Virus record (IMG/VR): IMGVR_UViG_3300042691_028844
Location: 22,581-86,580 of that record
Length of the DNA stretch: 64,000 bases
Reading direction: 5' to 3' (one strand)
DNA from: a virus
Shown here: positions 1 through 64,000 of the stretch, one piece after another
How the letters are laid out: every line of letters starts with the position of its first letter
Position numbering within the stretch: the stretch's first letter is position 1
Position numbers and translations under genes: made by a program
Notes under the pieces: generated by a model
Databases searched by the model: none
Told to the model about the DNA's origin: nothing
Seen by the model: only the letters and a program-made list of their open reading frames with translations

Positions 1-362
1 TGATTCTTGTCGTAGAGGTAGCACTCTCCAGATAATCCAGATCGGCTATCGTATGTGATCCAAATTACTTTCATGTACTTGCTGACCATTAAGGTTGCGT
101 AGTGAGCTGAAATGAAGTCGAAAATGTCTTGGTCGTAGTTGCCATCTTCCGTGTCAAGTTTGATGGTTAGCTTGTCGCCGTCGAGTTCAAGATACTGCTC
201 GGTTTCCTCTACAAAACCCTCGTATGTTACCCATTCAAGTGAGGGCGGAATCTCATCCTCGTGATTGGTCAGGTAATCGTAAATGTGCAGAAGTACATCT
301 TCCTTAGACTTGATGTTAGCGACTGTGCAAGTAGCAATCGCAGCGTTATGGGTGTAAGACAT
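1..362 (-). CDS. hypothetical early protein (runs off window end)
   Basis: Manual translation from ATG at 362 (MSYTHNAAIATC...) is open to position 1. Confidence 0.7.
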   Translation of the reverse strand, partial: MSYTHNAAIATCTVANIKSKEDVLLHIYDYLTNHEDEIPPSLEWVTYEGFVEETEQYLELDGDKLTIKLDTEDGNYDQDIFDFISAHYATLMVSKYMKVIWITYDSRSGLSGECYLYDKN

Positions 363-405
363 TGTGATTCAGTGGCAAATGGTAAAGGCGCCCCGCGTAG
401 CGGGA

Positions 406-597
406 TTAACGACAACGTGCATCCCTAGCTTCAGCGTGAAGCTCAGAGATCATGTCTTCTAGCTCATCTTCTGTCGGGGTACTTTTCAGCCGGTCGTAAA
501 TAAGCTCAGCCATCATGTAGATGTGTTCTGTTTCAAGGTAGTTACCTACAGCGTTGTGAGTTGATTTCACATACTCTTCGATTTGTTGGAGTTCCAT
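406..597 (-). CDS. hypothetical early protein
   Basis: 63 aa ORF in a tightly packed leftward cluster. Confidence 0.7.
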   Translation of the reverse strand: MELQQIEEYVKSTHNAVGNYLETEHIYMMAELIYDRLKSTPTEDELEDMISELHAEARDARCR

Positions 598-599
598 AA

Positions 600-761
600 T
601 CAGTCAGAGTTCCAGGATTTGCATGGCCTGCGTGATACATAGTATCGCGCAACTGGATCAGAAATGTTGTATTCGTTGCACATACGTGAGGCTTCCTTGT
701 ATGTGTCGAACTGATCCACAGTTTCTAGTTCGTTTGTCGTTTTGCGTTGGATGTAGAACAT
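600..761 (-). CDS. hypothetical early protein (53 aa, not in ORF track)
   Basis: MFYIQRKTTNELETVDQFDTYKEA... fits exactly between neighbours. Confidence 0.7.
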   Translation of the reverse strand: MFYIQRKTTNELETVDQFDTYKEASRMCNEYNISDPVARYYVSRRPCKSWNSD

Positions 762-763
762 AA

Positions 764-1111
764 TTAACCCCGGACGAAGTGGTGGTGAGAATTCACTTCA
801 ACCCTCCAATCATCTTCTTCGATTGCGGTGGCGAACCACTTGTGATTCTTCTGATAAATGCCTGCGCCACAAAGATTGTGCAGGATGACATTCAGGCGTG
901 ACTTAGTTGTAGGTGTTTGCCACCCACAGTCGCAGATACTTACAAGGTCGGGCCTGATCTGTGCGATCAGATTGTCGTGAAGGTAGACGTTAATCCGTTC
1001 GATGTTTGTGTCACCGTGCGGGAAGTACGTTACCTGAACTCGTGTATTGCTGGACTTCCAATCCTTACGATTGCGGATTGCATCCAGCATCTGCTGTTCG
1101 ATCACTCGCAT
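764..1111 (-). CDS. cyanophage-type early hypothetical protein
   Basis: MRVIEQQM..W...NT.V and T.TTKSRLN pattern. Confidence 0.75.
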   Translation of the reverse strand: MRVIEQQMLDAIRNRKDWKSSNTRVQVTYFPHGDTNIERINVYLHDNLIAQIRPDLVSICDCGWQTPTTKSRLNVILHNLCGAGIYQKNHKWFATAIEEDDWRVEVNSHHHFVRG

Positions 1112-1142
1112 TGTTCGATCCTCGTGGTTAGTTAGTGTGGAT

Positions 1143-1385
1143 TCAGTCAGTTAAGGTTGCAAGCACAATCTCACACCTATCCGTTGGACGGATGATGATG
1201 TAAGTGCCCCAATCTGAGGTGATACAGGGTAATCCTGTCCACCCAAGTTCTTTCTTGAGTGTGCGTACAATCCACGCTGAACTGTACTTTTCAGGTATCT
1301 CTACCTCGCTGCGGTTAACCCAGCAATAGTTAGGCTCTCCACCGAATGTATCGGTGTGCTCAATGCTCCACAGTTTGTGTGACAT
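1143..1385 (-). CDS. hypothetical early protein
   Basis: TDTFGGEPNYCWV motif; ORF packing. Confidence 0.75.
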   Translation of the reverse strand: MSHKLWSIEHTDTFGGEPNYCWVNRSEVEIPEKYSSAWIVRTLKKELGWTGLPCITSDWGTYIIIRPTDRCEIVLATLTD

Positions 1386-1421
1386 TGTGATGTTGGTGTA
1401 ATTGTGTGAGTTGGCCCCGCG

Positions 1422-1613
1422 TTAGCGGGTGATAACCGTGTCGCCGTTATCCTCAATCTGAGAAGTTATAACTGTGCGCCCACAAAGTGCATTGTATGCT
1501 GCGGGGCACTCGCGCATAAGAATCCTGCGCAAATCCTGCGACATGTGGTAAGACATTGTGCGCAGGAGAATCTCTTTGTGGTAGTAGGAGATCTGGTCAA
1601 AGTTGCTGCTCAT
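1422..1613 (-). CDS. hypothetical early protein
   Basis: ATGA overlap with upstream gene. Confidence 0.7.
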   Translation of the reverse strand: MSSNFDQISYYHKEILLRTMSYHMSQDLRRILMRECPAAYNALCGRTVITSQIEDNGDTVITR

Positions 1614-1810
1614 CGGTTTGGATTGCAGGTGTTGGGGATAATCTGGACCGTGGTGATGTTGCCCTCTATAGACAGAAGGGCGTCATCAATCTGTTTGATC
1701 TTGTCACCTAACGTTGTATAAACGTGCGGGTACCCATTAAATAATTGCAGTAATGCTGTGCGATAGTCAATCAAAGCTATGCGAATTGTGGTCGCGTCGA
1801 TTGTAGTCAT
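1610..1810 (-). CDS. hypothetical early protein
   Basis: 66 aa ORF. Confidence 0.65.
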   Translation of the reverse strand: MTTIDATTIRIALIDYRTALLQLFNGYPHVYTTLGDKIKQIDDALLSIEGNITTVQIIPNTCNPNR

Positions 1811-1841
1811 GGCGGTGAATGATGATAGTAATTTGATGCAG

Positions 1842-2012
1842 TCAGTCTGTAGGTGAGCCTGCTAGAAACTCAGCCTCGCTGATAATCTCTACCCAAGCGT
1901 GTGGGAGAGATTCAGCGAATGAATCGTAGGCGTCATCAGCTTCTGAATAAGAGTCAAAGTGTGCGAGAGTTTCGTAGCCATAGGGCGAGAGATTAACGAT
2001 GCGGTAAGACAT
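1842..2012 (-). CDS. hypothetical early protein (56 aa, not in track)
   Basis: MSYRIVNLSPYGYETLAHFDSYSEA... Confidence 0.65.
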   Translation of the reverse strand: MSYRIVNLSPYGYETLAHFDSYSEADDAYDSFAESLPHAWVEIISEAEFLAGSPTD

Positions 2013-2034
2013 GATTCAGAAAGAATAGGTGAGG

Positions 2035-2193
2035 TTAGGCTTGGTCAGGGTAAATAAGTTTATGCTGTTTAAGCAAGATCATGTGATCGAGTGCGTCACC
2101 TAAGGTAGAGCGAACATACTCATCCTTCAGGCCAGCTAACTCATAGGCTTCGTAAACAGCGCGATAGAGTTCATCGAATTGTGTTTGTATCAT
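2035..2193 (-). CDS. hypothetical early protein (52 aa, not in track)
   Basis: MIQTQFDELYRAVYEAYELAG... Confidence 0.6.
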   Translation of the reverse strand: MIQTQFDELYRAVYEAYELAGLKDEYVRSTLGDALDHMILLKQHKLIYPDQA

Positions 2194-2223
2194 GGTGACA
2201 AGATGCAGGGTTAGTTACAGCAA

Positions 2224-2433
2224 TCAAGTATTCGGTTTGATTAACTTAAACTCCTGAATGTCGTAATAAGCAATAGTGTCTGCACTATAACTACGCAAAC
2301 GCTTTAACTCATTCTGTGCGCCGCGATCAGACTTGAACCACTGGTGATTCCATCGGCCGCGAGACTTAACAGCCACGCAATGCGTGGCATTCTTCTCAAC
2401 TTGGCGACCAGTTGCGAGGGTAAAAGTGTTCAT
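2224..2433 (-). CDS. hypothetical early protein
   Basis: Likely start MNTFTLATG within track ORF 2224..2481. Confidence 0.6.
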   Translation of the reverse strand: MNTFTLATGRQVEKNATHCVAVKSRGRWNHQWFKSDRGAQNELKRLRSYSADTIAYYDIQEFKLIKPNT

Positions 2434-2440
2434 GATTAAA

Positions 2441-2710
2441 TCAAACAGACTGACGAAGATGAGAGAAACCGGGCACTTCATGAGCCCAGTCGGGTGAGGG
2501 CAACGTGCGCCGCAATTCGTTATACAAACCCGGCTTAATGTTTATACGTTCCGCATCGTATGCGGCACTGCGCCAGATACCTGGCACTGCATCGCTACCC
2601 ATGTAGCCTTCATCCCATGCGGCTATACGTTGCCCTTCATTAACAAGAACATACAGCCGCCGTGGGTTACCATTACGGTCGTTATGTGTGCAAAGATGTT
2701 GGAAGTACAT
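2441..2710 (-). CDS. hypothetical early protein
   Basis: Likely start MYFQHLC; NDRNGNPRR motif. Confidence 0.7.
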   Translation of the reverse strand: MYFQHLCTHNDRNGNPRRLYVLVNEGQRIAAWDEGYMGSDAVPGIWRSAAYDAERINIKPGLYNELRRTLPSPDWAHEVPGFSHLRQSV

Positions 2711-2853
2711 GGCAAAAGATGCGACGAATTTAGTAAAACAATCAGCGAGAAAGTTTGGCCGATTGTTTACGCGAAAGGTTCGCAGCCTTGCGAGCAATTG
2801 CTTCGATTTGCTTAGCAGTCATGACGGATCACCTGTTAAAACAATGTGGACGT

Positions 2854-3490
2854 TGAGAGAGTGAATCTCTCAGGTAAAGTGTAAGTTACACCCTACGGGA
2901 GAGAATCACGCTGACAAGATAAACGCTAAGATTGATTCAGTGCCATGATCTAATTTAGATCATAACTTGATCCACGATTGGTCTACCTTGTCAGCGGACT
3001 AGAAACAATCCGGGATCCCTCAAAGGATCATCCGGTAATCAAACGGAAAACATAATCGACGCACAGTGTTAGTTACAGCGTACGAATGCAATCGCTGGCA
3101 GATAACTAATCCCGCCATCCTACGGGCGCCGCCGTGGTGAGGGATCAGTGTCCAACGGTCCGCGTACCTGCTCTAAAGACAGATACGCTGGACACAATCA
3201 GTACAATGTAACTAACACTGTGCGCTGATAATGTGTACGGTGCGACCCATACATTGCGCAGCTAGTTACAGGGAACGACCCTGCAGATCAGTTGTAGTTA
3301 CAACGTGCCCACTGATAATGCGTGACATAGATACAGAGCGTGAGTAGATAGGGTTCGCCTATCGGACAGTGTGACCCACGGTTATACCTTGCGGGGGAAC
3401 TTCCGCGCCCGCTTCATCACTTAAGTATGAAATAGTTAGCTATTGTGTCGGCTACCCGTGCTAACCCGCACACACATAACTAAACTATTT
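2854..3490 (-). ncRNA. large structured RNA or structured early leader, unassigned family
   Basis: Consecutive long stems, no ORF; most plus-strand A/C mismatches become G-U pairs on the minus strand. Confidence 0.65.
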
Positions 3491-3492
3491 AA

Positions 3493-3504
3493 TTGTCAAG
3501 GTTC
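3493..3504 (-). promoter_or_regulatory. boxA-like antitermination element (GAACCTTGACAA)
   Basis: One mismatch to the cyanobacterial rrn boxA GAACCTTGAAAA. Confidence 0.65.
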
Positions 3505-3643
3505 GTCAACCTAGTTACCTACTACAACTCCCGCCGCTCACGTTCGGTTACACCATGCCTGCCATCGCCTACGTTTCGGGGAAGAGCTCCCTACCATCGG
3601 CGGCACGCGTGGCGACCGTTCGGCCATCGCGGGGTTGATTCAG

Positions 3644-3678
3644 TTTTCAAGGTTCAACCGATCGGGTTTCGATCAGTG
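3644..3678 (-). promoter_or_regulatory. boxB-like hairpin followed by boxA (GAACCTTGAAAA-CTGAAT)
   Basis: Exact cyanobacterial rrn boxA at 3644-3655, preceded by hairpin ACTGATCG-AAACC-CGATCGGT. Confidence 0.75.
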
Positions 3679-3683
3679 AGCAC

Positions 3684-3713
3684 AGCATCGCCCCGATCTG
3701 GTCCGTCCGTCAA
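3684..3713 (-). promoter_or_regulatory. putative sigma70-type early promoter
   Basis: TTGACG-N18-GATGCT just upstream of boxB/boxA; the -10 is weak. Confidence 0.45.
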
Positions 3714-3807
3714 CCCTTTCCACTAGGTACAAATACCTATTCTTCTATAAGCGTAGCTAATGGTACAGGTGTCCTAGTCTGCCAGGGTCCTTCTCCAGTA
3801 GGAGGAA

Positions 3808-3887
3808 ACGCACGCACGCACACACACACACGCACACGCACACACGCACACACGCACACACGCACACACACACGCGAGCGCGCGCGT
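3808..3887. repeat. (CA/CG)n alternating purine-pyrimidine tract
   Basis: ~80 bp acgcacgcacgcacacac...gcgcgcgcgt with a single break. Confidence 0.95.
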
Positions 3888-4212
3888 TAAATAAAACTAC
3901 CTACCCCCTCAGTATTGTATAACAATAGAGTTGTTGTAGCCTACTCCTTGTGTGTTAGTTATACTCAGTGCTAAGTATAAAGAATAGCGAACGCTAAGTG
4001 TATAGCTTATGCTTACTGTCCGTGTTGGTCGCAAGGTCCTTTTTTTTATATAGCGCGCTTACTCGTCGGCGTGGGCGAGAAGGGTCTGGTAATTTTCTGG
4101 GTAAATTGGGGGGCGTAGTTTTGAGTGACAGCATATTGACAGATGCTTCACAAAAATTTTTTCGCCGCGTGGTTTTTGCTTTAGACTTATTCCACGCCGC
4201 GCAGAGTACGGA

Positions 4213-4434
4213 ATGTACTACAGAGATCAGGTTGTAACAGGGCCAGAATTACTGGAAGAGTACATTGCGCAGGTTACTCCTCGTATTGTTCGTAATATCT
4301 ACTCTGGGTACAGTGGTGAACCGCATATTATTACGCCTGGGGACAAATTAAATATGTTGATGGATTACCGTGATGTTATAGATCACGACGCGAATACTTT
4401 GCGTCAGGTTTTAGGCCCTATTCAAGCTCCTTGA
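4213..4434 (+). CDS. hypothetical protein
   Basis: First rightward ORF; upstream TAGACT. Confidence 0.65.
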   Translation: MYYRDQVVTGPELLEEYIAQVTPRIVRNIYSGYSGEPHIITPGDKLNMLMDYRDVIDHDANTLRQVLGPIQAP

Positions 4435-4438
4435 TACC

Positions 4439-4645
4439 ATGTCTATCTTCAAAGAAGAGGATGCTGCCTTAGGTAAGATCCCTTTTAGCGCAATGGTTCG
4501 GAAATACGGGCCTGAGTTAGCTCTTGCGGGTTACTTCGAGGAGCTTACAGACGCCCCTGACGAGCCTCCGTCACCGATTGCGACAGCTTTCTTACGCAAG
4601 TACCTGTCTGAGCTACCGTCGGAGGACGCTCCTTCTTTCGGGTAA
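4439..4645 (+). CDS. hypothetical protein (FLxxYL motif)
   Basis: ORF packing. Confidence 0.65.
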   Translation: MSIFKEEDAALGKIPFSAMVRKYGPELALAGYFEELTDAPDEPPSPIATAFLRKYLSELPSEDAPSFG

Positions 4646-4657
4646 AGCGTTTTCCGG

Positions 4658-4731
<74 letters not shown>

Positions 4732-4851
4732 TTAGAGCTTCTTTTGTCGTGTCGGGTTATTCCACTCCCGCGCCACGGAAGGGTGTTCAGGGCGTGTGTT
4801 TATCGCAGATACGAAGCTTCATTTAGACTAAAACAAGCTCGATTTTCACTT

Positions 4852-5178
4852 GTGACTTATTATTCGCCCGATTATGCGCGTTACAACGACCCTGAAGGCT
4901 CTTATGGAGTTCCGGATGAGCTGGGGCCTGTACTCAGGGCTGACCCTAAGTCTTTTCTGTTTGATTACTTGAATAAGAACCTTATTCAAGGACCTCCAGA
5001 GAACATAGATATTTATGAGCAAGAAATGTATAGAGAAGACTCTTCCCCTTCTTTTAAATTAGAGCCGTCTAAATTAGACTTACGCGAATTTAGGGACCCT
5101 AGAGCTCCCGTTACTCCTCGTGAATTTCTAGATCGCGATAAGTTTTTACTTTTGAGCCCTAGGAGTCCCTTGACCTGA
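4852..5178 (+). CDS. hypothetical protein (FLxxYL motif)
   Basis: Likely GTG start after TAGACT; track ORF 4744..5178. Confidence 0.65.
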   Translation: MTYYSPDYARYNDPEGSYGVPDELGPVLRADPKSFLFDYLNKNLIQGPPENIDIYEQEMYREDSSPSFKLEPSKLDLREFRDPRAPVTPREFLDRDKFLLLSPRSPLT

Positions 5179-5535
5179 CATTGATTCAAGGTGAAAAAAG
5201 ATACATTCAGGAAAATCTGCAAAAAACTTAAGTGTAGCGGGGCATAACCAACCTCTAAGTTCGTCTTTTTGCTCTGCTTGTAAGGCGTACCATGCTCCCC
5301 CATGCTCGTTTTTATCTCTTTTTAAGTGTGTTTTGCAATTAGGGAACATTTCTGAGCTAAAAATGATCCTGTACTTGTTTTCCGTGTTCTGTGACGGCAG
5401 GCTTTCGATCATGTAATCGACGATTTCAGGCGTTCCGAGGACAAACGGCTCGTGAATCAAGCCTCGTTTTTCGTCTGTGAAGCACCATGTGTCGGCGTAT
5501 CGGTAGATTTCTACCGTCATCATGCTGTTAGACAA
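5146..5535 (-). CDS. DUF6717-like protein
   Basis: W.F.D...GL..EPFV.G and GWLCPATLKFF..P motifs. Confidence 0.7.
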   Translation of the reverse strand: MSNSMMTVEIYRYADTWCFTDEKRGLIHEPFVLGTPEIVDYMIESLPSQNTENKYRIIFSSEMFPNCKTHLKRDKNEHGGAWYALQAEQKDELRGWLCPATLKFFADFPECIFFHLESMSGQGTPRAQK

Positions 5536-5637
5536 AGCACTGAGCGCATAGGACTCGTGTAGTGTACCATACTGGACCGAGACCCGTCCTGCCTCCGTGG
5601 CCAGACCTCGTATACTTAAAGTAAAGCGGGTTGTTAC

Positions 5638-8600
5638 GTGCCTTCTCCACTTAATACAGAGACTTTACGTAAGGCTCTAGACGCTTATTCAGAGTATGGG
5701 GACGTTAATCCTTACTCCCAAGACGACGCTCGTGATGCGTTAGTTGATCGTGCTCTCAATCAAGGGTTTTTAGATGACTATATCGAAGAAGAGATAAGGA
5801 CAAATCGCGAGTACAATGATCCTGATTACGATCCCGATGATTATATTGGACCCGAAGAAGTAGAGGCTTATAGGAGGAGAGTTGATTCGAGCGATTTTCC
5901 AGATAGAGTTCCGTTTTCTGAAGATGTCAGCATAGACCCTGATCTAGAAGAGTATAACGTTTATAACTTTGTAAACCAGAACCCTAAAGCTAGAGAGTAC
6001 TTTACGAATCAGACTATAAACATACGCGGCACAGATGCGGGGGATCGGTTTCTTCGGGCTTTACGTGCGGGCTCTTTTACTCCTGAACAGTTAAGGACTC
6101 TTCGAACCGTACGCTTTGCAGGTAATTCTGACGTATTAGAAAACACTAGAGACTATGATGCTGCCACGGAGGCAGCTAATTTTGTAAATCAGAATGCTAC
6201 CGGGCGTAGCGATATTCCTTCAATTGAGCCTGTTTATGAGAACACTGCCGAAGCTTTAAATCAAATACAGGATTTAGAGTCTATTGCGGCTCGAGTGAAT
6301 GCGTATTCTGAGGATATTGCTACCACTCAGAATCGACTCCAAAATATCAGCCCTAGCAATGCTTCGTTGGCGAGTCTGTACGAGTCTGCTCCCCGGAGCC
6401 TAACTTCTCGTCAGCTTGCTTTACCGCTTGAAGTTGATCCATACGGGGATCGGGTTAATGAGTTTGCTTCTCGCATTCAATCCCTACCTTTGTCTTTTAA
6501 CACTGTTGCAGAGTTAACTGACGCTACTAATCGTTTGTCCTCGATTCAACGAGATCTTGGTGGGTTAGTTAGTCAAATAACTCATCCTAGTGAGCGTGCT
6601 AGAGCGTTTATTGCGGAGACAGTGTTACCGCAAGTCGAACAAGCGCTCGGCCCGTATGGGGTTCAGCGTGCTACGCGTCGAGCGTTTGAGGAAAGTCGAG
6701 GGGCTTCAATGGACGCCGCTCGGGAGGAAGACGCTAGGCGTGAGTACTTCAATCTTCTTCGGCGGCAGGACTCAGCGGACCGTGTGCCAACTGCTCCCCC
6801 AGCGGATAGAACGCCGCAGGTTCAGGTTCTTGAGTCGTCCCAAGGTATGGAGCCTATACCTGGATTGAATGCGGCTATTCAAAAGGATCGTTTAGAAGCT
6901 ATTAAACGAGTTGTTTCCCAGTATCCAGAAGTTGAACGGCTATTAGCCAGCGCACCTAAGGACCCGCAACGGCGTCCTCTTCGTGGTCCGTCTGTTAAAG
7001 AGTATCTACCTTATGTAGACAGGGAGCAGGTTATTTCATTGCCGGAGCAGCGAAAAGCTATATACGACGTATTGTTAAATAGTGATGCAGAATTTGTTAA
7101 CAACCCTGCACTAGGTCGGAGTTTTGTAGATGATGTTGAATCACTCTACACTAGCGGTAATACTGAACTACAGCAAAACGCTTTACAGCAGTTAGACACC
7201 CGTGGTTACGGTGACGCCATGCGTGCTGTCTCCGCTCCCGCGACATACCCAACTCGGCCAATCGTCGGCGGTGGTAAGTACATCCGTACGAATGATCCTT
7301 CCAGTGGTCCGGAAGTGGCCGCAATGGTGAAGAAAATTCGCAACCGGGCGGAGGCTCTTGACCGTGCTCTCCCACGGTCGGAAGCTCTCTTGCGGGAGGC
7401 TTATCCTAATTTTTCGACGCGGCCGGATACTGTACGAAAGTTAGAGTTAAATTATGACCCTGATACCGATTCCGTCTCTTTACCTGAACCTGGGGAAAGA
7501 GGGCAGTACGGGATTGATGTGAGTACCGGTACCCCTCGGTTGAATCCGCTTTCGGCGCTCAGCTCTATGCCGAACAATGTTTCTCTCAATGCGCTTCGGT
7601 TCCTCGCGGATAATCCTGTTCTGGGAACTGCATCTGTTTCTTTCATGACTAAGGGACCTGGCCCTGGCCAGGGGTACAGCTACGAACCGAAAGAGTTGCC
7701 TTCGGCTGTTTCCGACGCCTTTGGGCGATTTGCTCAAGGTAAAGCTTTAGAAGGTTTGCCTCCGGGTACACTCGTGAGCAACTCCCCCCTCAAGTCCCGA
7801 GACATCGTTGAACAAAAAAAGCGCGAAGGGCGCACGGCTGACACAAGTTCCACGCTGCGTAAGCTTGAGCCGTTTATTGACGCTAGGCAACAGCTTCCCA
7901 ACATCCGTGGCGCAGCTTATCAAACTGCCGGGTTTGGGCCTTATACAGCAGAAGGTAATCAGCTTGCGTACATCGACGCAAATGGGCAAGTCGTACCGCT
8001 GCAATTGACTCGGCCTGAGGCAGGTTTGGCGGGATCTGTTCGTATGGACCGCAGTAGAAATACGACTGAGGTTGGGCAGGGAAGATTGCCTTTAACTACA
8101 AAGTCGTATTATTCCATTCCCCCTGAAGTTATTGCTGCCAAAGGTCTGCAAGAACTTGGCCGAGGCATCAGACAAACTCCGTCTGCGTTGTTGCCTGGTG
8201 CTGCTGATTTAATTCCTAGCCCCGAAGCTATACAAACGGGGTATCGCGAGGGTCCCGTAGCGATGGGCAGGCAGATGGCGCAAGAGTATGCGCAGAGTCT
8301 CCCTTCCGCCGTGGCGGCTGCAGGAGTTTTAGCGACACCGGCTGCGGCTCCCCTTGCTCCGGGAATTGGCGTGGGCATGGTCGGCACCGCTGCTGCCCGA
8401 GCTGTGAATGAGGTTGTTCGCCAACAGACTGGCGAAGGTATCGTTCCCAAACTTCGTCAAGCTCTTGGTACGGCTCCAAGAAGCGGAGTGGCGTCGCCAC
8501 AACGTACGACGCCCAGGCCGTTAACAGCCAGCATTCAAGCCCTAACTCCTGCTCAGCGGGTTGAGATGAGCCGGCGGCAGAATCGAAATGAGTTACAACG

Positions 8601-8679
8601 TAGAGTTGACTTAGCTAAAGAAAGGTTTAACCCAGCTAGATTGGAGTTTGGACTCTCTGAGTTATTCCGTGGAAGGTGA
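5638..8679 (+). CDS. 1013 aa hypothetical protein, possible internal virion/ejection protein
   Basis: Long ORF, acidic N-terminus, Ala/Gly-rich hydrophobic segment near C-terminus. Confidence 0.8.
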   Translation: MPSPLNTETLRKALDAYSEYGDVNPYSQDDARDALVDRALNQGFLDDYIEEEIRTNREYNDPDYDPDDYIGPEEVEAYRRRVDSSDFPDRVPFSEDVSIDPDLEEYNVYNFVNQNPKAREYFTNQTINIRGTDAGDRFLRALRAGSFTPEQLRTLRTVRFAGNSDVLENTRDYDAATEAANFVNQNATGRSDIPSIEPVYENTAEALNQIQDLESIAARVNAYSEDIATTQNRLQNISPSNASLASLYESAPRSLTSRQLALPLEVDPYGDRVNEFASRIQSLPLSFNTVAELTDATNRLSSIQRDLGGLVSQITHPSERARAFIAETVLPQVEQALGPYGVQRATRRAFEESRGASMDAAREEDARREYFNLLRRQDSADRVPTAPPADRTPQVQVLESSQGMEPIPGLNAAIQKDRLEAIKRVVSQYPEVERLLASAPKDPQRRPLRGPSVKEYLPYVDREQVISLPEQRKAIYDVLLNSDAEFVNNPALGRSFVDDVESLYTSGNTELQQNALQQLDTRGYGDAMRAVSAPATYPTRPIVGGGKYIRTNDPSSGPEVAAMVKKIRNRAEALDRALPRSEALLREAYPNFSTRPDTVRKLELNYDPDTDSVSLPEPGERGQYGIDVSTGTPRLNPLSALSSMPNNVSLNALRFLADNPVLGTASVSFMTKGPGPGQGYSYEPKELPSAVSDAFGRFAQGKALEGLPPGTLVSNSPLKSRDIVEQKKREGRTADTSSTLRKLEPFIDARQQLPNIRGAAYQTAGFGPYTAEGNQLAYIDANGQVVPLQLTRPEAGLAGSVRMDRSRNTTEVGQGRLPLTTKSYYSIPPEVIAAKGLQELGRGIRQTPSALLPGAADLIPSPEAIQTGYREGPVAMGRQMAQEYAQSLPSAVAAAGVLATPAAAPLAPGIGVGMVGTAAARAVNEVVRQQTGEGIVPKLRQALGTAPRSGVASPQRTTPRPLTASIQALTPAQRVEMSRRQNRNELQRRVDLAKERFNPARLEFGLSELFRGR

Positions 8680-8717
8680 TCTAACGGATAAACCAAACTA
8701 CGAGAAGTGGCTGCAAG

Positions 8718-8930
8718 TTAAGAAGATACTGGAGAAATCGGGTAAAACGTCGGGCCCTTTCTACGAGAGGGCTCTGACGATTCTTCGAACCGGCGTGGAC
8801 CCTCAACTTGGCAAATAACGTAGCCCTCAGCCACTAAGCGTTTACGGGTGTTTTCTTCGTCTTTAGTGCTGACTTTAAATTTTTGAAAGATACCCGAACG
8901 GTAGGCGTGGATCTGAACAGTTGAGGGCAT
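8718..8930 (-). CDS. hypothetical protein
   Basis: 70 aa ORF. Confidence 0.5.
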   Translation of the reverse strand: MPSTVQIHAYRSGIFQKFKVSTKDEENTRKRLVAEGYVICQVEGPRRFEESSEPSRRKGPTFYPISPVSS

Positions 8931-9029
8931 CGCGCTTTAGTCGCCAACTTACTTTAACGGGTCTGTTCGAGGTTCCCTCGATGTCTTCCATCTTTTTGTG
9001 TGTAAAATATAGAGAGCTGAGAGATTTAC

Positions 9030-9314
9030 GTGGCGTACGCTTCGATTGGGGAGCTGATGGCGAATATGCCTAATTTCGATGAGATGGGTATCCCTGGTGG
9101 CGCTTCTCTACATTCTTTTCCGGCTCTGCCTGGGGAGCTGCGCCTAATCCCTCGAATGCAAAAAATGCGGGATATGCAGGATAAGCTGCAACCAGCATTG
9201 CCTCCTGTACGTAAAGCACAGATTGATTCTGAGCAATTTTTAGCAGACTATCTGATGGGTGTTGGTAGACCCATGGCTATAGCTGAAGCGAGCCGCGACG
9301 ACCGCTTGTATTAA
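9030..9314 (+). CDS. hypothetical protein (FLxxYL motif)
   Basis: ORF with upstream TAAAAT. Confidence 0.65.
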   Translation: MAYASIGELMANMPNFDEMGIPGGASLHSFPALPGELRLIPRMQKMRDMQDKLQPALPPVRKAQIDSEQFLADYLMGVGRPMAIAEASRDDRLY

Positions 9315-9462
9315 TCACTTAGGCAGGATTCGAACCTGCGTTGCTCCGCAGTAGCAGAACCGCCTGCTCACACCGTGATCGGAATTTCCGGCCACGGGGT
9401 GTCAGTTGAAATGACGCCCCTCTCGTCGACATTTAGTCCCCCGTGGTTTGATGGGGCTAGCG
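9314..9462 (-). ncRNA. structured RNA with tRNA-like 3' domain
   Basis: Perfect T-arm GCAGG-TTCGAAT-CCTGC plus four additional hairpins; no proper D-arm. Confidence 0.5.
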
Positions 9463-9481
9463 AGCACGGACTTACCGAAGC

Positions 9482-10162
9482 TCAATGGGCTTGTTCGTCA
9501 GCGTCCTTTGGGGTCCCCTTGATGCACCAGAGCTGCCAGCCGGGACAAAACGCTTTTTCGATGCACCTCAGTGCAGCCAGAGCACCCTCAACACCCCTAG
9601 CTACGTCCGCATCACCGAAATCGTCGAAGATAACTGCCCCGTGGTGACGGACTAGGGGCACGTAAAGAGCTGCGTCACGGCATACGGCTTCCGCTGTGTG
9701 CTCTCCGTCAATGTACAGGATGTCGATCTTGCGGTTCTCAGCCTGAAGTTGCCTTGCGACAAGGGGAAACAGGTCCCACGAGGCGCCTTTCATCACCGTA
9801 ACTTTGCCCGGATGCTTACTTTTAGCGATATTTGAGCGTGCAATGTACTCAATATCGTTAAGTGTCGGGAATTTTTCCCTGTTTTGCCGATATTCTTCGT
9901 TCCCTGTGAACGGATCGATTGAAATTAGACGACTTTCCGGGTGTTCTAGGAAGTTATCGGACCACCAGCACGACGAAGCACCTTCGTACACCCCTATTTC
10001 AACGATCGTACGATATTCATCCGGCAGGAATCGTAACTTTTCCGCCGTGGGCTCGTTGCTGACTCGCTGGTAACTGGCTAGGAGCTGCTCGTACCACGCG
10101 TGAGTGATTCTGTAGTCTTTGTTTAATTTGGAGTCCATAGGTGAAATTTTTTCAAACAACAT
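9482..10162 (-). CDS. class I SAM-dependent methyltransferase (Methyltransf_24-like)
   Basis: VEIGVYEGAS, IDPF, DILYIDGEH, VIFDD motifs. Confidence 0.85.
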   Translation of the reverse strand: MLFEKISPMDSKLNKDYRITHAWYEQLLASYQRVSNEPTAEKLRFLPDEYRTIVEIGVYEGASSCWWSDNFLEHPESRLISIDPFTGNEEYRQNREKFPTLNDIEYIARSNIAKSKHPGKVTVMKGASWDLFPLVARQLQAENRKIDILYIDGEHTAEAVCRDAALYVPLVRHHGAVIFDDFGDADVARGVEGALAALRCIEKAFCPGWQLWCIKGTPKDADEQAH

Positions 10163-10260
10163 CTTACTGGCTCTGTCAACCTTGTTAAACTAGGCCCGAT
10201 CCGCTCTGAGCTTACTGTTGTGTTTTATTAAGTGTTTACACGGTTTCACTCGCGTTATTA

Positions 10261-10515
10261 GTGCTCAAGACACTGTTTCACAGCAACATGGCTCCTTTGA
10301 ATTTACTTGACATCAGTTTTGCTGCTTCGCTTTTTAATCGCTTGCCTTCTTCTTTGAGCGTTGGGTCCGTCTTGTGCGGGCTACATTCTGAGCTGTTATC
10401 TCAGTATTTCTCAGAGGAGGAAGTTATGTTTTTGAAATCCTTGTTCAGGGGTTCGTATGCTGTGGATTACTCACCTGAAGCCAGGAAAGCTTTAGATCGT
10501 ATTAGGATGCTTTAG
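10261..10515 (+). CDS. hypothetical protein
   Basis: ORF only. Confidence 0.45.
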   Translation: MLKTLFHSNMAPLNLLDISFAASLFNRLPSSLSVGSVLCGLHSELLSQYFSEEEVMFLKSLFRGSYAVDYSPEARKALDRIRML

Positions 10516-10539
10516 TACATTTAAATCTCTTCTGTTCTC

Positions 10540-10755
10540 ATGTCAGTCTCAGCCTTAAACGAATTACGGTCAGCGTGCCCCTACTGCGGTGAAGAGGTTG
10601 TTCTGCGCGGAGCCCGTCTTCGCGTGTGGCTTCAGCGGGCAGCACAAAACCCCACCAGAACTGGTCCTTACTGCAACTATGTGTGCTCGTCTCGCACTAA
10701 CATTCAATTAGCGGTAAATCGTCGTTCTCGGAACACCGAAAAAGTTTTTATCTAA
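10540..10755 (+). CDS. small Zn-binding protein
   Basis: CPYC...YCxxxC. Confidence 0.6.
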   Translation: MSVSALNELRSACPYCGEEVVLRGARLRVWLQRAAQNPTRTGPYCNYVCSSRTNIQLAVNRRSRNTEKVFI

Positions 10756-10756
10756 C

Positions 10757-11131
10757 GTGACTACAAACTCAACTCGCGTTGCTAACGATCTCCACATCGT
10801 ACAGCATCTGCACGGAAAGCTTACAAAAGCTGATAAGGTCTGTTATACATGCGGGACTTTATTTGGCTCTCCTATGCCTGGCGGTGTTTCGACATTCCAT
10901 TATGGAGATTGCGATGTCTGCGGTCAAGTTGAAGTCCCTGTGACTGAAACCCGCGACTACGGGTATCTGATCCGTGGCATTATGCACCTAGAAAACCGGC
11001 TGGCAGAGGACCACGTTCTGGGAGCAGAAACAGAGCAAGTTTCTGAAAATGACCGTGATCCGCTGATGCGGCGGTTTTTGGACACCTGTGACAAGGCGGG
11101 AACCCCCGTGGAGAATTATGAGTCTCGATAG
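10757..11131 (+). CDS. Zn-finger hypothetical protein
   Basis: CYTCG...CDVCG...VTETRDYGYL. Confidence 0.7.
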   Translation: MTTNSTRVANDLHIVQHLHGKLTKADKVCYTCGTLFGSPMPGGVSTFHYGDCDVCGQVEVPVTETRDYGYLIRGIMHLENRLAEDHVLGAETEQVSENDRDPLMRRFLDTCDKAGTPVENYESR

Positions 11132-11190
11132 ATAACGAACTGTTTAAAGCCCGTTGGGTTCGCTGCCGCCAGTTATACTGTGCTCGCCAG

Positions 11191-11266
11191 GCGCGTCTAG
11201 CAATCTGGTGAATGCAGCGAACTCATAATTCGCCTAAGGTGGGTTCAATTCCCTCGACGCGCACCA
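11191..11266 (+). tRNA. tRNA with CAT anticodon (Met or Ile2)
   Basis: GCGCGTC/GACGCGC acceptor, GCGAA-CTCATAA-TTCGC, encoded CCA. Confidence 0.9.
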
Positions 11267-11351
11267 GCCCTGGTGGTGGAATCGGTAGACACAACAGACT
11301 TAAAATCTGTCGGCCATTGCGGTTGTGCGAGTTCAAGTCTCGCTCAGGGCA
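11267..11351 (+). tRNA. tRNA-Leu(TAA), intronless
   Basis: GCCCTGG/TCAGGGC, ACAGA-CTTAAAA-TCTGT, long variable arm. Confidence 0.95.
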
Positions 11352-11366
11352 TTCAACTTTAATCTC

Positions 11367-11720
11367 ATGTCTGGCTTAACCCCTACTTGCTGTCCTGCTT
11401 GCACTGCCTTTGAGTTGCGGGTGATTGAGAGTCGTAGGAAGGCTCGCTACACCAGACGGCGGAAAGAGTGCGGTGGCTGTGGCCATCGCCTTACGACGTA
11501 CGAACTGTCGGCCGAATACTTTGAGGAGGTCCGAGACGCCAAATTGCAGCTCAACAAAATTTATAAAGTTTTGGGTTCTGCTGAGGTTTCGACTCCCACG
11601 AAGGAAGGTGTTACGTGCTATATGTGTATTCACATGACTGGTAGGGGCTGCCAACTTGATTTTCCCGAAGCCGGTGGAGCCTTCGCAGCCGAGTGCTCTT
11701 CGTATCAAGAGTTTGTATAA
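11367..11720 (+). CDS. NrdR-like Zn-ribbon protein with second Cys cluster
   Basis: CPAC...RVIESR...RRRKECGGCGHRLTTYE; no ATP-cone. Confidence 0.75.
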   Translation: MSGLTPTCCPACTAFELRVIESRRKARYTRRRKECGGCGHRLTTYELSAEYFEEVRDAKLQLNKIYKVLGSAEVSTPTKEGVTCYMCIHMTGRGCQLDFPEAGGAFAAECSSYQEFV

Positions 11721-11724
11721 ATAC

Positions 11725-12627
11725 TTAAATTTGCCCCTTTAGGACTTCTCGGTACGCTAGACCTGGATTCTGAGTTGCCCATTTGATAAGGGCGTCTTCA
11801 GGCATATCCTCTACACGGCCGGTTTCTTTCATCAATCGAACCAGCTCGGTTGCACCTAATTTTTTGCCGAGCTCATCCTGTGCCCTGTAGAACTGTGCTA
11901 AAGGTACGTTTGTAGGAGCTACGAACTGTGATGATTGTTCCAGTATTTCTGGCGAAACTCTCGGCGCCGTCTGTGCTGTCGCTGTCGGTTGCGATGGGAG
12001 GCTTGTGCGAGCAGTTGCATCCATCGGTGAGGGCCATGGATTCGTGGCCGCTGGCGATTGCCTCGGACCCGGTGGCGCATAGGCCGCTTCTGCCGGAGCT
12101 GGCAGGCTTAACCCTGCGCGAGCGGAAGTATCAGACCGTGGTTCAGTTCTCTGCGCCTGGTTGCGTGCTCGCGCATCACGAGTATCAGCGGCCTCGCGCT
12201 CATAACGAGCCCGCTCCTGCTTCATAAGTTCTTCTTCGCCACGGTTGACCGGCGTGGGCCATAAAGCTGCTGCTGCAGCGAGTCGTTGAAGCGGACCTCC
12301 TACAGGTAAGGAGGTAAGGAGATACGCGCTTCCTATATCCGCACCGAGTTGCTTGTTGGGTATTGCTTTTGCAATATTTTCTACTAGCGTGTCGACGGCG
12401 TATCCGGCGCCTAAGGTTCTAAGAACTGGCCCCGGTTTGAGTGGAATATTGGCGTTGGACAGGGGGTTGACCGCAACTCTGATTGAAGGAGGCAGGCGAC
12501 GGTACTGTTCCACAACGGGACGAGCCACAGGGTTTTGCGTGGCGATCCTGATTGCACGCTGACCTGCCTGCTGGACACTTTGGCCGCCCCGCTGTAACGT
12601 CTGTAATGCAGTGTTCCACCAGCTCAT
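11725..12627 (-). CDS. hypothetical, probable internal virion protein
   Basis: Pro/Ala/Gln-rich; WAxxNPxLAY motif shared with 35976. Confidence 0.7.
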   Translation of the reverse strand: MSWWNTALQTLQRGGQSVQQAGQRAIRIATQNPVARPVVEQYRRLPPSIRVAVNPLSNANIPLKPGPVLRTLGAGYAVDTLVENIAKAIPNKQLGADIGSAYLLTSLPVGGPLQRLAAAAALWPTPVNRGEEELMKQERARYEREAADTRDARARNQAQRTEPRSDTSARAGLSLPAPAEAAYAPPGPRQSPAATNPWPSPMDATARTSLPSQPTATAQTAPRVSPEILEQSSQFVAPTNVPLAQFYRAQDELGKKLGATELVRLMKETGRVEDMPEDALIKWATQNPGLAYREVLKGQI

Positions 12628-13144
12628 TTTGGGGCGCGACTTCTTGTCTCAGTCTACTTATAAGCCTGGGGATTCCTCTGCCCTGAGTTGGGATGTAAGG
12701 TTCTTATCTTTCGCTAAGCATGTGTCTGATTGGTCTAAGGACCCGTCCACGAAGGTTGGCGCTGTGGCGGTCCGCGATCGCCGTGTCTTAGCTACAGGTT
12801 ACAACGGGTTCCCGCAACACATCGTTGATTTGCCTGGAAGGCTGCTGGATCGTGAAGAAAAGCTACTACGCACCGTTCACGCGGAAGCGAACATCGTGGC
12901 GCAGGCCGCAAGAAATGGTGTTTGCCTGGATGGCTCGACGGTTTACGTGTGGCCGTTCTTGCCGTGCAATACGTGCTGCACGTTGTTGATACAGGCAGGA
13001 TTTAAGCGCGTCGTGGCACCAGAAATTGATATCCCCGATAGGTGGCTCAAGAGCTTCACCGCGTCCAAGGATATGTTTACTGAGGTGGGGATTAATTTGA
13101 CTTTAATTGATCCTTCTCTTGTAGAGCCAGATACATGTTCGTGA
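12611..13144 (+). CDS. dCMP deaminase
   Basis: SKDPSTKVGA, TGYNGFP, HAEAN, PCxxC. Confidence 0.93.
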   Translation: MFHQLILGRDFLSQSTYKPGDSSALSWDVRFLSFAKHVSDWSKDPSTKVGAVAVRDRRVLATGYNGFPQHIVDLPGRLLDREEKLLRTVHAEANIVAQAARNGVCLDGSTVYVWPFLPCNTCCTLLIQAGFKRVVAPEIDIPDRWLKSFTASKDMFTEVGINLTLIDPSLVEPDTCS

Positions 13145-13805
13145 ACGGCTGGATCTGGGCAATTGAATAATTGAGGCTAGTTAAATATTTGAATAAGGTG
13201 TCCTTGGAATCGGAGTACCACGGGTGATTGTTAGATTCGAAAACAATCGGTGGGTAGTTACTGGCTTCGAGGGACCGCTTGGCTCCTAGTAGAGCTTTGT
13301 ATTCGCTGCCTTCAACGTCGAGTTTGATCAAGCCGATATTTTCGAGTGTGTAGTCGTCAAGCGCGCACGTACGGACTTCCAATGTGGATTTAACTTTTTC
13401 CGGCGTGGCTTCAAGTGTTGAGCCCCCGCCGTCATCGGATACGATGGATAATGTACGTACGTCAGCAAAGTCGGTTAGGGCTGCTGCATGAGGTACGATA
13501 TTGTGTTTCTCGTTGATGAATATGTTGCCACAGAGCTGGAAGTACGTTCTGTTCTGGGGCTCAAAAGCGTACACCTGTTTAAAGCTGTCGGCTAACAGGA
13601 TCGAGTACACGCCCATGTGCGCTCCACCATCGACAAAAATCGAATCCGGGGAACTGAACTGTTTGACGAAGTTAACTAAGGCTAATTCAGGTATGCCGAC
13701 TTGGAACATCTGGCACCGGCCGGAGTCGTCGTCGTGCATTAAGAAAGCCGTTTCCGGCGTGGGCACGATCAGTCGTTGCTCCGGACCCCAGAGGTAGGTC
13801 GCCAT
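13092..13805 (-). CDS. FkbM family methyltransferase
   Basis: VDGGAHMGVYS, AFEP, IKLDVEGSE. Confidence 0.9.
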   Translation of the reverse strand: MATYLWGPEQRLIVPTPETAFLMHDDDSGRCQMFQVGIPELALVNFVKQFSSPDSIFVDGGAHMGVYSILLADSFKQVYAFEPQNRTYFQLCGNIFINEKHNIVPHAAALTDFADVRTLSIVSDDGGGSTLEATPEKVKSTLEVRTCALDDYTLENIGLIKLDVEGSEYKALLGAKRSLEASNYPPIVFESNNHPWYSDSKDTLFKYLTSLNYSIAQIQPFTNMYLALQEKDQLKSN

Positions 13806-13844
13806 GCAGGTTGATTATAGTGCCAGTATATTAGCAGTTTTTTG

Positions 13845-14582
13845 TTAGACCAGCGTGATGCCCCACTTAGAGGCTAGCCATGATTGCAACGAGTCTCGAT
13901 CGGTGCTGTTCAGAACAGAAGAGAAACAGATCACTTCACCCATCAGGCCAAGCCAACCGCGAGTGCCGAGGTAGAAATTGCTTCTATCGTTACCCAGCTG
14001 AACACCCTGGTTGGTATTGAATGAAGCCGAACCATTATTTAAGATGCGAATAATCGAGGGGTTGTCTACACTTGGCGAAGTAAAGTGCGACGTTCCAAAT
14101 CTGTTGGTTGCTCCACCGTTAATGTAAGCCCTATCAAAACCTGTGCTTGCTTGGGTGTAAGCTGTATTGAGCCCACTAATGTACCAACCTGGATCATCAT
14201 AGGCAGTTATTAGGCCACCAAAAGCAGTGTAAGTTCCGCCAAATGCCCCGTCCATGACAACGTAAATTTCAGCTATAGCAGTTGTTGTTGTAGTAGAATT
14301 GCGCAGATAGTTACTGTGATTACTGCTGCCCCAGTCTACGCATTTCTTGCCGTTGATACCGGTGACATACTGCGGGCCGGTTGCGCTTTTAGTGAGCGTC
14401 CACGCCCTGCTGCCTTTGCTGGTTACTGCCGTGATCTCAGTACCAGATGTTGTTACGGTTGTCTGATCGGCAAAGTCATACCAAAGAACTGGAGATAGCC
14501 CTGGCGTTGGGTCGACGGGCCCACCTCCTGTTTTTCTTCTTGCCGAGGCACTAAATCTTGCTTTCGGTGGGATTAAAAACAT
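13845..14582 (-). CDS. receptor-binding/fibre protein, LamG-like; paralog of 52304 and 53520
   Basis: PGLSPVLWYDFAD...WLASKWGITLV. Confidence 0.8.
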   Translation of the reverse strand: MFLIPPKARFSASARRKTGGGPVDPTPGLSPVLWYDFADQTTVTTSGTEITAVTSKGSRAWTLTKSATGPQYVTGINGKKCVDWGSSNHSNYLRNSTTTTTAIAEIYVVMDGAFGGTYTAFGGLITAYDDPGWYISGLNTAYTQASTGFDRAYINGGATNRFGTSHFTSPSVDNPSIIRILNNGSASFNTNQGVQLGNDRSNFYLGTRGWLGLMGEVICFSSVLNSTDRDSLQSWLASKWGITLV

Positions 14583-14584
14583 GA

Positions 14585-15226
14585 TTAAGCTGAGGTTTCG
14601 CCGGTAAGAATGTATCTGTCTGCGGATATACCGATCACACCCGCCACTGCAAATTGCCTTGCAGTCTTAAACGTGGCTCCCGCAGAGTCCAGCGTAACGG
14701 AGGTACCCGAAGTAACCGTTACTTGACCAGAAGCCAGCTGAATCAGCGTGCAGTTAAATCCGTTTGTCAGACCTTGTGGCACCTGGACGGCTACACCCGT
14801 CGCGTTCGTGAAGAGAACCGTTCTGCCGTTATCCGTAGCGGCCAGTACGTACCCCGTGGTAGCTACGGTGTTTAAGCTCGCCAGGGTAGTTGTGTAGCTC
14901 GGTGACGTTATGCCCGAAGCGTAGATTCCTGAGCCAGTGAAAATCGCATTTTCGCTGCCTGAAGCTGTAGTACCAGCTTTGAATTGAATGGCGCCAGCCG
15001 GCCCTAGTGTAGTGCTGCCACCTACTGTAATGTATGCAGCTGCTGCGGCCGCAAAGCCACTAACAGTTACTTTCTTTGGTTGTGCGTCTGCGTCGATCTC
15101 GCTGACATCTAATACTGCTAAAACGTCAGCTCCGGAGAGCGCAGAGTCTCCAGTCTGCAGATCATGAATGGGCTGGATGCTGCGACCGTAGGATCTAGCG
15201 TCATCCAGATTACGCCGCGTAGCCAC
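14585..15226 (-). CDS. tail fibre adaptor-like virion protein
   Basis: DNGR..LFT...VP.GL..GFNCT.IQ...GQVT fibre-end pattern; 7 SG dipeptides. Confidence 0.7.
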   Translation of the reverse strand: MATRRNLDDARSYGRSIQPIHDLQTGDSALSGADVLAVLDVSEIDADAQPKKVTVSGFAAAAAAYITVGGSTTLGPAGAIQFKAGTTASGSENAIFTGSGIYASGITSPSYTTTLASLNTVATTGYVLAATDNGRTVLFTNATGVAVQVPQGLTNGFNCTLIQLASGQVTVTSGTSVTLDSAGATFKTARQFAVAGVIGISADRYILTGETSA

Positions 15227-15316
15227 TGGTTTTTCTTTATTTAACTCCAGTATAGCCCTACTTTTTTCTGCTGAAGACTGTTAGTATGGTGGCAGATTGA
15301 TTTTATTCGCTAATAC

Positions 15317-16081
15317 ATGATCCCTGTTATCGGTACAGCTGTTGTTAATGCGCCTCATTGGGTATACAGATTATTCTACAGCATAGACTATCCGGTTGAT
15401 ACCTTTGTTATTTTCAATAACAACGGCCGAGGTCAAATCACTGAAGAACTGGACTATTTAACTAAGGTTCCGCATAAGTACGTGAAGCGGGTTGTCGTGA
15501 CCCACATGCCGTCGAACTTCGGTTGTTCTGGCGCGTGGAATCTGATCATCAAGTCGTTTATGTTTGCTCCGTACTGGATCATCACAAACCATGACTTGAT
15601 GTTCACACCGGGGTTTTTAAAGCAAGCCGTGGAGCACGCAGCAGATGCGGAAACCGGTATCGTCCACGGGGAGAACGGCAGTTGGGATTTCTTTCTCTTA
15701 AAAGACTGGGTTGTGCAGCAGTACGGGTTGTTTGATGAGAACTTGTATCCGGCGTACTGTGAGGATATGGATTACGGAATGCGTTTTAAACATAAGGATT
15801 TAAAGCGTTGTATGTCTGTAGGTCTGCCTTATTACCATGGGGAGACCTGCGGTGATTACGCTGACGGGTCACAAACCTGGCGATCTGAGCCCGAACTGGC
15901 GTCCAAAATTAACCTGGCGCACGAGCTGAACAAACAGTATCTGCACGCCAAGTGGAATCCAGCGTGGCAGGCTCACGTTGAGGGTGAAGTTTATAAAACT
16001 CCTTTTAACAACCCGAGTATCCCGCTGGACTTCACAACGTACGATTTACACTTCGTTCGTAGTAAAAGTCTAGGGTTTTAA
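15317..16081 (+). CDS. GT-A (GT2-like) glycosyltransferase
   Basis: GCSGAWN, ITNHD, GLFDENLYPAYCEDMDY. Confidence 0.85.
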   Translation: MIPVIGTAVVNAPHWVYRLFYSIDYPVDTFVIFNNNGRGQITEELDYLTKVPHKYVKRVVVTHMPSNFGCSGAWNLIIKSFMFAPYWIITNHDLMFTPGFLKQAVEHAADAETGIVHGENGSWDFFLLKDWVVQQYGLFDENLYPAYCEDMDYGMRFKHKDLKRCMSVGLPYYHGETCGDYADGSQTWRSEPELASKINLAHELNKQYLHAKWNPAWQAHVEGEVYKTPFNNPSIPLDFTTYDLHFVRSKSLGF

Positions 16082-16119
16082 GTATAGTGAGCGAAGCGAA
16101 TAGTCAGTATGCTGTCGGA

Positions 16120-16389
16120 ATGCCTTACTACTCGTCACACACTGACCGAGGTCAATTAGTTAACTCCCTCAAAGAGGTGCTAGATCAGCGCGGCGTTTCT
16201 TCTTTTAAACTTAGCGTCGAGGCTGAACTTTCACCTACGACTACACGTAAGATCTACTCAGACCATAAGTATATACCTTCTCCTACTGTTTTAGAACGAA
16301 TTTGTTTAGTTTTAAATATTCAGCCTGGCGAGATTCTAAAAATTTCGTCTAATATGGAATCACAAGTAGCGGTGTGTTCCGGTGTTTAG
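16120..16389 (+). CDS. Cro/C1-type HTH regulator
   Basis: LKEVLDQRGVS..LS....LS..T...LERIC..L..QPGEIL. Confidence 0.8.
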   Translation: MPYYSSHTDRGQLVNSLKEVLDQRGVSSFKLSVEAELSPTTTRKIYSDHKYIPSPTVLERICLVLNIQPGEILKISSNMESQVAVCSGV

Positions 16390-16888
16390 TCCTGCTGATT
16401 ACGAGCTGGCGGCTCGATTGACCGGATTACCCGTTCCGCGTACGGCTGCCGAGCAGGCTGCAGCAGCACCTATCGTATCCAACATTCTTAGGACTTTTGG
16501 GCGGGCTCCGGCGCCTATGCCTGGTTTTGATGACTCTCGTGGAATGTCAACGTCGCCCACGAGGTCTCTCAACATGATGCCTGATGTTTCCCAGCCGGAA
16601 GCTAAGGATCAGTTAGAGCATCGTCTTCGTGCAGGTATGACGGATCCGGACGCGTTTGCCGAAATTGCAGACTTACTAGAGATAATTGAGCAAGATCCGG
16701 AGATTGTAGATCAGCTGTTAGCTGCCCTTAGGGATATGCAGGATGACTCTGCGGCTTCTGGTGAGATGCTTAGTCAGCAGCGTCCTCTGTATTACGACAC
16801 TCCTAATTATGGCGGGCAGTACTCTGTGCTGAACGCCCCTAGCTCCAGTCCCATCCCTCCGTCCATTCGTTATCAGGAATTGGGCTGA
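16382..16888 (+). CDS. hypothetical virion-region protein
   Basis: Coupled ORF. Confidence 0.7.
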   Translation: MFSPADYELAARLTGLPVPRTAAEQAAAAPIVSNILRTFGRAPAPMPGFDDSRGMSTSPTRSLNMMPDVSQPEAKDQLEHRLRAGMTDPDAFAEIADLLEIIEQDPEIVDQLLAALRDMQDDSAASGEMLSQQRPLYYDTPNYGGQYSVLNAPSSSPIPPSIRYQELG

Positions 16889-16889
16889 T

Positions 16890-17126
16890 ATGGACCGTAT
16901 TCGTCAGTTAATGGACAGGGACGTTAGATACGACGCTCCTGAACTCTCTCCTAGTGAGTTTTTACAGTCTTATTTAGATTCTAATTTTCCACAAACTGCA
17001 ACACACCCCTCAGCCGAGCAGAAGGCTATGGGTGTATCTAAGTCAACTGATGAAGATGAGCTAAACTTTAATAAGATGAAGCGTGCGCCTACGGGCGTTG
17101 GCTACGACCGTCCGCAAGTCAGCTAA
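16890..17126 (+). CDS. hypothetical protein (FLxxYL motif)
   Basis: Coupled ORF. Confidence 0.7.
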   Translation: MDRIRQLMDRDVRYDAPELSPSEFLQSYLDSNFPQTATHPSAEQKAMGVSKSTDEDELNFNKMKRAPTGVGYDRPQVS

Positions 17127-17878
17127 TGGCCCCTATTCCCGTTCGCGGTCTCGCTGGTTTAGGCACAGGAGCAATCGAAGCTCTTGTTAAAGCCGGCGTG
17201 GATCCTAACGACCTGTTAAAGACTTTGGGCGAAGGGACGCAGGAAGGTGTCCAACGAATTCCTGGCGAAACTCGTCGAGCACTTTTACGAGACATTCTTG
17301 CCAGCGTCATAGGGGGAGGTATTGCTACCTCTGTACCTAATCTCGTAGAGAGTATCGTAAAACCGTCTGCTATTGCGGGTCCTCCGGCAGAAGGCCGGTA
17401 CATGGTTGGGCCAGATGTCGACCTGCGGCTGATTCCGGATTATCGGGCCGATGTCTTTAGGACGCGGCTTCTAAATCTCCTGCCGGGAGTTGAGCTCCCC
17501 ATGCCTAGATCCCCTCAAGATGTATTAGGGGAAATCGAGGCCCGTATTACGCGTCAGGCCCGAGACTTAACGGAAAGAGAAATTGCGAAGACTAGAGCTG
17601 AACGAGAGTTTGATGTTGCTTTGAAGAGGCTAGAGACACAAGGTGCTCTCCAAAGAGCCCAAGTGGAGGCTGCTAGCGCTATTCGCCAGCAAGAGATTGC
17701 TAGTGGAGCCGATATTCGCTCCCGCGAGCTGCAGAGTTTAGGCGACGTTCAGCGCCAAAGGCTGAGTTCGTCCTATGATTTTGCTAAGGGAGCATTGGAG
17801 AACGCCATTCAAAACGTACTCCAATCTGGGGTTATTAATGATCGTTCTGTTCAGCAAGAGTTAGCTCGCATTCAATAA
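17126..17878 (+). CDS. putative internal virion protein (coiled-coil)
   Basis: Gly/Ala hydrophobic N-terminus, Gln/Glu/Arg helical C-terminus. Confidence 0.65.
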   Translation: MAPIPVRGLAGLGTGAIEALVKAGVDPNDLLKTLGEGTQEGVQRIPGETRRALLRDILASVIGGGIATSVPNLVESIVKPSAIAGPPAEGRYMVGPDVDLRLIPDYRADVFRTRLLNLLPGVELPMPRSPQDVLGEIEARITRQARDLTEREIAKTRAEREFDVALKRLETQGALQRAQVEAASAIRQQEIASGADIRSRELQSLGDVQRQRLSSSYDFAKGALENAIQNVLQSGVINDRSVQQELARIQ

Positions 17879-17882
17879 GAAC

Positions 17883-18737
17883 ATGGCCCTTCCTCTCCCT
17901 GTTAATCCCTTTCAAAACGTAACTCCTGCGGAGCTCTTAACTCCTCTTGGGTTTGTAACTCTCCCTTTTCGCGGGGCGGCGGCGGTAATGTCTGGCCTTA
18001 GTGGTGCGGACCAGAGTCGCCCTACAGCCCGTGGAGGACAAAAAGCGACCCTTGGCGGAAAGCCTGTCGTCTTTGATGCTGGCTCCAATAAATGGGAGCC
18101 TGACCTGAGTACTCCGGAAGGTAAGGATGCTTGGAGGGCTCCCGGAACTCGGGCTACGCTGGGAAGCGCTTCCGTAACTTGGGACCCTAAAGAGGGTTGG
18201 GTTGCGGACAGGCGATCAGCCAATGATTCTTCATTGCCACCCCCTCCTCCGACTGACGCTTACACCGGGGGAAACATTGATACGGATACTGGGGTTCCTC
18301 CTGTACCTAATCTTCCCGCGCCAACCGAGGGCGCTCCGGGTACTTTTCCGTCACCAAACACGCCTTTAGGCAAACAGCAGCCTGATATTGATCCCAAGCT
18401 TCCGTTTGATTATACGGAACGGATGATCCGGGACTACTTTGTACCGCTCCGAGAGCGAGAGCGCAAAGGAGCACTGATTGAGAGCATTGTTACTTCCCAG
18501 TTACGCGATCGTGGCTTACGAGAGTTATCGCGTCGGGCGATCGAAACCGAAAACATTAAAGCTTGGAGAGAGATTGAGGTGGCTCGACAGCAGGCTATGT
18601 CGAACCAAGCTATTGCATTGGCTAATACGGCGTACCTCTCTCAAATTCCTAATACGGGGATTATGCAGGCGATGTCCGAGACGATGAAAGCCTCTATGCA
18701 GCCTGTATCTTTAGCTTCTGTTGGGACGGTGGGCTGA
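17883..18737 (+). CDS. putative internal virion protein
   Basis: Two ATLG..V.[FW]D...W repeats, Pro-rich linker. Confidence 0.65.
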   Translation: MALPLPVNPFQNVTPAELLTPLGFVTLPFRGAAAVMSGLSGADQSRPTARGGQKATLGGKPVVFDAGSNKWEPDLSTPEGKDAWRAPGTRATLGSASVTWDPKEGWVADRRSANDSSLPPPPPTDAYTGGNIDTDTGVPPVPNLPAPTEGAPGTFPSPNTPLGKQQPDIDPKLPFDYTERMIRDYFVPLRERERKGALIESIVTSQLRDRGLRELSRRAIETENIKAWREIEVARQQAMSNQAIALANTAYLSQIPNTGIMQAMSETMKASMQPVSLASVGTVG

Positions 18738-19444
18738 TGGCTGGTCCTCTTGCTGCTCTTGGTGCGATTGGCACTTTCGCTAGTGGGGCGGGCAGTCTCG
18801 CTGGATCCTTAGGTTTAGGCGGCAGCGGCCCAAGCCCAGGAACTCCAACCGGAGCGGATTACGTATCCCTGTACGCTTCGTCGTTAGCTCCGGGTAACAC
18901 ACAACTCACTATCGCTGCGCAACAGTTAGCTGCGATGATGGGGCCTTATATCCAAGGGCTCAATACATCCACGGCTCTACAAGGATCGCAGTCTTTAGGT
19001 CAATTCAATCAAGCTGCTTATCGCGACCAAAAGGTAACTGATTTGTACTCCGGTATTGCCGGGGGGTACTCTAACTCGCTAATTGGTAATGAAGATCTCG
19101 TAGCTAAGTATAAAACGGCTACAGAATTCCTAGGACCCTCAGCTGCTGCTGATCTCACATCTAAGTATGCTGATACTGCATCCGCTCTGCAGGCCAGAGT
19201 GTTAGAAGGTGAATCGAGTGCCCTGAATAAGGTCACTGAAGGACAGGTTTTGGCGGGTATGGACGCGTCTGAGAAGCGCAATGAGTTTGCTTCGAATATC
19301 GCGAACACTAATCTTGATATTCGTAAACGTCAGGAAGACACTAAGAACGCGTTAGCTCTCCAGCGTGGGCAATTTGAAGCTTGGAGAGCTAAACACGCAA
19401 TAGGTCAAGGTAGTGCGCTCGCCGGGCTAAGAATGTTCGCATGA
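18737..19444 (+). CDS. putative internal virion/pilot protein
   Basis: N-terminal Gly/Ala-rich hydrophobic segment typical of ejection proteins. Confidence 0.65.
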   Translation: MAGPLAALGAIGTFASGAGSLAGSLGLGGSGPSPGTPTGADYVSLYASSLAPGNTQLTIAAQQLAAMMGPYIQGLNTSTALQGSQSLGQFNQAAYRDQKVTDLYSGIAGGYSNSLIGNEDLVAKYKTATEFLGPSAAADLTSKYADTASALQARVLEGESSALNKVTEGQVLAGMDASEKRNEFASNIANTNLDIRKRQEDTKNALALQRGQFEAWRAKHAIGQGSALAGLRMFA

Positions 19445-19968
19445 TTTCTACGATTGGTAACTCCCAAACTGTTGCAGACTGGCTTGCTCTTTTAGATAAG
19501 TCTGCGAAAGACGCTTTTGTCCATTACGCTAAGAATTCCGCTAGCGATATTGAGGCTTACTTGTACGCCCGGTTTATGAAGCCGTCGTACACCGGAAGCA
19601 TCAGCGATCTTTCCGCGTGGGTTCAAGAGAAGTACCCGAAAACTGATTTACGTAAAATCCTGTTATTCGAAATCGACGAGCTTCAGCAAGATATTCATAA
19701 AGTTAGGGACATGACCATAACAGGCATGTTAGATCACGCCACGGCGGCCACGAAGATCTCCGCTCTTCAGAAAGAACTTCGGTCTCACATTCAGTCTGTT
19801 CGAGCTATGTCAGATGGGCTTGACCGGCGTGGATTGCTGCTTGCCGGCGCTGATCGATGCCTCAGAGAGTTGACCCAGACCTTCGAATCTCAACCTACGA
19901 TTCAAGCTTTGTTAGAAGACTCGGCTTTATTGGTCTGGTCAACTCTGGAGCGTGAAGAACGCAGCTAA
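19441..19968 (+). CDS. helical protein, candidate terminase small subunit
   Basis: Size and position (last + gene before terL); positional inference only. Confidence 0.4.
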   Translation: MISTIGNSQTVADWLALLDKSAKDAFVHYAKNSASDIEAYLYARFMKPSYTGSISDLSAWVQEKYPKTDLRKILLFEIDELQQDIHKVRDMTITGMLDHATAATKISALQKELRSHIQSVRAMSDGLDRRGLLLAGADRCLRELTQTFESQPTIQALLEDSALLVWSTLEREERS

Positions 19969-19969
19969 T

Positions 19970-21061
19970 TCACACGCTGATAACTTTAGTCATTCGCTTC
20001 ATTATGTTTTCTAGCGGGCACCTAAACGTGCCCATAAACGCGTCATTGACCCCTAAAGCCATCACAACTTCTGTGTTTTCGATAAACGCCCCGAAAGGGA
20101 GGATAACTGCGGGCTGAAAGGACACAATATTTCCTGTTACGTCAGTCCACGCAATGAGCTGGTCATTTAGGGATCCTTCAAACAACGGATTTTCGTCGTA
20201 GTACAGGATTTTCTCAAAAGTCTTATCGACTATGTAAGAACCTAAATAGTATTTAAGATACACAAATCCGTTAGAGTCTGTCTCCATACGCTTCCAGTGA
20301 TAAAACACTAGATGGCCGTATCCGATATTGATCGGAGCCGTGGAGTTGAAGGTAGCAGCTCCGTGCGTTGCGCCCTCCAGTACGGTTGTGTCTGTTGTAA
20401 TCGTTGGGCTTGACTCTCGCTCAATGATCAAGGGTCGCGTTGAGTACAGACAACACAACTCGTCTTTATGGGTAAAGAAGCACCAGTTTTTCTCTGCGGC
20501 TTCTTTTTCTCGGTTTTTTCCGATCGGCGGAATTGCTGGTGTAACAGCTTCCCCTGTTTCGTTGACGTAGGCGACGATTACCTTCGGTTGATCGAAGAGT
20601 TTCGCACCGCCTTTATTTCTCTGACTTGCATAAGTTGAGCCAACAAACTGAACGTAAAGTTCAGAGTCTGGGCCAATAAAAAGTCGAGGATCCTCGTAAC
20701 TGAGCTTGTGAGGTTTTGATCTGATTTTTTTCGTTCCGATGATTGTGGAGTCATTCAGCAGCTCTCCGATGTAAACATCCGTTGGCTGACTATTCATGTA
20801 GAAGTAATTATTGTCATATCTAAAGCAAAAAGGCTCTGGTTGTGATCTCCATGCAATCAGAGTTTTATTGTTATGCTTTAGAACACAAGGGCTGAAATTG
20901 GCAACTGAATTTTTAGGTAGGCCCTTGGTTATTCGCACGAAAGTACCGCCAAGACTCTCCGCTTGCTGGTAAACAGTTGGAGTTCCGGGGTGATCCTGTT
21001 TGATGCGGATAGCAACCTGAGAATGCTCGTGGTAAAACCGTGCGCTGTTCATGGGTATCAA
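19970..21061 (-). CDS. beta-propeller carbohydrate-active enzyme (GH130/GT91/GT108-like)
   Basis: FSPCV, YEDPRLF, EKNWCFF, ALGVND motifs. Confidence 0.7.
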   Translation of the reverse strand: MIPMNSARFYHEHSQVAIRIKQDHPGTPTVYQQAESLGGTFVRITKGLPKNSVANFSPCVLKHNNKTLIAWRSQPEPFCFRYDNNYFYMNSQPTDVYIGELLNDSTIIGTKKIRSKPHKLSYEDPRLFIGPDSELYVQFVGSTYASQRNKGGAKLFDQPKVIVAYVNETGEAVTPAIPPIGKNREKEAAEKNWCFFTHKDELCCLYSTRPLIIERESSPTITTDTTVLEGATHGAATFNSTAPINIGYGHLVFYHWKRMETDSNGFVYLKYYLGSYIVDKTFEKILYYDENPLFEGSLNDQLIAWTDVTGNIVSFQPAVILPFGAFIENTEVVMALGVNDAFMGTFRCPLENIMKRMTKVISV

Positions 21062-22230
21062 GCTAAAAGGTCGTTAATTGCTGCTACAAACCCCGCAGCT
21101 ACGGTTTCCCACCGGTATTCGGGTCTTTGAGTCAGTGCGTAGCAAGCATCGGCAACTTCTTTGTAAATTAACTTGTCGTGATACAGCGTGTTAAGTTGCT
21201 CCACAGCGTGATCTGTTTCGATTAGACCGCGCTCAACGCCTAGGTCTTTGTCGTAGACCCACGTAGCAATGTCCGTGGTCATGCCAACGCCTTCCCACAG
21301 ATCGCGGCACACTGTGTGATTGGGAACAATCTGAGGCTTGCGGCAACTTGCGTGTTCGAAGCTGACAAGCCCCCAGCCCTCACCATCCGCAGTATTCAAC
21401 CCTACGTTTGAGACGTTGTAGATCTTATTAAGAAGTTCGTCGGATGGTGCATCCGTGTAAGACATTGAGTTAGTCGTCAGCACCAGCCTGTTCTCGGCGC
21501 TTAGCCCACGCTTCTCCATCTCGTGACGGAAAAGAGGCATAATATCCCACCCAAGATCTTTAAGCGCCATGTGCAGATACAGCATTGTATCTGGCTTATC
21601 GACTGCAAATTTTGCGAAGGTTTGAATGGTTAGGTCTATACGTTTCCGAGGTTGGTTTCGATTACCGTTGAAAACAATAAACTTGTCCTTAGGAATTCCG
21701 AGTTGGTCGCGGGCTTCGTCCATTGGCATGGGGTTGAAGCGACCAATGTCCACCCCGTGGGGGATAACAGCTAGTTTCTGTGCTTCTACTCCTTGATCTA
21801 GAAGACGCTCAGCGCTTCCTACGGTAAACGTAGTTGCTAGATCCCAGTGGGGGATATTTCGCAGCATATCAGAGAGGTAACTCTGACTATCTGTTGGGAA
21901 GTATGCGAAAAACTTGAACTTTTGAGTTTCGCGAAGGAACTGAGCTCTCTCCCAAACCTGATTTAGAACCCAAATATCCCCTAAGGCAATAAAAACATCA
22001 GGCTTGACTTTCGACAGGATCTCCGGAATTCGGTTGAAGCCGTGGCGATCCGGTGCATTGACGGTAGCCGCCGGGTAAATGTCGAAAGGGTAATCGTGCG
22101 GATCTCCTACAGCGTTAACCCCGAGGACAGTGACTTCGTGCTGTTTACTTAGGTGGTTTAAGATGCTGTGCGTTACTCTACCGAATCCAGTATTACAGCA
22201 CGCATCGCCATACCAAAGTACTTTCGCCAT
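21058..22230 (-). CDS. GT4 (GT-B) glycosyltransferase
   Basis: TGFGRV, IPHGVD, NRNQPRKRID, GEGWGLVSFE. Confidence 0.92.
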   Translation of the reverse strand: MAKVLWYGDACCNTGFGRVTHSILNHLSKQHEVTVLGVNAVGDPHDYPFDIYPAATVNAPDRHGFNRIPEILSKVKPDVFIALGDIWVLNQVWERAQFLRETQKFKFFAYFPTDSQSYLSDMLRNIPHWDLATTFTVGSAERLLDQGVEAQKLAVIPHGVDIGRFNPMPMDEARDQLGIPKDKFIVFNGNRNQPRKRIDLTIQTFAKFAVDKPDTMLYLHMALKDLGWDIMPLFRHEMEKRGLSAENRLVLTTNSMSYTDAPSDELLNKIYNVSNVGLNTADGEGWGLVSFEHASCRKPQIVPNHTVCRDLWEGVGMTTDIATWVYDKDLGVERGLIETDHAVEQLNTLYHDKLIYKEVADACYALTQRPEYRWETVAAGFVAAINDLLA

Positions 22231-22283
22231 CCCGATGTAGAATCTGAATACAGTTAATATAGCAGCACTGTCAGGATATTGAT

Positions 22284-23804
22284 ATGCCGAGCCGGGAATC
22301 CTTTGCTTATCGTCGCGGTGCTCAGATCAAGGCAGTTAGAGCGCAAGAGGACACTTCAACTAAGTTAGATAACGTCTATTCGCGGGCTTCAGCGGATTTT
22401 CACACGTTCTGTACTCTTCTGGATAAGCCTCCGGCAAAGCACATGCTGGAGTGGCACCAGCACTTAATTACAGGTGCCTCAAACAAGTACTTAATTGATA
22501 TTGCTGGGCCGAATCTAGATATCTTAAGTCCCCGAGGATCCGCAAAGTCTACTGTACTTAACCTGTTTACCGCTTGGATCATAGGTAGGCACACATCAGC
22601 TGGGTTGCCACTGCAGATTATCTATGTGTCGTATAACATCGCCACTGCCACGCCGAAGAGCCGGATTATTAAGCAGCTGATCGATTCAACTGTCTACAAA
22701 AAGATTTTTCCTAAGGTCCAGCTAAAGGCTGGGATGCAGTCCGACATTGGCTGGTCGATTGACTTTGAGTACGCTGGTATTCCCCGCGTGGGCGATGAAG
22801 AGTTTACGTTGCGTGCTGCTGGCTTACGAGGTTCGATTACATCCAAACGCGCACATTTAGTTATCGTTGATGACCCTATTAAGTCCAGTACGGATATTAA
22901 AAATCCCGCAATTAGGGATGAAATGAATACTAACTGGTCGTCTGTTATTGCCCCAATTATCTTCGAGGGCGGACGCTCGATTTGTCTAGGCACCCGCTTC
23001 CACCCTCTAGACATTCATAAAACTCTCTTTGTTGAGTCTAAGGGATGGAAACAGGTGACTCAAGAGGCGCTTACCTACGACAACCACGGAAACCCCCGGA
23101 GTTACTGGCCGGAACAATGGTCTGTTAATTACCTGATGCAGCAGAAAGAACTTGATCCTGTTGCGTTTGCCTTCCAGTACCAACAACAACCCGTTCTTAC
23201 TTCGGATCTTATCGTTTCTCCTGAGTTAATCATTAAGGGAGATGTTGTTACAGAGTTCGATTCGCTCGCCGTGGGAATTGACCTCTCAGCTAGTCGTAGT
23301 GAAACAAGCGACTACACCGCATTTGTTCTCGGAGGACGCCTTAAGGACAAGTACTACATTATCGACGCTCATCAGTGTAGAAGTATCGGTAATTTAGAGA
23401 AGATAGATTTACTGTGCGACATGTTGTTGGAGTGGGGGATCCTGGTAAAACAGGATGGACAGTTCCTGCCTACTTATTCCACCGTTACCCTTGTTGTTGA
23501 GTCTGTTGCGTATCAAGCTTCTCTGGCTGCGGATATCCGGCGGGTTCTCTTAACTGAGCGGGGCTTAGGCAACCTTCACATTCACGAAGTCAAAGGCTTC
23601 CGTGGAGATAAGATTGCTCGGTTCAGAGGAACCCTCGGTTTGTTAGAGAATAAAAAGATCGTCTTTAACAAATATAGAAAGTTTGATGCGCTGCTTGACC
23701 AGCTGATTAATATAGGCGCTACGTCTCACGATGACTTACTTGACGCCTATACCTGGCTCATCACTTTCTTGCAGCGACGCGGAACCTTCTCCATCGAGTA
23801 CTAA
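22284..23804 (+). CDS. terL: terminase large subunit
   Basis: Walker A PRGSAKST, Walker B IVDDP, GTRFH, nuclease GIDL...DYTA...HDDLLDA. Confidence 0.95.
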   Translation: MPSRESFAYRRGAQIKAVRAQEDTSTKLDNVYSRASADFHTFCTLLDKPPAKHMLEWHQHLITGASNKYLIDIAGPNLDILSPRGSAKSTVLNLFTAWIIGRHTSAGLPLQIIYVSYNIATATPKSRIIKQLIDSTVYKKIFPKVQLKAGMQSDIGWSIDFEYAGIPRVGDEEFTLRAAGLRGSITSKRAHLVIVDDPIKSSTDIKNPAIRDEMNTNWSSVIAPIIFEGGRSICLGTRFHPLDIHKTLFVESKGWKQVTQEALTYDNHGNPRSYWPEQWSVNYLMQQKELDPVAFAFQYQQQPVLTSDLIVSPELIIKGDVVTEFDSLAVGIDLSASRSETSDYTAFVLGGRLKDKYYIIDAHQCRSIGNLEKIDLLCDMLLEWGILVKQDGQFLPTYSTVTLVVESVAYQASLAADIRRVLLTERGLGNLHIHEVKGFRGDKIARFRGTLGLLENKKIVFNKYRKFDALLDQLINIGATSHDDLLDAYTWLITFLQRRGTFSIEY

Positions 23805-23814
23805 TACGCACGCG

Positions 23815-24690
23815 ATGAATAAACGAATTTGGGTCGCAATCACCGCACACAAACCTCTGGATAGGTTATCACCCTTACTGCATGTAATTTCTCAGTACGA
23901 GTCGTTTCCATTTGATGTTAAGGTTTGTGTTTACATTGATTATGACTCACAAAATGATGTTGAGCTTTTACACAACTTTTTCGGTATTTTTAAGAAGGTA
24001 GAAGTTGAAGTTAAAGTTGCTTCGCCTGGTTATGAAGATTGGTATTTAACCTGGGCGCACAAAACGGATCTAGCGCTTGAGATTCTCAATAAACGTGCAG
24101 ATTACTATATTTATCAAGAGAATGACATGGTATTAACTCTAGAGAACTTTAAGTACTGGATGGTTTGGCAACCTCGTCTAGCTCAGCGTGGATTAGAACC
24201 GGGCTTTATTCGGTACGAAAATTACAGCGGTTTAAAGGTCCCTTTTGATAATCACTACGTCTACTCGCTGACTAAAACCACGCCGGATATCTGGGGGTCA
24301 GTTGGGTTCACTGTCCCGAAGATTTTAGTTATTGATCACGAGATAGATTTATTTGTTCAGGTAGCCAACCCTTATTACGGGGGGATGATTCTCACTCAAG
24401 CTGACGGGGATAAATACATACGCTCAATGAGTTACGACCCGGAGATGAGCTATTCCCGCGTAGGCATTCGTAATTGGCCCATCGCAGATCGTAGTTCTAT
24501 GGGGTTGGCGTTCGAAGGTGTGCCAGCAGAGTACGAACACAGACGCTGCATTCCCCTTAAGAAAGTTTCAGAGGGTTACGAGCCCCTCGATTTTTGTTTG
24601 ATTCACCATGACGACTTCAAATATGCTCCGGAACTAAAGCAAAAAAATGTAACTTTATTAGATTGTAAGCAGATGTTTTCCTTGAGTTGA
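23815..24690 (+). CDS. putative GT-A-like glycosyltransferase
   Basis: LTWAHK, DYYIYQEND, NPYYGG pattern; likely start MNKRIW. Confidence 0.55.
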   Translation: MNKRIWVAITAHKPLDRLSPLLHVISQYESFPFDVKVCVYIDYDSQNDVELLHNFFGIFKKVEVEVKVASPGYEDWYLTWAHKTDLALEILNKRADYYIYQENDMVLTLENFKYWMVWQPRLAQRGLEPGFIRYENYSGLKVPFDNHYVYSLTKTTPDIWGSVGFTVPKILVIDHEIDLFVQVANPYYGGMILTQADGDKYIRSMSYDPEMSYSRVGIRNWPIADRSSMGLAFEGVPAEYEHRRCIPLKKVSEGYEPLDFCLIHHDDFKYAPELKQKNVTLLDCKQMFSLS

Positions 24691-24807
24691 GAACTCCTCG
24701 TGGAGCTGAGTACGTAAAAGTCTGCTATACTCTCGCAGGAAGGAGTACATGTGAAGTTCTGTATAGAACAGACGCATACAACCTTCGTAAACATATTCAA
24801 GCTTTAC

Positions 24808-25110
24808 ATGGAACCATTTACTGGTTTAACCCGTCCTGAGGATCTGGTTGGCGTTTTAACCGAGCGTGGATCTAGATACGGTGCTTTCATGGGCCACGCG
24901 GGTGTCACTTGCAAGCTGAAAGACGTTATCCGCGCTGAGCTTAACCACCGTTCTAAACAACTTGAGGTAGATCAATTAGAGGCTTTAGATATGATTTGTC
25001 ATAAAATCGGACGAATTATTAATGGAGATGCCGACTATGACGACAGTTGGCGGGATATTGCTGGATATTCTATGCTTGTTTGTGATCGTTTAAACGGAAT
25101 TGTTCGCTAA
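24808..25110 (+). CDS. DUF6378-like protein
   Basis: ERGSRYG..., KIGRI..GD....DSWRDIAGY. Confidence 0.75.
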   Translation: MEPFTGLTRPEDLVGVLTERGSRYGAFMGHAGVTCKLKDVIRAELNHRSKQLEVDQLEALDMICHKIGRIINGDADYDDSWRDIAGYSMLVCDRLNGIVR

Positions 25111-25157
25111 CTCTTCCTGGTTAAACTCGATAGACTGTTTTTAAGTAGAGCTTTTTT

Positions 25158-25451
25158 ATGGATTTTCGCGCTTTCGGCACCACGTATCCTTACTCTGGTA
25201 CGGTCCCCTTCACGAGCGGTTTCGGCATGGTGCCGCATGCTTCTGGCGGAGGAGAAGCACACTTTGCTTCCTGTAGAGCACTGTTTATTGAGGCGAAGTC
25301 AGGCGGTAGCGGAGGCTTTCTCGCTGTGGAGATGACGGACGCACCTAATCAGATCATACGGGCACAAAACCTTAAAGGGGATCAACTGTATCCTATCTCT
25401 TGTATCGCTATTCACAGCGGTGACGTTGCTGGCGTGTTTGTTCTTTACTGA
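25158..25451 (+). CDS. small beta-rich virion protein
   Basis: RALFI...PIS.....GVFVLY pattern; 6 SG in 97 aa. Confidence 0.65.
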   Translation: MDFRAFGTTYPYSGTVPFTSGFGMVPHASGGGEAHFASCRALFIEAKSGGSGGFLAVEMTDAPNQIIRAQNLKGDQLYPISCIAIHSGDVAGVFVLY

Positions 25452-25472
25452 TTTCTCTGCTGAGGAGGGTTT

Positions 25473-25700
25473 ATGTCCGAAATAGCGAAGAAAAAGCACC
25501 CTGAAAAGTGGGCTAGAGCTAAGGCTAAAGCCCGCGCAAAACTCGGCGGCCATAGCGCTAGAGCTATGCAGCTCGCCACAAAGTACTACAAGGACATGGG
25601 AGGTGAGTATTCGGGTAGAAAATCCGGTGAAAATCGTCTCTCTCGCTGGTCTAAGGAAGATTGGCAGACGAAGGAAGAGTATGAGTCGAACAAAGACTGA
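25473..25700 (+). CDS. basic phage protein, DUF5872-like N-half
   Basis: SARAMQLATKYYKDMGGEY...WSKEDW. Confidence 0.7.
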   Translation: MSEIAKKKHPEKWARAKAKARAKLGGHSARAMQLATKYYKDMGGEYSGRKSGENRLSRWSKEDWQTKEEYESNKD

Positions 25701-25702
25701 AA

Positions 25703-25921
25703 ATGGCTGATTTAGCTAGGGAGAAAGGGCGGACTGAACGTTATTTACCTCGTTCAGCTTGGGCTCAACTCAGCCCAGAGGAGCGTCGAGCGACGGATGA
25801 AAAGAAAAAGAGGGCCACGGCTGGCGATAAACCAGTGAATACCCGCGTGGCTAATACCGAAGCAGCCAAAAGAGCTCGCGCAAAAGCATCAGAGTACATC
25901 CGACGCAAATCTCAAGCCTAA
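25703..25921 (+). CDS. basic phage protein, DUF5872-like C-half
   Basis: ERYLPRSAW..LS..E..AT..KK. Confidence 0.7.
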   Translation: MADLAREKGRTERYLPRSAWAQLSPEERRATDEKKKRATAGDKPVNTRVANTEAAKRARAKASEYIRRKSQA

Positions 25922-25923
25922 AA

Positions 25924-26157
25924 ATGGAACCTTCCTCTAGTTCTGCTCGATATTTTCTTCGCGGTTACGTAGAAAAACCTAAGGATGAGCAGGGCGAGCA
26001 GCAATCTTTCGGGGCTGAGCCCGAAGAACCCTCTAAATTTGAGTCCCCGGAAGATTATCTGAACGAGGGGCCGAATATTGCGGACGTTGAGGAGGTCAAA
26101 GACCACTTAATCGAGAAAGCTCAGGCCGCGAAACGGGTATCTGCCCCCTACGCCTAG
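25924..26157 (+). CDS. hypothetical protein (FLxxYV motif)
   Basis: Coupled ORF. Confidence 0.65.
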   Translation: MEPSSSSARYFLRGYVEKPKDEQGEQQSFGAEPEEPSKFESPEDYLNEGPNIADVEEVKDHLIEKAQAAKRVSAPYA

Positions 26158-26207
26158 CGTATTCCGTAAAAACCGTCCTAGTATGCTGCTAGCTCGCACC
26201 TGGCGCC

Positions 26208-27053
26208 GTGCTTTTTGACTGTTTTTTGTATTTCAACGAACGTGAACTGCTAGAACTGCGTTACGAGATACTCAAAGACGTTGTAGACGGCTTTATTATC
26301 ACAGACGCTAACAGAACTTTCAAAGGAGATCCTAAACCTTTTACTTGCGTTGATACTCTCCGCGAGCTGGGGATCCCTGAGGACAAAGTTCAGGTTCTAC
26401 ACGTTGAACTTCCCTCAAAGGAAGAGATTTTTGATCCATGGGTGAGGGAATACGCCCAAAGGGATGCTCTCGCCGTGGGTATGCGGATGACCCCTCCCGA
26501 CTCGGTGTTTTTCTTCAGCGATGTTGACGAAATTCCTCGCCCAGAAGCGTTACTAGACGCCGCTAAGATCGCTCAAAGGTCCCCAGATCGCTGTATACGC
26601 TTATCAATGCCTATGTTTTATGGGCGTGGCGATCTGCGGGTGGTGAATCCAAACGGTCGCGATTCGGAAGCACCAAATAATTGGGTTTGCGGCACAATTG
26701 TTTTACATGATCATCTACACCAAACACTTTCGCAAATTCGTCGTAACCCACGCGATGTTGTTTACGGCTATTGCGACGCCGGGTGGCACTTCTCCTGGAT
26801 GGGTGACTCAAATCGTTTGAAAACTAAGGTACAGTCGTTCTCTCACTGTTACGACGACATTCCTAATTCCGTGGCCCCAGCCGACAGTCAAGAATTGCTT
26901 GATTTTATGGATCAGTATAAGGCTGTTGAAGGCGCTACAGATCCGTTAGGGCGCACAGATCACATTCTGGTTAACTACCCGCATGAGCTTTTGCCTCCTG
27001 AGCTGTTTAGAATGGATCGAGTCAGAGATTTTCTGCTCCCGACTGTAGATTGA
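26208..27053 (+). CDS. GT17 (GnT-III-like) N-acetylglucosaminyltransferase family protein
   Basis: DCFLYFNE.ELLELR, E.AQRD, SDVDEIP, GWHFSW.G...KVQSFSH. Confidence 0.88.
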   Translation: MLFDCFLYFNERELLELRYEILKDVVDGFIITDANRTFKGDPKPFTCVDTLRELGIPEDKVQVLHVELPSKEEIFDPWVREYAQRDALAVGMRMTPPDSVFFFSDVDEIPRPEALLDAAKIAQRSPDRCIRLSMPMFYGRGDLRVVNPNGRDSEAPNNWVCGTIVLHDHLHQTLSQIRRNPRDVVYGYCDAGWHFSWMGDSNRLKTKVQSFSHCYDDIPNSVAPADSQELLDFMDQYKAVEGATDPLGRTDHILVNYPHELLPPELFRMDRVRDFLLPTVD

Positions 27054-27074
27054 ACGTAAGAGGATCCGGATCTA

Positions 27075-29303
27075 ATGCCTTCAGATAATCTGAGTGTCCG
27101 CAGTCGATTTTCAGAAATTCTGGAGGCTGCTAGAACCCAAGATCGTAGTAAACAGTCTACGACGATGGTTGTTCTCAGCCATCTTCAGCAGATGACGCTG
27201 CTGATGCTTAAAAAAGGACTATATTTTTATTGTGAACAAGATACCTATAATGCTCGAACTCGTTTTCTTCAAGATTTAATCGAGTTAAATAGATTAGACA
27301 TACGGTTTCCCGCAATTATCCGGAATTTTTTGATTGACGGCTGCGGATTGTTCTATTTCCGTCCTGACGTTAAGTTAAAGTACCAAATTTATTTCTTTAA
27401 TAAAAATCAATATAAGGTTTATCATGATGTAAACGGTAATATAGAGGAAGTCGTAATTCTTTATAGCTACCAAGTTAGAGGATCCTTGTTGGGTCTTCCC
27501 GGTGACTCGACGAACCAAAACAAGCGTTATGTTCGGTTGTCTCTGACCTCTGAATTCATATCAGAGTATGAATCAAATACCGAACTCAGTTTTGATTTAG
27601 AACCAGGCGGAATTATCAGTCCAAAGAGTAAAAAACCCAACGGTTTAGGGTTCATTCCCGCCGTGGAGGTTCTGAATAAGCCGAACTCCAGCGGAACTGA
27701 AGGCGAAGGGGACTTTGAGCAGTTCATGGAAGCGGTTGTGCTCCATGACCAGATGATGAGCACTATTGCCAAGAATATTGAGTTCTTCGGTAATCCCACG
27801 CTTGTCAGCTCCCGTCCCAGAAGTGATCTGGTCGAAGCTTCGGATGCTGAGCGCAATTTCAGACCGACTATTAGTAGTCAGAGCGGTTTTGCGGGGCCGG
27901 ATTCTCCGTCCACGCGTGTGTCGGAGCCATTCGGCGCATCTTCTGCGCTCGGGGGTCTCCGTGTTCCACGGATTATTGCGAACGTTGAGCCAACGGATCG
28001 AGTCGGTTTCATTACGCCCGACCCGGTTAACGGAGATATGAACCGTTACTCTCTCCTGTTACGGGAAGAGATTCGAACGGCTCTCGGAGGTGTCGACGAA
28101 ATTTCTGTGTCGGCTGGTGCAACCGCGACGGAAATTAAGGGTCTCATGGGTCGGGCTCAGGCCACGGCGCTCCGTAAGAACAAGAGCTTCCTGAATTACG
28201 GATTCTGTAAACTCTTGGAGATGATTATTTATCACCAAGAGAATGTATTTAGAGAGAGTTTTGCAGAAATTACTGGGCTGAAAGCTCCGCAGCCTCCGGC
28301 TGAAGAAACTGAAGAAAGCGTCACTCTTTATCAAACGAAGCTGGCTAAGTTTGAGGCCAAGCTTGACGCCGCTATTCAAAAAGCAACTCAAGAAGGGAAA
28401 GTCCCTCGGGGCGTCTACGGTCTTCCTCCGGATGGGGATCGTAAAGTTTCCTATCGTTTCCAAGGTGACGTTTACGAAGACACGGCCTACGACATTAATC
28501 AGAAGTCGATTGTCGTTCGTAACCTTCAAGAACTTGGCGTGGATAGCGTCGAAGCTCTTAAGTACCTCTTCCCTGATAAGACTGACAGTGAGCGGGCTGA
28601 GATGTTGAAGGGGTTCCCCTTCCGAATGATTCAGCAGACTCAGAGCGCTTTTCAACAATTTCTATTATTATTGAATCAGATGTTGCAAGTGCCACATCCG
28701 CTTCAGCCGAATCAACCGCTTGCGGCTGATCCCCGGCTAAATCTAACGGCCCTTCTTTATAGGACGTTTGATCACCTTGCGCAAGAACTGACTTACTCGG
28801 GCAGCTATGAGCCAGCAGATCCCAGCTTCGATCCCGAGCCCGGTATCCCCGGCGGTAGCTCCCTCGCAGGCAGCGCCAATGGCGGATATGGGCGCGGGCA
28901 ACTACCCACAATGGGTAGCACATACCCAGGCGGCACCTTCGGCAACTATGCCGCAAATGCCGTCGCCGGGAACACCGGTTTCGGTCCCTTCTACCAGCAA
29001 CCAGTCCAGCCAGTCTCAGTCCAGCTTCTCCCCGAACAATCCGTGGGAAGCGGCTATGAGCAGCCTGGAGCGGGTGGTTTCCCGGATCTCGCCGTCCCCC
29101 AGCCAGACAGCACAGTATCCTTCGTACCAAACGGCGCAGCCGGGTACAACACAGTACAATCCGAGTTTACAGGCCCAACCGGCGCAATATCCGGTGGCCC
29201 AGGCTCCGCAGACCTCGTACAGCAACGGCTATACGACCCCAACTTCCTCTCGGGGTTCTACGGAAACACCGCAGCTCAGCGCGGAAACCGCCGCCGTCGT
29301 TAA
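27075..29303 (+). CDS. portal protein with long disordered C-terminal extension
   Basis: Size and position between terL and scaffold/MCP; GFIPAVEV.N and FFGNPTL patterns. Confidence 0.85.
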   Translation: MPSDNLSVRSRFSEILEAARTQDRSKQSTTMVVLSHLQQMTLLMLKKGLYFYCEQDTYNARTRFLQDLIELNRLDIRFPAIIRNFLIDGCGLFYFRPDVKLKYQIYFFNKNQYKVYHDVNGNIEEVVILYSYQVRGSLLGLPGDSTNQNKRYVRLSLTSEFISEYESNTELSFDLEPGGIISPKSKKPNGLGFIPAVEVLNKPNSSGTEGEGDFEQFMEAVVLHDQMMSTIAKNIEFFGNPTLVSSRPRSDLVEASDAERNFRPTISSQSGFAGPDSPSTRVSEPFGASSALGGLRVPRIIANVEPTDRVGFITPDPVNGDMNRYSLLLREEIRTALGGVDEISVSAGATATEIKGLMGRAQATALRKNKSFLNYGFCKLLEMIIYHQENVFRESFAEITGLKAPQPPAEETEESVTLYQTKLAKFEAKLDAAIQKATQEGKVPRGVYGLPPDGDRKVSYRFQGDVYEDTAYDINQKSIVVRNLQELGVDSVEALKYLFPDKTDSERAEMLKGFPFRMIQQTQSAFQQFLLLLNQMLQVPHPLQPNQPLAADPRLNLTALLYRTFDHLAQELTYSGSYEPADPSFDPEPGIPGGSSLAGSANGGYGRGQLPTMGSTYPGGTFGNYAANAVAGNTGFGPFYQQPVQPVSVQLLPEQSVGSGYEQPGAGGFPDLAVPQPDSTVSFVPNGAAGYNTVQSEFTGPTGAISGGPGSADLVQQRLYDPNFLSGFYGNTAAQRGNRRRR

Positions 29304-29745
29304 TCACTTCGGCATTGAGGCTCCCGGCATTCTGAATCAGTATGCCACGACCCTCGAAGATGCTCTGATTCAGCAGCAAGCTGTGCTCGAAAGTGTGGCC
29401 TCTCGTGCCGCTGCTATGGAGCACATTCTGACTGACGGTGAGCAGCTCGCTGATTACACCAATCGGTATTTCACTGATGTAGAGCCCATCGATATCGATG
29501 AGGCCATTACTGCAGTGACTCCTGATTACGGTTACCAGCAAAATGCTGAGTACACCCCCCGCTACGATCAGGTTCCCTCTATTCCCGCTAACGCGTCTGC
29601 TGGCTCCCGCCCCGTGGATCCCCAGACTCAGTGGAACGGTTTTGGTAACGTTATGAACCAGAGCCCCGATCAGGCTTGGCGCTATCTGTCTCAGATGAGC
29701 CCCGATGCTATCCGTAGCAAGCTTTTGTTTATGGATCAGGCTTGA
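28807..29745 (+). CDS. putative scaffolding protein
   Basis: P/Q/S-rich N-half, helical C-half; followed by terminator. Confidence 0.7.
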   Translation: MSQQIPASIPSPVSPAVAPSQAAPMADMGAGNYPQWVAHTQAAPSATMPQMPSPGTPVSVPSTSNQSSQSQSSFSPNNPWEAAMSSLERVVSRISPSPSQTAQYPSYQTAQPGTTQYNPSLQAQPAQYPVAQAPQTSYSNGYTTPTSSRGSTETPQLSAETAAVVNHFGIEAPGILNQYATTLEDALIQQQAVLESVASRAAAMEHILTDGEQLADYTNRYFTDVEPIDIDEAITAVTPDYGYQQNAEYTPRYDQVPSIPANASAGSRPVDPQTQWNGFGNVMNQSPDQAWRYLSQMSPDAIRSKLLFMDQA

Positions 29746-29771
29746 TAGACTGGTTCTGGAATATCGAACTT

Positions 29772-29799
29772 AGGCCCCGTGAAAACGGGGTCTTTTTTT
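29772..29799 (+). terminator. intrinsic terminator
   Basis: GGCCCCGT-GAAA-ACGGGGTC followed by T7. Confidence 0.9.
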
Positions 29800-29844
29800 G
29801 TTTGTTACTTTTCAGCTAATATGTAGAAAGACTTGACCCGTACG

Positions 29845-30102
29845 ATGCCTTTTAAATCTGAGGCGCAACGCCGCAAATTTCACGCAATGGCTGACCGTGG
29901 CGAAATGCCTAGAAGCAAGGTAGACGAGTATGAAAGAGCGTCTAAAGGGGATATTCCTGAACGCGTAGGGGTTGAGAAACGAGAAATGAAAAGGAAGGCA
30001 AAGAAAAAAGCCCGCAAAAAACTTATGCGGACTGAGCAGCGAGAGACTAAACAAGAGGCTAGAAGCGGTGCCCCCGTGGCCGACACAGCTTCAAACGCTT
30101 AA
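29845..30102 (+). CDS. small basic protein
   Basis: MPFKSEAQRRKF N-terminus common in phages. Confidence 0.7.
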   Translation: MPFKSEAQRRKFHAMADRGEMPRSKVDEYERASKGDIPERVGVEKREMKRKAKKKARKKLMRTEQRETKQEARSGAPVADTASNA

Positions 30103-30124
30103 TTTCTTTACTCGGTAATTTCTA

Positions 30125-30349
30125 ATGCCTAACTCCATTGATCGTCGCCGTTTACAGACTCCTGCCGGTGTCTCGGATGAGGTAGAAAAACTCAAGGCCG
30201 AACTTGAGACTTTGCGGAAATTGTATCTGCAGGATATGGCTAATGTCAGCCGGGACATGCTGAGCCTTAGCGAACAGATTACTGCGCCCGCTGTGGCCGA
30301 GACCCTAGCGGATGACGAAAGCACGCCTCCGAGTAACTTGATCAATTAA
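30125..30349 (+). CDS. small coiled-coil protein
   Basis: ORF. Confidence 0.65.
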   Translation: MPNSIDRRRLQTPAGVSDEVEKLKAELETLRKLYLQDMANVSRDMLSLSEQITAPAVAETLADDESTPPSNLIN

Positions 30350-30358
30350 GGGCGCGCG

Positions 30359-31942
30359 GTGGCTTACCTTCCACTCCGTAATTATAAATACGACTCGGGT
30401 CCGCATCGGATACAATCCGGTCCTGATCATGAAGGATATATTGTAATTACACAGGGAGTTCAATCAACAGGGGCTGACAACGGAATTATCGTCGACGGCA
30501 CACCCCTTAGTGGCGTGGTTGGGTCCGGTCAACGATGGGGGTATGATGCAAATTGGCGTTATGTCCCAACGTCAGCCCCTTCGCTGAGCGGACGACTTAC
30601 CCCAACTTTACGGCAGCCAAGCGGAACTTTAGGGTCTTATACGTTCACCAGAATCTCTACTCCAACTAATGTCGCTGGGGTTAAAGTTGTTAGCTCTGTT
30701 GAATCCGACACGACTTTTAAGAATCTAAGAAAAAGAAAATCAGTTTATTACGGAGGAGCTTGTCCTGATAATCAAAACTACTCTCCTTTCAATACACCAG
30801 AAGGTAATACAGCTGCTGAAGGTAAAACGGGCGGAGGCGTTACCCACCCGCTGTACGAGAGTCCGTTATTAACTAATGTTTTAGGTGGCCAGGGTACGTC
30901 TGACAGAAGTGAATGGCAATATAGTTCTCCTGTATATTGTGCTGTATTTACAGAAGCTAAGCGATCAGAGACCCCTGGGGTAATGTCCGGTGTTATTAGG
31001 AGCACTTATCGGGGCGGGTCTTTAAGCTATTTAACGAACTACGGAAACGTAGTATTAGGAGGTCGGCAGTTTTCCGGCGGCGGCGGCGGCGGCGGCGACG
31101 ATCTTTATGAAGAAGAGATTGATGGAGGTTTTGGGGAGTGGGTCGAGGAAGATTTCTCGACTTGTACACCTTATACTCCGGAGTTACCTTCTAATAACAA
31201 TGAATACCCCAACCCCGCGACCGTATACGTAGGGGATATTTTAACTGCCAACTTTTTAACTGGGGAAATTAACGGAGCTTTATTCTGCGAGGACTCTTCT
31301 ATAGAGTGGTATAGTGACCGTGACGGCTATTTAGGGTCTGGCGAAACGTATCTTGTTCCGGCGGCTAATATAGGCTCCAGTATATATTACGAAGTTACTT
31401 ACGAAAACGATGAGATTCTACCATCCCCACTTACTGATCCTGTAGCGTATCCTCTTCCTTTTCCGCCCTGTGCAATTACAGATATACGCGCTATTGCCGT
31501 AAGACCGTCGAATGTCGCGGCTTGGCCGGTAGGGACTTACGACCCTTGTGGACGTAATGAAATGCAGTTTGAGGCTTTCGGGACCAAATTTAACCCGGAT
31601 AGCTGCGCTCGTGAATCATTTTACTCAGTTATCGGTTTTCCTGTTATAGACATTGGGGTTGGGCAGGTCGTGTGGCCCGCGCTCCCTGTCTTAGACAATG
31701 ACCTTTGTGAGAATTATACAATTCAAACGTACGAGGTTACCAGAGTATACCTTTCAAATCTAATAGGGAGTGTAACTGGAGCGTTTTTATTCCTGAGGAC
31801 GCAGAGAGGATTAGATGGCTACGTTACATGGACTGCAGCTATTCGCCCGATGAATCCCTCGGGACTATATGTCAGACCGTTCCCACAACCAGGGGAGACC
31901 GTATATGGTGAGGCACCTTTCATACCCTCAGTTTCCGGTTAA
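30359..31942 (+). CDS. putative virion protein, two-part (Gly7 hinge)
   Basis: SG-rich N-part, (GGC)7 linker, acidic Ig-like C-part. Confidence 0.7.
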   Translation: MAYLPLRNYKYDSGPHRIQSGPDHEGYIVITQGVQSTGADNGIIVDGTPLSGVVGSGQRWGYDANWRYVPTSAPSLSGRLTPTLRQPSGTLGSYTFTRISTPTNVAGVKVVSSVESDTTFKNLRKRKSVYYGGACPDNQNYSPFNTPEGNTAAEGKTGGGVTHPLYESPLLTNVLGGQGTSDRSEWQYSSPVYCAVFTEAKRSETPGVMSGVIRSTYRGGSLSYLTNYGNVVLGGRQFSGGGGGGGDDLYEEEIDGGFGEWVEEDFSTCTPYTPELPSNNNEYPNPATVYVGDILTANFLTGEINGALFCEDSSIEWYSDRDGYLGSGETYLVPAANIGSSIYYEVTYENDEILPSPLTDPVAYPLPFPPCAITDIRAIAVRPSNVAAWPVGTYDPCGRNEMQFEAFGTKFNPDSCARESFYSVIGFPVIDIGVGQVVWPALPVLDNDLCENYTIQTYEVTRVYLSNLIGSVTGAFLFLRTQRGLDGYVTWTAAIRPMNPSGLYVRPFPQPGETVYGEAPFIPSVSG

Positions 31943-32075
31943 AGCCTCTCCGATCTTTGATTTGATTCTCCGTCCTTAAAACCGTTAAAATAAACGCGGA
32001 ACTTGCGACAAAATCTTTGTTTAATAGGGTTAGGTTTGGTTAAACTTAACGTGTAGTTCTTCGGGGGTTGGCGCT

Positions 32076-33191
32076 TTGTTCGTCGACAATGATTTTCCGA
32101 AGCTGCTCGGCGCCGAATTATACCGTCCGCATCCTGCGTACGTTGTAGAAATGGCGGCTGAGCCCGTGGTTGTTCACGACTTTAGTAAGCAACCGGGCCA
32201 GACTGTGCAGCTTGACCGCTATAGATTCTGGGGCAATCCTGGGTCTAAAGAATCGCGTGAGCGTACGGCAGAACAGACCATCGGTACTGCGAACAGCAGG
32301 AACATTGTCAAGGACAAAGTTCTTGTGACTCTTCGCGAGTACACTGGTCCTGCTGACCCTGGCGATCCTACTCAGCCTAGCACTTTCAAGATTGCTAGAG
32401 AGACCTTAATTACCGCTCAAAGATTACTTTTAGACACAGGTAATCTTACAGCGTTCCATCAATCTATTGGTTCTCTAACTCTCTTAGATGACTATAGAAG
32501 ATGGCGCGACCGGGTGTTCATTAACGAACTCCTGAAAGCTGTCTCGAAGGGTCAATCGTCTGACACCCAAGGTGGTTACTACTACCCTGGCGATTTAGCT
32601 GTTGGCGCCCTCACCTATACCAACGCCGAACAAGCCAAGTTCGACGTTAAGGACGACCTGCTCCGCGTGGTTAAGAGCCTGCGTAAGCGCAACGTTCCTA
32701 CGTATCAGGACGGTTTCTATCGCTGTGTATGCGATCCGACCTTCCTTATGCACCTTAGACAGAATAGCGACTTCCGTGAGGTGGCTCGTTATCCTGGTAA
32801 CGGGCAAATTAACCCGCTCATGTCTTCGATGCAGCCCAACGCTGCCATCTACATGGGCCAAGGTTTCGGCCAAGCTACCTTTGTAGCAGGTGAGCCGATT
32901 ATGCCCACCGGCTTCGTGTTTGAGGGAGTTCGCTTCTTCGAATCCACGAACATGCCGTCTCAGTCTCAGACTGCTTCGATTGCTGGTGCTAGCGCCTCTT
33001 ACGAAGCAGCTGTTGGTATGTTCTTCGGCCCTCAAGCCGTAGGCGTAGGCATTGGTGGCAACAACGCTCAAGTGTTGTTGAATAATAATGACGATTTCAG
33101 TCGTTTCATCATGATGATCTGGTCTCTTTATGCCGGATTTGAACTGCTGAACGCTGACTTCGCCACCATCAGTTATTCCTTCAACGCTTGA
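32076..33191 (+). CDS. major capsid protein (HK97-fold, N4-gp56-like)
   Basis: KQPGQTVQ, L....VP..DG.Y....DP, GVRFFEST, FFGPQAVG, DDF.R.....W. Confidence 0.9.
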   Translation: MFVDNDFPKLLGAELYRPHPAYVVEMAAEPVVVHDFSKQPGQTVQLDRYRFWGNPGSKESRERTAEQTIGTANSRNIVKDKVLVTLREYTGPADPGDPTQPSTFKIARETLITAQRLLLDTGNLTAFHQSIGSLTLLDDYRRWRDRVFINELLKAVSKGQSSDTQGGYYYPGDLAVGALTYTNAEQAKFDVKDDLLRVVKSLRKRNVPTYQDGFYRCVCDPTFLMHLRQNSDFREVARYPGNGQINPLMSSMQPNAAIYMGQGFGQATFVAGEPIMPTGFVFEGVRFFESTNMPSQSQTASIAGASASYEAAVGMFFGPQAVGVGIGGNNAQVLLNNNDDFSRFIMMIWSLYAGFELLNADFATISYSFNA

Positions 33192-33206
33192 TAGGAGGTA
33201 TTAACG

Positions 33207-34076
33207 ATGGCTATTAACGCAAACCAGCTTGCAGTTACCCGGATTTATCCCGGTAACTACACCAACGTGCTGAAGTATTGGCACGAAACCAAGACCGTTA
33301 CGTATTTAAACGAGAACGGTACTAGCCAGACCCTGACGGATCAACCCGTGGGCGGCCCTGTCGGCGTGGTCTTCCGCCCCGGCTGGATTGCTCAGCAGGC
33401 TGTTGGCTATGTGGACCTTTCGTATCAAGCGTTAGGTTCTATCAACCAAATGGAGTATTACACTACTCCTTACGCTTCTGGCGGCGCGTCTAACAAACCG
33501 TTTACTAACGGCACTGCGATTATCCCTTCCCCGGATTATCACAAAGACATCCGCGCCGACATCACCACCGGCATCAAAGTGCCTTCCGGCGCTTATGTGT
33601 ACCGTGTGGGTCTCCGTGTTGACGGCGGCGATGTGGTCAGCAGCGGTGTGGTTGGCGGTGTTTCCTCTCCGAAGCTGGGTCTCGGCCCTGGTCTCGGCAT
33701 TGGTCTCTCTGAAACTCCTTCCGCTAGCGGCTTCTACGCAACTGTTGTCGGTTCCAACAGCCGGATCACGAACGGTACGTGGAATTCCAGTAATGCCTGG
33801 AATGCCGCAAACATGCACCGTGTGACGGCTGAGACTGAGTACGCTCTGGCCACCGTGGGCAACCTCGGCGGCGCTGCAGCGTCCGGTCTGGCCCAGGCTT
33901 CGGGTGTTTATGACCCCCGTGCAGGTGTCGGTAAACTGTCCGGTCGCAATAAAGCCCTCGCTATTTGCGAGGTTTGCTGGCTGCTTCCTGACGAAACCCC
34001 GAACCGCGAAAGCCTTGGGCTTCAACCTGGCGGTGTGGTGGAGTCCAGCATTTACACTTCCACCTCTCCCACCTGA
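33207..34076 (+). CDS. capsid decoration/major virion protein
   Basis: Follows MCP with AGGAGG SD and shares its terminator; SG-rich. Confidence 0.65.
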   Translation: MAINANQLAVTRIYPGNYTNVLKYWHETKTVTYLNENGTSQTLTDQPVGGPVGVVFRPGWIAQQAVGYVDLSYQALGSINQMEYYTTPYASGGASNKPFTNGTAIIPSPDYHKDIRADITTGIKVPSGAYVYRVGLRVDGGDVVSSGVVGGVSSPKLGLGPGLGIGLSETPSASGFYATVVGSNSRITNGTWNSSNAWNAANMHRVTAETEYALATVGNLGGAAASGLAQASGVYDPRAGVGKLSGRNKALAICEVCWLLPDETPNRESLGLQPGGVVESSIYTSTSPT

Positions 34077-34119
34077 GATTAGGTTTAATCTCAAATTTAT
34101 CTCCGGTTACGGAGTTTTT

Positions 34120-34146
34120 ACCCCTCTCTACGAGGGGTTTTTTATT
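34120..34146 (+). terminator. intrinsic terminator
   Basis: ACCCCTC-TCTAC-GAGGGGT followed by T-run. Confidence 0.85.
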
Positions 34147-34184
34147 GCGGAGGGCTATACTAAGGCTTAGCCAATAGCTTCATA

Positions 34185-34619
34185 ATGACAGTCACTGCCG
34201 TGAAAGAATTTACCTACGTTCCGAACGGTGTGAAAGTTACCGTTCTCAGTACTCACGATGATGGTGAGTACTACATGGTTCGTTCCATCACTACTGGCAA
34301 AGTTTTTTACGCACACAAGAATCAAATTGTTGAAAAAGATGTAGAAGAGGAGCTTGACGAAAAACCCGTTAAGCGTCGCCGGGGTCGGCAAATTGTTCGG
34401 CCCGAGTCGCCGGCTTTTACACGCATCAACATCAACAGCGCGCCTCCAGAGCTGTTAACTCAGATTCTTAACGGGGTTGGAATGAAGACCGCCGTGGCGA
34501 TTAAAGAGCTTCAGCAGTCCTTGCCTGGCGAGCGGTTCACCAAACTGGATCAATTAAAGAGTATTTCGGGCATCGACTGGGATGTCGTCCTTGAGGGAGA
34601 TATTGCTTATGTCGAATGA
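34185..34619 (+). CDS. helix-hairpin-helix (ComEA-like) DNA-binding protein
   Basis: RININSA..ELL....GVG...A.AI...F..LDQL..I.GI. Confidence 0.8.
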   Translation: MTVTAVKEFTYVPNGVKVTVLSTHDDGEYYMVRSITTGKVFYAHKNQIVEKDVEEELDEKPVKRRRGRQIVRPESPAFTRININSAPPELLTQILNGVGMKTAVAIKELQQSLPGERFTKLDQLKSISGIDWDVVLEGDIAYVE

Positions 34620-34663
34620 TTTGGAGTTAAATCTTTTAGACTGTTGTTAGCGGTCGGGTTTTA

Positions 34664-35296
34664 GTGGCTCGTCTTTTAACAGCAGAATTACAGCAAGTTC
34701 AGCAATACCTTGACGAACAAGGTGTTGTATTTGCCAGTGAGTTTACTGACGCTGCTCGGCTTGAAGTCGTTTATGCCGCAGTTAACTCTTTACTGAGGCA
34801 AGTTCCTCAAGTTCGGTCATGCTCTCTTGATGACTATAACTTTGAGCGTGTTTGTTATCACCTTAATTACAACATCTCTGCAGTTAGCCCCGCAGACTAC
34901 TCTAGGTTGCTGGAGGCTTGCAATAATATTCCTAGTGATTTTTACTACTCAAAAATCCTGAATCAGGTTGAGCGTTGCGATCGAGCCGAGGTGTACACAG
35001 AACTGGCATCCAATCGAGGCGCTAGCCAGCAGGAAGTGATTCTCGGTCAAGGAGAGGAAGTATTAAATAGAACCATAACGATTCAAGATAATCGAAAAGT
35101 TATGCGCGTCTGGCGTGAGAACTATTTATATGAGTGTGATCGACTTTCGGCCGTTTTGCATGTAGTTAATTACAAGGATCCGGTTATTGCTCACTCTCGT
35201 TTTATCGCCACGGAGGGTGAGTTCATCCAGAGTCTTCCCGGCCCACCTAGTCCAGCGCTATACGACGATATTTTCTTTTCTACCCTTTGGCATTGA
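34664..35296 (+). CDS. putative head-tail adaptor, paralog A
   Basis: Position; LDDYNFERVCYHLNY; similar along its length to 35324. Confidence 0.6.
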   Translation: MARLLTAELQQVQQYLDEQGVVFASEFTDAARLEVVYAAVNSLLRQVPQVRSCSLDDYNFERVCYHLNYNISAVSPADYSRLLEACNNIPSDFYYSKILNQVERCDRAEVYTELASNRGASQQEVILGQGEEVLNRTITIQDNRKVMRVWRENYLYECDRLSAVLHVVNYKDPVIAHSRFIATEGEFIQSLPGPPSPALYDDIFFSTLWH

Positions 35297-35323
35297 TTAG
35301 ACTCTGTATAAACGTAACCAGCC

Positions 35324-35944
35324 GTGGCTGAATTAAGTGTTCAAGAACTAGAGCAGATTTACAGCTACCTTGCGCAGCAGGGTGTTGTAACTCAGCCCAC
35401 CACCACGGATCGCACAAAACGAGAAATCGTTTATGCGGCGCTAAATGAAATCGGCCGCAACCCTGGCAAGGTTTTTGGTTTTAAGCTAGATGACTTTAAC
35501 TTCTCTAGAGTTGCGTATCACTTAGGGTATAACGTAGCGACTGTCCCTGCTGGCGATTACTCTCGTCTGCTGCTGGCTTGTACAAGTATCCCCAGTCAGT
35601 ATTTTTATGACAAGATTATCCAGCAGATTGAACGTTGCGAAGAGGCTGAAAGGCTTTCGGAATTAGCTGGTGGTAAAGGCACCAGCCGGCAAGAGATTAT
35701 TCTTGGTGACGTTAGCCGTACGATTAGCGTTCAGGATAAACAAGAGACAGCCAAAATCTGGCGGGAAAACTATATCTTTGAGACCGATAGGTTAGCCCAA
35801 ATGCTGTTCGTAGCTAACTACAGGAACCCCGTGGTTAATCGTTACCGTTTTGAGCGTAGTGGCGGCACGTATGTTCAGGCTCTGCCTGGTGCTCCCACGA
35901 TGTCGCGGGCCGATCGTCTCTATTTTGCGACTAATTGGCGTTAA
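35324..35944 (+). CDS. putative head-tail adaptor, paralog B
   Basis: LDDFNFSRVAYHLGY...WRENY.FETDRL. Confidence 0.6.
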   Translation: MAELSVQELEQIYSYLAQQGVVTQPTTTDRTKREIVYAALNEIGRNPGKVFGFKLDDFNFSRVAYHLGYNVATVPAGDYSRLLLACTSIPSQYFYDKIIQQIERCEEAERLSELAGGKGTSRQEIILGDVSRTISVQDKQETAKIWRENYIFETDRLAQMLFVANYRNPVVNRYRFERSGGTYVQALPGAPTMSRADRLYFATNWR

Positions 35945-35975
35945 AGCTATTATGGTATTAAGTACTGGTGTTTAG

Positions 35976-37820
35976 ATGGCTTTACTCGATCAGCTGCTTA
36001 GAGCGGGAGGTGTTAGCCCAGCTCAGATTCAGCGTGCTTTAGAGACTGTCGGCACAACCTTACTGCAACAGGGTAATCAGACAGGTCGGGAAATTCTTCG
36101 GCGGGTTAATCCGCAGTTAGAGAGAGCAGTAGATACAACTAGGCAGCAAGGTGCGTCTAGAGCTATTCGTCAATTTGAACAAAATCAAGCTGGACGCAGA
36201 GCGGCCGAAGCCGGAAGACCTGCACCCGTCCCACAGTTTGGTGGCGGCGGGCGTCCGCCAGCTCGACCTACAACTGCTGGTGGATCTGGGGCCAACCGTC
36301 CGCCCAATCCTCCTCGGGCGTCGGCTTCGCCTGAGCCTACCCCTTCGCCCCGCTCCACTGTTTATCAGCCCCCGTTACCTAATCCGCGTGGGCCCAGAGG
36401 ACAGTATCAATCTATTTATGGTGAACCGCGTTCGGTTATTGAAGCTCGTCTTCGCAGGGCTGTTCCCATTGAGCAGCCCCCAGCCACCGGGCCTGCTGTT
36501 AGTCCCGGTCAGTTAGCTTTTGACGCTCTTGGGCTGCAAGAGCCAATGGGTCCTCTCAGCAGACAACTACTTGAATCGGATCCGCAAACGTATAAGTCGA
36601 TCTCGGATCTTGCTGTTGCTGCTCAGCGGCAGTTTAATGTTCCGGTAACGGTTGAGGATCTGGTTGGCCCTCGGGGTACTTCACTTCTTAATGAGCTTCA
36701 GGCGAGTAGCGGCATAGTTAGATCTTCTGGCGGTCGTGCTGCTGGTTCGCTCTCTGCGCCTCGCGTCGAAGTTACCCTTGACCCCGATCCCAGCGATATT
36801 GTCCGTCGTGGATCTTCACAGGGGGTAAGTCTGTACCCAGAAGCTTCTGATGTTATCCAGACATCCACTGGGGCATACCAGTTACCTCCAGGAGGGGTGA
36901 AAGGGTTGCGAGGGTTCGGACCTACGGCTAATGCTGTTAGCGCCGTAGGTGAAGATGTTGTCGATATTCGGCCAGTTGTAGGCTCGCTAAGTGATGCCAC
37001 TGACTTCCGAAACGCTGTCGGCGGGTTACGCCAGCGTAATCTGGGCCGTTACGTTATGCCCGGTAGTCTCGGTGTAGCAGGCGGTCTTGGGGCGGGAGCC
37101 CTTGGATATTTTGCTCTGCGGGAAGATCAGCCGCCTGCAGGGCAGCGTTTAACCGATGCACAACTGTATCCCCCGCAGGGATCTGCGCTTCCGCTGACTT
37201 CTGATGGCGGTCCGAACGCGTATCCGCCCGCCGCATTCGATCAAGGCTTAGGTTCTGGTCAAACTCAAACCGCCACTACTGGCCAGATGGGTGCGGGCAC
37301 TGTAACCATTCGCATGAATGACAGTGCAAGCAATCAACGGCAAGCAGCTCAAAACGCTGCTGCTGGTGCCGGTATGTTCGAGCCCAGACCGCAGGACTTT
37401 AGAACTCCTAGAGAGTTTTATACCGCCGCATCCGCGTACGCCCGTCAACCTGGCGTGCGCGAGAACATTGCAGAGCAGTTAGCTCAGCGATCTGAAAGGA
37501 TGGGGCAGGTTGATATGCAGGCGTGGGCTAGATCAAATCCGAGTCTCGCTTATCAGCTGTCCCTGCGTAACGCCCCGCGAGACATTTCCCAGCAGACTCC
37601 GAATATCCAGGAGGGTGCAGTTGTTACATCTTTAGGGGAAAACAACGCGAACAATATGATTGGTAATACCGCTGAAGCGGTCAGAGTCGCTGAGGGCGCT
37701 CCTTCAGATATTAGGGACGCCACTGATCCCCGGTTAGCGGTTTCACTGAAGCCCATGCCCAGGGACCTTCAAGCGTTCTTTAATCGTCCTGGTTTCGCGG
37801 GCACCTCCCGTCTGTACTGA
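35976..37820 (+). CDS. putative internal virion protein
   Basis: P/Q/A-rich, central Gly-rich TM-like segment, WAxxNPxLAY. Confidence 0.7.
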   Translation: MALLDQLLRAGGVSPAQIQRALETVGTTLLQQGNQTGREILRRVNPQLERAVDTTRQQGASRAIRQFEQNQAGRRAAEAGRPAPVPQFGGGGRPPARPTTAGGSGANRPPNPPRASASPEPTPSPRSTVYQPPLPNPRGPRGQYQSIYGEPRSVIEARLRRAVPIEQPPATGPAVSPGQLAFDALGLQEPMGPLSRQLLESDPQTYKSISDLAVAAQRQFNVPVTVEDLVGPRGTSLLNELQASSGIVRSSGGRAAGSLSAPRVEVTLDPDPSDIVRRGSSQGVSLYPEASDVIQTSTGAYQLPPGGVKGLRGFGPTANAVSAVGEDVVDIRPVVGSLSDATDFRNAVGGLRQRNLGRYVMPGSLGVAGGLGAGALGYFALREDQPPAGQRLTDAQLYPPQGSALPLTSDGGPNAYPPAAFDQGLGSGQTQTATTGQMGAGTVTIRMNDSASNQRQAAQNAAAGAGMFEPRPQDFRTPREFYTAASAYARQPGVRENIAEQLAQRSERMGQVDMQAWARSNPSLAYQLSLRNAPRDISQQTPNIQEGAVVTSLGENNANNMIGNTAEAVRVAEGAPSDIRDATDPRLAVSLKPMPRDLQAFFNRPGFAGTSRLY

Positions 37821-37822
37821 TC

Positions 37823-38308
37823 ATGGCTGACTATTCCTCGATTGATTACAGCAGCGGTTTTAGTCAACCGTTTGATGCGTTTACAACCCCAGCTAACGCC
37901 GGCGGGTACGACTGGAGTCAGAGTACACCTTTTAGCGACCCTTATCAGCCGTCTATTCAGCAGAATGCCCCAGCGCAGACTAACTGGACAGACATTCTTA
38001 AGGGTGTAGGTATCGCTGCCGGCGGTGTTGCTAAAGGAATCGACGCTTACCGTGGCACTCCTTCCAGACCCGGTAACCCGTTCGATCAGTTTATGGCTCA
38101 AGAGGCCGAGAAGGAAAAGTACACTCGGGAGAAAGACTTAATTGGTGCTTTACTGGAGGAGTACACCCAAGGTAAAGATAAAAAAGAACAAGATCCAGAA
38201 GGTCTCCTTTGGCTAGATCGTGTTCTCGACCCTACGAAGCGGACTAAAGTTGCCGGTATAACGAGCGATTCGCCGCGCATGGCCGGCAGTATCTTCGGGA
38301 TGTCCTAA
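37823..38308 (+). CDS. putative internal virion protein
   Basis: GVGIAAGGVAKG amphipathic segment. Confidence 0.65.
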   Translation: MADYSSIDYSSGFSQPFDAFTTPANAGGYDWSQSTPFSDPYQPSIQQNAPAQTNWTDILKGVGIAAGGVAKGIDAYRGTPSRPGNPFDQFMAQEAEKEKYTREKDLIGALLEEYTQGKDKKEQDPEGLLWLDRVLDPTKRTKVAGITSDSPRMAGSIFGMS

Positions 38309-38320
38309 TCCTTTTTCACC

Positions 38321-38875
38321 ATGAGCTCAACTAGCACCAACAAATCGCCCTGCCTGATTGATCGCCCGTTTCTGCGTGGGGCTCGGATTACCTCGTCTAC
38401 CCAGACCTGTAACCCGAGCAATCCTAATCTTACTGACCTTATTCAGTTAGTTCGAGTAGGCGATCTTCCGTCTGAGGATGCTGCACTGATCGAGGATATC
38501 ACAATCGTCTCGAACGAGGATTATCCCGATCAATCAGGCATTCGTACAGCTGACTTAGGTTTGTACGTCTATGCACCCAATCAAGCTGCCCCTTCTACTT
38601 CTGCGGCTCTGATGGTTGGCCGCTTTGAAGTTGGTCTTAGCGGCTCCACCCACGGGTATCCTCAGTCGGTGCAACTGTTCGGCATTAACGCACCTGTTCC
38701 GCAAGTTGGGGACACAACGATTGTTGCCCCTATTCAGTTAGGCAAGGGCGAAGGTCTTTACCTTGAAAAAGGTTACATCCTCTGCGTAGGCTACATCGGC
38801 ACAGGACCGACTGCTGTTTCTGGTGGTTTAAGTCCGTCCGGTATTACTGTTTGGGCTCAGGGAGGTTTCTACTGA
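38321..38875 (+). CDS. virion structural protein (tail/adaptor-like)
   Basis: STNK.P.LIDRP N-terminus, GLYL.KG..L.VG...V.AQGGFY C-terminus. Confidence 0.65.
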   Translation: MSSTSTNKSPCLIDRPFLRGARITSSTQTCNPSNPNLTDLIQLVRVGDLPSEDAALIEDITIVSNEDYPDQSGIRTADLGLYVYAPNQAAPSTSAALMVGRFEVGLSGSTHGYPQSVQLFGINAPVPQVGDTTIVAPIQLGKGEGLYLEKGYILCVGYIGTGPTAVSGGLSPSGITVWAQGGFY

Positions 38876-38878
38876 TTT

Positions 38879-40411
38879 GTGCCCAAAAAATCTAACGGCG
38901 ACAACTTTAGTTTAAAAAGGAGCCGAGGGGAAAAACCAATCCCCAAGGTTCCTAAGTTTACTGGAGCGGACACACCGCATCAGCTATCCCAGCCGATGCC
39001 GTTTAAGCGCAGGTTTCGCCCTGTCGTAGGTACAAAGAACTTCAGTCTTCTAAGTGAATATGATTACGCATCTTTGTGGTCTCGTTGGAGGCGAGGATAC
39101 GAACTGTCGATGTATGCGCAGCAAGCATACAAAGGCGTAAATTACAGCTTCAAGTACTTCTACAGCGGAACAGCTGGAATAGGGTCTTACAGCCCAGGGT
39201 ACGTTTATTTGTACCCAACTACCCGAACTGACGACCGAATGTGGTCTGTCATTATTCAGCCTGAAAAAAATATAAGTTTCAAAGATTTTAGTTTAAGCAT
39301 AGCGTCTGTAACGAATTACTCTGATACAGTTTATGCTGTACAGTTTTCCGATAATTTTGGGCTGCCTTTTTCACAGCTTCATGGCGACACACTGGCTAAT
39401 AAGTTCACAGCGGGCGGGGTTGAAAAAGTAACTGGGTACAACAACTACACCGTCATCGGCGTGGGGAATAACGGTGTATTGGAGGCAAATCCTGATTACA
39501 CACAGTATTTCAACACTTTATTTTTAGATCACAGTCAAGCTAATAGCTGGGAAGTTGTTGACTCGAAGACTCTTAAAGTTCCAGCCTCTGGTCCTCCTGC
39601 CGTAGGCGAATTTTTGTGTACTAACTTCAAAGCTCAATGTACTTGTCCTGATTTTGTTGGTAGAGAAACTGTTAATCTTTACGACATATCACTTAAAAAA
39701 CGTTACCCCTACACTCCCCCTATCGACATGAAGCCGGGATTCTCTGATGCCGGTTCTCAGTCAGCGGAAGGACGAATTATAGATTCTATTGATAATCCTG
39801 GTTGGTCTAGGGCTTTTGGTTTTATATATCTGAACGAGATCTTTGAAATGCCTAGTTACAGCGAACGAGCGTATTCAGATCCTAATTTATTTTATTTTCA
39901 ACCAAAGTGGTGTAAACATGTGTATGCCGCTGTGTTCGACTTATCTCGCACACCGAATCAAACAGCTCTTACTTCAATTTATCTACCTCAGCCAAATGAC
40001 GAGCCGACCCACCCGGCTTACCGAGAAATGTTTGACCGTGAACTAGGCAAGCAGACTGATTTTTTTGAGAGGGAACGGGACTATCGCTGGTGGCTGCGTT
40101 TTGGCCCCACGAAGCAGACACTCCCTTCGCATATTATGCAGCCTGACACGTACAACGTGTTTTCTAAGGTAACTAACATTGGAACACTAGACAGCCCGAG
40201 CGCCGCCGTGGCATCCGGACTCTCATTCCTTGATGTAAATTCTTACAGCCCTTTTATTCCTTCTAGTGGCGTCGATTCTTATGTCAGTGATATATATGCT
40301 AGTGGTGTGTTGGCGACCTTCGATGCTGTTAACATAATTGACGGGGGGACGTATGCTAGCGGCGTACTTACATCACCATCTGCATACGCTATTAACGGAG
40401 GCACGTATTAG
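38879..40411 (+). CDS. tail-region protein with split SWIM-like Zn finger
   Basis: CTCPDF...WCKHVYA; C-terminal IDGGTY repeats. Confidence 0.65.
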   Translation: MPKKSNGDNFSLKRSRGEKPIPKVPKFTGADTPHQLSQPMPFKRRFRPVVGTKNFSLLSEYDYASLWSRWRRGYELSMYAQQAYKGVNYSFKYFYSGTAGIGSYSPGYVYLYPTTRTDDRMWSVIIQPEKNISFKDFSLSIASVTNYSDTVYAVQFSDNFGLPFSQLHGDTLANKFTAGGVEKVTGYNNYTVIGVGNNGVLEANPDYTQYFNTLFLDHSQANSWEVVDSKTLKVPASGPPAVGEFLCTNFKAQCTCPDFVGRETVNLYDISLKKRYPYTPPIDMKPGFSDAGSQSAEGRIIDSIDNPGWSRAFGFIYLNEIFEMPSYSERAYSDPNLFYFQPKWCKHVYAAVFDLSRTPNQTALTSIYLPQPNDEPTHPAYREMFDRELGKQTDFFERERDYRWWLRFGPTKQTLPSHIMQPDTYNVFSKVTNIGTLDSPSAAVASGLSFLDVNSYSPFIPSSGVDSYVSDIYASGVLATFDAVNIIDGGTYASGVLTSPSAYAINGGTY

Positions 40412-41436
40412 TGACTACTACTCCCGTAGTTATTCTTCTTAAGAGATCTTCTCTAGATTCGGATCGTCCTAGCGGAGTTATCATCCAATACGGAGAATTG
40501 GCTCTGTGCCGAGGATCCGGAGACCCCGGTCTGTATTTTGAAGATAACGCCGACAATATTGTAAAGATTGGACCTCCAGGATACGGTCCCGTCGCACCGA
40601 ACGCAAATTACGTTGGGTCGTCTGGCAACTCCCTAGGCGAACCGTGGAATGACACCTCAAGTCCAACGCCGTATTACAGAGTATGGAATGGCGCGATTTG
40701 GGCAAAAATTAACGCTGGTTTTGCTGACACAGCTACTATAGCTTCTGGCGCTATTCTGGCTTCGGGTTCTTTATTAGCCTCAGGCGCATACTTAGCCTCA
40801 GGAGCTATTCAAGCTTCTGGCGCTATTCTGGCTTCGGGTTCTTTATTAGCCTCAGGCGCATACTTAGCCTCAGGAGCTATTCAAGCTTCTGGCGCTATTC
40901 TGGCTTCGGGAGCTATACAAGCATCAGGTGCATACTTAGCCTCAGGAGCTATTCAAGCCTCTGGTGCTATTCTGGCTTCGGGTTCTTTATTAGCCTCAGG
41001 TGCATACTTAGCCTCAGGAGCTATTCAAGCCTCTGGTGCTATTCTGGCTTCGGGAGCTATACAAGCATCAGGAGCGTACTTGGCGTCGGGCGCTATCCTG
41101 GCATCTGGTGCGATAGAAGCGCAAACAGCTACTTTGGCTTCCGGAGCTATTCTGGCTTCTGGCGCCGTGGAAGCTTACAGTGTCTTACTTTCGTCAGGCA
41201 CACTACAAGCTTCAGGAGCTTTATTAGCTTCTGGTGCATATATTGCTTCGGGTGCTATTTTAGCGTCGGGCGCTATCCTGGCATCTGGTGCGATAGAGGT
41301 CGTCACTGTGGTTTCTAGCGGTCTTCCCGACCCCGTTTCTACTGCATCTGGGGTCTTGTATCTTCAACTTGAGCCATCTGGAACATACGGCTCTGGTCTG
41401 TATGTTAGAGCTGGTTCTGCCTGGTACTTTGTTTAG
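40411..41436 (+). CDS. tail fibre with ASGxxx hexapeptide repeats
   Basis: ILLKRS...RP...GELA...DPGLYF.D fibre N-terminus; ~29 xSGxxx units. Confidence 0.85.
   Translation: MTTTPVVILLKRSSLDSDRPSGVIIQYGELALCRGSGDPGLYFEDNADNIVKIGPPGYGPVAPNANYVGSSGNSLGEPWNDTSSPTPYYRVWNGAIWAKINAGFADTATIASGAILASGSLLASGAYLASGAIQASGAILASGSLLASGAYLASGAIQASGAILASGAIQASGAYLASGAIQASGAILASGSLLASGAYLASGAIQASGAILASGAIQASGAYLASGAILASGAIEAQTATLASGAILASGAVEAYSVLLSSGTLQASGALLASGAYIASGAILASGAILASGAIEVVTVVSSGLPDPVSTASGVLYLQLEPSGTYGSGLYVRAGSAWYFV
40741..41298 (+). repeat. 18-bp tandem repeat with 72-bp higher-order unit
   Basis: gcttctggcgctattctg gcttcgggttctttatta gcctcaggcgcatactta gcctcaggagctattcaa repeated. Confidence 0.95.
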
Positions 41437-41975
41437 CCCCTTAAGGTAGCTTTAAGCATCCACGAGGACTTAAAGCAGAAGTTGACGAGATCCGCTAGTT
41501 TATTTTCTACATCTGGCGCTTCCACGGTTTTAGCGGTATTTCCTACTTCTTTTGCGGCCATACCGAGTTCTTCTAAGTTATTTAGATAGGTCGTGACCAT
41601 AGATCTTGCGTCATATGATTTCACGTGAGTAAAGTTCATGCAAGCCGAATCGAGACCTTTCTCGCACATTGGCATTAAGTAATTCATCGAGCGAATAAGC
41701 TCAGCCAAAGTATCGAAGTTTTCGATGTTGCTGGCGTACTGCTCTTTAAAAAAATCGTGCAGAGGAAAAAACAACGGCCCTTCGACGTTTAAATGAATTA
41801 AATGTGATTGAATGTAGAGCTTGTTAATGTATGAAGACAGGGACATCAGTTGACGAATTAGTGTGTCAACTGACGCTCCCTGTTCCACCTCTACCGGTTC
41901 GCTAACTACAACCATTTCTCCCCGCGTGGTCGGAGGAGTCATAGCTATCTGTTCAAACGAACCGGAGAGAGTCAT
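41433..41975 (-). CDS. dps: Dps/ferritin-like protein
   Basis: HLIHLNVEGPLFFPLHDFFKEQY...FDTLAE...K..WML. Confidence 0.88.
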   Translation of the reverse strand: MTLSGSFEQIAMTPPTTRGEMVVVSEPVEVEQGASVDTLIRQLMSLSSYINKLYIQSHLIHLNVEGPLFFPLHDFFKEQYASNIENFDTLAELIRSMNYLMPMCEKGLDSACMNFTHVKSYDARSMVTTYLNNLEELGMAAKEVGNTAKTVEAPDVENKLADLVNFCFKSSWMLKATLRG

Positions 41976-41977
41976 CG

Positions 41978-42247
41978 TCAGGCAGCTACAGCAGTCGAAA
42001 TAGTTTCGACAGTTTCTTCTTCCACTGTAGCCGCAGTGGAACTTTGCAGGTACTCTTCAAGCGCGACTTTCTTGACACGGAAGAGGGACTTAGCGCCGTT
42101 CGGCTGCAGATTTACATACACAGTTTTAGGCCAACCGCCAGGCTGGTTAGCTTCAGACAGCGCGATACGCTTCCGAACGAACCCACTGCTGCAGTTAAGC
42201 AGTTCCGCAGTTTCTGCAATCGTGAGCAGCGTTTTGTTGTCAGACAT
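41978..42247 (-). CDS. excisionase-like HTH_17 protein
   Basis: LLTIAETAELLNCS...VRK. Confidence 0.8.
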   Translation of the reverse strand: MSDNKTLLTIAETAELLNCSSGFVRKRIALSEANQPGGWPKTVYVNLQPNGAKSLFRVKKVALEEYLQSSTAATVEEETVETISTAVAA

Positions 42248-42375
42248 TTGAAGTGTGTGCAGGAGAGCAACTTGGATATACTACTCTGGTTGTGTTCCCA
42301 GGCAACGGTGTTTGTGACTGTTAAAATCTTTTTAACATTTGTTTTGTTATAATCAGTTTGATTTGATCTGGGCTC

Positions 42376-42624
42376 ATGACGGTTCGAATTGCAGGAGAGG
42401 TTTTTAAAGGGTACAATCAGCCGAAGCGAGACGTTCAGAGCGGCAAGGAATACTCCGTGGCAGCGAAGGAGAACGGTAAGATTCGTCTAGTTCGGTTTGG
42501 TGATCCGAACATGGAAAACCGCAGCGATGATCCGGCCCGCAAGCGAGCTTTCCGTTCCCGCCACAGCTGCGACGAGCCTAAGAGCAAACTGTCAGCAGGG
42601 TACTGGTCTTGTAAAGCTTGGTAA
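42376..42624 (+). CDS. conserved phage protein (DUF6321-like)
   Basis: VRFGDPNM...RKRAFRSRHSC...AGYWSCKAW. Confidence 0.8.
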   Translation: MTVRIAGEVFKGYNQPKRDVQSGKEYSVAAKENGKIRLVRFGDPNMENRSDDPARKRAFRSRHSCDEPKSKLSAGYWSCKAW

Positions 42625-42695
42625 TGTATGCGTTCTGTGCGCTTTTATCGTTGCAGCCTGTCGGCCTTAGACTGACGACAGCTACCATGTAGTCG

Positions 42696-42956
42696 ATGGA
42701 CTCGCAGAACGATTCGGGCAGTGTTCAGGTTAGTCTGACACTAGAAGATGAGTTTGTATTAACCCAGATCAGAAACAAAGCAAAAGCTTGTAATACTCCC
42801 AAAGAACGAGATCAGTTTTTTTGGCTTACTGTGTGCCGCTTAATTGCGCGTGAACGTGCGTACAAGGCTGTATTGCACGGCTGCGGCATATCCGTCAGTG
42901 CTAACGTCCAGCTGTTCGAAGAGGAAGGTCCGGACGAAAAAGAAGTAGTAAACTGA
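42696..42956 (+). CDS. hypothetical protein
   Basis: ORF with upstream TAGACT. Confidence 0.65.
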   Translation: MDSQNDSGSVQVSLTLEDEFVLTQIRNKAKACNTPKERDQFFWLTVCRLIARERAYKAVLHGCGISVSANVQLFEEEGPDEKEVVN

Positions 42957-42984
42957 ATCTAAGTAGTTGTAGTTAGGGTTCGGT

Positions 42985-44301
42985 ATGGCTCCACAACGCC
43001 AAGCTCGCGTAGGGATCCTGCCTCCTGCAGATAAAGCGGCGATTGTTCGAGCGGCACAGCAATTACAGTTAGATCCTTATGAGCTTGGCGCGTTTCTCTC
43101 ACTGGAATCAGGGCCCAATATGGACCCCAACGTATGGGGCGGCCTTAATGACGATTACTATGGTTTGATTCAATTTGGTCGCAATGAGAGATCTAAATAT
43201 TTAGATCCTCGTTTAATAGGTACCTATACGCGAGCCGAGCAAATACCTAAGGCCGTTCAGTTCTTACTGGATAGGGGGTTTAAGCCCGGAAAGATGGGCG
43301 TAGGGCAAGCGTATGCGACAGTGCTACTAGGAAATCCTTATGAACCTTTAACAAACAAAGATTCGTGGGGAACAAGCCCCGCTAATTCCCTCCGCCGTTT
43401 CAAACCTGGCGGAGATTTGTATGCAAACGCAAAGAGAGTTTTAGGGGACATAGCCGCCCCCACGCAACCTTCGGGGCCGAGATTTGAGCGCCCTTCCCAA
43501 GTAGATATTCCGACTGGGCAACAGCCTGGTCAGCCTGCATCTGCGACAGTTAACCGCCCTCCGCAGGATATTTTTCAAAATTTAATGCAAGGCGTTCAAA
43601 AAATATTTGGTACAACCGGGCCTAGAAGATCGTCGAGCGAAGATTACTTAGATAAGGCTATGGCCCTTGATTCTGCGGGGCAATCAGATGAAGCTATGAA
43701 ATACTATGAAGCTGCTTTTGCTAGTGATGCTACTCCATCTAAATCAGACGATTTAGAGGAAACTTTTTCCTCTGTGTTACAACCGGCTGTTACATCTTAT
43801 CTTGATGTTATGAACCAGCGGAGTGCTACTGGGCCAACAACTACGGCTGCGCCAGCTCCTGCTCCGGGTACTCCTACTCCGGCTGGGCCCATGGGCTCGA
43901 TACGTGCTGGACGGATCGCTCACCCTCATGAAGATGTGTTCCCTACTACTGGCCCTCATCTGCATGTACGTGTCTTACGTAACAATGAGGATGTGAATCC
44001 TGAGTACACCCGGTCTATTCTCCAGAATCTTTATGCTGGAGGTAAACCGCTGTATGCTTTACAAGGCTCTGAGTGGAGACCTTCTTACCCTATAACTTCG
44101 CGGTTTGGTCCTCGTACGGCGCCGACCGCCGGGGCATCCACGTATCACCGAGGTGTTGATTACGGTATTCCCGCCGAAACTCCGTTGGAGTGGAGAGGTC
44201 GAGGAACGTACAGACCCGAGCGTGGCTTCGGTGTTATAGAAACTACAGATCCTCAGGGTCAACCATACACGATTAGATTAGCTCACACGGTTCCTGGTTA
44301 A
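42985..44301 (+). CDS. virion peptidoglycan hydrolase: lysozyme-like domain plus circularly permuted M23 peptidase
   Basis: LESG...GLIQFG; TGPHLH precedes ITSRFG...HRGVD...LAH. Confidence 0.8.
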   Translation: MAPQRQARVGILPPADKAAIVRAAQQLQLDPYELGAFLSLESGPNMDPNVWGGLNDDYYGLIQFGRNERSKYLDPRLIGTYTRAEQIPKAVQFLLDRGFKPGKMGVGQAYATVLLGNPYEPLTNKDSWGTSPANSLRRFKPGGDLYANAKRVLGDIAAPTQPSGPRFERPSQVDIPTGQQPGQPASATVNRPPQDIFQNLMQGVQKIFGTTGPRRSSSEDYLDKAMALDSAGQSDEAMKYYEAAFASDATPSKSDDLEETFSSVLQPAVTSYLDVMNQRSATGPTTTAAPAPAPGTPTPAGPMGSIRAGRIAHPHEDVFPTTGPHLHVRVLRNNEDVNPEYTRSILQNLYAGGKPLYALQGSEWRPSYPITSRFGPRTAPTAGASTYHRGVDYGIPAETPLEWRGRGTYRPERGFGVIETTDPQGQPYTIRLAHTVPG

Positions 44302-44382
44302 TTGCTTCTGATCGCTATTACGCTTTTTGCTTTAACCTACGCTTGTTGTTTCAGCTAAGATACCGGTAGGGTTTTTTGTATT

Positions 44383-44937
44383 ATGGGCAAAAAAGACACT
44401 GGCGCTGCTTTCAGACCCGAGGTTAGAGAAGTTGTGCGCTCCGCAAAGCGGGAACAGCGAAAAATGACGCGTCAACTAAAGCGTAAAGCTGATAAATATG
44501 TTGGTAGTGCGCCTAAAAGCACTGGTGCTGTCCAGGAAGAATTGGGTTCAGCGTCGGGACGCACGTTCCCACAATATGTTTCTGGTACGGAACGACGATT
44601 TTTCGGGGGGACCACTGATGTCACAAACGCTTATCGCCAAGTTTTGCGTAATTTTCAGCCGAACATTCTCGGTTCGCGCAGCCAAACTGGTTTGGACTCT
44701 TATCTTGGCGGGTTGAGGAGAGCCTACGGTTCTGAAATTCAACAGCAGGGTTTGGCTGGCCGGGAACGGTTATCTACTCTGCCTGAAGAGGCTCGCACTG
44801 CATTTACCTTGTCGGAACAAAACCCAGCATTCAATAATTTAAGAAACGAGCAGTACATGTCTCTGGCTCAAGACCCGCCGACCGTCTCTAATGACGCCAT
44901 GGCTATGTATAGAAGTCTCTTTACTTATAATGTCTGA
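44383..44937 (+). CDS. hypothetical protein
   Basis: 184 aa ORF. Confidence 0.65.
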   Translation: MGKKDTGAAFRPEVREVVRSAKREQRKMTRQLKRKADKYVGSAPKSTGAVQEELGSASGRTFPQYVSGTERRFFGGTTDVTNAYRQVLRNFQPNILGSRSQTGLDSYLGGLRRAYGSEIQQQGLAGRERLSTLPEEARTAFTLSEQNPAFNNLRNEQYMSLAQDPPTVSNDAMAMYRSLFTYNV

Positions 44938-45217
44938 TCAGCTTCCCAGCACACGACGGGAGCGGAGGATAGGTTTTCATTCGGAAGCACCCTTCGCCAA
45001 GCACGAATATCGGTTTAGAAATCGTTTAGACATCCGTTTAGCTGGGAAAATCTGGGAAGAGGGGCCTCGGGAGCGACAAATTCGTTTAGCGCGTGAGCGG
45101 AATAAGCGTCGTGGTAAACAAGATTCAGCGTGGATACCCGCACCTACAAGTAATAAGCCCGATGAAGATTACTCAACTGTAGAGTACATCACACATATAC
45201 CCGGCCTAGCAGACTGA
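44930..45217 (+). CDS. hypothetical basic protein (RLAG motif)
   Basis: Likely start MSDQLP overlapping upstream stop. Confidence 0.6.
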   Translation: MSDQLPSTRRERRIGFHSEAPFAKHEYRFRNRLDIRLAGKIWEEGPRERQIRLARERNKRRGKQDSAWIPAPTSNKPDEDYSTVEYITHIPGLAD

Positions 45218-45767
45218 ACATATCTATAAATTCTCTAACCCGTGCTTCTGTGTTGTAGGGTGACGGTACGTAAAAAATAAAACCTAGACACCTAGTGTTT
45301 TCTAACTTACTTAGATTTGGTTCATCTACATAAAGTTCAGGTTTTTTACTCATAATACAAACAGGTAAATCTATATTCAGTTGTTGGGTTGTTAATAGAG
45401 CCACTTCTGTGGAAGTGAGGAAGATTAAGCCTTCTTCGTATTCTTGTCTTTTGTATTTTCTAATAGCTTCTTCTAACCATATGCGTTGAGCGGACTTTCT
45501 TGCTCGCTTTACCCGGCGGTATAACAGCATGTCCTTAGGCTGCTCTTCTTTATTTAAGAAGTCCCGAGGAGGAAACAAATAGAGTGTTTTAGCTTTCCAT
45601 AACTGTTTTAGTCCGTCTTCTTTTGGTGTATAGTATGTGTGTGCGTTTATAACTGTGTTTGCTACATCACTTGAGGCCGGGTCTAAATCGATCCGGCCGT
45701 TGAAGAACGCCGTGGCAACCCCCGCTACGTCGGGAGGAGAGACAAAATCAATTGCTGCTAGTGGCAT
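45189..45767 (-). CDS. phage DNA N6-adenine methyltransferase-like protein with divergent catalytic motif
   Basis: IDLDPASS..AN, YT.KEDGL.Q.W, FPPR at the NPPY position. Confidence 0.7.
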   Translation of the reverse strand: MPLAAIDFVSPPDVAGVATAFFNGRIDLDPASSDVANTVINAHTYYTPKEDGLKQLWKAKTLYLFPPRDFLNKEEQPKDMLLYRRVKRARKSAQRIWLEEAIRKYKRQEYEEGLIFLTSTEVALLTTQQLNIDLPVCIMSKKPELYVDEPNLSKLENTRCLGFIFYVPSPYNTEARVREFIDMFSLLGRVYV

Positions 45768-46167
45768 CCAAGATTCTTTTATCGATCGTCTCATCCACGG
45801 AGTCTGAGTCGAGCAGGTGAATACTTAGACTAGCGTCGTTTACCATTACTACTACTGGTGTAGTGTTATTTTCGTTTTTTTCAATAACGTTTAATAGCTT
45901 CTGTAAGAACTCTTTTGTTTTTTTATCCATCATTTCTTCTGCTACCGTAATATCCTTATATATCTCTTTTACATCTAGATAGATAGATCTGTTTGGGTAC
46001 TCTAAGTTGAAAAATAAGGCTCCCAGTCCTTCGGCTTTCCTAAACTCAGAGTACAGCGTAATGATGTCGCTAACGATTAGCTTCACTGCGCTCTTTGCTA
46101 TTCTGTTTTGAACTTCAGAACTACTGAACAGCTTCTTAATGAGTTGTTCTGCGCGATCGAGTGCCAT
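45748..46167 (-). CDS. hypothetical protein
   Basis: Likely start MALDRAEQ. Confidence 0.65.
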   Translation of the reverse strand: MALDRAEQLIKKLFSSSEVQNRIAKSAVKLIVSDIITLYSEFRKAEGLGALFFNLEYPNRSIYLDVKEIYKDITVAEEMMDKKTKEFLQKLLNVIEKNENNTTPVVVMVNDASLSIHLLDSDSVDETIDKRILDATSSN

Positions 46168-46168
46168 T

Positions 46169-46486
46169 TTAGTTTGCGTAATTAGAAAAAGAACCCCAAG
46201 CATCGGAAAGTATACGAGACAAATTAAAACGGTAGTTAGAGATGTTCCTTTCATCGGGGTCAAGTTTACAGTAATGCACTCGTTCAACTAAACCGGATTT
46301 GCCTTGAGACACGATGCCCTGGTAAACGAGCTTATCAATTGTAACGGCTTTGACTCCAAGCGCTTCAGCTACTTGTTTTTTGGTCACTAAAACAGCAGGT
46401 GCGTTATCATTTTGTCTAGACGCAATAACTTGTAACGATAAATCGATGCTCTGTAGAATTTGTGTGATTTCTTTAAGTGATTCCAT
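46169..46486 (-). CDS. HTH DNA-binding protein
   Basis: VTKKQVAEALGVKAVTIDKL...L.ERVHY. Confidence 0.7.
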   Translation of the reverse strand: MESLKEITQILQSIDLSLQVIASRQNDNAPAVLVTKKQVAEALGVKAVTIDKLVYQGIVSQGKSGLVERVHYCKLDPDERNISNYRFNLSRILSDAWGSFSNYAN

Positions 46487-46501
46487 AAGAGAAAGGTGTG
46501 G

Positions 46502-46622
46502 GGCCGCCTGATCACCGGAACGTCCGGCAATCAAGATCGCTTACGTCGCGCAGGAAAGGGCGAAAACTGCACGAGCCCCATAGTACTGTTTGCAGGCCCT
46601 TCTTACCGCAAACAGCGAGCTC
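46502..46622 (-). ncRNA. candidate cis-regulatory RNA with kissing loops
   Basis: Three hairpins; loop GAAGGGC is complementary to loop GCCCTTT. Confidence 0.5.
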
Positions 46623-46625
46623 AGT

Positions 46626-47051
46626 TTAAACCTCTCTTAGCCATTGCGCATCTGGTATTTTTGTGAAATCTACCTTTCTCCTATTAAATCCGCTAGTTAC
46701 AACTTTGTTTATGGTTGTTTTTTCAAACCGTGAGCGCTTATGAGCCGGATTTACACAGGTTTTATCCGTGCAGATCGGTTTTAAAACAGCGTTAGCTATG
46801 TCACCTTTATAGAAAGCATAAAGGAGATTCTCTGTTTTAAACGTTCTGTTATTCACTTTAATTTTGTGTCTGTTTACGTACCAGCAGTTTCCTATCACCC
46901 GCTTGGACGATTTCACAGACATAAAAAGAGCCCTTAGTTCGGGCTCCATGTCAGCTAAACAAGGTTCGATGATTGGTTTGTTTATCTCGTTTACGCAAGT
47001 TGGACAAACTGTAGTGAACCCTGTGTGATTTTTGTTCTTAACGCACTTCAC
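46626..47051 (-). CDS. HNH/His-Cys Zn-loop-like protein
   Basis: NCW...C.DKTCVNPAH. Confidence 0.6.
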   Translation of the reverse strand: MKCVKNKNHTGFTTVCPTCVNEINKPIIEPCLADMEPELRALFMSVKSSKRVIGNCWYVNRHKIKVNNRTFKTENLLYAFYKGDIANAVLKPICTDKTCVNPAHKRSRFEKTTINKVVTSGFNRRKVDFTKIPDAQWLREV

Positions 47052-47476
47052 AACAGTTGTTCTAGGCGAGGAACGAAATCGATCGGGTCTTCAATCAAAA
47101 GATGAATCAACGTATCGATTTTATAGGTAAGTTTGTCGTCACTTTGATTGCGCTCATTTAATAGTAACCAGTAAGTATATGCGTTAAGCAAATACATATG
47201 AGTCTGCTTAGCCCTAAGAGCTTGAGTTTTCCACTTTTCGTACTCAAAGCTTGTCTGGTGCCGGCTATTTCCTGTCCTCAACTCCAGATCTCTAATTTCG
47301 ATTTGTAAGCTGATATCGTCCATAGTGTATTTCAAGGACGAAATTTTAGCCTTACACTCAGACAAACTATTGGGTTGCTCGTTATCGGTATAGATCCACA
47401 TAGGCAGATTTTCGATAACATATCTGGAATCCCAGAGCGAAATTTTTTGCTCGACAGGCGTGGGGGAGATACTCAT
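47048..47476 (-). CDS. hypothetical protein
   Basis: Coupled ORF. Confidence 0.7.
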   Translation of the reverse strand: MSISPTPVEQKISLWDSRYVIENLPMWIYTDNEQPNSLSECKAKISSLKYTMDDISLQIEIRDLELRTGNSRHQTSFEYEKWKTQALRAKQTHMYLLNAYTYWLLLNERNQSDDKLTYKIDTLIHLLIEDPIDFVPRLEQLL

Positions 47477-47703
47477 AGTTTTAATGTGTGTTGAATAAGG
47501 GTGTTGTAGCTGCCGTTAATTGCGTACAACGTGTGACTTTCAAAGTCTACCCTAATAACAATGTTAACACTCATCAGTTGTCGTAGGGATCTTTGAAGTC
47601 TGTCTTTGGGTATGTAAAATTCCTCACGAAGTTCAGCCGCCGAAAGCGGTTGCTGGAATATTAACAGCCGCAGTAACTCATCGTGCCGGCGGATTGCCGC
47701 CAT
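47473..47703 (-). CDS. winged-HTH protein
   Basis: LL....PLSAAEL......RLQRSLRQL....IV. Confidence 0.65.
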   Translation of the reverse strand: MAAIRRHDELLRLLIFQQPLSAAELREEFYIPKDRLQRSLRQLMSVNIVIRVDFESHTLYAINGSYNTLIQHTLKL

Positions 47704-48359
47704 TCTTTTTGAATTAGTTGAATTGTTCGCACTGAGATTTTCTTTTGATACTTGGTGTTTATAAGTTCGACGATCGCTTTTGTTTTGATGTTCTTCTCCA
47801 GCCATGTTGTAATGTCTTTCTCCATTTGAGGTGTTATTTTTTTAGCTGGGCTTTTACCTAGCATCATATGTAGAGGGTTTAGGCAGGCCAGATCGCCGCA
47901 AGTCGACAGCACATGATCCTCCGACCCTAGGTCTGCCCCGTGGTAAGCCTGGTAAACGCACCGTTTAGGGCGCATAATTTGACCTTCTGAAACAAATCGC
48001 TTCAGATTTTCGGGTAGATAAAGGTGAGAGTCCTGATTAAGTGCGAACCGATTACGGCGAATCCACGCTTCTACTAATTGTGATCTGGATTTACTGTTTT
48101 TAAATTCTTGTACGCAGATGTCGCAAGCTTCTAGCCCGTGCAGCGGGCTTGCCTTGCGCAAGTCCTTTGTGTGTACGGGGATCCGGGGGCTGCGGCCGCA
48201 CAAACACTCAAGCTCCGCCACCTCCTCCCAAAGCCGAACCCGAAAATTTCCTCTGACGTACGTCTCGCGTGCCAGCGTGGAGGGCACCGCAATCGGGATG
48301 GGGTCAAGGATCCCGAGGCAATAGGTCAGAATAGTCGTAGGTGTCATAGGCACATCCAA
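47661..48359 (-). CDS. Zn-binding HNH-like plus C-terminal HTH protein
   Basis: CLCG, CDIC, TCGDLACLNPLHM, ISVRTIQ. Confidence 0.65.
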   Translation of the reverse strand: MDVPMTPTTILTYCLGILDPIPIAVPSTLARETYVRGNFRVRLWEEVAELECLCGRSPRIPVHTKDLRKASPLHGLEACDICVQEFKNSKSRSQLVEAWIRRNRFALNQDSHLYLPENLKRFVSEGQIMRPKRCVYQAYHGADLGSEDHVLSTCGDLACLNPLHMMLGKSPAKKITPQMEKDITTWLEKNIKTKAIVELINTKYQKKISVRTIQLIQKEWRQSAGTMSYCGC

Positions 48360-48723
48360 CTTAGTCTCAGACTAGCACAGCGCACAGAGCGCACACAGTG
48401 TAGGGCTCAGCCGCTTCGGTTTCCTTTCTTTATTTTGGTCTTACTAAGGGAAAACCCTTAACCGAATTTCGTTTTTTAGGTGTTTTTAAAAAATCCAGTG
48501 GTTTGGCGGTTTTGTAGCTCGACACATTTATTTTAACGCGTAATTATATTTTAAACTATTTATAATACGCTGTTAAAGCGAATTTTGCGTTAAGCGGGAG
48601 AAATTTAAGGCTTATTTTTCAAGCACAGTTTTCTGAACCCAACGTGGCCTACAGTTCTTCGTCCTTTTGTTGCCTACTGCTGATCTTCTTGAATTTCTGA
48701 ATTTCTTTTGGTATTGTTAACAT

Positions 48724-48915
48724 ATGGACTCCAGATTCATCGTGAACTCCGACCTCACTGGAACCCGGAACTTAAATGAAGTTCCTGATGACGAATTTTG
48801 GTCTGAATGCCGCAGACAGGCTGTCACGCTCAATATTCCTGCCTGGATGATTGCTGAGCAGTCTTTTGTTCACGGTAGGGTTGACGACAGAGCTGCCAGC
48901 CAGTATCGTGCGTAA
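48724..48915 (+). CDS. hypothetical protein
   Basis: ORF. Confidence 0.6.
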   Translation: MDSRFIVNSDLTGTRNLNEVPDDEFWSECRRQAVTLNIPAWMIAEQSFVHGRVDDRAASQYRA

Positions 48916-48930
48916 AGCCATGCTTTAAGT

Positions 48931-49287
48931 ATGCTTTCTAGTAACAACTTGACTGTGCATAATGTTTGCCTCCGTCGTGAAAGATTTGAGCGTATGTACT
49001 CACTGTGCTTGGAGGGCAAGTCTTACTCAGAAATAGGCAAAGAGTTCGGCATAACAAAAGAGCGTGTTAGACAGGTCTTAAATAAGTACGCTACGGAAGA
49101 GCAGTTTAAGCAAATTCGAGAATCAGTTGAGCGGCGCACATTGTCATCTTGGTTTTGTTCCGAAATTTTGGCTCAGCTAGAAGCTGGACATACCTGTAGT
49201 CAGGTATCTAAAAATCTCGGGTGCCATATCGGCGTTGTGAAGCGCGTTTCGGCTAAACGGAGAAAGAAGCTGGCTGAAAATGGATGA
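48931..49287 (+). CDS. sigma70 region-4-like double HTH regulator
   Basis: GKSYSEIGKEFGITKERVRQVL. Confidence 0.8.
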   Translation: MLSSNNLTVHNVCLRRERFERMYSLCLEGKSYSEIGKEFGITKERVRQVLNKYATEEQFKQIRESVERRTLSSWFCSEILAQLEAGHTCSQVSKNLGCHIGVVKRVSAKRRKKLAENG

Positions 49288-49350
49288 GCTATACTTTAAG
49301 TGTTCAGCCTGATTATCTCCTGGACAACACAGTTTTGTCGTAAATAGCTC

Positions 49351-50211
49351 ATGAGTAATACCAATTATTCTCAGAGCTTTGAAGGCATTATTGACGCTTT
49401 AACCGACGTTATCTTCACCGTCAGCGGCGTGGGAACCACCTCATTTACATTATCGAGTCAAGGTTATCCTTCAAATTTTGCTGGTGTCGTTCAAGCAATT
49501 ACTGATTTAAACTATACGCTTAGTGGTGTTACAGGTGGCGGCGGGGGCGGAGGCACGCCTATCGCAGCTGGTTCGGGTATTTATCTAACTACGAGCGGCG
49601 CTGTTTCGATCATTAACTCGGCTATTACCAGTGCATCTGGCACAGTCTTTTCCGCCGGCTCTGGGCTTTATCTTGTTAACTCTACTGAGTTCAATATTAA
49701 TTATGATTCTGTATTCCAAAATTCAGTTTCTGGGCACGTTTTAGCTGCTGGTAGCAATACCGTACTTTCTAGTGGCAATGTGCTTACCGTTAGTGGTACG
49801 GATATTAGTTCTGTACGAACTTATGTTGCTGCTGAGTCGATCGCTTCCGGTCAGCCCGTGACGTTTGATGCTGGCGCACTGGTTGTTGCTTCCGCTGCTA
49901 GCGGTGTGAGTTCGTCTCGACATAATGTTTTTGGCTTTGCAGTCGATGCTGCGGCCGCTTCGGGCACCGTAACGATTAATTCCGACAATATCGTTACAGT
50001 GTACGGATCTAATATTACTGCAGACGCTCAGCTTACACCGGGAGATTCCTATTATCTCTCCAAGTTCTCAGGGCAGCTCACCAAGTACACAACTACGTCT
50101 GGCGCTATCTCGTTGGCGGATGGTTACGGTGCTTTGGTGTATGTTGGCCGTGCTTTAAGTCAGAATCAACTTGAGGTTGAGATTCAGCCTAAAATCATTC
50201 TGACTGAGTAG
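49351..50211 (+). CDS. SG-rich fibre/virion protein
   Basis: 14 SG; C-terminal AAESIASG.PV...LTPG..YYLS...VG.ALS pattern. Confidence 0.75.
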   Translation: MSNTNYSQSFEGIIDALTDVIFTVSGVGTTSFTLSSQGYPSNFAGVVQAITDLNYTLSGVTGGGGGGGTPIAAGSGIYLTTSGAVSIINSAITSASGTVFSAGSGLYLVNSTEFNINYDSVFQNSVSGHVLAAGSNTVLSSGNVLTVSGTDISSVRTYVAAESIASGQPVTFDAGALVVASAASGVSSSRHNVFGFAVDAAAASGTVTINSDNIVTVYGSNITADAQLTPGDSYYLSKFSGQLTKYTTTSGAISLADGYGALVYVGRALSQNQLEVEIQPKIILTE

Positions 50212-50215
50212 TTTC

Positions 50216-50503
50216 ATGGCATTAAGAACACCTCTTATCTTAATTAGCGGCGGTTTCTCTCAGCTTCCCGTTGGGGACACGGTTCCGGGTACAGATACCG
50301 CAGCACAAGCCAGCGGTAACGCAGCCCTTAGTCTTGCTTCGACGGCACTTGCTAGTGGTAACTCTGCCCTCGTGGTCGGGACAACAGCGCTCTCCAGCGG
50401 TAACGCTGCTCTTAGTCTTGCCGCCACTGCTTTAGCTAGTGGAAATGCGGCTCTGGCGCGACCTGCTGGCGCCGAGGTCACGGATACTTTATTACTTCTG
50501 TAA
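50216..50503 (+). CDS. fibre segment with 14-aa ASGNAAL repeats
   Basis: Four A[QL][AS]SGN[AS]AL repeats. Confidence 0.75.
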   Translation: MALRTPLILISGGFSQLPVGDTVPGTDTAAQASGNAALSLASTALASGNSALVVGTTALSSGNAALSLAATALASGNAALARPAGAEVTDTLLLL

Positions 50504-50506
50504 CTC

Positions 50507-51241
50507 ATGCCGTTTCGTCGCACTTCTGTTCGGGCTAGTAAGGGTAGCGGATTCTATTTGCCTAAAGCTTTTCGTGTGACGGGGAGTCGGTCAACGGGAA
50601 GTCCGACTGATCCGAATTTTTCCAGCGTCTCCCTGCTGCTGCACATGGACGGCAGCAACGGGAGCACAACGTTTACAGACAGCAGCACAAATGCACTCAC
50701 GATGACATCCACGGCTGTTGTAACAACAGCTCAGTACAAGTTCGGCACAGGGTCTGCCGACTTCCAATCTGGATCCAAAGTCATTGAAACGCCAGCCAGC
50801 TCCCTATTTAATTTTCCCGGCGATTTCACTGTTGAAATGTGGGCACGCTGGAGCACAACAGCAGGCGCAATCTTTTACCGAACACTATTTACGCTAGGAA
50901 ATTATACAGACGGCATCTTGTTCAGGGATGATCAAATGTATGTCAACAACAACGTAGTGGCCAGCAACCTTGGCTTAGATGATGACAACAACTGGCACCA
51001 TTATGCTGTTGCGCGCTCTGGATCATCCTTAAAGGCATTTAAGGATGGCACAGCATTTGCAACGGCCACCACCAGCGCCACTATAAATAGTGGCAGCGCA
51101 TCAATGCAACTGGGCAGATCACAGCACGCTACCGGCAGTGAGTATTGGATTGGGCAGATTGATGACCTCCGCATCACCAAAGGCGTTGCCCGCTACACCG
51201 CCAACTTCACCCCACCGACCGCCGCCTTCCCTGATTCTTGA
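50507..51241 (+). CDS. LamG/ConA-like receptor-binding protein
   Basis: SLLLHMDG, DFTVEMW, WHHYAV, GQIDDLRITKGVARY. Confidence 0.88.
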   Translation: MPFRRTSVRASKGSGFYLPKAFRVTGSRSTGSPTDPNFSSVSLLLHMDGSNGSTTFTDSSTNALTMTSTAVVTTAQYKFGTGSADFQSGSKVIETPASSLFNFPGDFTVEMWARWSTTAGAIFYRTLFTLGNYTDGILFRDDQMYVNNNVVASNLGLDDDNNWHHYAVARSGSSLKAFKDGTAFATATTSATINSGSASMQLGRSQHATGSEYWIGQIDDLRITKGVARYTANFTPPTAAFPDS

Positions 51242-51303
51242 TCTATTGCTTTAATTTGCTAGACTTAACTAAAGTCGTGTAGTTCCTTCATTTTCTTACT
51301 GCA

Positions 51304-51654
51304 ATGGCTAGACAATATACACGCCTCGCAAATATCCAACGTGTACCTAACGCTACTGGAGTTCTGTACACTAATCCTTCTGGCGTTAAGAGCTACATAA
51401 AAGGATTTTCTTTTTACAATGCCGGTTCAGCCTCAGGCACCGTGGCGATCTTTAACGTGCCTGACGTTTCTTTAGCCACTGGAATTCCAAGTTCAGGTAA
51501 TAAAATTACTGAAATTGTTCTTGCTAGTACTGAAACATTTTTACTTGAGTATCCGTATCCTGTTACCTTGATTGATCAGGGTGACAGTATTCAAGGTTAT
51601 GCAACTACCGTTTCTGATGTTACAGTGCAGATTCTAGGCGATACGGATGTGTAG
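51304..51654 (+). CDS. small fibre adaptor-like virion protein
   Basis: LYT.PSG...N...L..GDSIQG pattern. Confidence 0.7.
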   Translation: MARQYTRLANIQRVPNATGVLYTNPSGVKSYIKGFSFYNAGSASGTVAIFNVPDVSLATGIPSSGNKITEIVLASTETFLLEYPYPVTLIDQGDSIQGYATTVSDVTVQILGDTDV

Positions 51655-51665
51655 GTGTAATCCTT

Positions 51666-51932
51666 ATGCCTATACGTAGAACATCTAATCGCAGTAGTCA
51701 GGACACTGGTTTTTATACACCAGAAGTTTACAGCGATGTCGGTAGCCGAAATATTAATGCTCCCGTCGTTGTTGTCACGGAATCAAATGGCTACTGGAAC
51801 GATTGGAGCGACTGGAACTGGAACTCGCAGGAGCCATTTTTGTTTGTTGAAGACGCGGCTACTGATGATGCTGACGTAGGATTTGCGGCGTGCTTATACT
51901 GGAATTATATTCTCTACACTGATTGGCGCTGA
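51666..51932 (+). CDS. small Trp-rich protein sharing N-terminal peptide with 50507
   Basis: MPxRRTSxRxSxxxGFYxP. Confidence 0.65.
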   Translation: MPIRRTSNRSSQDTGFYTPEVYSDVGSRNINAPVVVVTESNGYWNDWSDWNWNSQEPFLFVEDAATDDADVGFAACLYWNYILYTDWR

Positions 51933-51935
51933 TCC

Positions 51936-52304
51936 ATGGCTGCTCCCAATATCAAGAGTGGATCGTCCGTCACGACGGTAACCGGCAAGACCGAAGGCTA
52001 CGCTGTTACTGCTAGCCTCGCTGCAGCGCTCACCAACAGCGCAGCCAGCGGCAAAGTTTTCAAGATCAACAGTGTCTACTGCGCCAATGTGGACGGCGCC
52101 GCAGCGGCCGACATCAGCCTCAGCTACTACAACGGCACCACAGACTTCTACCTGGCCAAGACCCTCGCCGTGCCAGCTGATGCCACGCAAGTGCTGGTAA
52201 CTCGTGAGGCGTACATCTATTTGGAAGAAGGCGACAGCCTCCGCGCCGTGGCTAGTGCCGCCAGCGATCTGGAGTTGGTCATCAGCTACGAGGAAATCAG
52301 CTGA
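51936..52304 (+). CDS. fibre adaptor-like virion protein
   Basis: MAAPNI...KIN....ANVDG...YLEEGDSL....ISYEEIS. Confidence 0.8.
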   Translation: MAAPNIKSGSSVTTVTGKTEGYAVTASLAAALTNSAASGKVFKINSVYCANVDGAAAADISLSYYNGTTDFYLAKTLAVPADATQVLVTREAYIYLEEGDSLRAVASAASDLELVISYEEIS

Positions 52305-53101
52305 TGCTCGGCTTCAATGGTGGGCTGTTAGGTACGCGCAAGGTGCCGACCGCTAACTCGGCATCTGGCCTGTGGTTCCAGAATGAGCAGAGCGTGGCCA
52401 AGCGTGCTGGGATTTGGCCGCAAGTCATCACCGATCCAACGGCAGGCTTGTCGCCGGTACTGTGGTACGACTTTGCCGATGAGACTAAAGTGACAGTCTC
52501 TGGAAGTGACATTACGTCAGTCACTGACAAAGGCAGCCGAGGGTGGACGTTAACTTCCTCATTTACAAAGCCAACTTATGTTACCGGCATCAACGGCAAA
52601 AAATGCTTAAATTGGGGCACAAGTGCTGCTCACGCTAATTTCATGTACAACAGCAGCACTACATCTACTACGATCGGCGAGGTGTATGTAGTTGTGGATG
52701 CAAGCTTTGGCGGCACCATAGGAGGTAGCGGTTACGCCGGCCTCTTCACTTCTTACAATGATGCCTGGTATATGCTCGGCGCTGGCGGAGCGCTTACCCA
52801 GTCGGGCACTGGGTTCAATCGCGCATATATCAACGGAGGCGCCAGCGACAGATACTCAAGCCTGTTTAGCTCGCCGTCAATAGACAATCCTGCAATCATG
52901 CGGATTAACAACTCATCGGACGCTACTTTTAATACAACTGGCGGGTTTGAAATCGGCAATGATCGCGGCAACTACGGACTAAATCGTGGATGGTCTGGCT
53001 TGATTGGCGAATACATTGTTTTTTCCTCCGTCCTGAACAGCACTGATCGAGACTCGCTGCAAGCATGGCTAGCCTTTAAGTGGGGCATCACACTGGTCTA
53101 A
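52304..53101 (+). CDS. receptor-binding protein paralog 1
   Basis: NGGLLG...SGLW docking N-terminus plus LamG-like domain. Confidence 0.8.
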   Translation: MLGFNGGLLGTRKVPTANSASGLWFQNEQSVAKRAGIWPQVITDPTAGLSPVLWYDFADETKVTVSGSDITSVTDKGSRGWTLTSSFTKPTYVTGINGKKCLNWGTSAAHANFMYNSSTTSTTIGEVYVVVDASFGGTIGGSGYAGLFTSYNDAWYMLGAGGALTQSGTGFNRAYINGGASDRYSSLFSSPSIDNPAIMRINNSSDATFNTTGGFEIGNDRGNYGLNRGWSGLIGEYIVFSSVLNSTDRDSLQAWLAFKWGITLV

Positions 53102-53103
53102 CC

Positions 53104-53517
53104 ATGCTCTACTCCCACCGCCAAACAGAGCCCGCCCCGTTGCCGCACCGAATCCGGTTTGCGGACGGATCAACGCGCACCGACAACTCCACCTTCACCG
53201 CCGACGAGCTGGAGCGTGCCGGCTACAGCGGACCTTACGAGCGCCCCGAGTGCGACTACAAGACCGAGACCGTGGACTGGGACGGCTCTGACTTCCAGGT
53301 GCGTCCCTATAACTTCGATGAGCTGCAAGAGCAACACGCCAAGGTGCGCCAGCAGCGCATTCAACTGCTGCAGGCCAGCGACTGGACACAGATCGCTGAC
53401 TACGATCTCGGCGCTGATCGCGTCGCCTGGGCCACCTACCGCCAAGAGTTGCGCGACCTCGCCGATGCACCCAATCCGTTTGACATCACCTGGCCGATGC
53501 CACCTTCCGTCAACTAG
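53104..53517 (+). CDS. tail fibre assembly chaperone-like protein
   Basis: R..LL.ASDWTQ..D...WATYRQELRDL...WP.PP. Confidence 0.88.
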   Translation: MLYSHRQTEPAPLPHRIRFADGSTRTDNSTFTADELERAGYSGPYERPECDYKTETVDWDGSDFQVRPYNFDELQEQHAKVRQQRIQLLQASDWTQIADYDLGADRVAWATYRQELRDLADAPNPFDITWPMPPSVN

Positions 53518-53519
53518 CC

Positions 53520-54305
53520 ATGTCTCCTGTCTTCGCTACAAACGGCGGCCTGTCCGGCGCCAAGCGCACAACCACCACCAGCAGCGCCCCAGGTGTCTGG
53601 ATGCTAGAGGAGCAGGCAGTGGCCAAGCGCGCTGGAATTTGGCCGCAAGTCATCACCGATCCAACGGCAGGATTGTCACCGGTTCTTTGGTACGACTTTG
53701 CTGATGAATCGACCGTAACTACCTCCAGCGGGCAGATCACGCAAATCACAGACAAAGGAAGTGCAAACCGCACGCTAACCAAGTCAGCAACTGGTCCGAC
53801 CTACGCAACAACAATCAACAGCAAAAAAGTATCGGATTGGGGCACATCAACCCATAGCAACTATTTGCGCAGCAGCTCCACTGCATCGCTGACAGTTGCT
53901 GAGTTGTACATAATAGCAGACAGCAGCGCTACCGGGAGCGTTAGCGGATACGCTGCGCTAATCACAAGTCTTAGCAATACAAACATTTACCTCAACGTAA
54001 CAGGGAGCGGGTTTGAGGGCCCCTATGGAATTGATAGAGTTTACCTTAATGGAGGGACAACAAATCAATTCAGTGACATTTTCCCCGAGATCGAAAGCCC
54101 ATGCTTACTTAGAGCAAACAAATCCGACCTAACCGCAATTACTACAACCAATGGCTTCCAGCTCGGCATGGATCGTGACAATGCTGATCGCGGATGGCGG
54201 GGTTTAATTGCTGAAGTCATTTGCTTTTCTTCTGTGCTTGGCAGCACTGATCGAGACTCGCTGCAAGCATGGCTAGCCTTTAAGTGGGGCATCACGCTGG
54301 TCTGA
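53520..54305 (+). CDS. receptor-binding protein paralog 2
   Basis: Near-identical domain ends to 52304, divergent middle. Confidence 0.8.
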   Translation: MSPVFATNGGLSGAKRTTTTSSAPGVWMLEEQAVAKRAGIWPQVITDPTAGLSPVLWYDFADESTVTTSSGQITQITDKGSANRTLTKSATGPTYATTINSKKVSDWGTSTHSNYLRSSSTASLTVAELYIIADSSATGSVSGYAALITSLSNTNIYLNVTGSGFEGPYGIDRVYLNGGTTNQFSDIFPEIESPCLLRANKSDLTAITTTNGFQLGMDRDNADRGWRGLIAEVICFSSVLGSTDRDSLQAWLAFKWGITLV

Positions 54306-54307
54306 TT

Positions 54308-54400
54308 ATGCTCTACTCTCACCGTCAAGCAGAACCCGCACCACCTTCACCGCTGACGAGCTGGAGCGTGGCGCCGCCGACTTTGACACGGACAGCTTCA
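54308..54400 (+). pseudogene. internally deleted copy of fibre chaperone 53104
   Basis: atgctctactctcaccgtcaagcagaacccgca joined to ccaccttcaccgctgacgagctggagcgtg. Confidence 0.8.
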
Positions 54401-54506
54401 GGACAACGCCGCTTTAGTCCTTGTTTGAACTGAATTTACTGGGGATTAAAAGCGTCGACAAATTTTTACTCTTGGAGCTAAACTCTTAGTAGATTGGTTT
54501 TTTGTT

Positions 54507-54680
54507 ATGGTCACACCCGATAAAACCGAAATGTGGGCAGCTATCGCCCTCTTCGTTCTCTCCGAAGTTGTCGGTATGTCTAAGCTTCGTGAGAACTCTT
54601 TAGTTCAACTTGCCTTCACTCTGTTACGGAATCTGTTTCCTGCTCAGTTAAAGATTAAGAAACCCAAAGCACCTAGATAA
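54507..54680 (+). CDS. small membrane protein, holin-like (not in track)
   Basis: AIALFVLSEVVGMSKLRENSLVQL pattern. Confidence 0.6.
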   Translation: MVTPDKTEMWAAIALFVLSEVVGMSKLRENSLVQLAFTLLRNLFPAQLKIKKPKAPR

Positions 54681-54681
54681 A

Positions 54682-55581
54682 TTAGAACTCCCTCATTAAT
54701 TTTTCTATCTGATCCTTCCACTTCTCTTTTGTCCTAGCCCATAAACGTTGACAGTTTATCTGCAGCGTTTCTGTTTTGTGTAACTCTATAGTTTTATTTA
54801 CTTGTTCTCTGCATTCTTGCCAAGAGTCTCCGAGAATAAACGGTAGTTCTTGCTCGCCTTCGAAAATTGCGTGCCAGTAGCTCGGGTGAATCGGCACTCG
54901 TTCGGTCCGTTTTAGCGCGACCGGGATGCAACCGGCCTCAAGGGCTTCGTATATCCGAAAGCTATCCATGCTGTCTTGCCCCGGCGGACATAACGCAAAT
55001 ACACTGTCATTAAGAACGCTGGCGTATTCTTCTACCCCTAATCCGTCCGCTGCATTAAATCCCGAGCAGTAGTGGATTTTGCCTACTTGCAAGTCTTTAA
55101 AGCACTCAGTCATCACACCCCGCTCACCGTGGGGAGTACCAGCAAAACACCACCAGTACTTTCGCTCATATATTGATTTTTCTTTTAACCGTCCGTTAAT
55201 AAATCCTCTTTTATACCCGAGTCCTATCGTTGTTACCTTCGGGTGCCCAAATAGCCACGGGTTTACGTAATTCCGTATTGAGAACAAGCACGAGGGATCG
55301 TGCAGCCATTCACACGGTTCGATAAGATTTTCGTCCGATAATAATAAGACACCATACTTTTTATGGTTTTGTCTAAGATCTTCTAGAATGTATCTATAAT
55401 TTACTGCATGGTTACCTATAATCAAAGTGTTTTTATCAACTAAACTATCCTTTACTACGTCTCTGACTATGTGTATAGCTTCGATTTGTAGAATCTCTTG
55501 TAGCCAGTCAAGTTCAAATAAATCCGGGTCCTGTGTGACCCACTGAATATTTAAATTGTTCAATTTACTTATGTGAAGCAC
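54682..55581 (-). CDS. exostosin-family (GT47-like) glycosyltransferase
   Basis: WCFAG...R, Y...L..SVFALCPPG...SFRIYEALEAGCIPV. Confidence 0.88.
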   Translation of the reverse strand: MLHISKLNNLNIQWVTQDPDLFELDWLQEILQIEAIHIVRDVVKDSLVDKNTLIIGNHAVNYRYILEDLRQNHKKYGVLLLSDENLIEPCEWLHDPSCLFSIRNYVNPWLFGHPKVTTIGLGYKRGFINGRLKEKSIYERKYWWCFAGTPHGERGVMTECFKDLQVGKIHYCSGFNAADGLGVEEYASVLNDSVFALCPPGQDSMDSFRIYEALEAGCIPVALKRTERVPIHPSYWHAIFEGEQELPFILGDSWQECREQVNKTIELHKTETLQINCQRLWARTKEKWKDQIEKLMREF

Positions 55582-55601
55582 CTAGGCAGTATAGCCTTCT
55601 G

Positions 55602-55871
55602 TCAAGGCTTATCCTTCATAATCAGTTGATCCAGTTTGTCGTTGATGCTGCTGAGTCTGCGCCTAATATCGTCTAACTGCACCTCCAGATCTGCTTTTAA
55701 CACATACTTAATTGGCAACTCGTTTAATCTAGTTTCCACTGACTCTATCTTGTTTTTTACCGAATCGAATCGTGTGTCAATCACCCGCTGGCGCTGCTGG
55801 TGGTTCCAAGTCAAAAAAGCTGTCACAGCCGCTCCTAAAGCTACGACCGTTTCGGGTCCCACGTTCCACAA
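55602..55871 (-). CDS. TM plus coiled-coil protein (lysis accessory-like)
   Basis: N-terminal TM; YV.K.D....I..KLD. Confidence 0.65.
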   Translation of the reverse strand: MWNVGPETVVALGAAVTAFLTWNHQQRQRVIDTRFDSVKNKIESVETRLNELPIKYVLKADLEVQLDDIRRRLSSINDKLDQLIMKDKP

Positions 55872-55970
55872 ACTAACTTTTTAAATTCTACTTTCTTCCG
55901 GTTCGTTTCGATTTTTTTACAATTCTTGCTACGGTTTTTTGCCTACACTTGAAGCAGCCGAGCAACCCGC

Positions 55971-56282
55971 GTGGGCGAAGGGCAACTGGTTTTTAACCTT
56001 GAATGCCTCCAGAAAAATAAAGCGCGAAAACGATTCAGGCGAGACATTTTTGATTCCTGGGGCTGCTGTGCCTATTGCGGCGCTCATAGGCCCACCACCT
56101 TAGATCATGTTATTGCTAGAGCTAAAGGCGGATTGACTGTCAAGAACAATTTGGTCGCTGCTTGTGCAGCCTGTAATCTCAAAAAGGGTTCTTTGGACTT
56201 TATGGAGTGGTTCAGGGGTCAGGTGTTTTGGTCTAGTGAACGGGAGCTCAAGTTACTTGCTTGGGTTCATAACAATATTTAG
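55971..56282 (+). CDS. HNH endonuclease
   Basis: CAYCG..TLDHV...GG...NLV.AC..CN..K. Confidence 0.92.
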   Translation: MGEGQLVFNLECLQKNKARKRFRRDIFDSWGCCAYCGAHRPTTLDHVIARAKGGLTVKNNLVAACAACNLKKGSLDFMEWFRGQVFWSSERELKLLAWVHNNI

Positions 56283-56370
56283 CTGATCTTTCACTTATAT
56301 ATTTCAGTTTTTTAAGGCTCTCCGCTTTTCGTTTTTTCTCCCTACACTTAGTGCGCCTGAATTTTTTCTG

Positions 56371-56496
56371 ATGGCAAAACCCAAAGGCGTCTCAAACAAA
56401 ATCGAATCGAAGCCGAAGACCACTTCTATCGGCCATGGGGTGCTGTCCCGCCCGAAGCGCCGTGGACGCAAAAAGTACCGGGGACAAGGCAAATAG
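56371..56496 (+). CDS. 41 aa basic cyanophage-type protein (not in track)
   Basis: KPKTTSIG.G......RKKYRGQGK. Confidence 0.75.
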   Translation: MAKPKGVSNKIESKPKTTSIGHGVLSRPKRRGRKKYRGQGK

Positions 56497-56558
56497 TTAG
56501 TTAGCTAAACTTTCTCTCCGTTTATCGTTTAAAGTGTACTTACAGCTTCCTTGATAAC

Positions 56559-56996
56559 ATGGCTCAGTTCACGAAAGATTCTGAGTTAGATACAACGTTG
56601 GGTAGTGGTATCACCGCTTCCGATCGTCGAACCTGCTCAACACACTTTGATCAGCGTCGTGTTCTGAACGCCAGTGGCGTCGTTGTTAACTCCGCTACTT
56701 CTAAAACTTATACTGCTGACGGTTACTACAAAATTTCTGATTTTTATCCGCTTACTTTTAACGCAACTGGTATTCTTCAGGTGAACATCCGGGAGCAGAG
56801 AAACTGCGGCAACGTCGTCATCCTTAACGCTTCTGGTGTCGAGATTATTGAAGCGTCGCCGTCTAAACTCAGTTCCCGCCAAAACAGCATTACGACCAGG
56901 ACTATTAACGCTTCTGGTACGCACTATGCGTACGTTGAGCTTTACGGGCGTAGTAGCGCATCCTATAAGATTGGTATTGACTTGTACAGCAGCTGA
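56559..56996 (+). CDS. beta-sandwich virion-like protein
   Basis: D.Y...F.ATG, NASG x3, PPC-like pattern. Confidence 0.6.
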   Translation: MAQFTKDSELDTTLGSGITASDRRTCSTHFDQRRVLNASGVVVNSATSKTYTADGYYKISDFYPLTFNATGILQVNIREQRNCGNVVILNASGVEIIEASPSKLSSRQNSITTRTINASGTHYAYVELYGRSSASYKIGIDLYSS

Positions 56997-57001
56997 TTTG
57001 C

Positions 57002-58267
57002 ATGAAAACCGGGCAGAAAGGTGTTGACCTTATTAAACAATTCGAGGGTCTTCGCCTAGTCGGGTACTTGTGTCCCGCGAATGTCCCCACCGTGGGCTAC
57101 GGAACTACGGGCCCAAATATTCGCGTCGGTATGCGAATTACGGAGGGTGAGGCTGAGGAGTATCTGCGGAACTCCTTAACTTCTATTGAGCAGGGTATCG
57201 GTAAAACTGTTACTGTTTCTCTAAATCAGAATGAGTTTGATGCTTTAGTCAGCTTTGCTTATAACGTTGGCTCTAGCGCATTATACAATTCGACTCTAAT
57301 CAGACTGTTAAATTCCGAGACAGACAAGAAAACTGTTGCCGCTGAATTTTTTCGCTGGGATAAAGTAAACGGAAAACCTATTCTTGGGTTAACCCGACGC
57401 CGCAAAGCTGAACACGATTTATTCTTAACTCTCCCCAATCCTATTGAAATGACTTCTTCGATTTTTGCTGTTGAGGACACCTGGCTAAAGCGGGAGCCGC
57501 TACAGGCGTCTGAGCTCCCTGCTGAAAAGAAACTGTTTGTCCCCCAAGGTAGCGCTCACCAATGGGACTCAATCGAGCAGATCGCTGGTGAACCCCACTA
57601 CAAAGTGCATTTAACCCGCCACCCGGAACAGCCGTGGTGGTTCTGGCCCAGCCATTTCAAGATTGTTAACGAGAGTCACCCCCTCGCACCTACTCCTCCG
57701 GCTACACCTAGCGCAGCAGTTATCGGTGTTACGCCCCCTCCGGTGCTGGATGTTCCGTACTATTCACAGTTAGACAATAGTCGGGACCCGTACAGAACAT
57801 GCTTCAGTAGCTCCTGCGCCATGCTGCTAAAGTATTTGAAACCAAAAGCCATCAAGAGCGACGACGAATACATCAACACTGTCTTTAGCTACGGGGATAC
57901 TACCGACGCTTCTGTTCAAATAAAAGCACTCAAGCACTACGGCGTAACCGCTCAGTTCAAACAAACCGGCTCGTGGGCAGAGCTGACGCGTTTAATTCGC
58001 GTCGGTATTCCTATTCCTATCGGATTTCTTCATAAAGGGCGTGTTGATGCTCCTACCGGCGGAGGACACTGGCTCACGGTTATCGGAGTTTGGAAGAATT
58101 ATCAGGGTGTAATTGTCAACGATCCTTTTGGGGAATTGGATCTTGTTAGCGGCACGTACCTCAATACCAACGGTAAAGCCCTGCGGTATAGTCAAAAGAA
58201 CCTTGGTCCCCGCTGGTTGCCTGAAGGGCCCAAGTCTGGCTGGTACATTGAGGCTATCTCTTGGTGA
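57002..58267 (+). CDS. endolysin: GH24 lysozyme plus C39-like peptidase
   Basis: FEG...CPANVPTVGYG.T, GLTRRRKAE; VPYYSQLD...CFSSSCAM...GGHW...NDPFG. Confidence 0.92.
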   Translation: MKTGQKGVDLIKQFEGLRLVGYLCPANVPTVGYGTTGPNIRVGMRITEGEAEEYLRNSLTSIEQGIGKTVTVSLNQNEFDALVSFAYNVGSSALYNSTLIRLLNSETDKKTVAAEFFRWDKVNGKPILGLTRRRKAEHDLFLTLPNPIEMTSSIFAVEDTWLKREPLQASELPAEKKLFVPQGSAHQWDSIEQIAGEPHYKVHLTRHPEQPWWFWPSHFKIVNESHPLAPTPPATPSAAVIGVTPPPVLDVPYYSQLDNSRDPYRTCFSSSCAMLLKYLKPKAIKSDDEYINTVFSYGDTTDASVQIKALKHYGVTAQFKQTGSWAELTRLIRVGIPIPIGFLHKGRVDAPTGGGHWLTVIGVWKNYQGVIVNDPFGELDLVSGTYLNTNGKALRYSQKNLGPRWLPEGPKSGWYIEAISW

Positions 58268-58269
58268 TT

Positions 58270-58509
58270 ATGAAACTGACGAACACCTACGACATCGAGA
58301 ATGTTCTTCTGACTTGGGATGTTGTCGCAGAGGAAAGAAAAGCTAACTTCATGGAGTTCTTGTACCGCAAATACCAGCCAGAAAATCACTGCTATACAGG
58401 TCTTGCAGATAGATTTAAAGAGGAGCTCTTTCTCACATTCCGTGATAAGGGCCCCCATGCAGTTCTTGAGCTGCGGAATATCGAGCACTTAGCAGCCCCT
58501 CGTGGCTAA
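58270..58509 (+). CDS. hypothetical protein
   Basis: FMEFLY...YTGL pattern. Confidence 0.65.
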   Translation: MKLTNTYDIENVLLTWDVVAEERKANFMEFLYRKYQPENHCYTGLADRFKEELFLTFRDKGPHAVLELRNIEHLAAPRG

Positions 58510-58513
58510 TTAG

Positions 58514-58741
58514 ATGACTTCCGACCGTAACTATCGTGAAGAGTACGATTCGTATCACGGTACGGAGTCTCAGAAGAGACGCCGAGCAGCTCGAAATAAG
58601 GCTCGTCGCCGTCTAGAGCGAGCCGGCAGAGTCTCAAAAGGAGACGGACGGGATGTAGACCATAAAGACGGCAATCCTCTTAACAACAGTTCAGCTAATA
58701 TACGTGTAATCAGTCAAAGTAAAAATCGAGGGGACCACTGA
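58514..58741 (+). CDS. small HNH-like protein
   Basis: RNY..EY...R.ARNKARR...GDG.DVDH...N...N.R...NR. Confidence 0.8.
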   Translation: MTSDRNYREEYDSYHGTESQKRRRAARNKARRRLERAGRVSKGDGRDVDHKDGNPLNNSSANIRVISQSKNRGDH

Positions 58742-59244
58742 TGGCTGTTTTACCTCAACCCGGTGCGGCTCCGGTCCCCGAACTCAACCCGGAAATGCGC
58801 TTTCCGGCTGGCTTGACGGGCTATAACACCCCGCTTCTGGCTTCAATTCGCCGGAGTATGGTCTTCGACCACAACGGTTCTACGCGGGTTGCGGCGCAGC
58901 TTGAAAAGGATCTCGGGTCCTACAGCCGTGCTCCGGTCCCGCCTGTCGAGTACGGCGAAGGGAACATCAAAAAATCGACCTACGTCAGCGGCGTGGCCGG
59001 GTACAACCAGCAAGCTATTGCTCTGCCGGATAGTCCCGATGATATGACTCAGGAAGAGTACATGCTGTCGTTCGCTCAGAACAAGCCTGAAAGCCGTGAG
59101 CGTATGCGGTTAGCTATGTCTCTGCCTGTGCAAAACTTTTTACGTCGGCCCCCTGTGAGTTCAGAGTATCCACTGAACACACACAATATGGCCAATAACC
59201 TTCTGGCTGCATCTAAACTTAAAGTACAGGAGGCAAAAAATTGA
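58741..59244 (+). CDS. hypothetical protein
   Basis: Coupled ORF. Confidence 0.7.
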   Translation: MAVLPQPGAAPVPELNPEMRFPAGLTGYNTPLLASIRRSMVFDHNGSTRVAAQLEKDLGSYSRAPVPPVEYGEGNIKKSTYVSGVAGYNQQAIALPDSPDDMTQEEYMLSFAQNKPESRERMRLAMSLPVQNFLRRPPVSSEYPLNTHNMANNLLAASKLKVQEAKN

Positions 59245-59366
59245 ACGACTTTCCTATCCGTTTAGCGGGTCAGAGGCTATCCTTTAACCCCAGAGAGCTC
59301 CGGGGTCTTACAGCTTCGGATATCACCAAGCGTTTACGGTACGAACAAACTTTCCCCAGAACTTGA
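59241..59366 (+). CDS. 41 aa hypothetical (RLAG motif; not in track)
   Basis: TTG start with AGGAGG SD, overlaps upstream stop. Confidence 0.55.
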   Translation: MNDFPIRLAGQRLSFNPRELRGLTASDITKRLRYEQTFPRT

Positions 59367-59367
59367 T

Positions 59368-59541
59368 ATGAGACTCGCCGGCACTGAGCTTGATTTTGAT
59401 CTTGCTGCCGATTCTGATGTGGAGGCGAGCAGATTTGCTGGCGCCATCGGCGTGGCCAATCCTGAGCTAGTCGACCGAATCAAAGCTACGATTGCCGGAG
59501 CTGTACCGGAGTTCGGCACTCTTGACGAATCCCCTGAGTGA
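59368..59541 (+). CDS. 57 aa hypothetical (RLAG/RFAG; not in track)
   Basis: MRLAGTELDFD... Confidence 0.6.
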   Translation: MRLAGTELDFDLAADSDVEASRFAGAIGVANPELVDRIKATIAGAVPEFGTLDESPE

Positions 59542-60250
59542 CTTAAATAAGGTCAGCCTTGATTGGATTACGGAGGAGCCTGAGCGTGTTTTAGCTCGTC
59601 ACGCTCGGGTTTCCACAGAAAATCCGGACCGACCTGAGTTTATAAAGCTGTTAAAGTACTGCATTCAGAAGGGACACGTTAGCGTTTTTGAGCAAGTTTG
59701 TGCCAGCTATGAAATCATAACGACTAGAGATATTTCCGCTCAGATTATCCGTCATAAGTCTTTTTCGTTCCAGGAGACTAGCCAGCGCTATTGCGACCCT
59801 AACAAGGTGCTTTCAGGTCTCGCCGGGGATCCAGCGTTCTTTGAGCTGCGGCGCCAAGACCTGAAAAACAGACAAAATAGTGTTGAGTACGACGATTTGT
59901 TTATCGAGGAACAGTACAGGGGTAAGATTCGTCTGGTTTGGTCTATGGCTCAGAATTTATACGAAGCCATGGTTGAGGACGGCGTGGCAAAAGAGTGCGC
60001 TCGGAGAGTTCTTCCTATCGGATCCCCTACGCGCTTACATATGCAAGGTACTCTGAGAAGCTGGTTATTTTTTGTTGGTGTTCGCTCTGCGCCTGGTACA
60101 CAAAAAGAACACAAGTATATAGCTAACTGTATCGGCCGGGATCTTCGCCTTCGGATGCCTGATGTCATTTCAGCCGTTATCGAGGCTGCTACCTCCGACG
60201 CTTCCCTTGGCTTGGCCGGTTGGGCTCATATTGATGAGCTTAATCCATGA
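59492..60250 (+). CDS. thyX: FAD-dependent thymidylate synthase
   Basis: GHVSVFE, RHKSFSFQETSQRY, AKECARRVLP, TQKEH; start uncertain. Confidence 0.95.
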   Translation: MPELYRSSALLTNPLSDLNKVSLDWITEEPERVLARHARVSTENPDRPEFIKLLKYCIQKGHVSVFEQVCASYEIITTRDISAQIIRHKSFSFQETSQRYCDPNKVLSGLAGDPAFFELRRQDLKNRQNSVEYDDLFIEEQYRGKIRLVWSMAQNLYEAMVEDGVAKECARRVLPIGSPTRLHMQGTLRSWLFFVGVRSAPGTQKEHKYIANCIGRDLRLRMPDVISAVIEAATSDASLGLAGWAHIDELNP

Positions 60251-60410
60251 TGCTCTTGATCGCTGTTCGTACGATCGCCTGCCTTAACTGTTTTTCTTTT
60301 TCTTCGACAAGATGATGGCTGCTGACGATGCAGCAGGCTGTGATACCTTCTTCAGAAAGGCACACTCTTATACAACCGTCGTCGAGAGTACTGAGAACTA
60401 ATTCGCTCAT
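60240..60410 (-). CDS. 56 aa cyanophage-type hypothetical (not in track)
   Basis: VSSHHLVEEKEKQL motif. Confidence 0.65.
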   Translation of the reverse strand: MSELVLSTLDDGCIRVCLSEEGITACCIVSSHHLVEEKEKQLRQAIVRTAIKSIMD

Positions 60411-60449
60411 ATTCAGTTTTGGTTTTACTTATGCTAGCAGCTGTTTCGA

Positions 60450-60689
60450 TTACTGCTCCTTCCGGAGTTCTTGCAGGAGATACTGTTTTAAAGCTTGATC
60501 GGCCGGCGTGGGGGACGACTTAAGGTCAATTTCCAGTATCCGCAGCTTTAATTGTTTAGCGTAGTACTCCTCTAGCTGTTGTTTTACTTCAGCTGATTTT
60601 GCATAACGAGTTTCTATTGTTATTGTCCCGCCTATAATTGCTGTAAGTAGAGCTATTACCGCTCCTACAGTTGTTACCCAGCGATCCAT
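60450..60689 (-). CDS. TM plus coiled-coil protein
   Basis: N-terminal hydrophobic helix. Confidence 0.6.
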   Translation of the reverse strand: MDRWVTTVGAVIALLTAIIGGTITIETRYAKSAEVKQQLEEYYAKQLKLRILEIDLKSSPTPADQALKQYLLQELRKEQ

Positions 60690-60823
60690 CGAACCGAAAT
60701 GGACATAGTAGCTCTGCTTATTGTACTGACGATATGTACAATACTCCTATTGCAACAGCTGTAAAAATACAGAAGATCAGGGCGGCAGTGTCGTCGTTCA
60801 TTTTCTGCTCTGGGCAACCCCTA

Positions 60824-61060
60824 TTATCCCCACAGAGCTAAAACTTCGCGAGCGAACGCCACTTCCTCTTCGCGATATCCCGAATCCGGAAAAAATCTTT
60901 CTGCGAGCATCAGCAACTGGCGCCGCGTGGGCCGATCTCCGGACTCGGATTCTAGCTCAATCGCAGCTTTTAGTTTTTTTATAGCGTTATCCCATTCCTC
61001 AAAAACCCCATTTTCTCTGATATCTATCAGTTCTTTACATAGTTGTTTGTAGTCTGTCAT
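60824..61060 (-). CDS. MTDY..LC.EL family hypothetical
   Basis: N-terminus like 63159; C-terminal FAREVLALWG. Confidence 0.7.
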   Translation of the reverse strand: MTDYKQLCKELIDIRENGVFEEWDNAIKKLKAAIELESESGDRPTRRQLLMLAERFFPDSGYREEEVAFAREVLALWG

Positions 61061-61102
61061 TGTCTTAGATTCGGATTTGCTAGATGATTTTAGTGCCGAT
61101 GT

Positions 61103-61297
61103 TTAGTTTGTCAGTTTAGTGGGGACTACAATCGCACTTCGCCTCTCTGCTCCGCAGCTTGGGCAGAAGTTAAAGCGATGCCGAGTGCCGGTCAGATGAG
61201 GAATCCGGTAGACACCTTCTGTGTCCCCAAACCAGTTGGCAGAATCTGCCCAGCTCTCCCGTGCTTCGCAGCACTCCGGTGTGGTGCGTTCAGCCAT
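61103..61297 (-). CDS. Zn-finger hypothetical
   Basis: CC...FNFCPSCG. Confidence 0.65.
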   Translation of the reverse strand: MAERTTPECCEARESWADSANWFGDTEGVYRIPHLTGTRHRFNFCPSCGAERRSAIVVPTKLTN

Positions 61298-61550
61298 TGC
61301 TCCCCTCCAGCTCGGCGGCGATGATAAGCAGGTCGTTGCGAATCATCATGCGCTGAATGCCGCGATCGGATTTGGTGCTGCATACAGGCACCACCTGATC
61401 CGCAGCGGCCCGCAGGGCAGCGGCAACGTTTTCACGCAAGTCATCCATCTGCAAGCCAGTGTCTTCTGCGTCCCCAAGGAAGGCATCTAGCACCGCTTGC
61501 GCGGCGGGGGAGAAGACCTTTTTCGTGGTGTCACGAAATTGGTTAGCCAT
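61290..61550 (-). CDS. array family A paralog
   Basis: SPAAQAVLDA...AAALRAAADQ...IAAELEG. Confidence 0.8.
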   Translation of the reverse strand: MANQFRDTTKKVFSPAAQAVLDAFLGDAEDTGLQMDDLRENVAAALRAAADQVVPVCSTKSDRGIQRMMIRNDLLIIAAELEGSNG

Positions 61551-61770
61551 TTGCGCCCTCCAGCTCGGCGGCGATGGCGAGGATTTGGCGGCGGATGGAA
61601 AACGCTGCTTCACTCGGCCAGATTTTGGATCCCCCAGGTGTTACCTCGGGCTCTGGCACCATCAGATCCGCAGCAGCCCGCAGGGCGGCGGCTACACGCT
61701 TTTCAAGCTCGGGCCCTTTGTAAATGGCTTGGTCCAGCACCGCCTGGGCGGCGGGGGAGAGGTCAGTCAT
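61543..61770 (-). CDS. array family A paralog
   Basis: MTDLSPAAQAVLD...IAAELEGANG. Confidence 0.8.
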   Translation of the reverse strand: MTDLSPAAQAVLDQAIYKGPELEKRVAAALRAAADLMVPEPEVTPGGSKIWPSEAAFSIRRQILAIAAELEGANG

Positions 61771-62041
61771 TGGCGCCCTCCAGCTCGGCAAGCGCCAACT
61801 CCTTCAAGCTCGGAGGCTTGGGGCGGCGTGCGTTGCGGAGTTCAGTCAAGCGATGCCATGGGTTGGCAAACCACTTGCCTTCGCCGCCGATGTAGTTGAT
61901 ACACGCCTCCAGCTCTTGGTCGCCACCCCAGCGGGCGGCTTGGGTGGCGATGTAAAGCTGCTCCGGCATTTCTGCAGCGACAGCCTCGCTATCCCACTGC
62001 TCCACCAGCTCAGGCGGTGGGGTGATCGGGTGGTCAGCCAT
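61763..62041 (-). CDS. array family B paralog with family A C-terminus
   Basis: HPITPPPELV..W...KPPSLKE.AL + AELEGAND. Confidence 0.8.
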   Translation of the reverse strand: MADHPITPPPELVEQWDSEAVAAEMPEQLYIATQAARWGGDQELEACINYIGGEGKWFANPWHRLTELRNARRPKPPSLKELALAELEGAND

Positions 62042-62207
62042 TGGCCCCCTCCAACTCGTCAGCCAGGCTTAGCACGATTGCTGAGTCGCGCTTGCAGTAC
62101 AGCGCAGCAGCACGCAGGGCGGCGGCAACGCGAATGCGAGTCGCCCAGTCTTCCGGGTAATCAGTCGCATCCAGCACCGCCTGCGCGGCGGGGGAGAGGT
62201 CAGTCAT
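62034..62207 (-). CDS. array family A paralog
   Basis: MTDLSPAAQAVLDA...DELEGANG. Confidence 0.8.
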   Translation of the reverse strand: MTDLSPAAQAVLDATDYPEDWATRIRVAAALRAAALYCKRDSAIVLSLADELEGANG

Positions 62208-62541
62208 CGGTGTCATCAGGAATTGGTTGATACTGCGGGAGCCAGTGGCCTTGCTTGTCAGTGAAGCCAGCCTCATGCAGGAACTGCTTGGCGGCGGTGG
62301 CATCGCCTTTCATGGCGCGTTCCAGCAGGGTTGGAGCCTCTAGCGCGTCGGCCAGGTCCTCAAGGGTGCGGGTTGGAACGGCGTAAAACGATTCCATGTC
62401 GCCGTATTGAGCATCGGTGTCCGCGATATGCCGAAGCACGCCAGCGATGCCGTGGCGGATGTTGTACTTCCCGCCCTCCCAATCAGTGGCAGCTTCTTCA
62501 AACTCATCGACGAGGCGCTGGGCGCGGGTGTTGCTAGTCAT
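62200..62541 (-). CDS. array hypothetical, distantly A-like
   Basis: RAQRLVD...IAGVLRHIAD...LADALE. Confidence 0.75.
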   Translation of the reverse strand: MTSNTRAQRLVDEFEEAATDWEGGKYNIRHGIAGVLRHIADTDAQYGDMESFYAVPTRTLEDLADALEAPTLLERAMKGDATAAKQFLHEAGFTDKQGHWLPQYQPIPDDTDD

Positions 62542-62581
62542 CGAGCTGCTCCAGGGCGGCGGCGGGGGAGAGGTCAATCAC
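62534..62581 (-). other. collapsed 15-codon cassette MIDLSPAAALEQLDD
   Basis: Family A start fused in frame to family B end. Confidence 0.7.
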
Positions 62582-62793
62582 TTGTCCAACTCCTTCACAA
62601 GTTTCTTCAGTGCTTTGAACTCACCCCAGGTCAGCTTGAAGCTCTGATCGCAGTAACTGCTCAGGTGGACATCAAAGCCTTCGCAGTTGTGCCATAGCGA
62701 CACTTCAATGAAAGCGTCAGGTTTGGCGCAGTGGTCAAAACTCTCTAGCGGCGCAAACGCGGCGTCCAGCTTGTAGGTGGTGATGTCAGTCAT
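62578..62793 (-). CDS. hypothetical protein
   Basis: FIEV..W.N.EGFDV...LTWGEF.AL. Confidence 0.75.
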   Translation of the reverse strand: MTDITTYKLDAAFAPLESFDHCAKPDAFIEVSLWHNCEGFDVHLSSYCDQSFKLTWGEFKALKKLVKELDK

Positions 62794-63166
62794 CTAAAGC
62801 CTCCAGTGCGCGGCGGATAATGGAAACATCAACACCTACCGTTCGACCTTCGTTATCGTGAGTCGGGATGCGATCCAACTCGTCAAGCGCCTGCTCCTTC
62901 AAGCTCGGCGGCTTGGGACGGCGGGCGGTGCGGAGATCCTTAGAGAACTTCCAGCCGGCGGAGTAGTGGATGTCGCCCCATTTGTCCATCTCTGAGCAAC
63001 ACGCCTCCAGCTCCTGGTCGGCACCCCAGCGGGCGGCTTGGGCAATGGCGTGCTCGGAAGCGCTGCAGTAATCCTGATGGTGGCCCTCGGTGCGCCACTG
63101 CTGCACCAGCTCAGGCGGTGGGGTGATCGGATGCTGCGCGGCGGCAGCGGGGGAGTGGTCAGTCAT
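62786..63166 (-). CDS. array family B paralog with family A start
   Basis: MTDHSPAAAAQ + HPITPPPELV...RRALEALDD. Confidence 0.8.
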   Translation of the reverse strand: MTDHSPAAAAQHPITPPPELVQQWRTEGHHQDYCSASEHAIAQAARWGADQELEACCSEMDKWGDIHYSAGWKFSKDLRTARRPKPPSLKEQALDELDRIPTHDNEGRTVGVDVSIIRRALEALDD

Positions 63167-63485
63167 TGGTCACTTCTTCGATGGTTGATACGCAATGCCG
63201 CTGAATGATCAGCTTGTGGGGCCCATCTTGCGAGTAGGTTTGCAGGTAGTGATTACCTTCTCTTTGAACATCTTCCAAGCTGTTGGCGGAACCACCGGCT
63301 TGCCAATCACCCTCGGCATCGTGCAGTTCCCAGGCGTAGTGAATGTCATCCTCTTCTGGCTCGGGCTGGGCCAACAGTGTGCGGGCGCGGTCTGCTAGCG
63401 GGGACATGCGAATCCTTCCGGCTGGAATACCAGAATCCAGCGCATCAACAAGCTCAGCGCACATGGCGCGGTAGTCGAGGGTCAT
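63159..63485 (-). CDS. DYR..CAEL family hypothetical
   Basis: DYRAMCAEL...RAR.LLAQPEP. Confidence 0.75.
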   Translation of the reverse strand: MTLDYRAMCAELVDALDSGIPAGRIRMSPLADRARTLLAQPEPEEDDIHYAWELHDAEGDWQAGGSANSLEDVQREGNHYLQTYSQDGPHKLIIQRHCVSTIEEVTND

Positions 63486-63685
63486 GGCTGAGCCTCCAGC
63501 TCGGTGGCGATGAGTTGGATCTGCGAACAGTCCACACCGCGGACGCCCAGGATTTCATGGCCGAGTTGGCTGTCTAGAGCCCGCAGGGCGGCGGCGATAT
63601 TCGCAGGGGTGAAGTCTTCACGGAAATCAAGGTCTCTCCAAAAGGCATCTAGCACGGCAGCGGCAGCGGGGGAGAGGTCAGTCAT
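63482..63685 (-). CDS. array family A paralog
   Basis: MTDLSPAAAAVLDA...IATELEAQP. Confidence 0.8.
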   Translation of the reverse strand: MTDLSPAAAAVLDAFWRDLDFREDFTPANIAAALRALDSQLGHEILGVRGVDCSQIQLIATELEAQP

Positions 63686-63902
63686 TGGTGCCCTCCAGCT
63701 CGGCGGCAATGTCGAGAAGTTCGTCCTTGGATATGACGTAATAAGCACTCCCGTCAAGGCAGTAGCCAAGCTGATCCGCAGTAGCCCGCAGGGCGGCGGC
63801 AGCAATCCAGCGTGACTCACTTAGGCAGTCATCTGGACCGTAGGAGCTGCGACCGTTGGCGGCATCCAGCACCGCCTGGGCGGCAGGGGAGAGGTCAGTC
63901 AT
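63678..63902 (-). CDS. array family A paralog
   Basis: MTDLSPAAQAVLDA...IAAELEGTND. Confidence 0.8.
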   Translation of the reverse strand: MTDLSPAAQAVLDAANGRSSYGPDDCLSESRWIAAAALRATADQLGYCLDGSAYYVISKDELLDIAAELEGTND

Positions 63903-63945
63903 CGAGGGCTTCCAGTGCGCGAGCAGCGGAGGAGAGGTCAGTCAT
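63895..63945 (-). other. collapsed 16-codon cassette MTDLSSAARALEALDD
   Basis: Family A start fused in frame to family B end. Confidence 0.7.
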
Positions 63946-64000
63946 TGAGCTGCTCCATTTGTTGTTCCATGTGCTCTGCCCATGCCACCAAGTCGCTGGC

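Follow-up and report, generated by a model that had tools for sequence, protein, structure and literature searches.

Evidence for a conserved structured RNA in the early leader of a probable freshwater cyanophage

What occupies a long gene-free gap at the head of a phage early operon? The window analysed here (64,000 nt with 49% G+C, covering 22581-86580 of a virus record of 86.6 kb) contains a 1.4-kb gap at 2823-4212 for which the ORF map gives no credible ORFs. Inside it lies a stretch, 2854-3490, that an earlier note, made from the letters alone, had described as a highly structured minus-strand RNA. We conclude that this stretch is very probably a conserved structured RNA of the minus strand and part of an early leader. 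The leader measures ~850 nt on that strand, from a promoter at 3713-3684 to the AUG at 2822, and 2854-3490 makes up its 3' three-quarters (Table 1).

To place the gap in its genome, we examined the genes on both sides. The leader heads a leftward minus-strand early block of ~25 kb, in which many small ORFs come first, followed by genes for a MoxR ATPase, a VWA protein, a DNA polymerase A and a D5-like primase-helicase; plus-strand genes, terminase and portal among them, lie to the right. Pfam and PHROGs assigned no family to the small early proteins or to the first genes in relatives, apart from Kyano_Gp96 at 764-1111 and a single PHROG of unknown function. Seven early proteins scanned against Pfam gave no match, nor did the 118-aa ORF at 2441-2797. 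Judged by the large terminase (51% aa identity over the full protein), the nearest cultured phage is Synechococcus phage S-EIV1 from an arctic lake, and the DNA runs that contain the stretch carry mostly freshwater labels. An uncultured freshwater cyanophage related to S-EIV1 is the best reading of the source. The phage also encodes a DNA methyltransferase-like protein, and a conserved A-rich block and an alternating purine-pyrimidine tract adjoin the stretch in the gap between the divergent operons.

Table 1. Features of the leader and of the first early gene, in order of transcription; all on the minus strand of the window
Feature	Position	Parts	Basis or remark
sigma70-like promoter	3684..3713 (-)	TTGACG (3713-3708), 18-nt spacer, GATGCT (3689-3684)	consensus match
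boxB-like hairpin	3660..3674 (-)	GAUCGAAACCCGAUC	sequence; between promoter and first boxA
boxA copy 1	3644..3655 (-)	GAACCTTGAAAA	letter-for-letter equal to cyanobacterial 16S-23S spacer boxA
conserved block between boxA copies	3505..3643 (-)	~140 nt	in part of the family only
boxA copy 2	3493..3504 (-)	GAACCTTGACAA	one letter different from copy 1
long hairpin immediately after boxA copy 2	3430..3490 (-)	AAATAGTT...AACTATTT (AAAUAGUU...AACUAUUU)	fold
variable leader part	3305..3429 (-)	local hairpins near 3347-3363 and 3391-3412	fold; aligns poorly across the family
upstream motif copies	3261..3304 (-)	GUUGUAACUACAAC (3304-3291) and UGUAACUAGC (3270-3261) around hairpin CAGGGUCGUUCCCUG (3283-3269)	
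H-type pseudoknot	3234..3260 (-)	UGCG/CGCA crossing UGUAUGG/CCGUACA in the window	blind helix scan and covariation
P1 5' arm	3207..3225 (-)	holds GUUAGUUACA	invariant core, covarying outer extension
multibranch domain closed by P1	3078..3206 (-)	helices 5-8 of the counted structure	
P2 hairpin	3195-3148 (-)		in the multibranch domain
P3	3148-3106 (-)	inner hairpin and invariant CGAUGGC	in the multibranch domain, alongside a CUGG/CCAG-type helix
P1 3' arm	3060..3077 (-)	holds UGUAACUAAC	inverted repeat
hairpin Ha	3010..3035 (-)	CCGGAUGAUCC...GGAUCCCGG	recurs in relatives with different letters
window-specific 16-bp stem	2909..2996 (-)	2996-2981 with 2924-2909	encloses ATGATCTA/TAGATCAT hairpin
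three invariant GAUC	2972-2969, 2961-2958, 2950-2947 (-)		inside the 16-bp stem
terminal module	2855..2907 (-)	clamp GAUUCUCUCC (2907-2898) with GAGAGAUUC (2871-2863)	around a covarying hairpin
alternative hairpin	2871-2855 (-)	GAGAG-UUCAC-CUCUC	competes with the clamp
start of first small early ORF	2834-2829 and 2822-2820 (-)	AGGUGA and AUG	ORF map

We compared the predicted fold of 2854-3490 with that of 20 dinucleotide shuffles on each strand. The minus strand reached a minimum free energy of -261.7 kcal/mol against -191.3 +/- 8.6 for its shuffles (z -8.2), none of which was as good; the plus strand reached -220.2 kcal/mol against -175.4 +/- 7.1 (z -6.4), and both strands thus folded better than their shuffles. 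The stems that the earlier note had listed are present in the sequence: the 18-bp perfect duplex, the 16-nt stem and the hairpins at 2861-2907, 3010-3035, 3269-3283 and 3430-3490. Its description of the stretch as ORF-free also held, with no coding signal in the core: across 61 homologs, the median length of the longest stop-free run is 58 codons, versus 62 in shuffles. At the gathering threshold, an Rfam 15 scan of the full window returned three tRNAs only. With E up to 10, the segment 2600-4300 gave five weak matches (13.7-21.3 bits), none of them inside 2854-3490, in line with the earlier note, which could not match the stretch to tmRNA, RNase P, group I/II introns or a hammerhead; the 140-nt block between the boxA copies (3505-3643) had no Rfam match. 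The core is a new RNA family, outside all Rfam 15 models.

Relatives of the element were sought by two routes. Neighbouring small proteins led to 30 related viral loci, in 11 of which the entire gap is homologous; a 1013-aa neighbour protein used as the query found no related loci. The second route used a search pattern made of the two invariant stem arms, with candidates checked against a profile of the core. This pattern matched 35 times in viral contigs, and the profile confirmed 25 of these; the other 10 are chance matches in unrelated, mostly coding DNA. Metagenome contigs yielded 97 stretches. The 14 matches in prokaryote genome contigs included no family member by the core profile, so that scan provides no prophage or host link. 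Over viral and metagenome contigs, the core profile matched 98 loci, which reduce to 67 distinct sequences. Megablast and blastn searches with the gap had no matches among cultured phage records, and S-EIV1 itself contained nothing that matched the pattern, boxA or, with E up to 10, the profile. Since the nearest cultured phage is without the element, it is not essential to the lineage. Many contigs end within the element at the inverted-repeat arms, and independent DNA runs break there too; we dropped the idea that these are genome termini because such clustering of contig ends is expected from assembly breaks. A single 151-nt contig (depth 2, three letters differing) from an RNA run, X20, lies at 3022-3172, and the same run has a piece near 1201-1400 and tRNA-like pieces; these metatranscriptome contigs carry no strand or end information and could come from DNA carry-over.

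Covariation in homologs, whose absence the earlier note had named as a refutation, was found in the 5' half. We aligned this half in 62 sequences (alignment A2) and counted 59 pairs in eight helices; RNAalifold supplied the structure, to which we added the pseudoknot manually. Of all cells in these pairs, 86.5% can pair, compared with 28.3-42.6% when the partners are slid by 1-3 columns. Both sides change in 42 of the 59 pairs (22-27 when slid) and in 446 cells (80-152 when slid). These controls are somewhat flattering, as the structure was taken from the same alignment and the sequences are related, but the margin is still large. None of 500 shuffles reached any of five measures, a result whose significance is overstated by kinship among the sequences, which makes the slid controls the fairer ones.

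The pseudoknot emerged from the alignment without a prior model. An all-against-all scan of columns produced thousands of spurious pairs, and a scan for stacked helices was used instead; run blind on the first alignment, it returned only the two crossing stems of the pseudoknot. In helix 1, four of five pairs change on both sides and 79% of cells are paired; in helix 2, all five pairs do so, with 88% of cells paired. The window's own pseudoknot pairing was read by eye on account of a MAFFT misalignment at that place. Downstream, the four helices of the multibranch domain (5-8) show both-sided changes in 8/10, 4/4, 11/14 and 3/3 pairs, respectively. The stem that closes this domain, P1, consists of an 18-bp perfect duplex (3060-3077/3207-3224) within a 41-nt, 80%-complementary inverted repeat (3043-3083/3201-3241). 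Of its 16 counted pairs, the inner 9 never vary; the outer ones covary. Further upstream, a hairpin similar to the one that follows boxA copy 2 can be seen by eye in two relatives (L013 and L014), with changed stem letters.

The 3' half, which we aligned in 61 sequences (A3), is less secure in its structural support than the 5' half, and the segment of hairpins Ha and Hb is the least secure part. Both hairpins recur in single-sequence folds with different letters; RNAalifold missed them on MAFFT alignments because their register differs between subfamilies. Against shuffles, the Ha/Hb segment of 15 sequences gave z values from +0.44 to -3.88 (median -1.34), 13 of them negative and 2 at or below -2. 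The 16-bp stem at 2909-2996 pointed out by the earlier note does exist in the window, but its 3' arm is missing from the other 60 sequences of A3. Within this region, GAUC2 and GAUC3 form a four-pair hairpin in which 99.6% of cells pair with zero variation. In the family form of the terminal clamp, the invariant GAUUCUCUCC pairs with a purine-rich GAGGGAUUC around a hairpin; the eight clamp pairs are invariant, whereas all three inner hairpin pairs change on both sides. The inner arms of P1, the clamp and the GAUC hairpin are all invariant, and covariation therefore does not prove their pairing; a sequence this unchanging might be kept for a protein or for the DNA. A mini-ORF after the P1 3' arm was considered and rejected: its start is not kept (AUG, AUA or GUG) and its letters are part of a covarying stem.

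Which strand carries the structure had been argued from G-U pairs. This argument holds in the window, where 31 of 240 pairs in the minus-strand fold are G-U, but it is weaker in the family: well-paired columns contain 141 G-U versus 76 A-C cells, and this ~2:1 excess is by itself not decisive. The assignment to the minus strand instead comes mainly from near-invariant U-G pairs, from the orientation of the promoter and boxA and from the pseudoknot. One U-G pair of the clamp is kept in 59 of 61 sequences of A3, and two further pairs in A2 are U-G in 45 and 25 of 62 sequences. A structure of the minus-strand RNA, the most likely arrangement, also fits the better fold of that strand and the orientation of the genes.

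We then turned to the signals upstream of the structured core. The predicted transcription start, as judged from the promoter match, lies near 3677. The unit would thus reach ~190 nt further upstream than the ~650 nt originally described, whose folded part is confirmed, to a promoter near 3700. In 47 of 53 family loci, an element of the form TTGAC-N17-20-nAnnnT precedes the first boxA by 55-70 nt. The boxB-like hairpin keeps its position in the gap alignment, and relatives look hairpin-capable at that place by eye. The letters of boxA copy 1, GAACCTTGAAAA, are identical to those of the boxA in cyanobacterial 16S-23S spacers as given in PMC8461337; boxA was matched here to a cyanobacterial spacer sequence, with the host taken as cyanobacterial by relation to S-EIV1 only. 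Among the 53 loci with enough upstream DNA, 50 have boxA-like motifs and 41 have two, compared with only two motifs on the opposite strand of the same 53 stretches. The block between the boxA copies belongs to a conserved tract (window 3448-3653, 84-85% identical in L014, L013 and L009) and is missing from three other loci (L016, L017 and L019). The element thus lies between a conserved promoter with boxA and the first early gene, and the earlier placement at the head of the early operon was correct.

How might such a leader work? Our preferred reading, to which we give a probability of roughly 0.55, is that of a cis-acting leader, in which rrn-type antitermination signals precede a core for processing or translation control. 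It is built on sequence features and on established functions of similar signals: boxA loads Nus factors and renders RNA polymerase termination-resistant in rRNA operons and lambda. Host RNA polymerase would start at the sigma70-like promoter near 3700 and transcribe the boxB-like hairpin and an exact boxA copy within ~30 nt, with a second boxA 150 nt on. These signals would most likely recruit the host's antitermination complex of Nus factors and so allow read-through of the ~25-kb operon. The polymerase would then make the ~420-nt core, comprising a motif copy, the pseudoknot, P1 with the multibranch domain, two hairpins, three GAUC and the clamp. P1, whose 18 perfect bp and 41 nt at 80% complementarity agree with the duplex length of an RNase III stalk (~20 bp or more), may be a processing or stabilising stalk of that type that also keeps an antisense copy of the motif occupied. 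At the 3' end, the clamp and the hairpin that competes with it may act as a switch, which in two thirds of relatives resembles an attenuator.

The motif in question connects the leader to the genes behind it. UGUAACUAAC in the P1 3' arm is an intercistronic motif of the early operon: with up to one mismatch allowed, it occurs 3' of P1 in the 67 loci 125 times in sense and 11 times in antisense orientation. Over 129 distinct contexts its consensus is cUGAuuAAC-UGUAACUAAC-cCAAc, which has stop codons in two frames and then a C/A-rich spacer in place of a Shine-Dalgarno sequence. The next AUG comes 16-23 nt past the motif in 62 of the 129 contexts and within 45 nt in 107, a spacing that puts the motif between early genes; in this genome, its 8-nt core stands just before three early-gene AUGs. 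We rejected the motif as a sigma70 promoter, there being no conserved -35 upstream of the copies. The antisense GUUAGUUACA has a different distribution over the 67 loci, with 69 copies in the bin of the P1 5' arm versus 0-7 in every other bin. The P1 5' arm is almost the sole antisense copy of the motif. A near-copy of the motif occurs ~90 nt 5' of this arm in most members, with CUGUAACUAAG at the equivalent place in most relatives. Some subfamilies have extra copies of the motif or antimotif in loops.

This distribution raises a possible, if unlikely, alternative in which the core is excised, for example at P1, and acts in trans as a stable ncRNA. Its freed GUUAGUUACA arm would pair with UGUAACUAAC ahead of many early genes and so shut off or time their translation, or the core would sequester a host protein. 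A nearly unique antisense copy facing sense copies 16-23 nt before early-gene AUGs is what such an RNA might use, and the loop copies of either motif in some subfamilies, together with a core that is the best conserved part of a leader with a variable 5' flank, would suit it as well. Against it, the antisense arm is locked in the P1 duplex, predicted at -20.4 kcal/mol, and no terminator follows the core in the window. The earlier note had left the choice between a new large ncRNA of the ROOL/GOLLD class and a leader. The leader is favoured over a free-standing giant ncRNA because the element sits between promoter/boxA and the first gene and the window has no terminator-like end.

A fuller version of the cis-acting leader is tentative and rather unlikely as a whole. 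Here the leader would be a riboregulatory hub that couples a hijack of rRNA antitermination to translation control across the operon. Equally speculative is its timing step, in which refolding or RNase III cleavage would free the antisense arm or expose decoys and thereby switch early translation on or off in time. Such a leader would carry within itself a master RNA of the phage against translation initiation.

Mutually exclusive pairings within the leader bear on a further alternative, that the core is a sensor, either riboswitch-like or a protein-dependent attenuator, setting transcription or translation into the operon. A ligand or an early phage protein on the pseudoknot or multibranch domain would pick between alternative pairings. 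We consider this improbable. Two such choices can be drawn. First, the upstream motif copy can compete with the P1 3' arm for the 5' arm: the median predicted energy of the duplex between upstream copy and 5' arm is -9.0 kcal/mol, compared with -5.75 in a control stretch, and -10 kcal/mol or lower is reached by 28 of 64 duplexes versus 1 of 64 in the control. Second, in all 61 sequences a downstream YYCUC offers the GAGRG of the clamp an alternative partner, with both GAGAG variants met by (C/U)UCUC, and a U-rich tail (at least five U) follows this alternative hairpin in 41 of 61. The tail is missing from the other 20, the window included, where there are at most 2 U in 9 nt; the intrinsic-terminator feature of an attenuator is thus present in two thirds of the family and absent from the window. 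The terminator-like stem moreover has only 5-6 pairs, Rfam scans matched no known aptamer, and the early proteins covered (the seven scanned against Pfam and the 118-aa ORF) contain no recognisable RNA-binding domain.

It is highly improbable that the inverted repeats act as DNA, whether as operators or as iterons of a replication origin or regulatory region between the divergent operons, with the GTTAGTTACA repeats as a protein-binding site and the three GATC as methylation sites: the invariant P1 arms and GATC, the 1.4-kb gene-free gap between divergent operons near the A-rich block and the alternating tract, the methyltransferase-like protein and the good fold of the plus strand would all agree with it, but a pseudoknot and hairpins that change letters and keep pairing have no reading at the DNA level, the U-G pair kept in 59/61 would be an A-C mismatch on the other strand, copies of the motif away from the stem keep to one strand and stand before start codons, and boxA and promoter put the region inside a transcript.

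Returning to the cis-acting leader, we compared it with known systems. Bacterial rrn boxB-boxA signals are bound by NusB/NusE with NusA, NusG and SuhB, and phage lambda uses such signals in its nut sites. The phage leader resembles both in having a predicted hairpin and then boxA tens of nt past the promoter of a very long operon, in a first boxA equal to the cyanobacterial spacer boxA and in an orientation and position kept in 50 of 53 loci. It differs in its two boxA copies 150 nt apart, in the lack of a recognisable N-like protein and in the 420-nt structured core, which rrn leaders and nut sites do not have; Nus binding here is predicted from the sequence. P1 resembles the RNase III stalks of the T7 early region and of rRNA precursors, being a long near-perfect duplex of distant segments around a structured domain. 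In T7, RNase III acts on local intergenic hairpins that have internal loops. In contrast to these stalks, the P1 arms are invariant and are copy and anti-copy of an operon-wide motif, and cleavage here is putative.

Two other classes of RNA invite comparison. HK022 put and Bacillus EAR are likewise cis-acting structured RNAs placed just past the promoter of a long transcription unit, be it an early or an operon promoter. The put RNA has ~70 nt and two stem-loops. The present core, by comparison of descriptions, is set apart by a size about six times larger, by its pseudoknot and by its boxA signals. ROOL and GOLLD share with it a length of hundreds of nt, many helices, carriage by phages and a function unknown at discovery. 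Unlike them, it has a smaller conserved core (~420 nt), matches no Rfam model, theirs included, and takes the position of a 5' leader, with a promoter before it and the first gene behind it. By its sequence features, the element counts as a structured early leader of a phage, equipped with putative antitermination signals, its core representing a new family. A limited literature search on cyanophage antitermination, cyanophage boxA and the motif letters found nothing relevant.

If this reading is right, the leader would be the first case found of a cyanophage copying the boxA of the host rRNA operon to drive a long early operon. Its core would make up a new, large RNA family, well supported by covariation and featuring a pseudoknot, with 67 or more distinct members in lineages widespread in lakes and estuaries. 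A leader structure tied to the motif that marks early-gene starts would offer a handle on the timing of early expression in uncultured phages, and a host-type boxA may help to assign hosts to them.

The minus-strand leader RNA carries three GAUC tetranucleotides within 26 nt, invariant in nearly all 61 sequences of the 3'-half alignment, and the letters that separate them differ among these sequences. This invariance could reflect contacts made by the RNA, kissing between the palindromes, or methylation of the DNA.

The commonest intercistronic element of the relatives' early operon is the UGUAACUAAC / UAACUAAC motif, which immediately precedes early-gene start codons at positions that have no Shine-Dalgarno sequence. 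In some subfamilies (homologous loci L059, L118, L124, and L137), a different hairpin substitutes for P2, a hairpin within the domain closed by the long stem P1 (column 150-190 region of the 5'-half alignment), and the loop of this replacement bears a further GUUAGUUACA-like copy. Closer to the first gene, the type-A subset of relatives has a small hairpin, CCAGC...GCUGG, 30-45 nt before the gene, overlapping the GGUGA/GGGGA ahead of the first AUG; L117 and L143 have a CCCG...CGGG version. This element looks like a covarying ribosome-binding-site hairpin.

The two boxA copies are separated by a ~140-nt block that shares 84-85% identity with three relatives and that others lack. Repeats of GAACCTTGA(A/C)AA lie on both of its flanks, as if the block had arisen by insertion or duplication.

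Upstream of the leader promoter, an alternating purine-pyrimidine (CA/CG)n tract of ~80 bp separates the divergent operons. Similar alternating tracts with other letters occupy the equivalent position in L011, L016, L017, and L019, and shorter, CG-rich runs occur in other relatives. Also upstream of this promoter lies a TTCTCGCC...TATATAAAAAAAAGG...TTGCGGGCA block, kept in nearly all of 11 aligned relatives, which may be part of the rightward operon's control region or of an origin. Elsewhere, the window holds a DNA methyltransferase-like gene, and its rightward arm three tRNA genes (Arg-TCT, Met-CAT, and Leu-TAA).

Coordinates of the features described (window positions unless stated)
Feature	Position	Remark
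Three GAUC tetranucleotides	2947-2972	
UGUAACUAAC / UAACUAAC motif	2210-2219; 1127-1134; genome position -14672 relative to window	before early-gene starts
Inter-boxA block	3505-3643	
(CA/CG)n tract	3800-3885	
TTCTCGCC...TATATAAAAAAAAGG...TTGCGGGCA block	~4035-4100	minus-strand reading
Methyltransferase-like gene	9482-10162	
tRNA genes	4658-4731; 11191-11351	
Long inverted-repeat arms	3060-3080; 3225-3240	contig breaks

Contigs from independent DNA runs, together with many metagenome contigs, break at the long inverted-repeat arms. We read these breaks as an assembly artefact rather than as genome ends, an artefact that leaves this phage family fragmented in public data.
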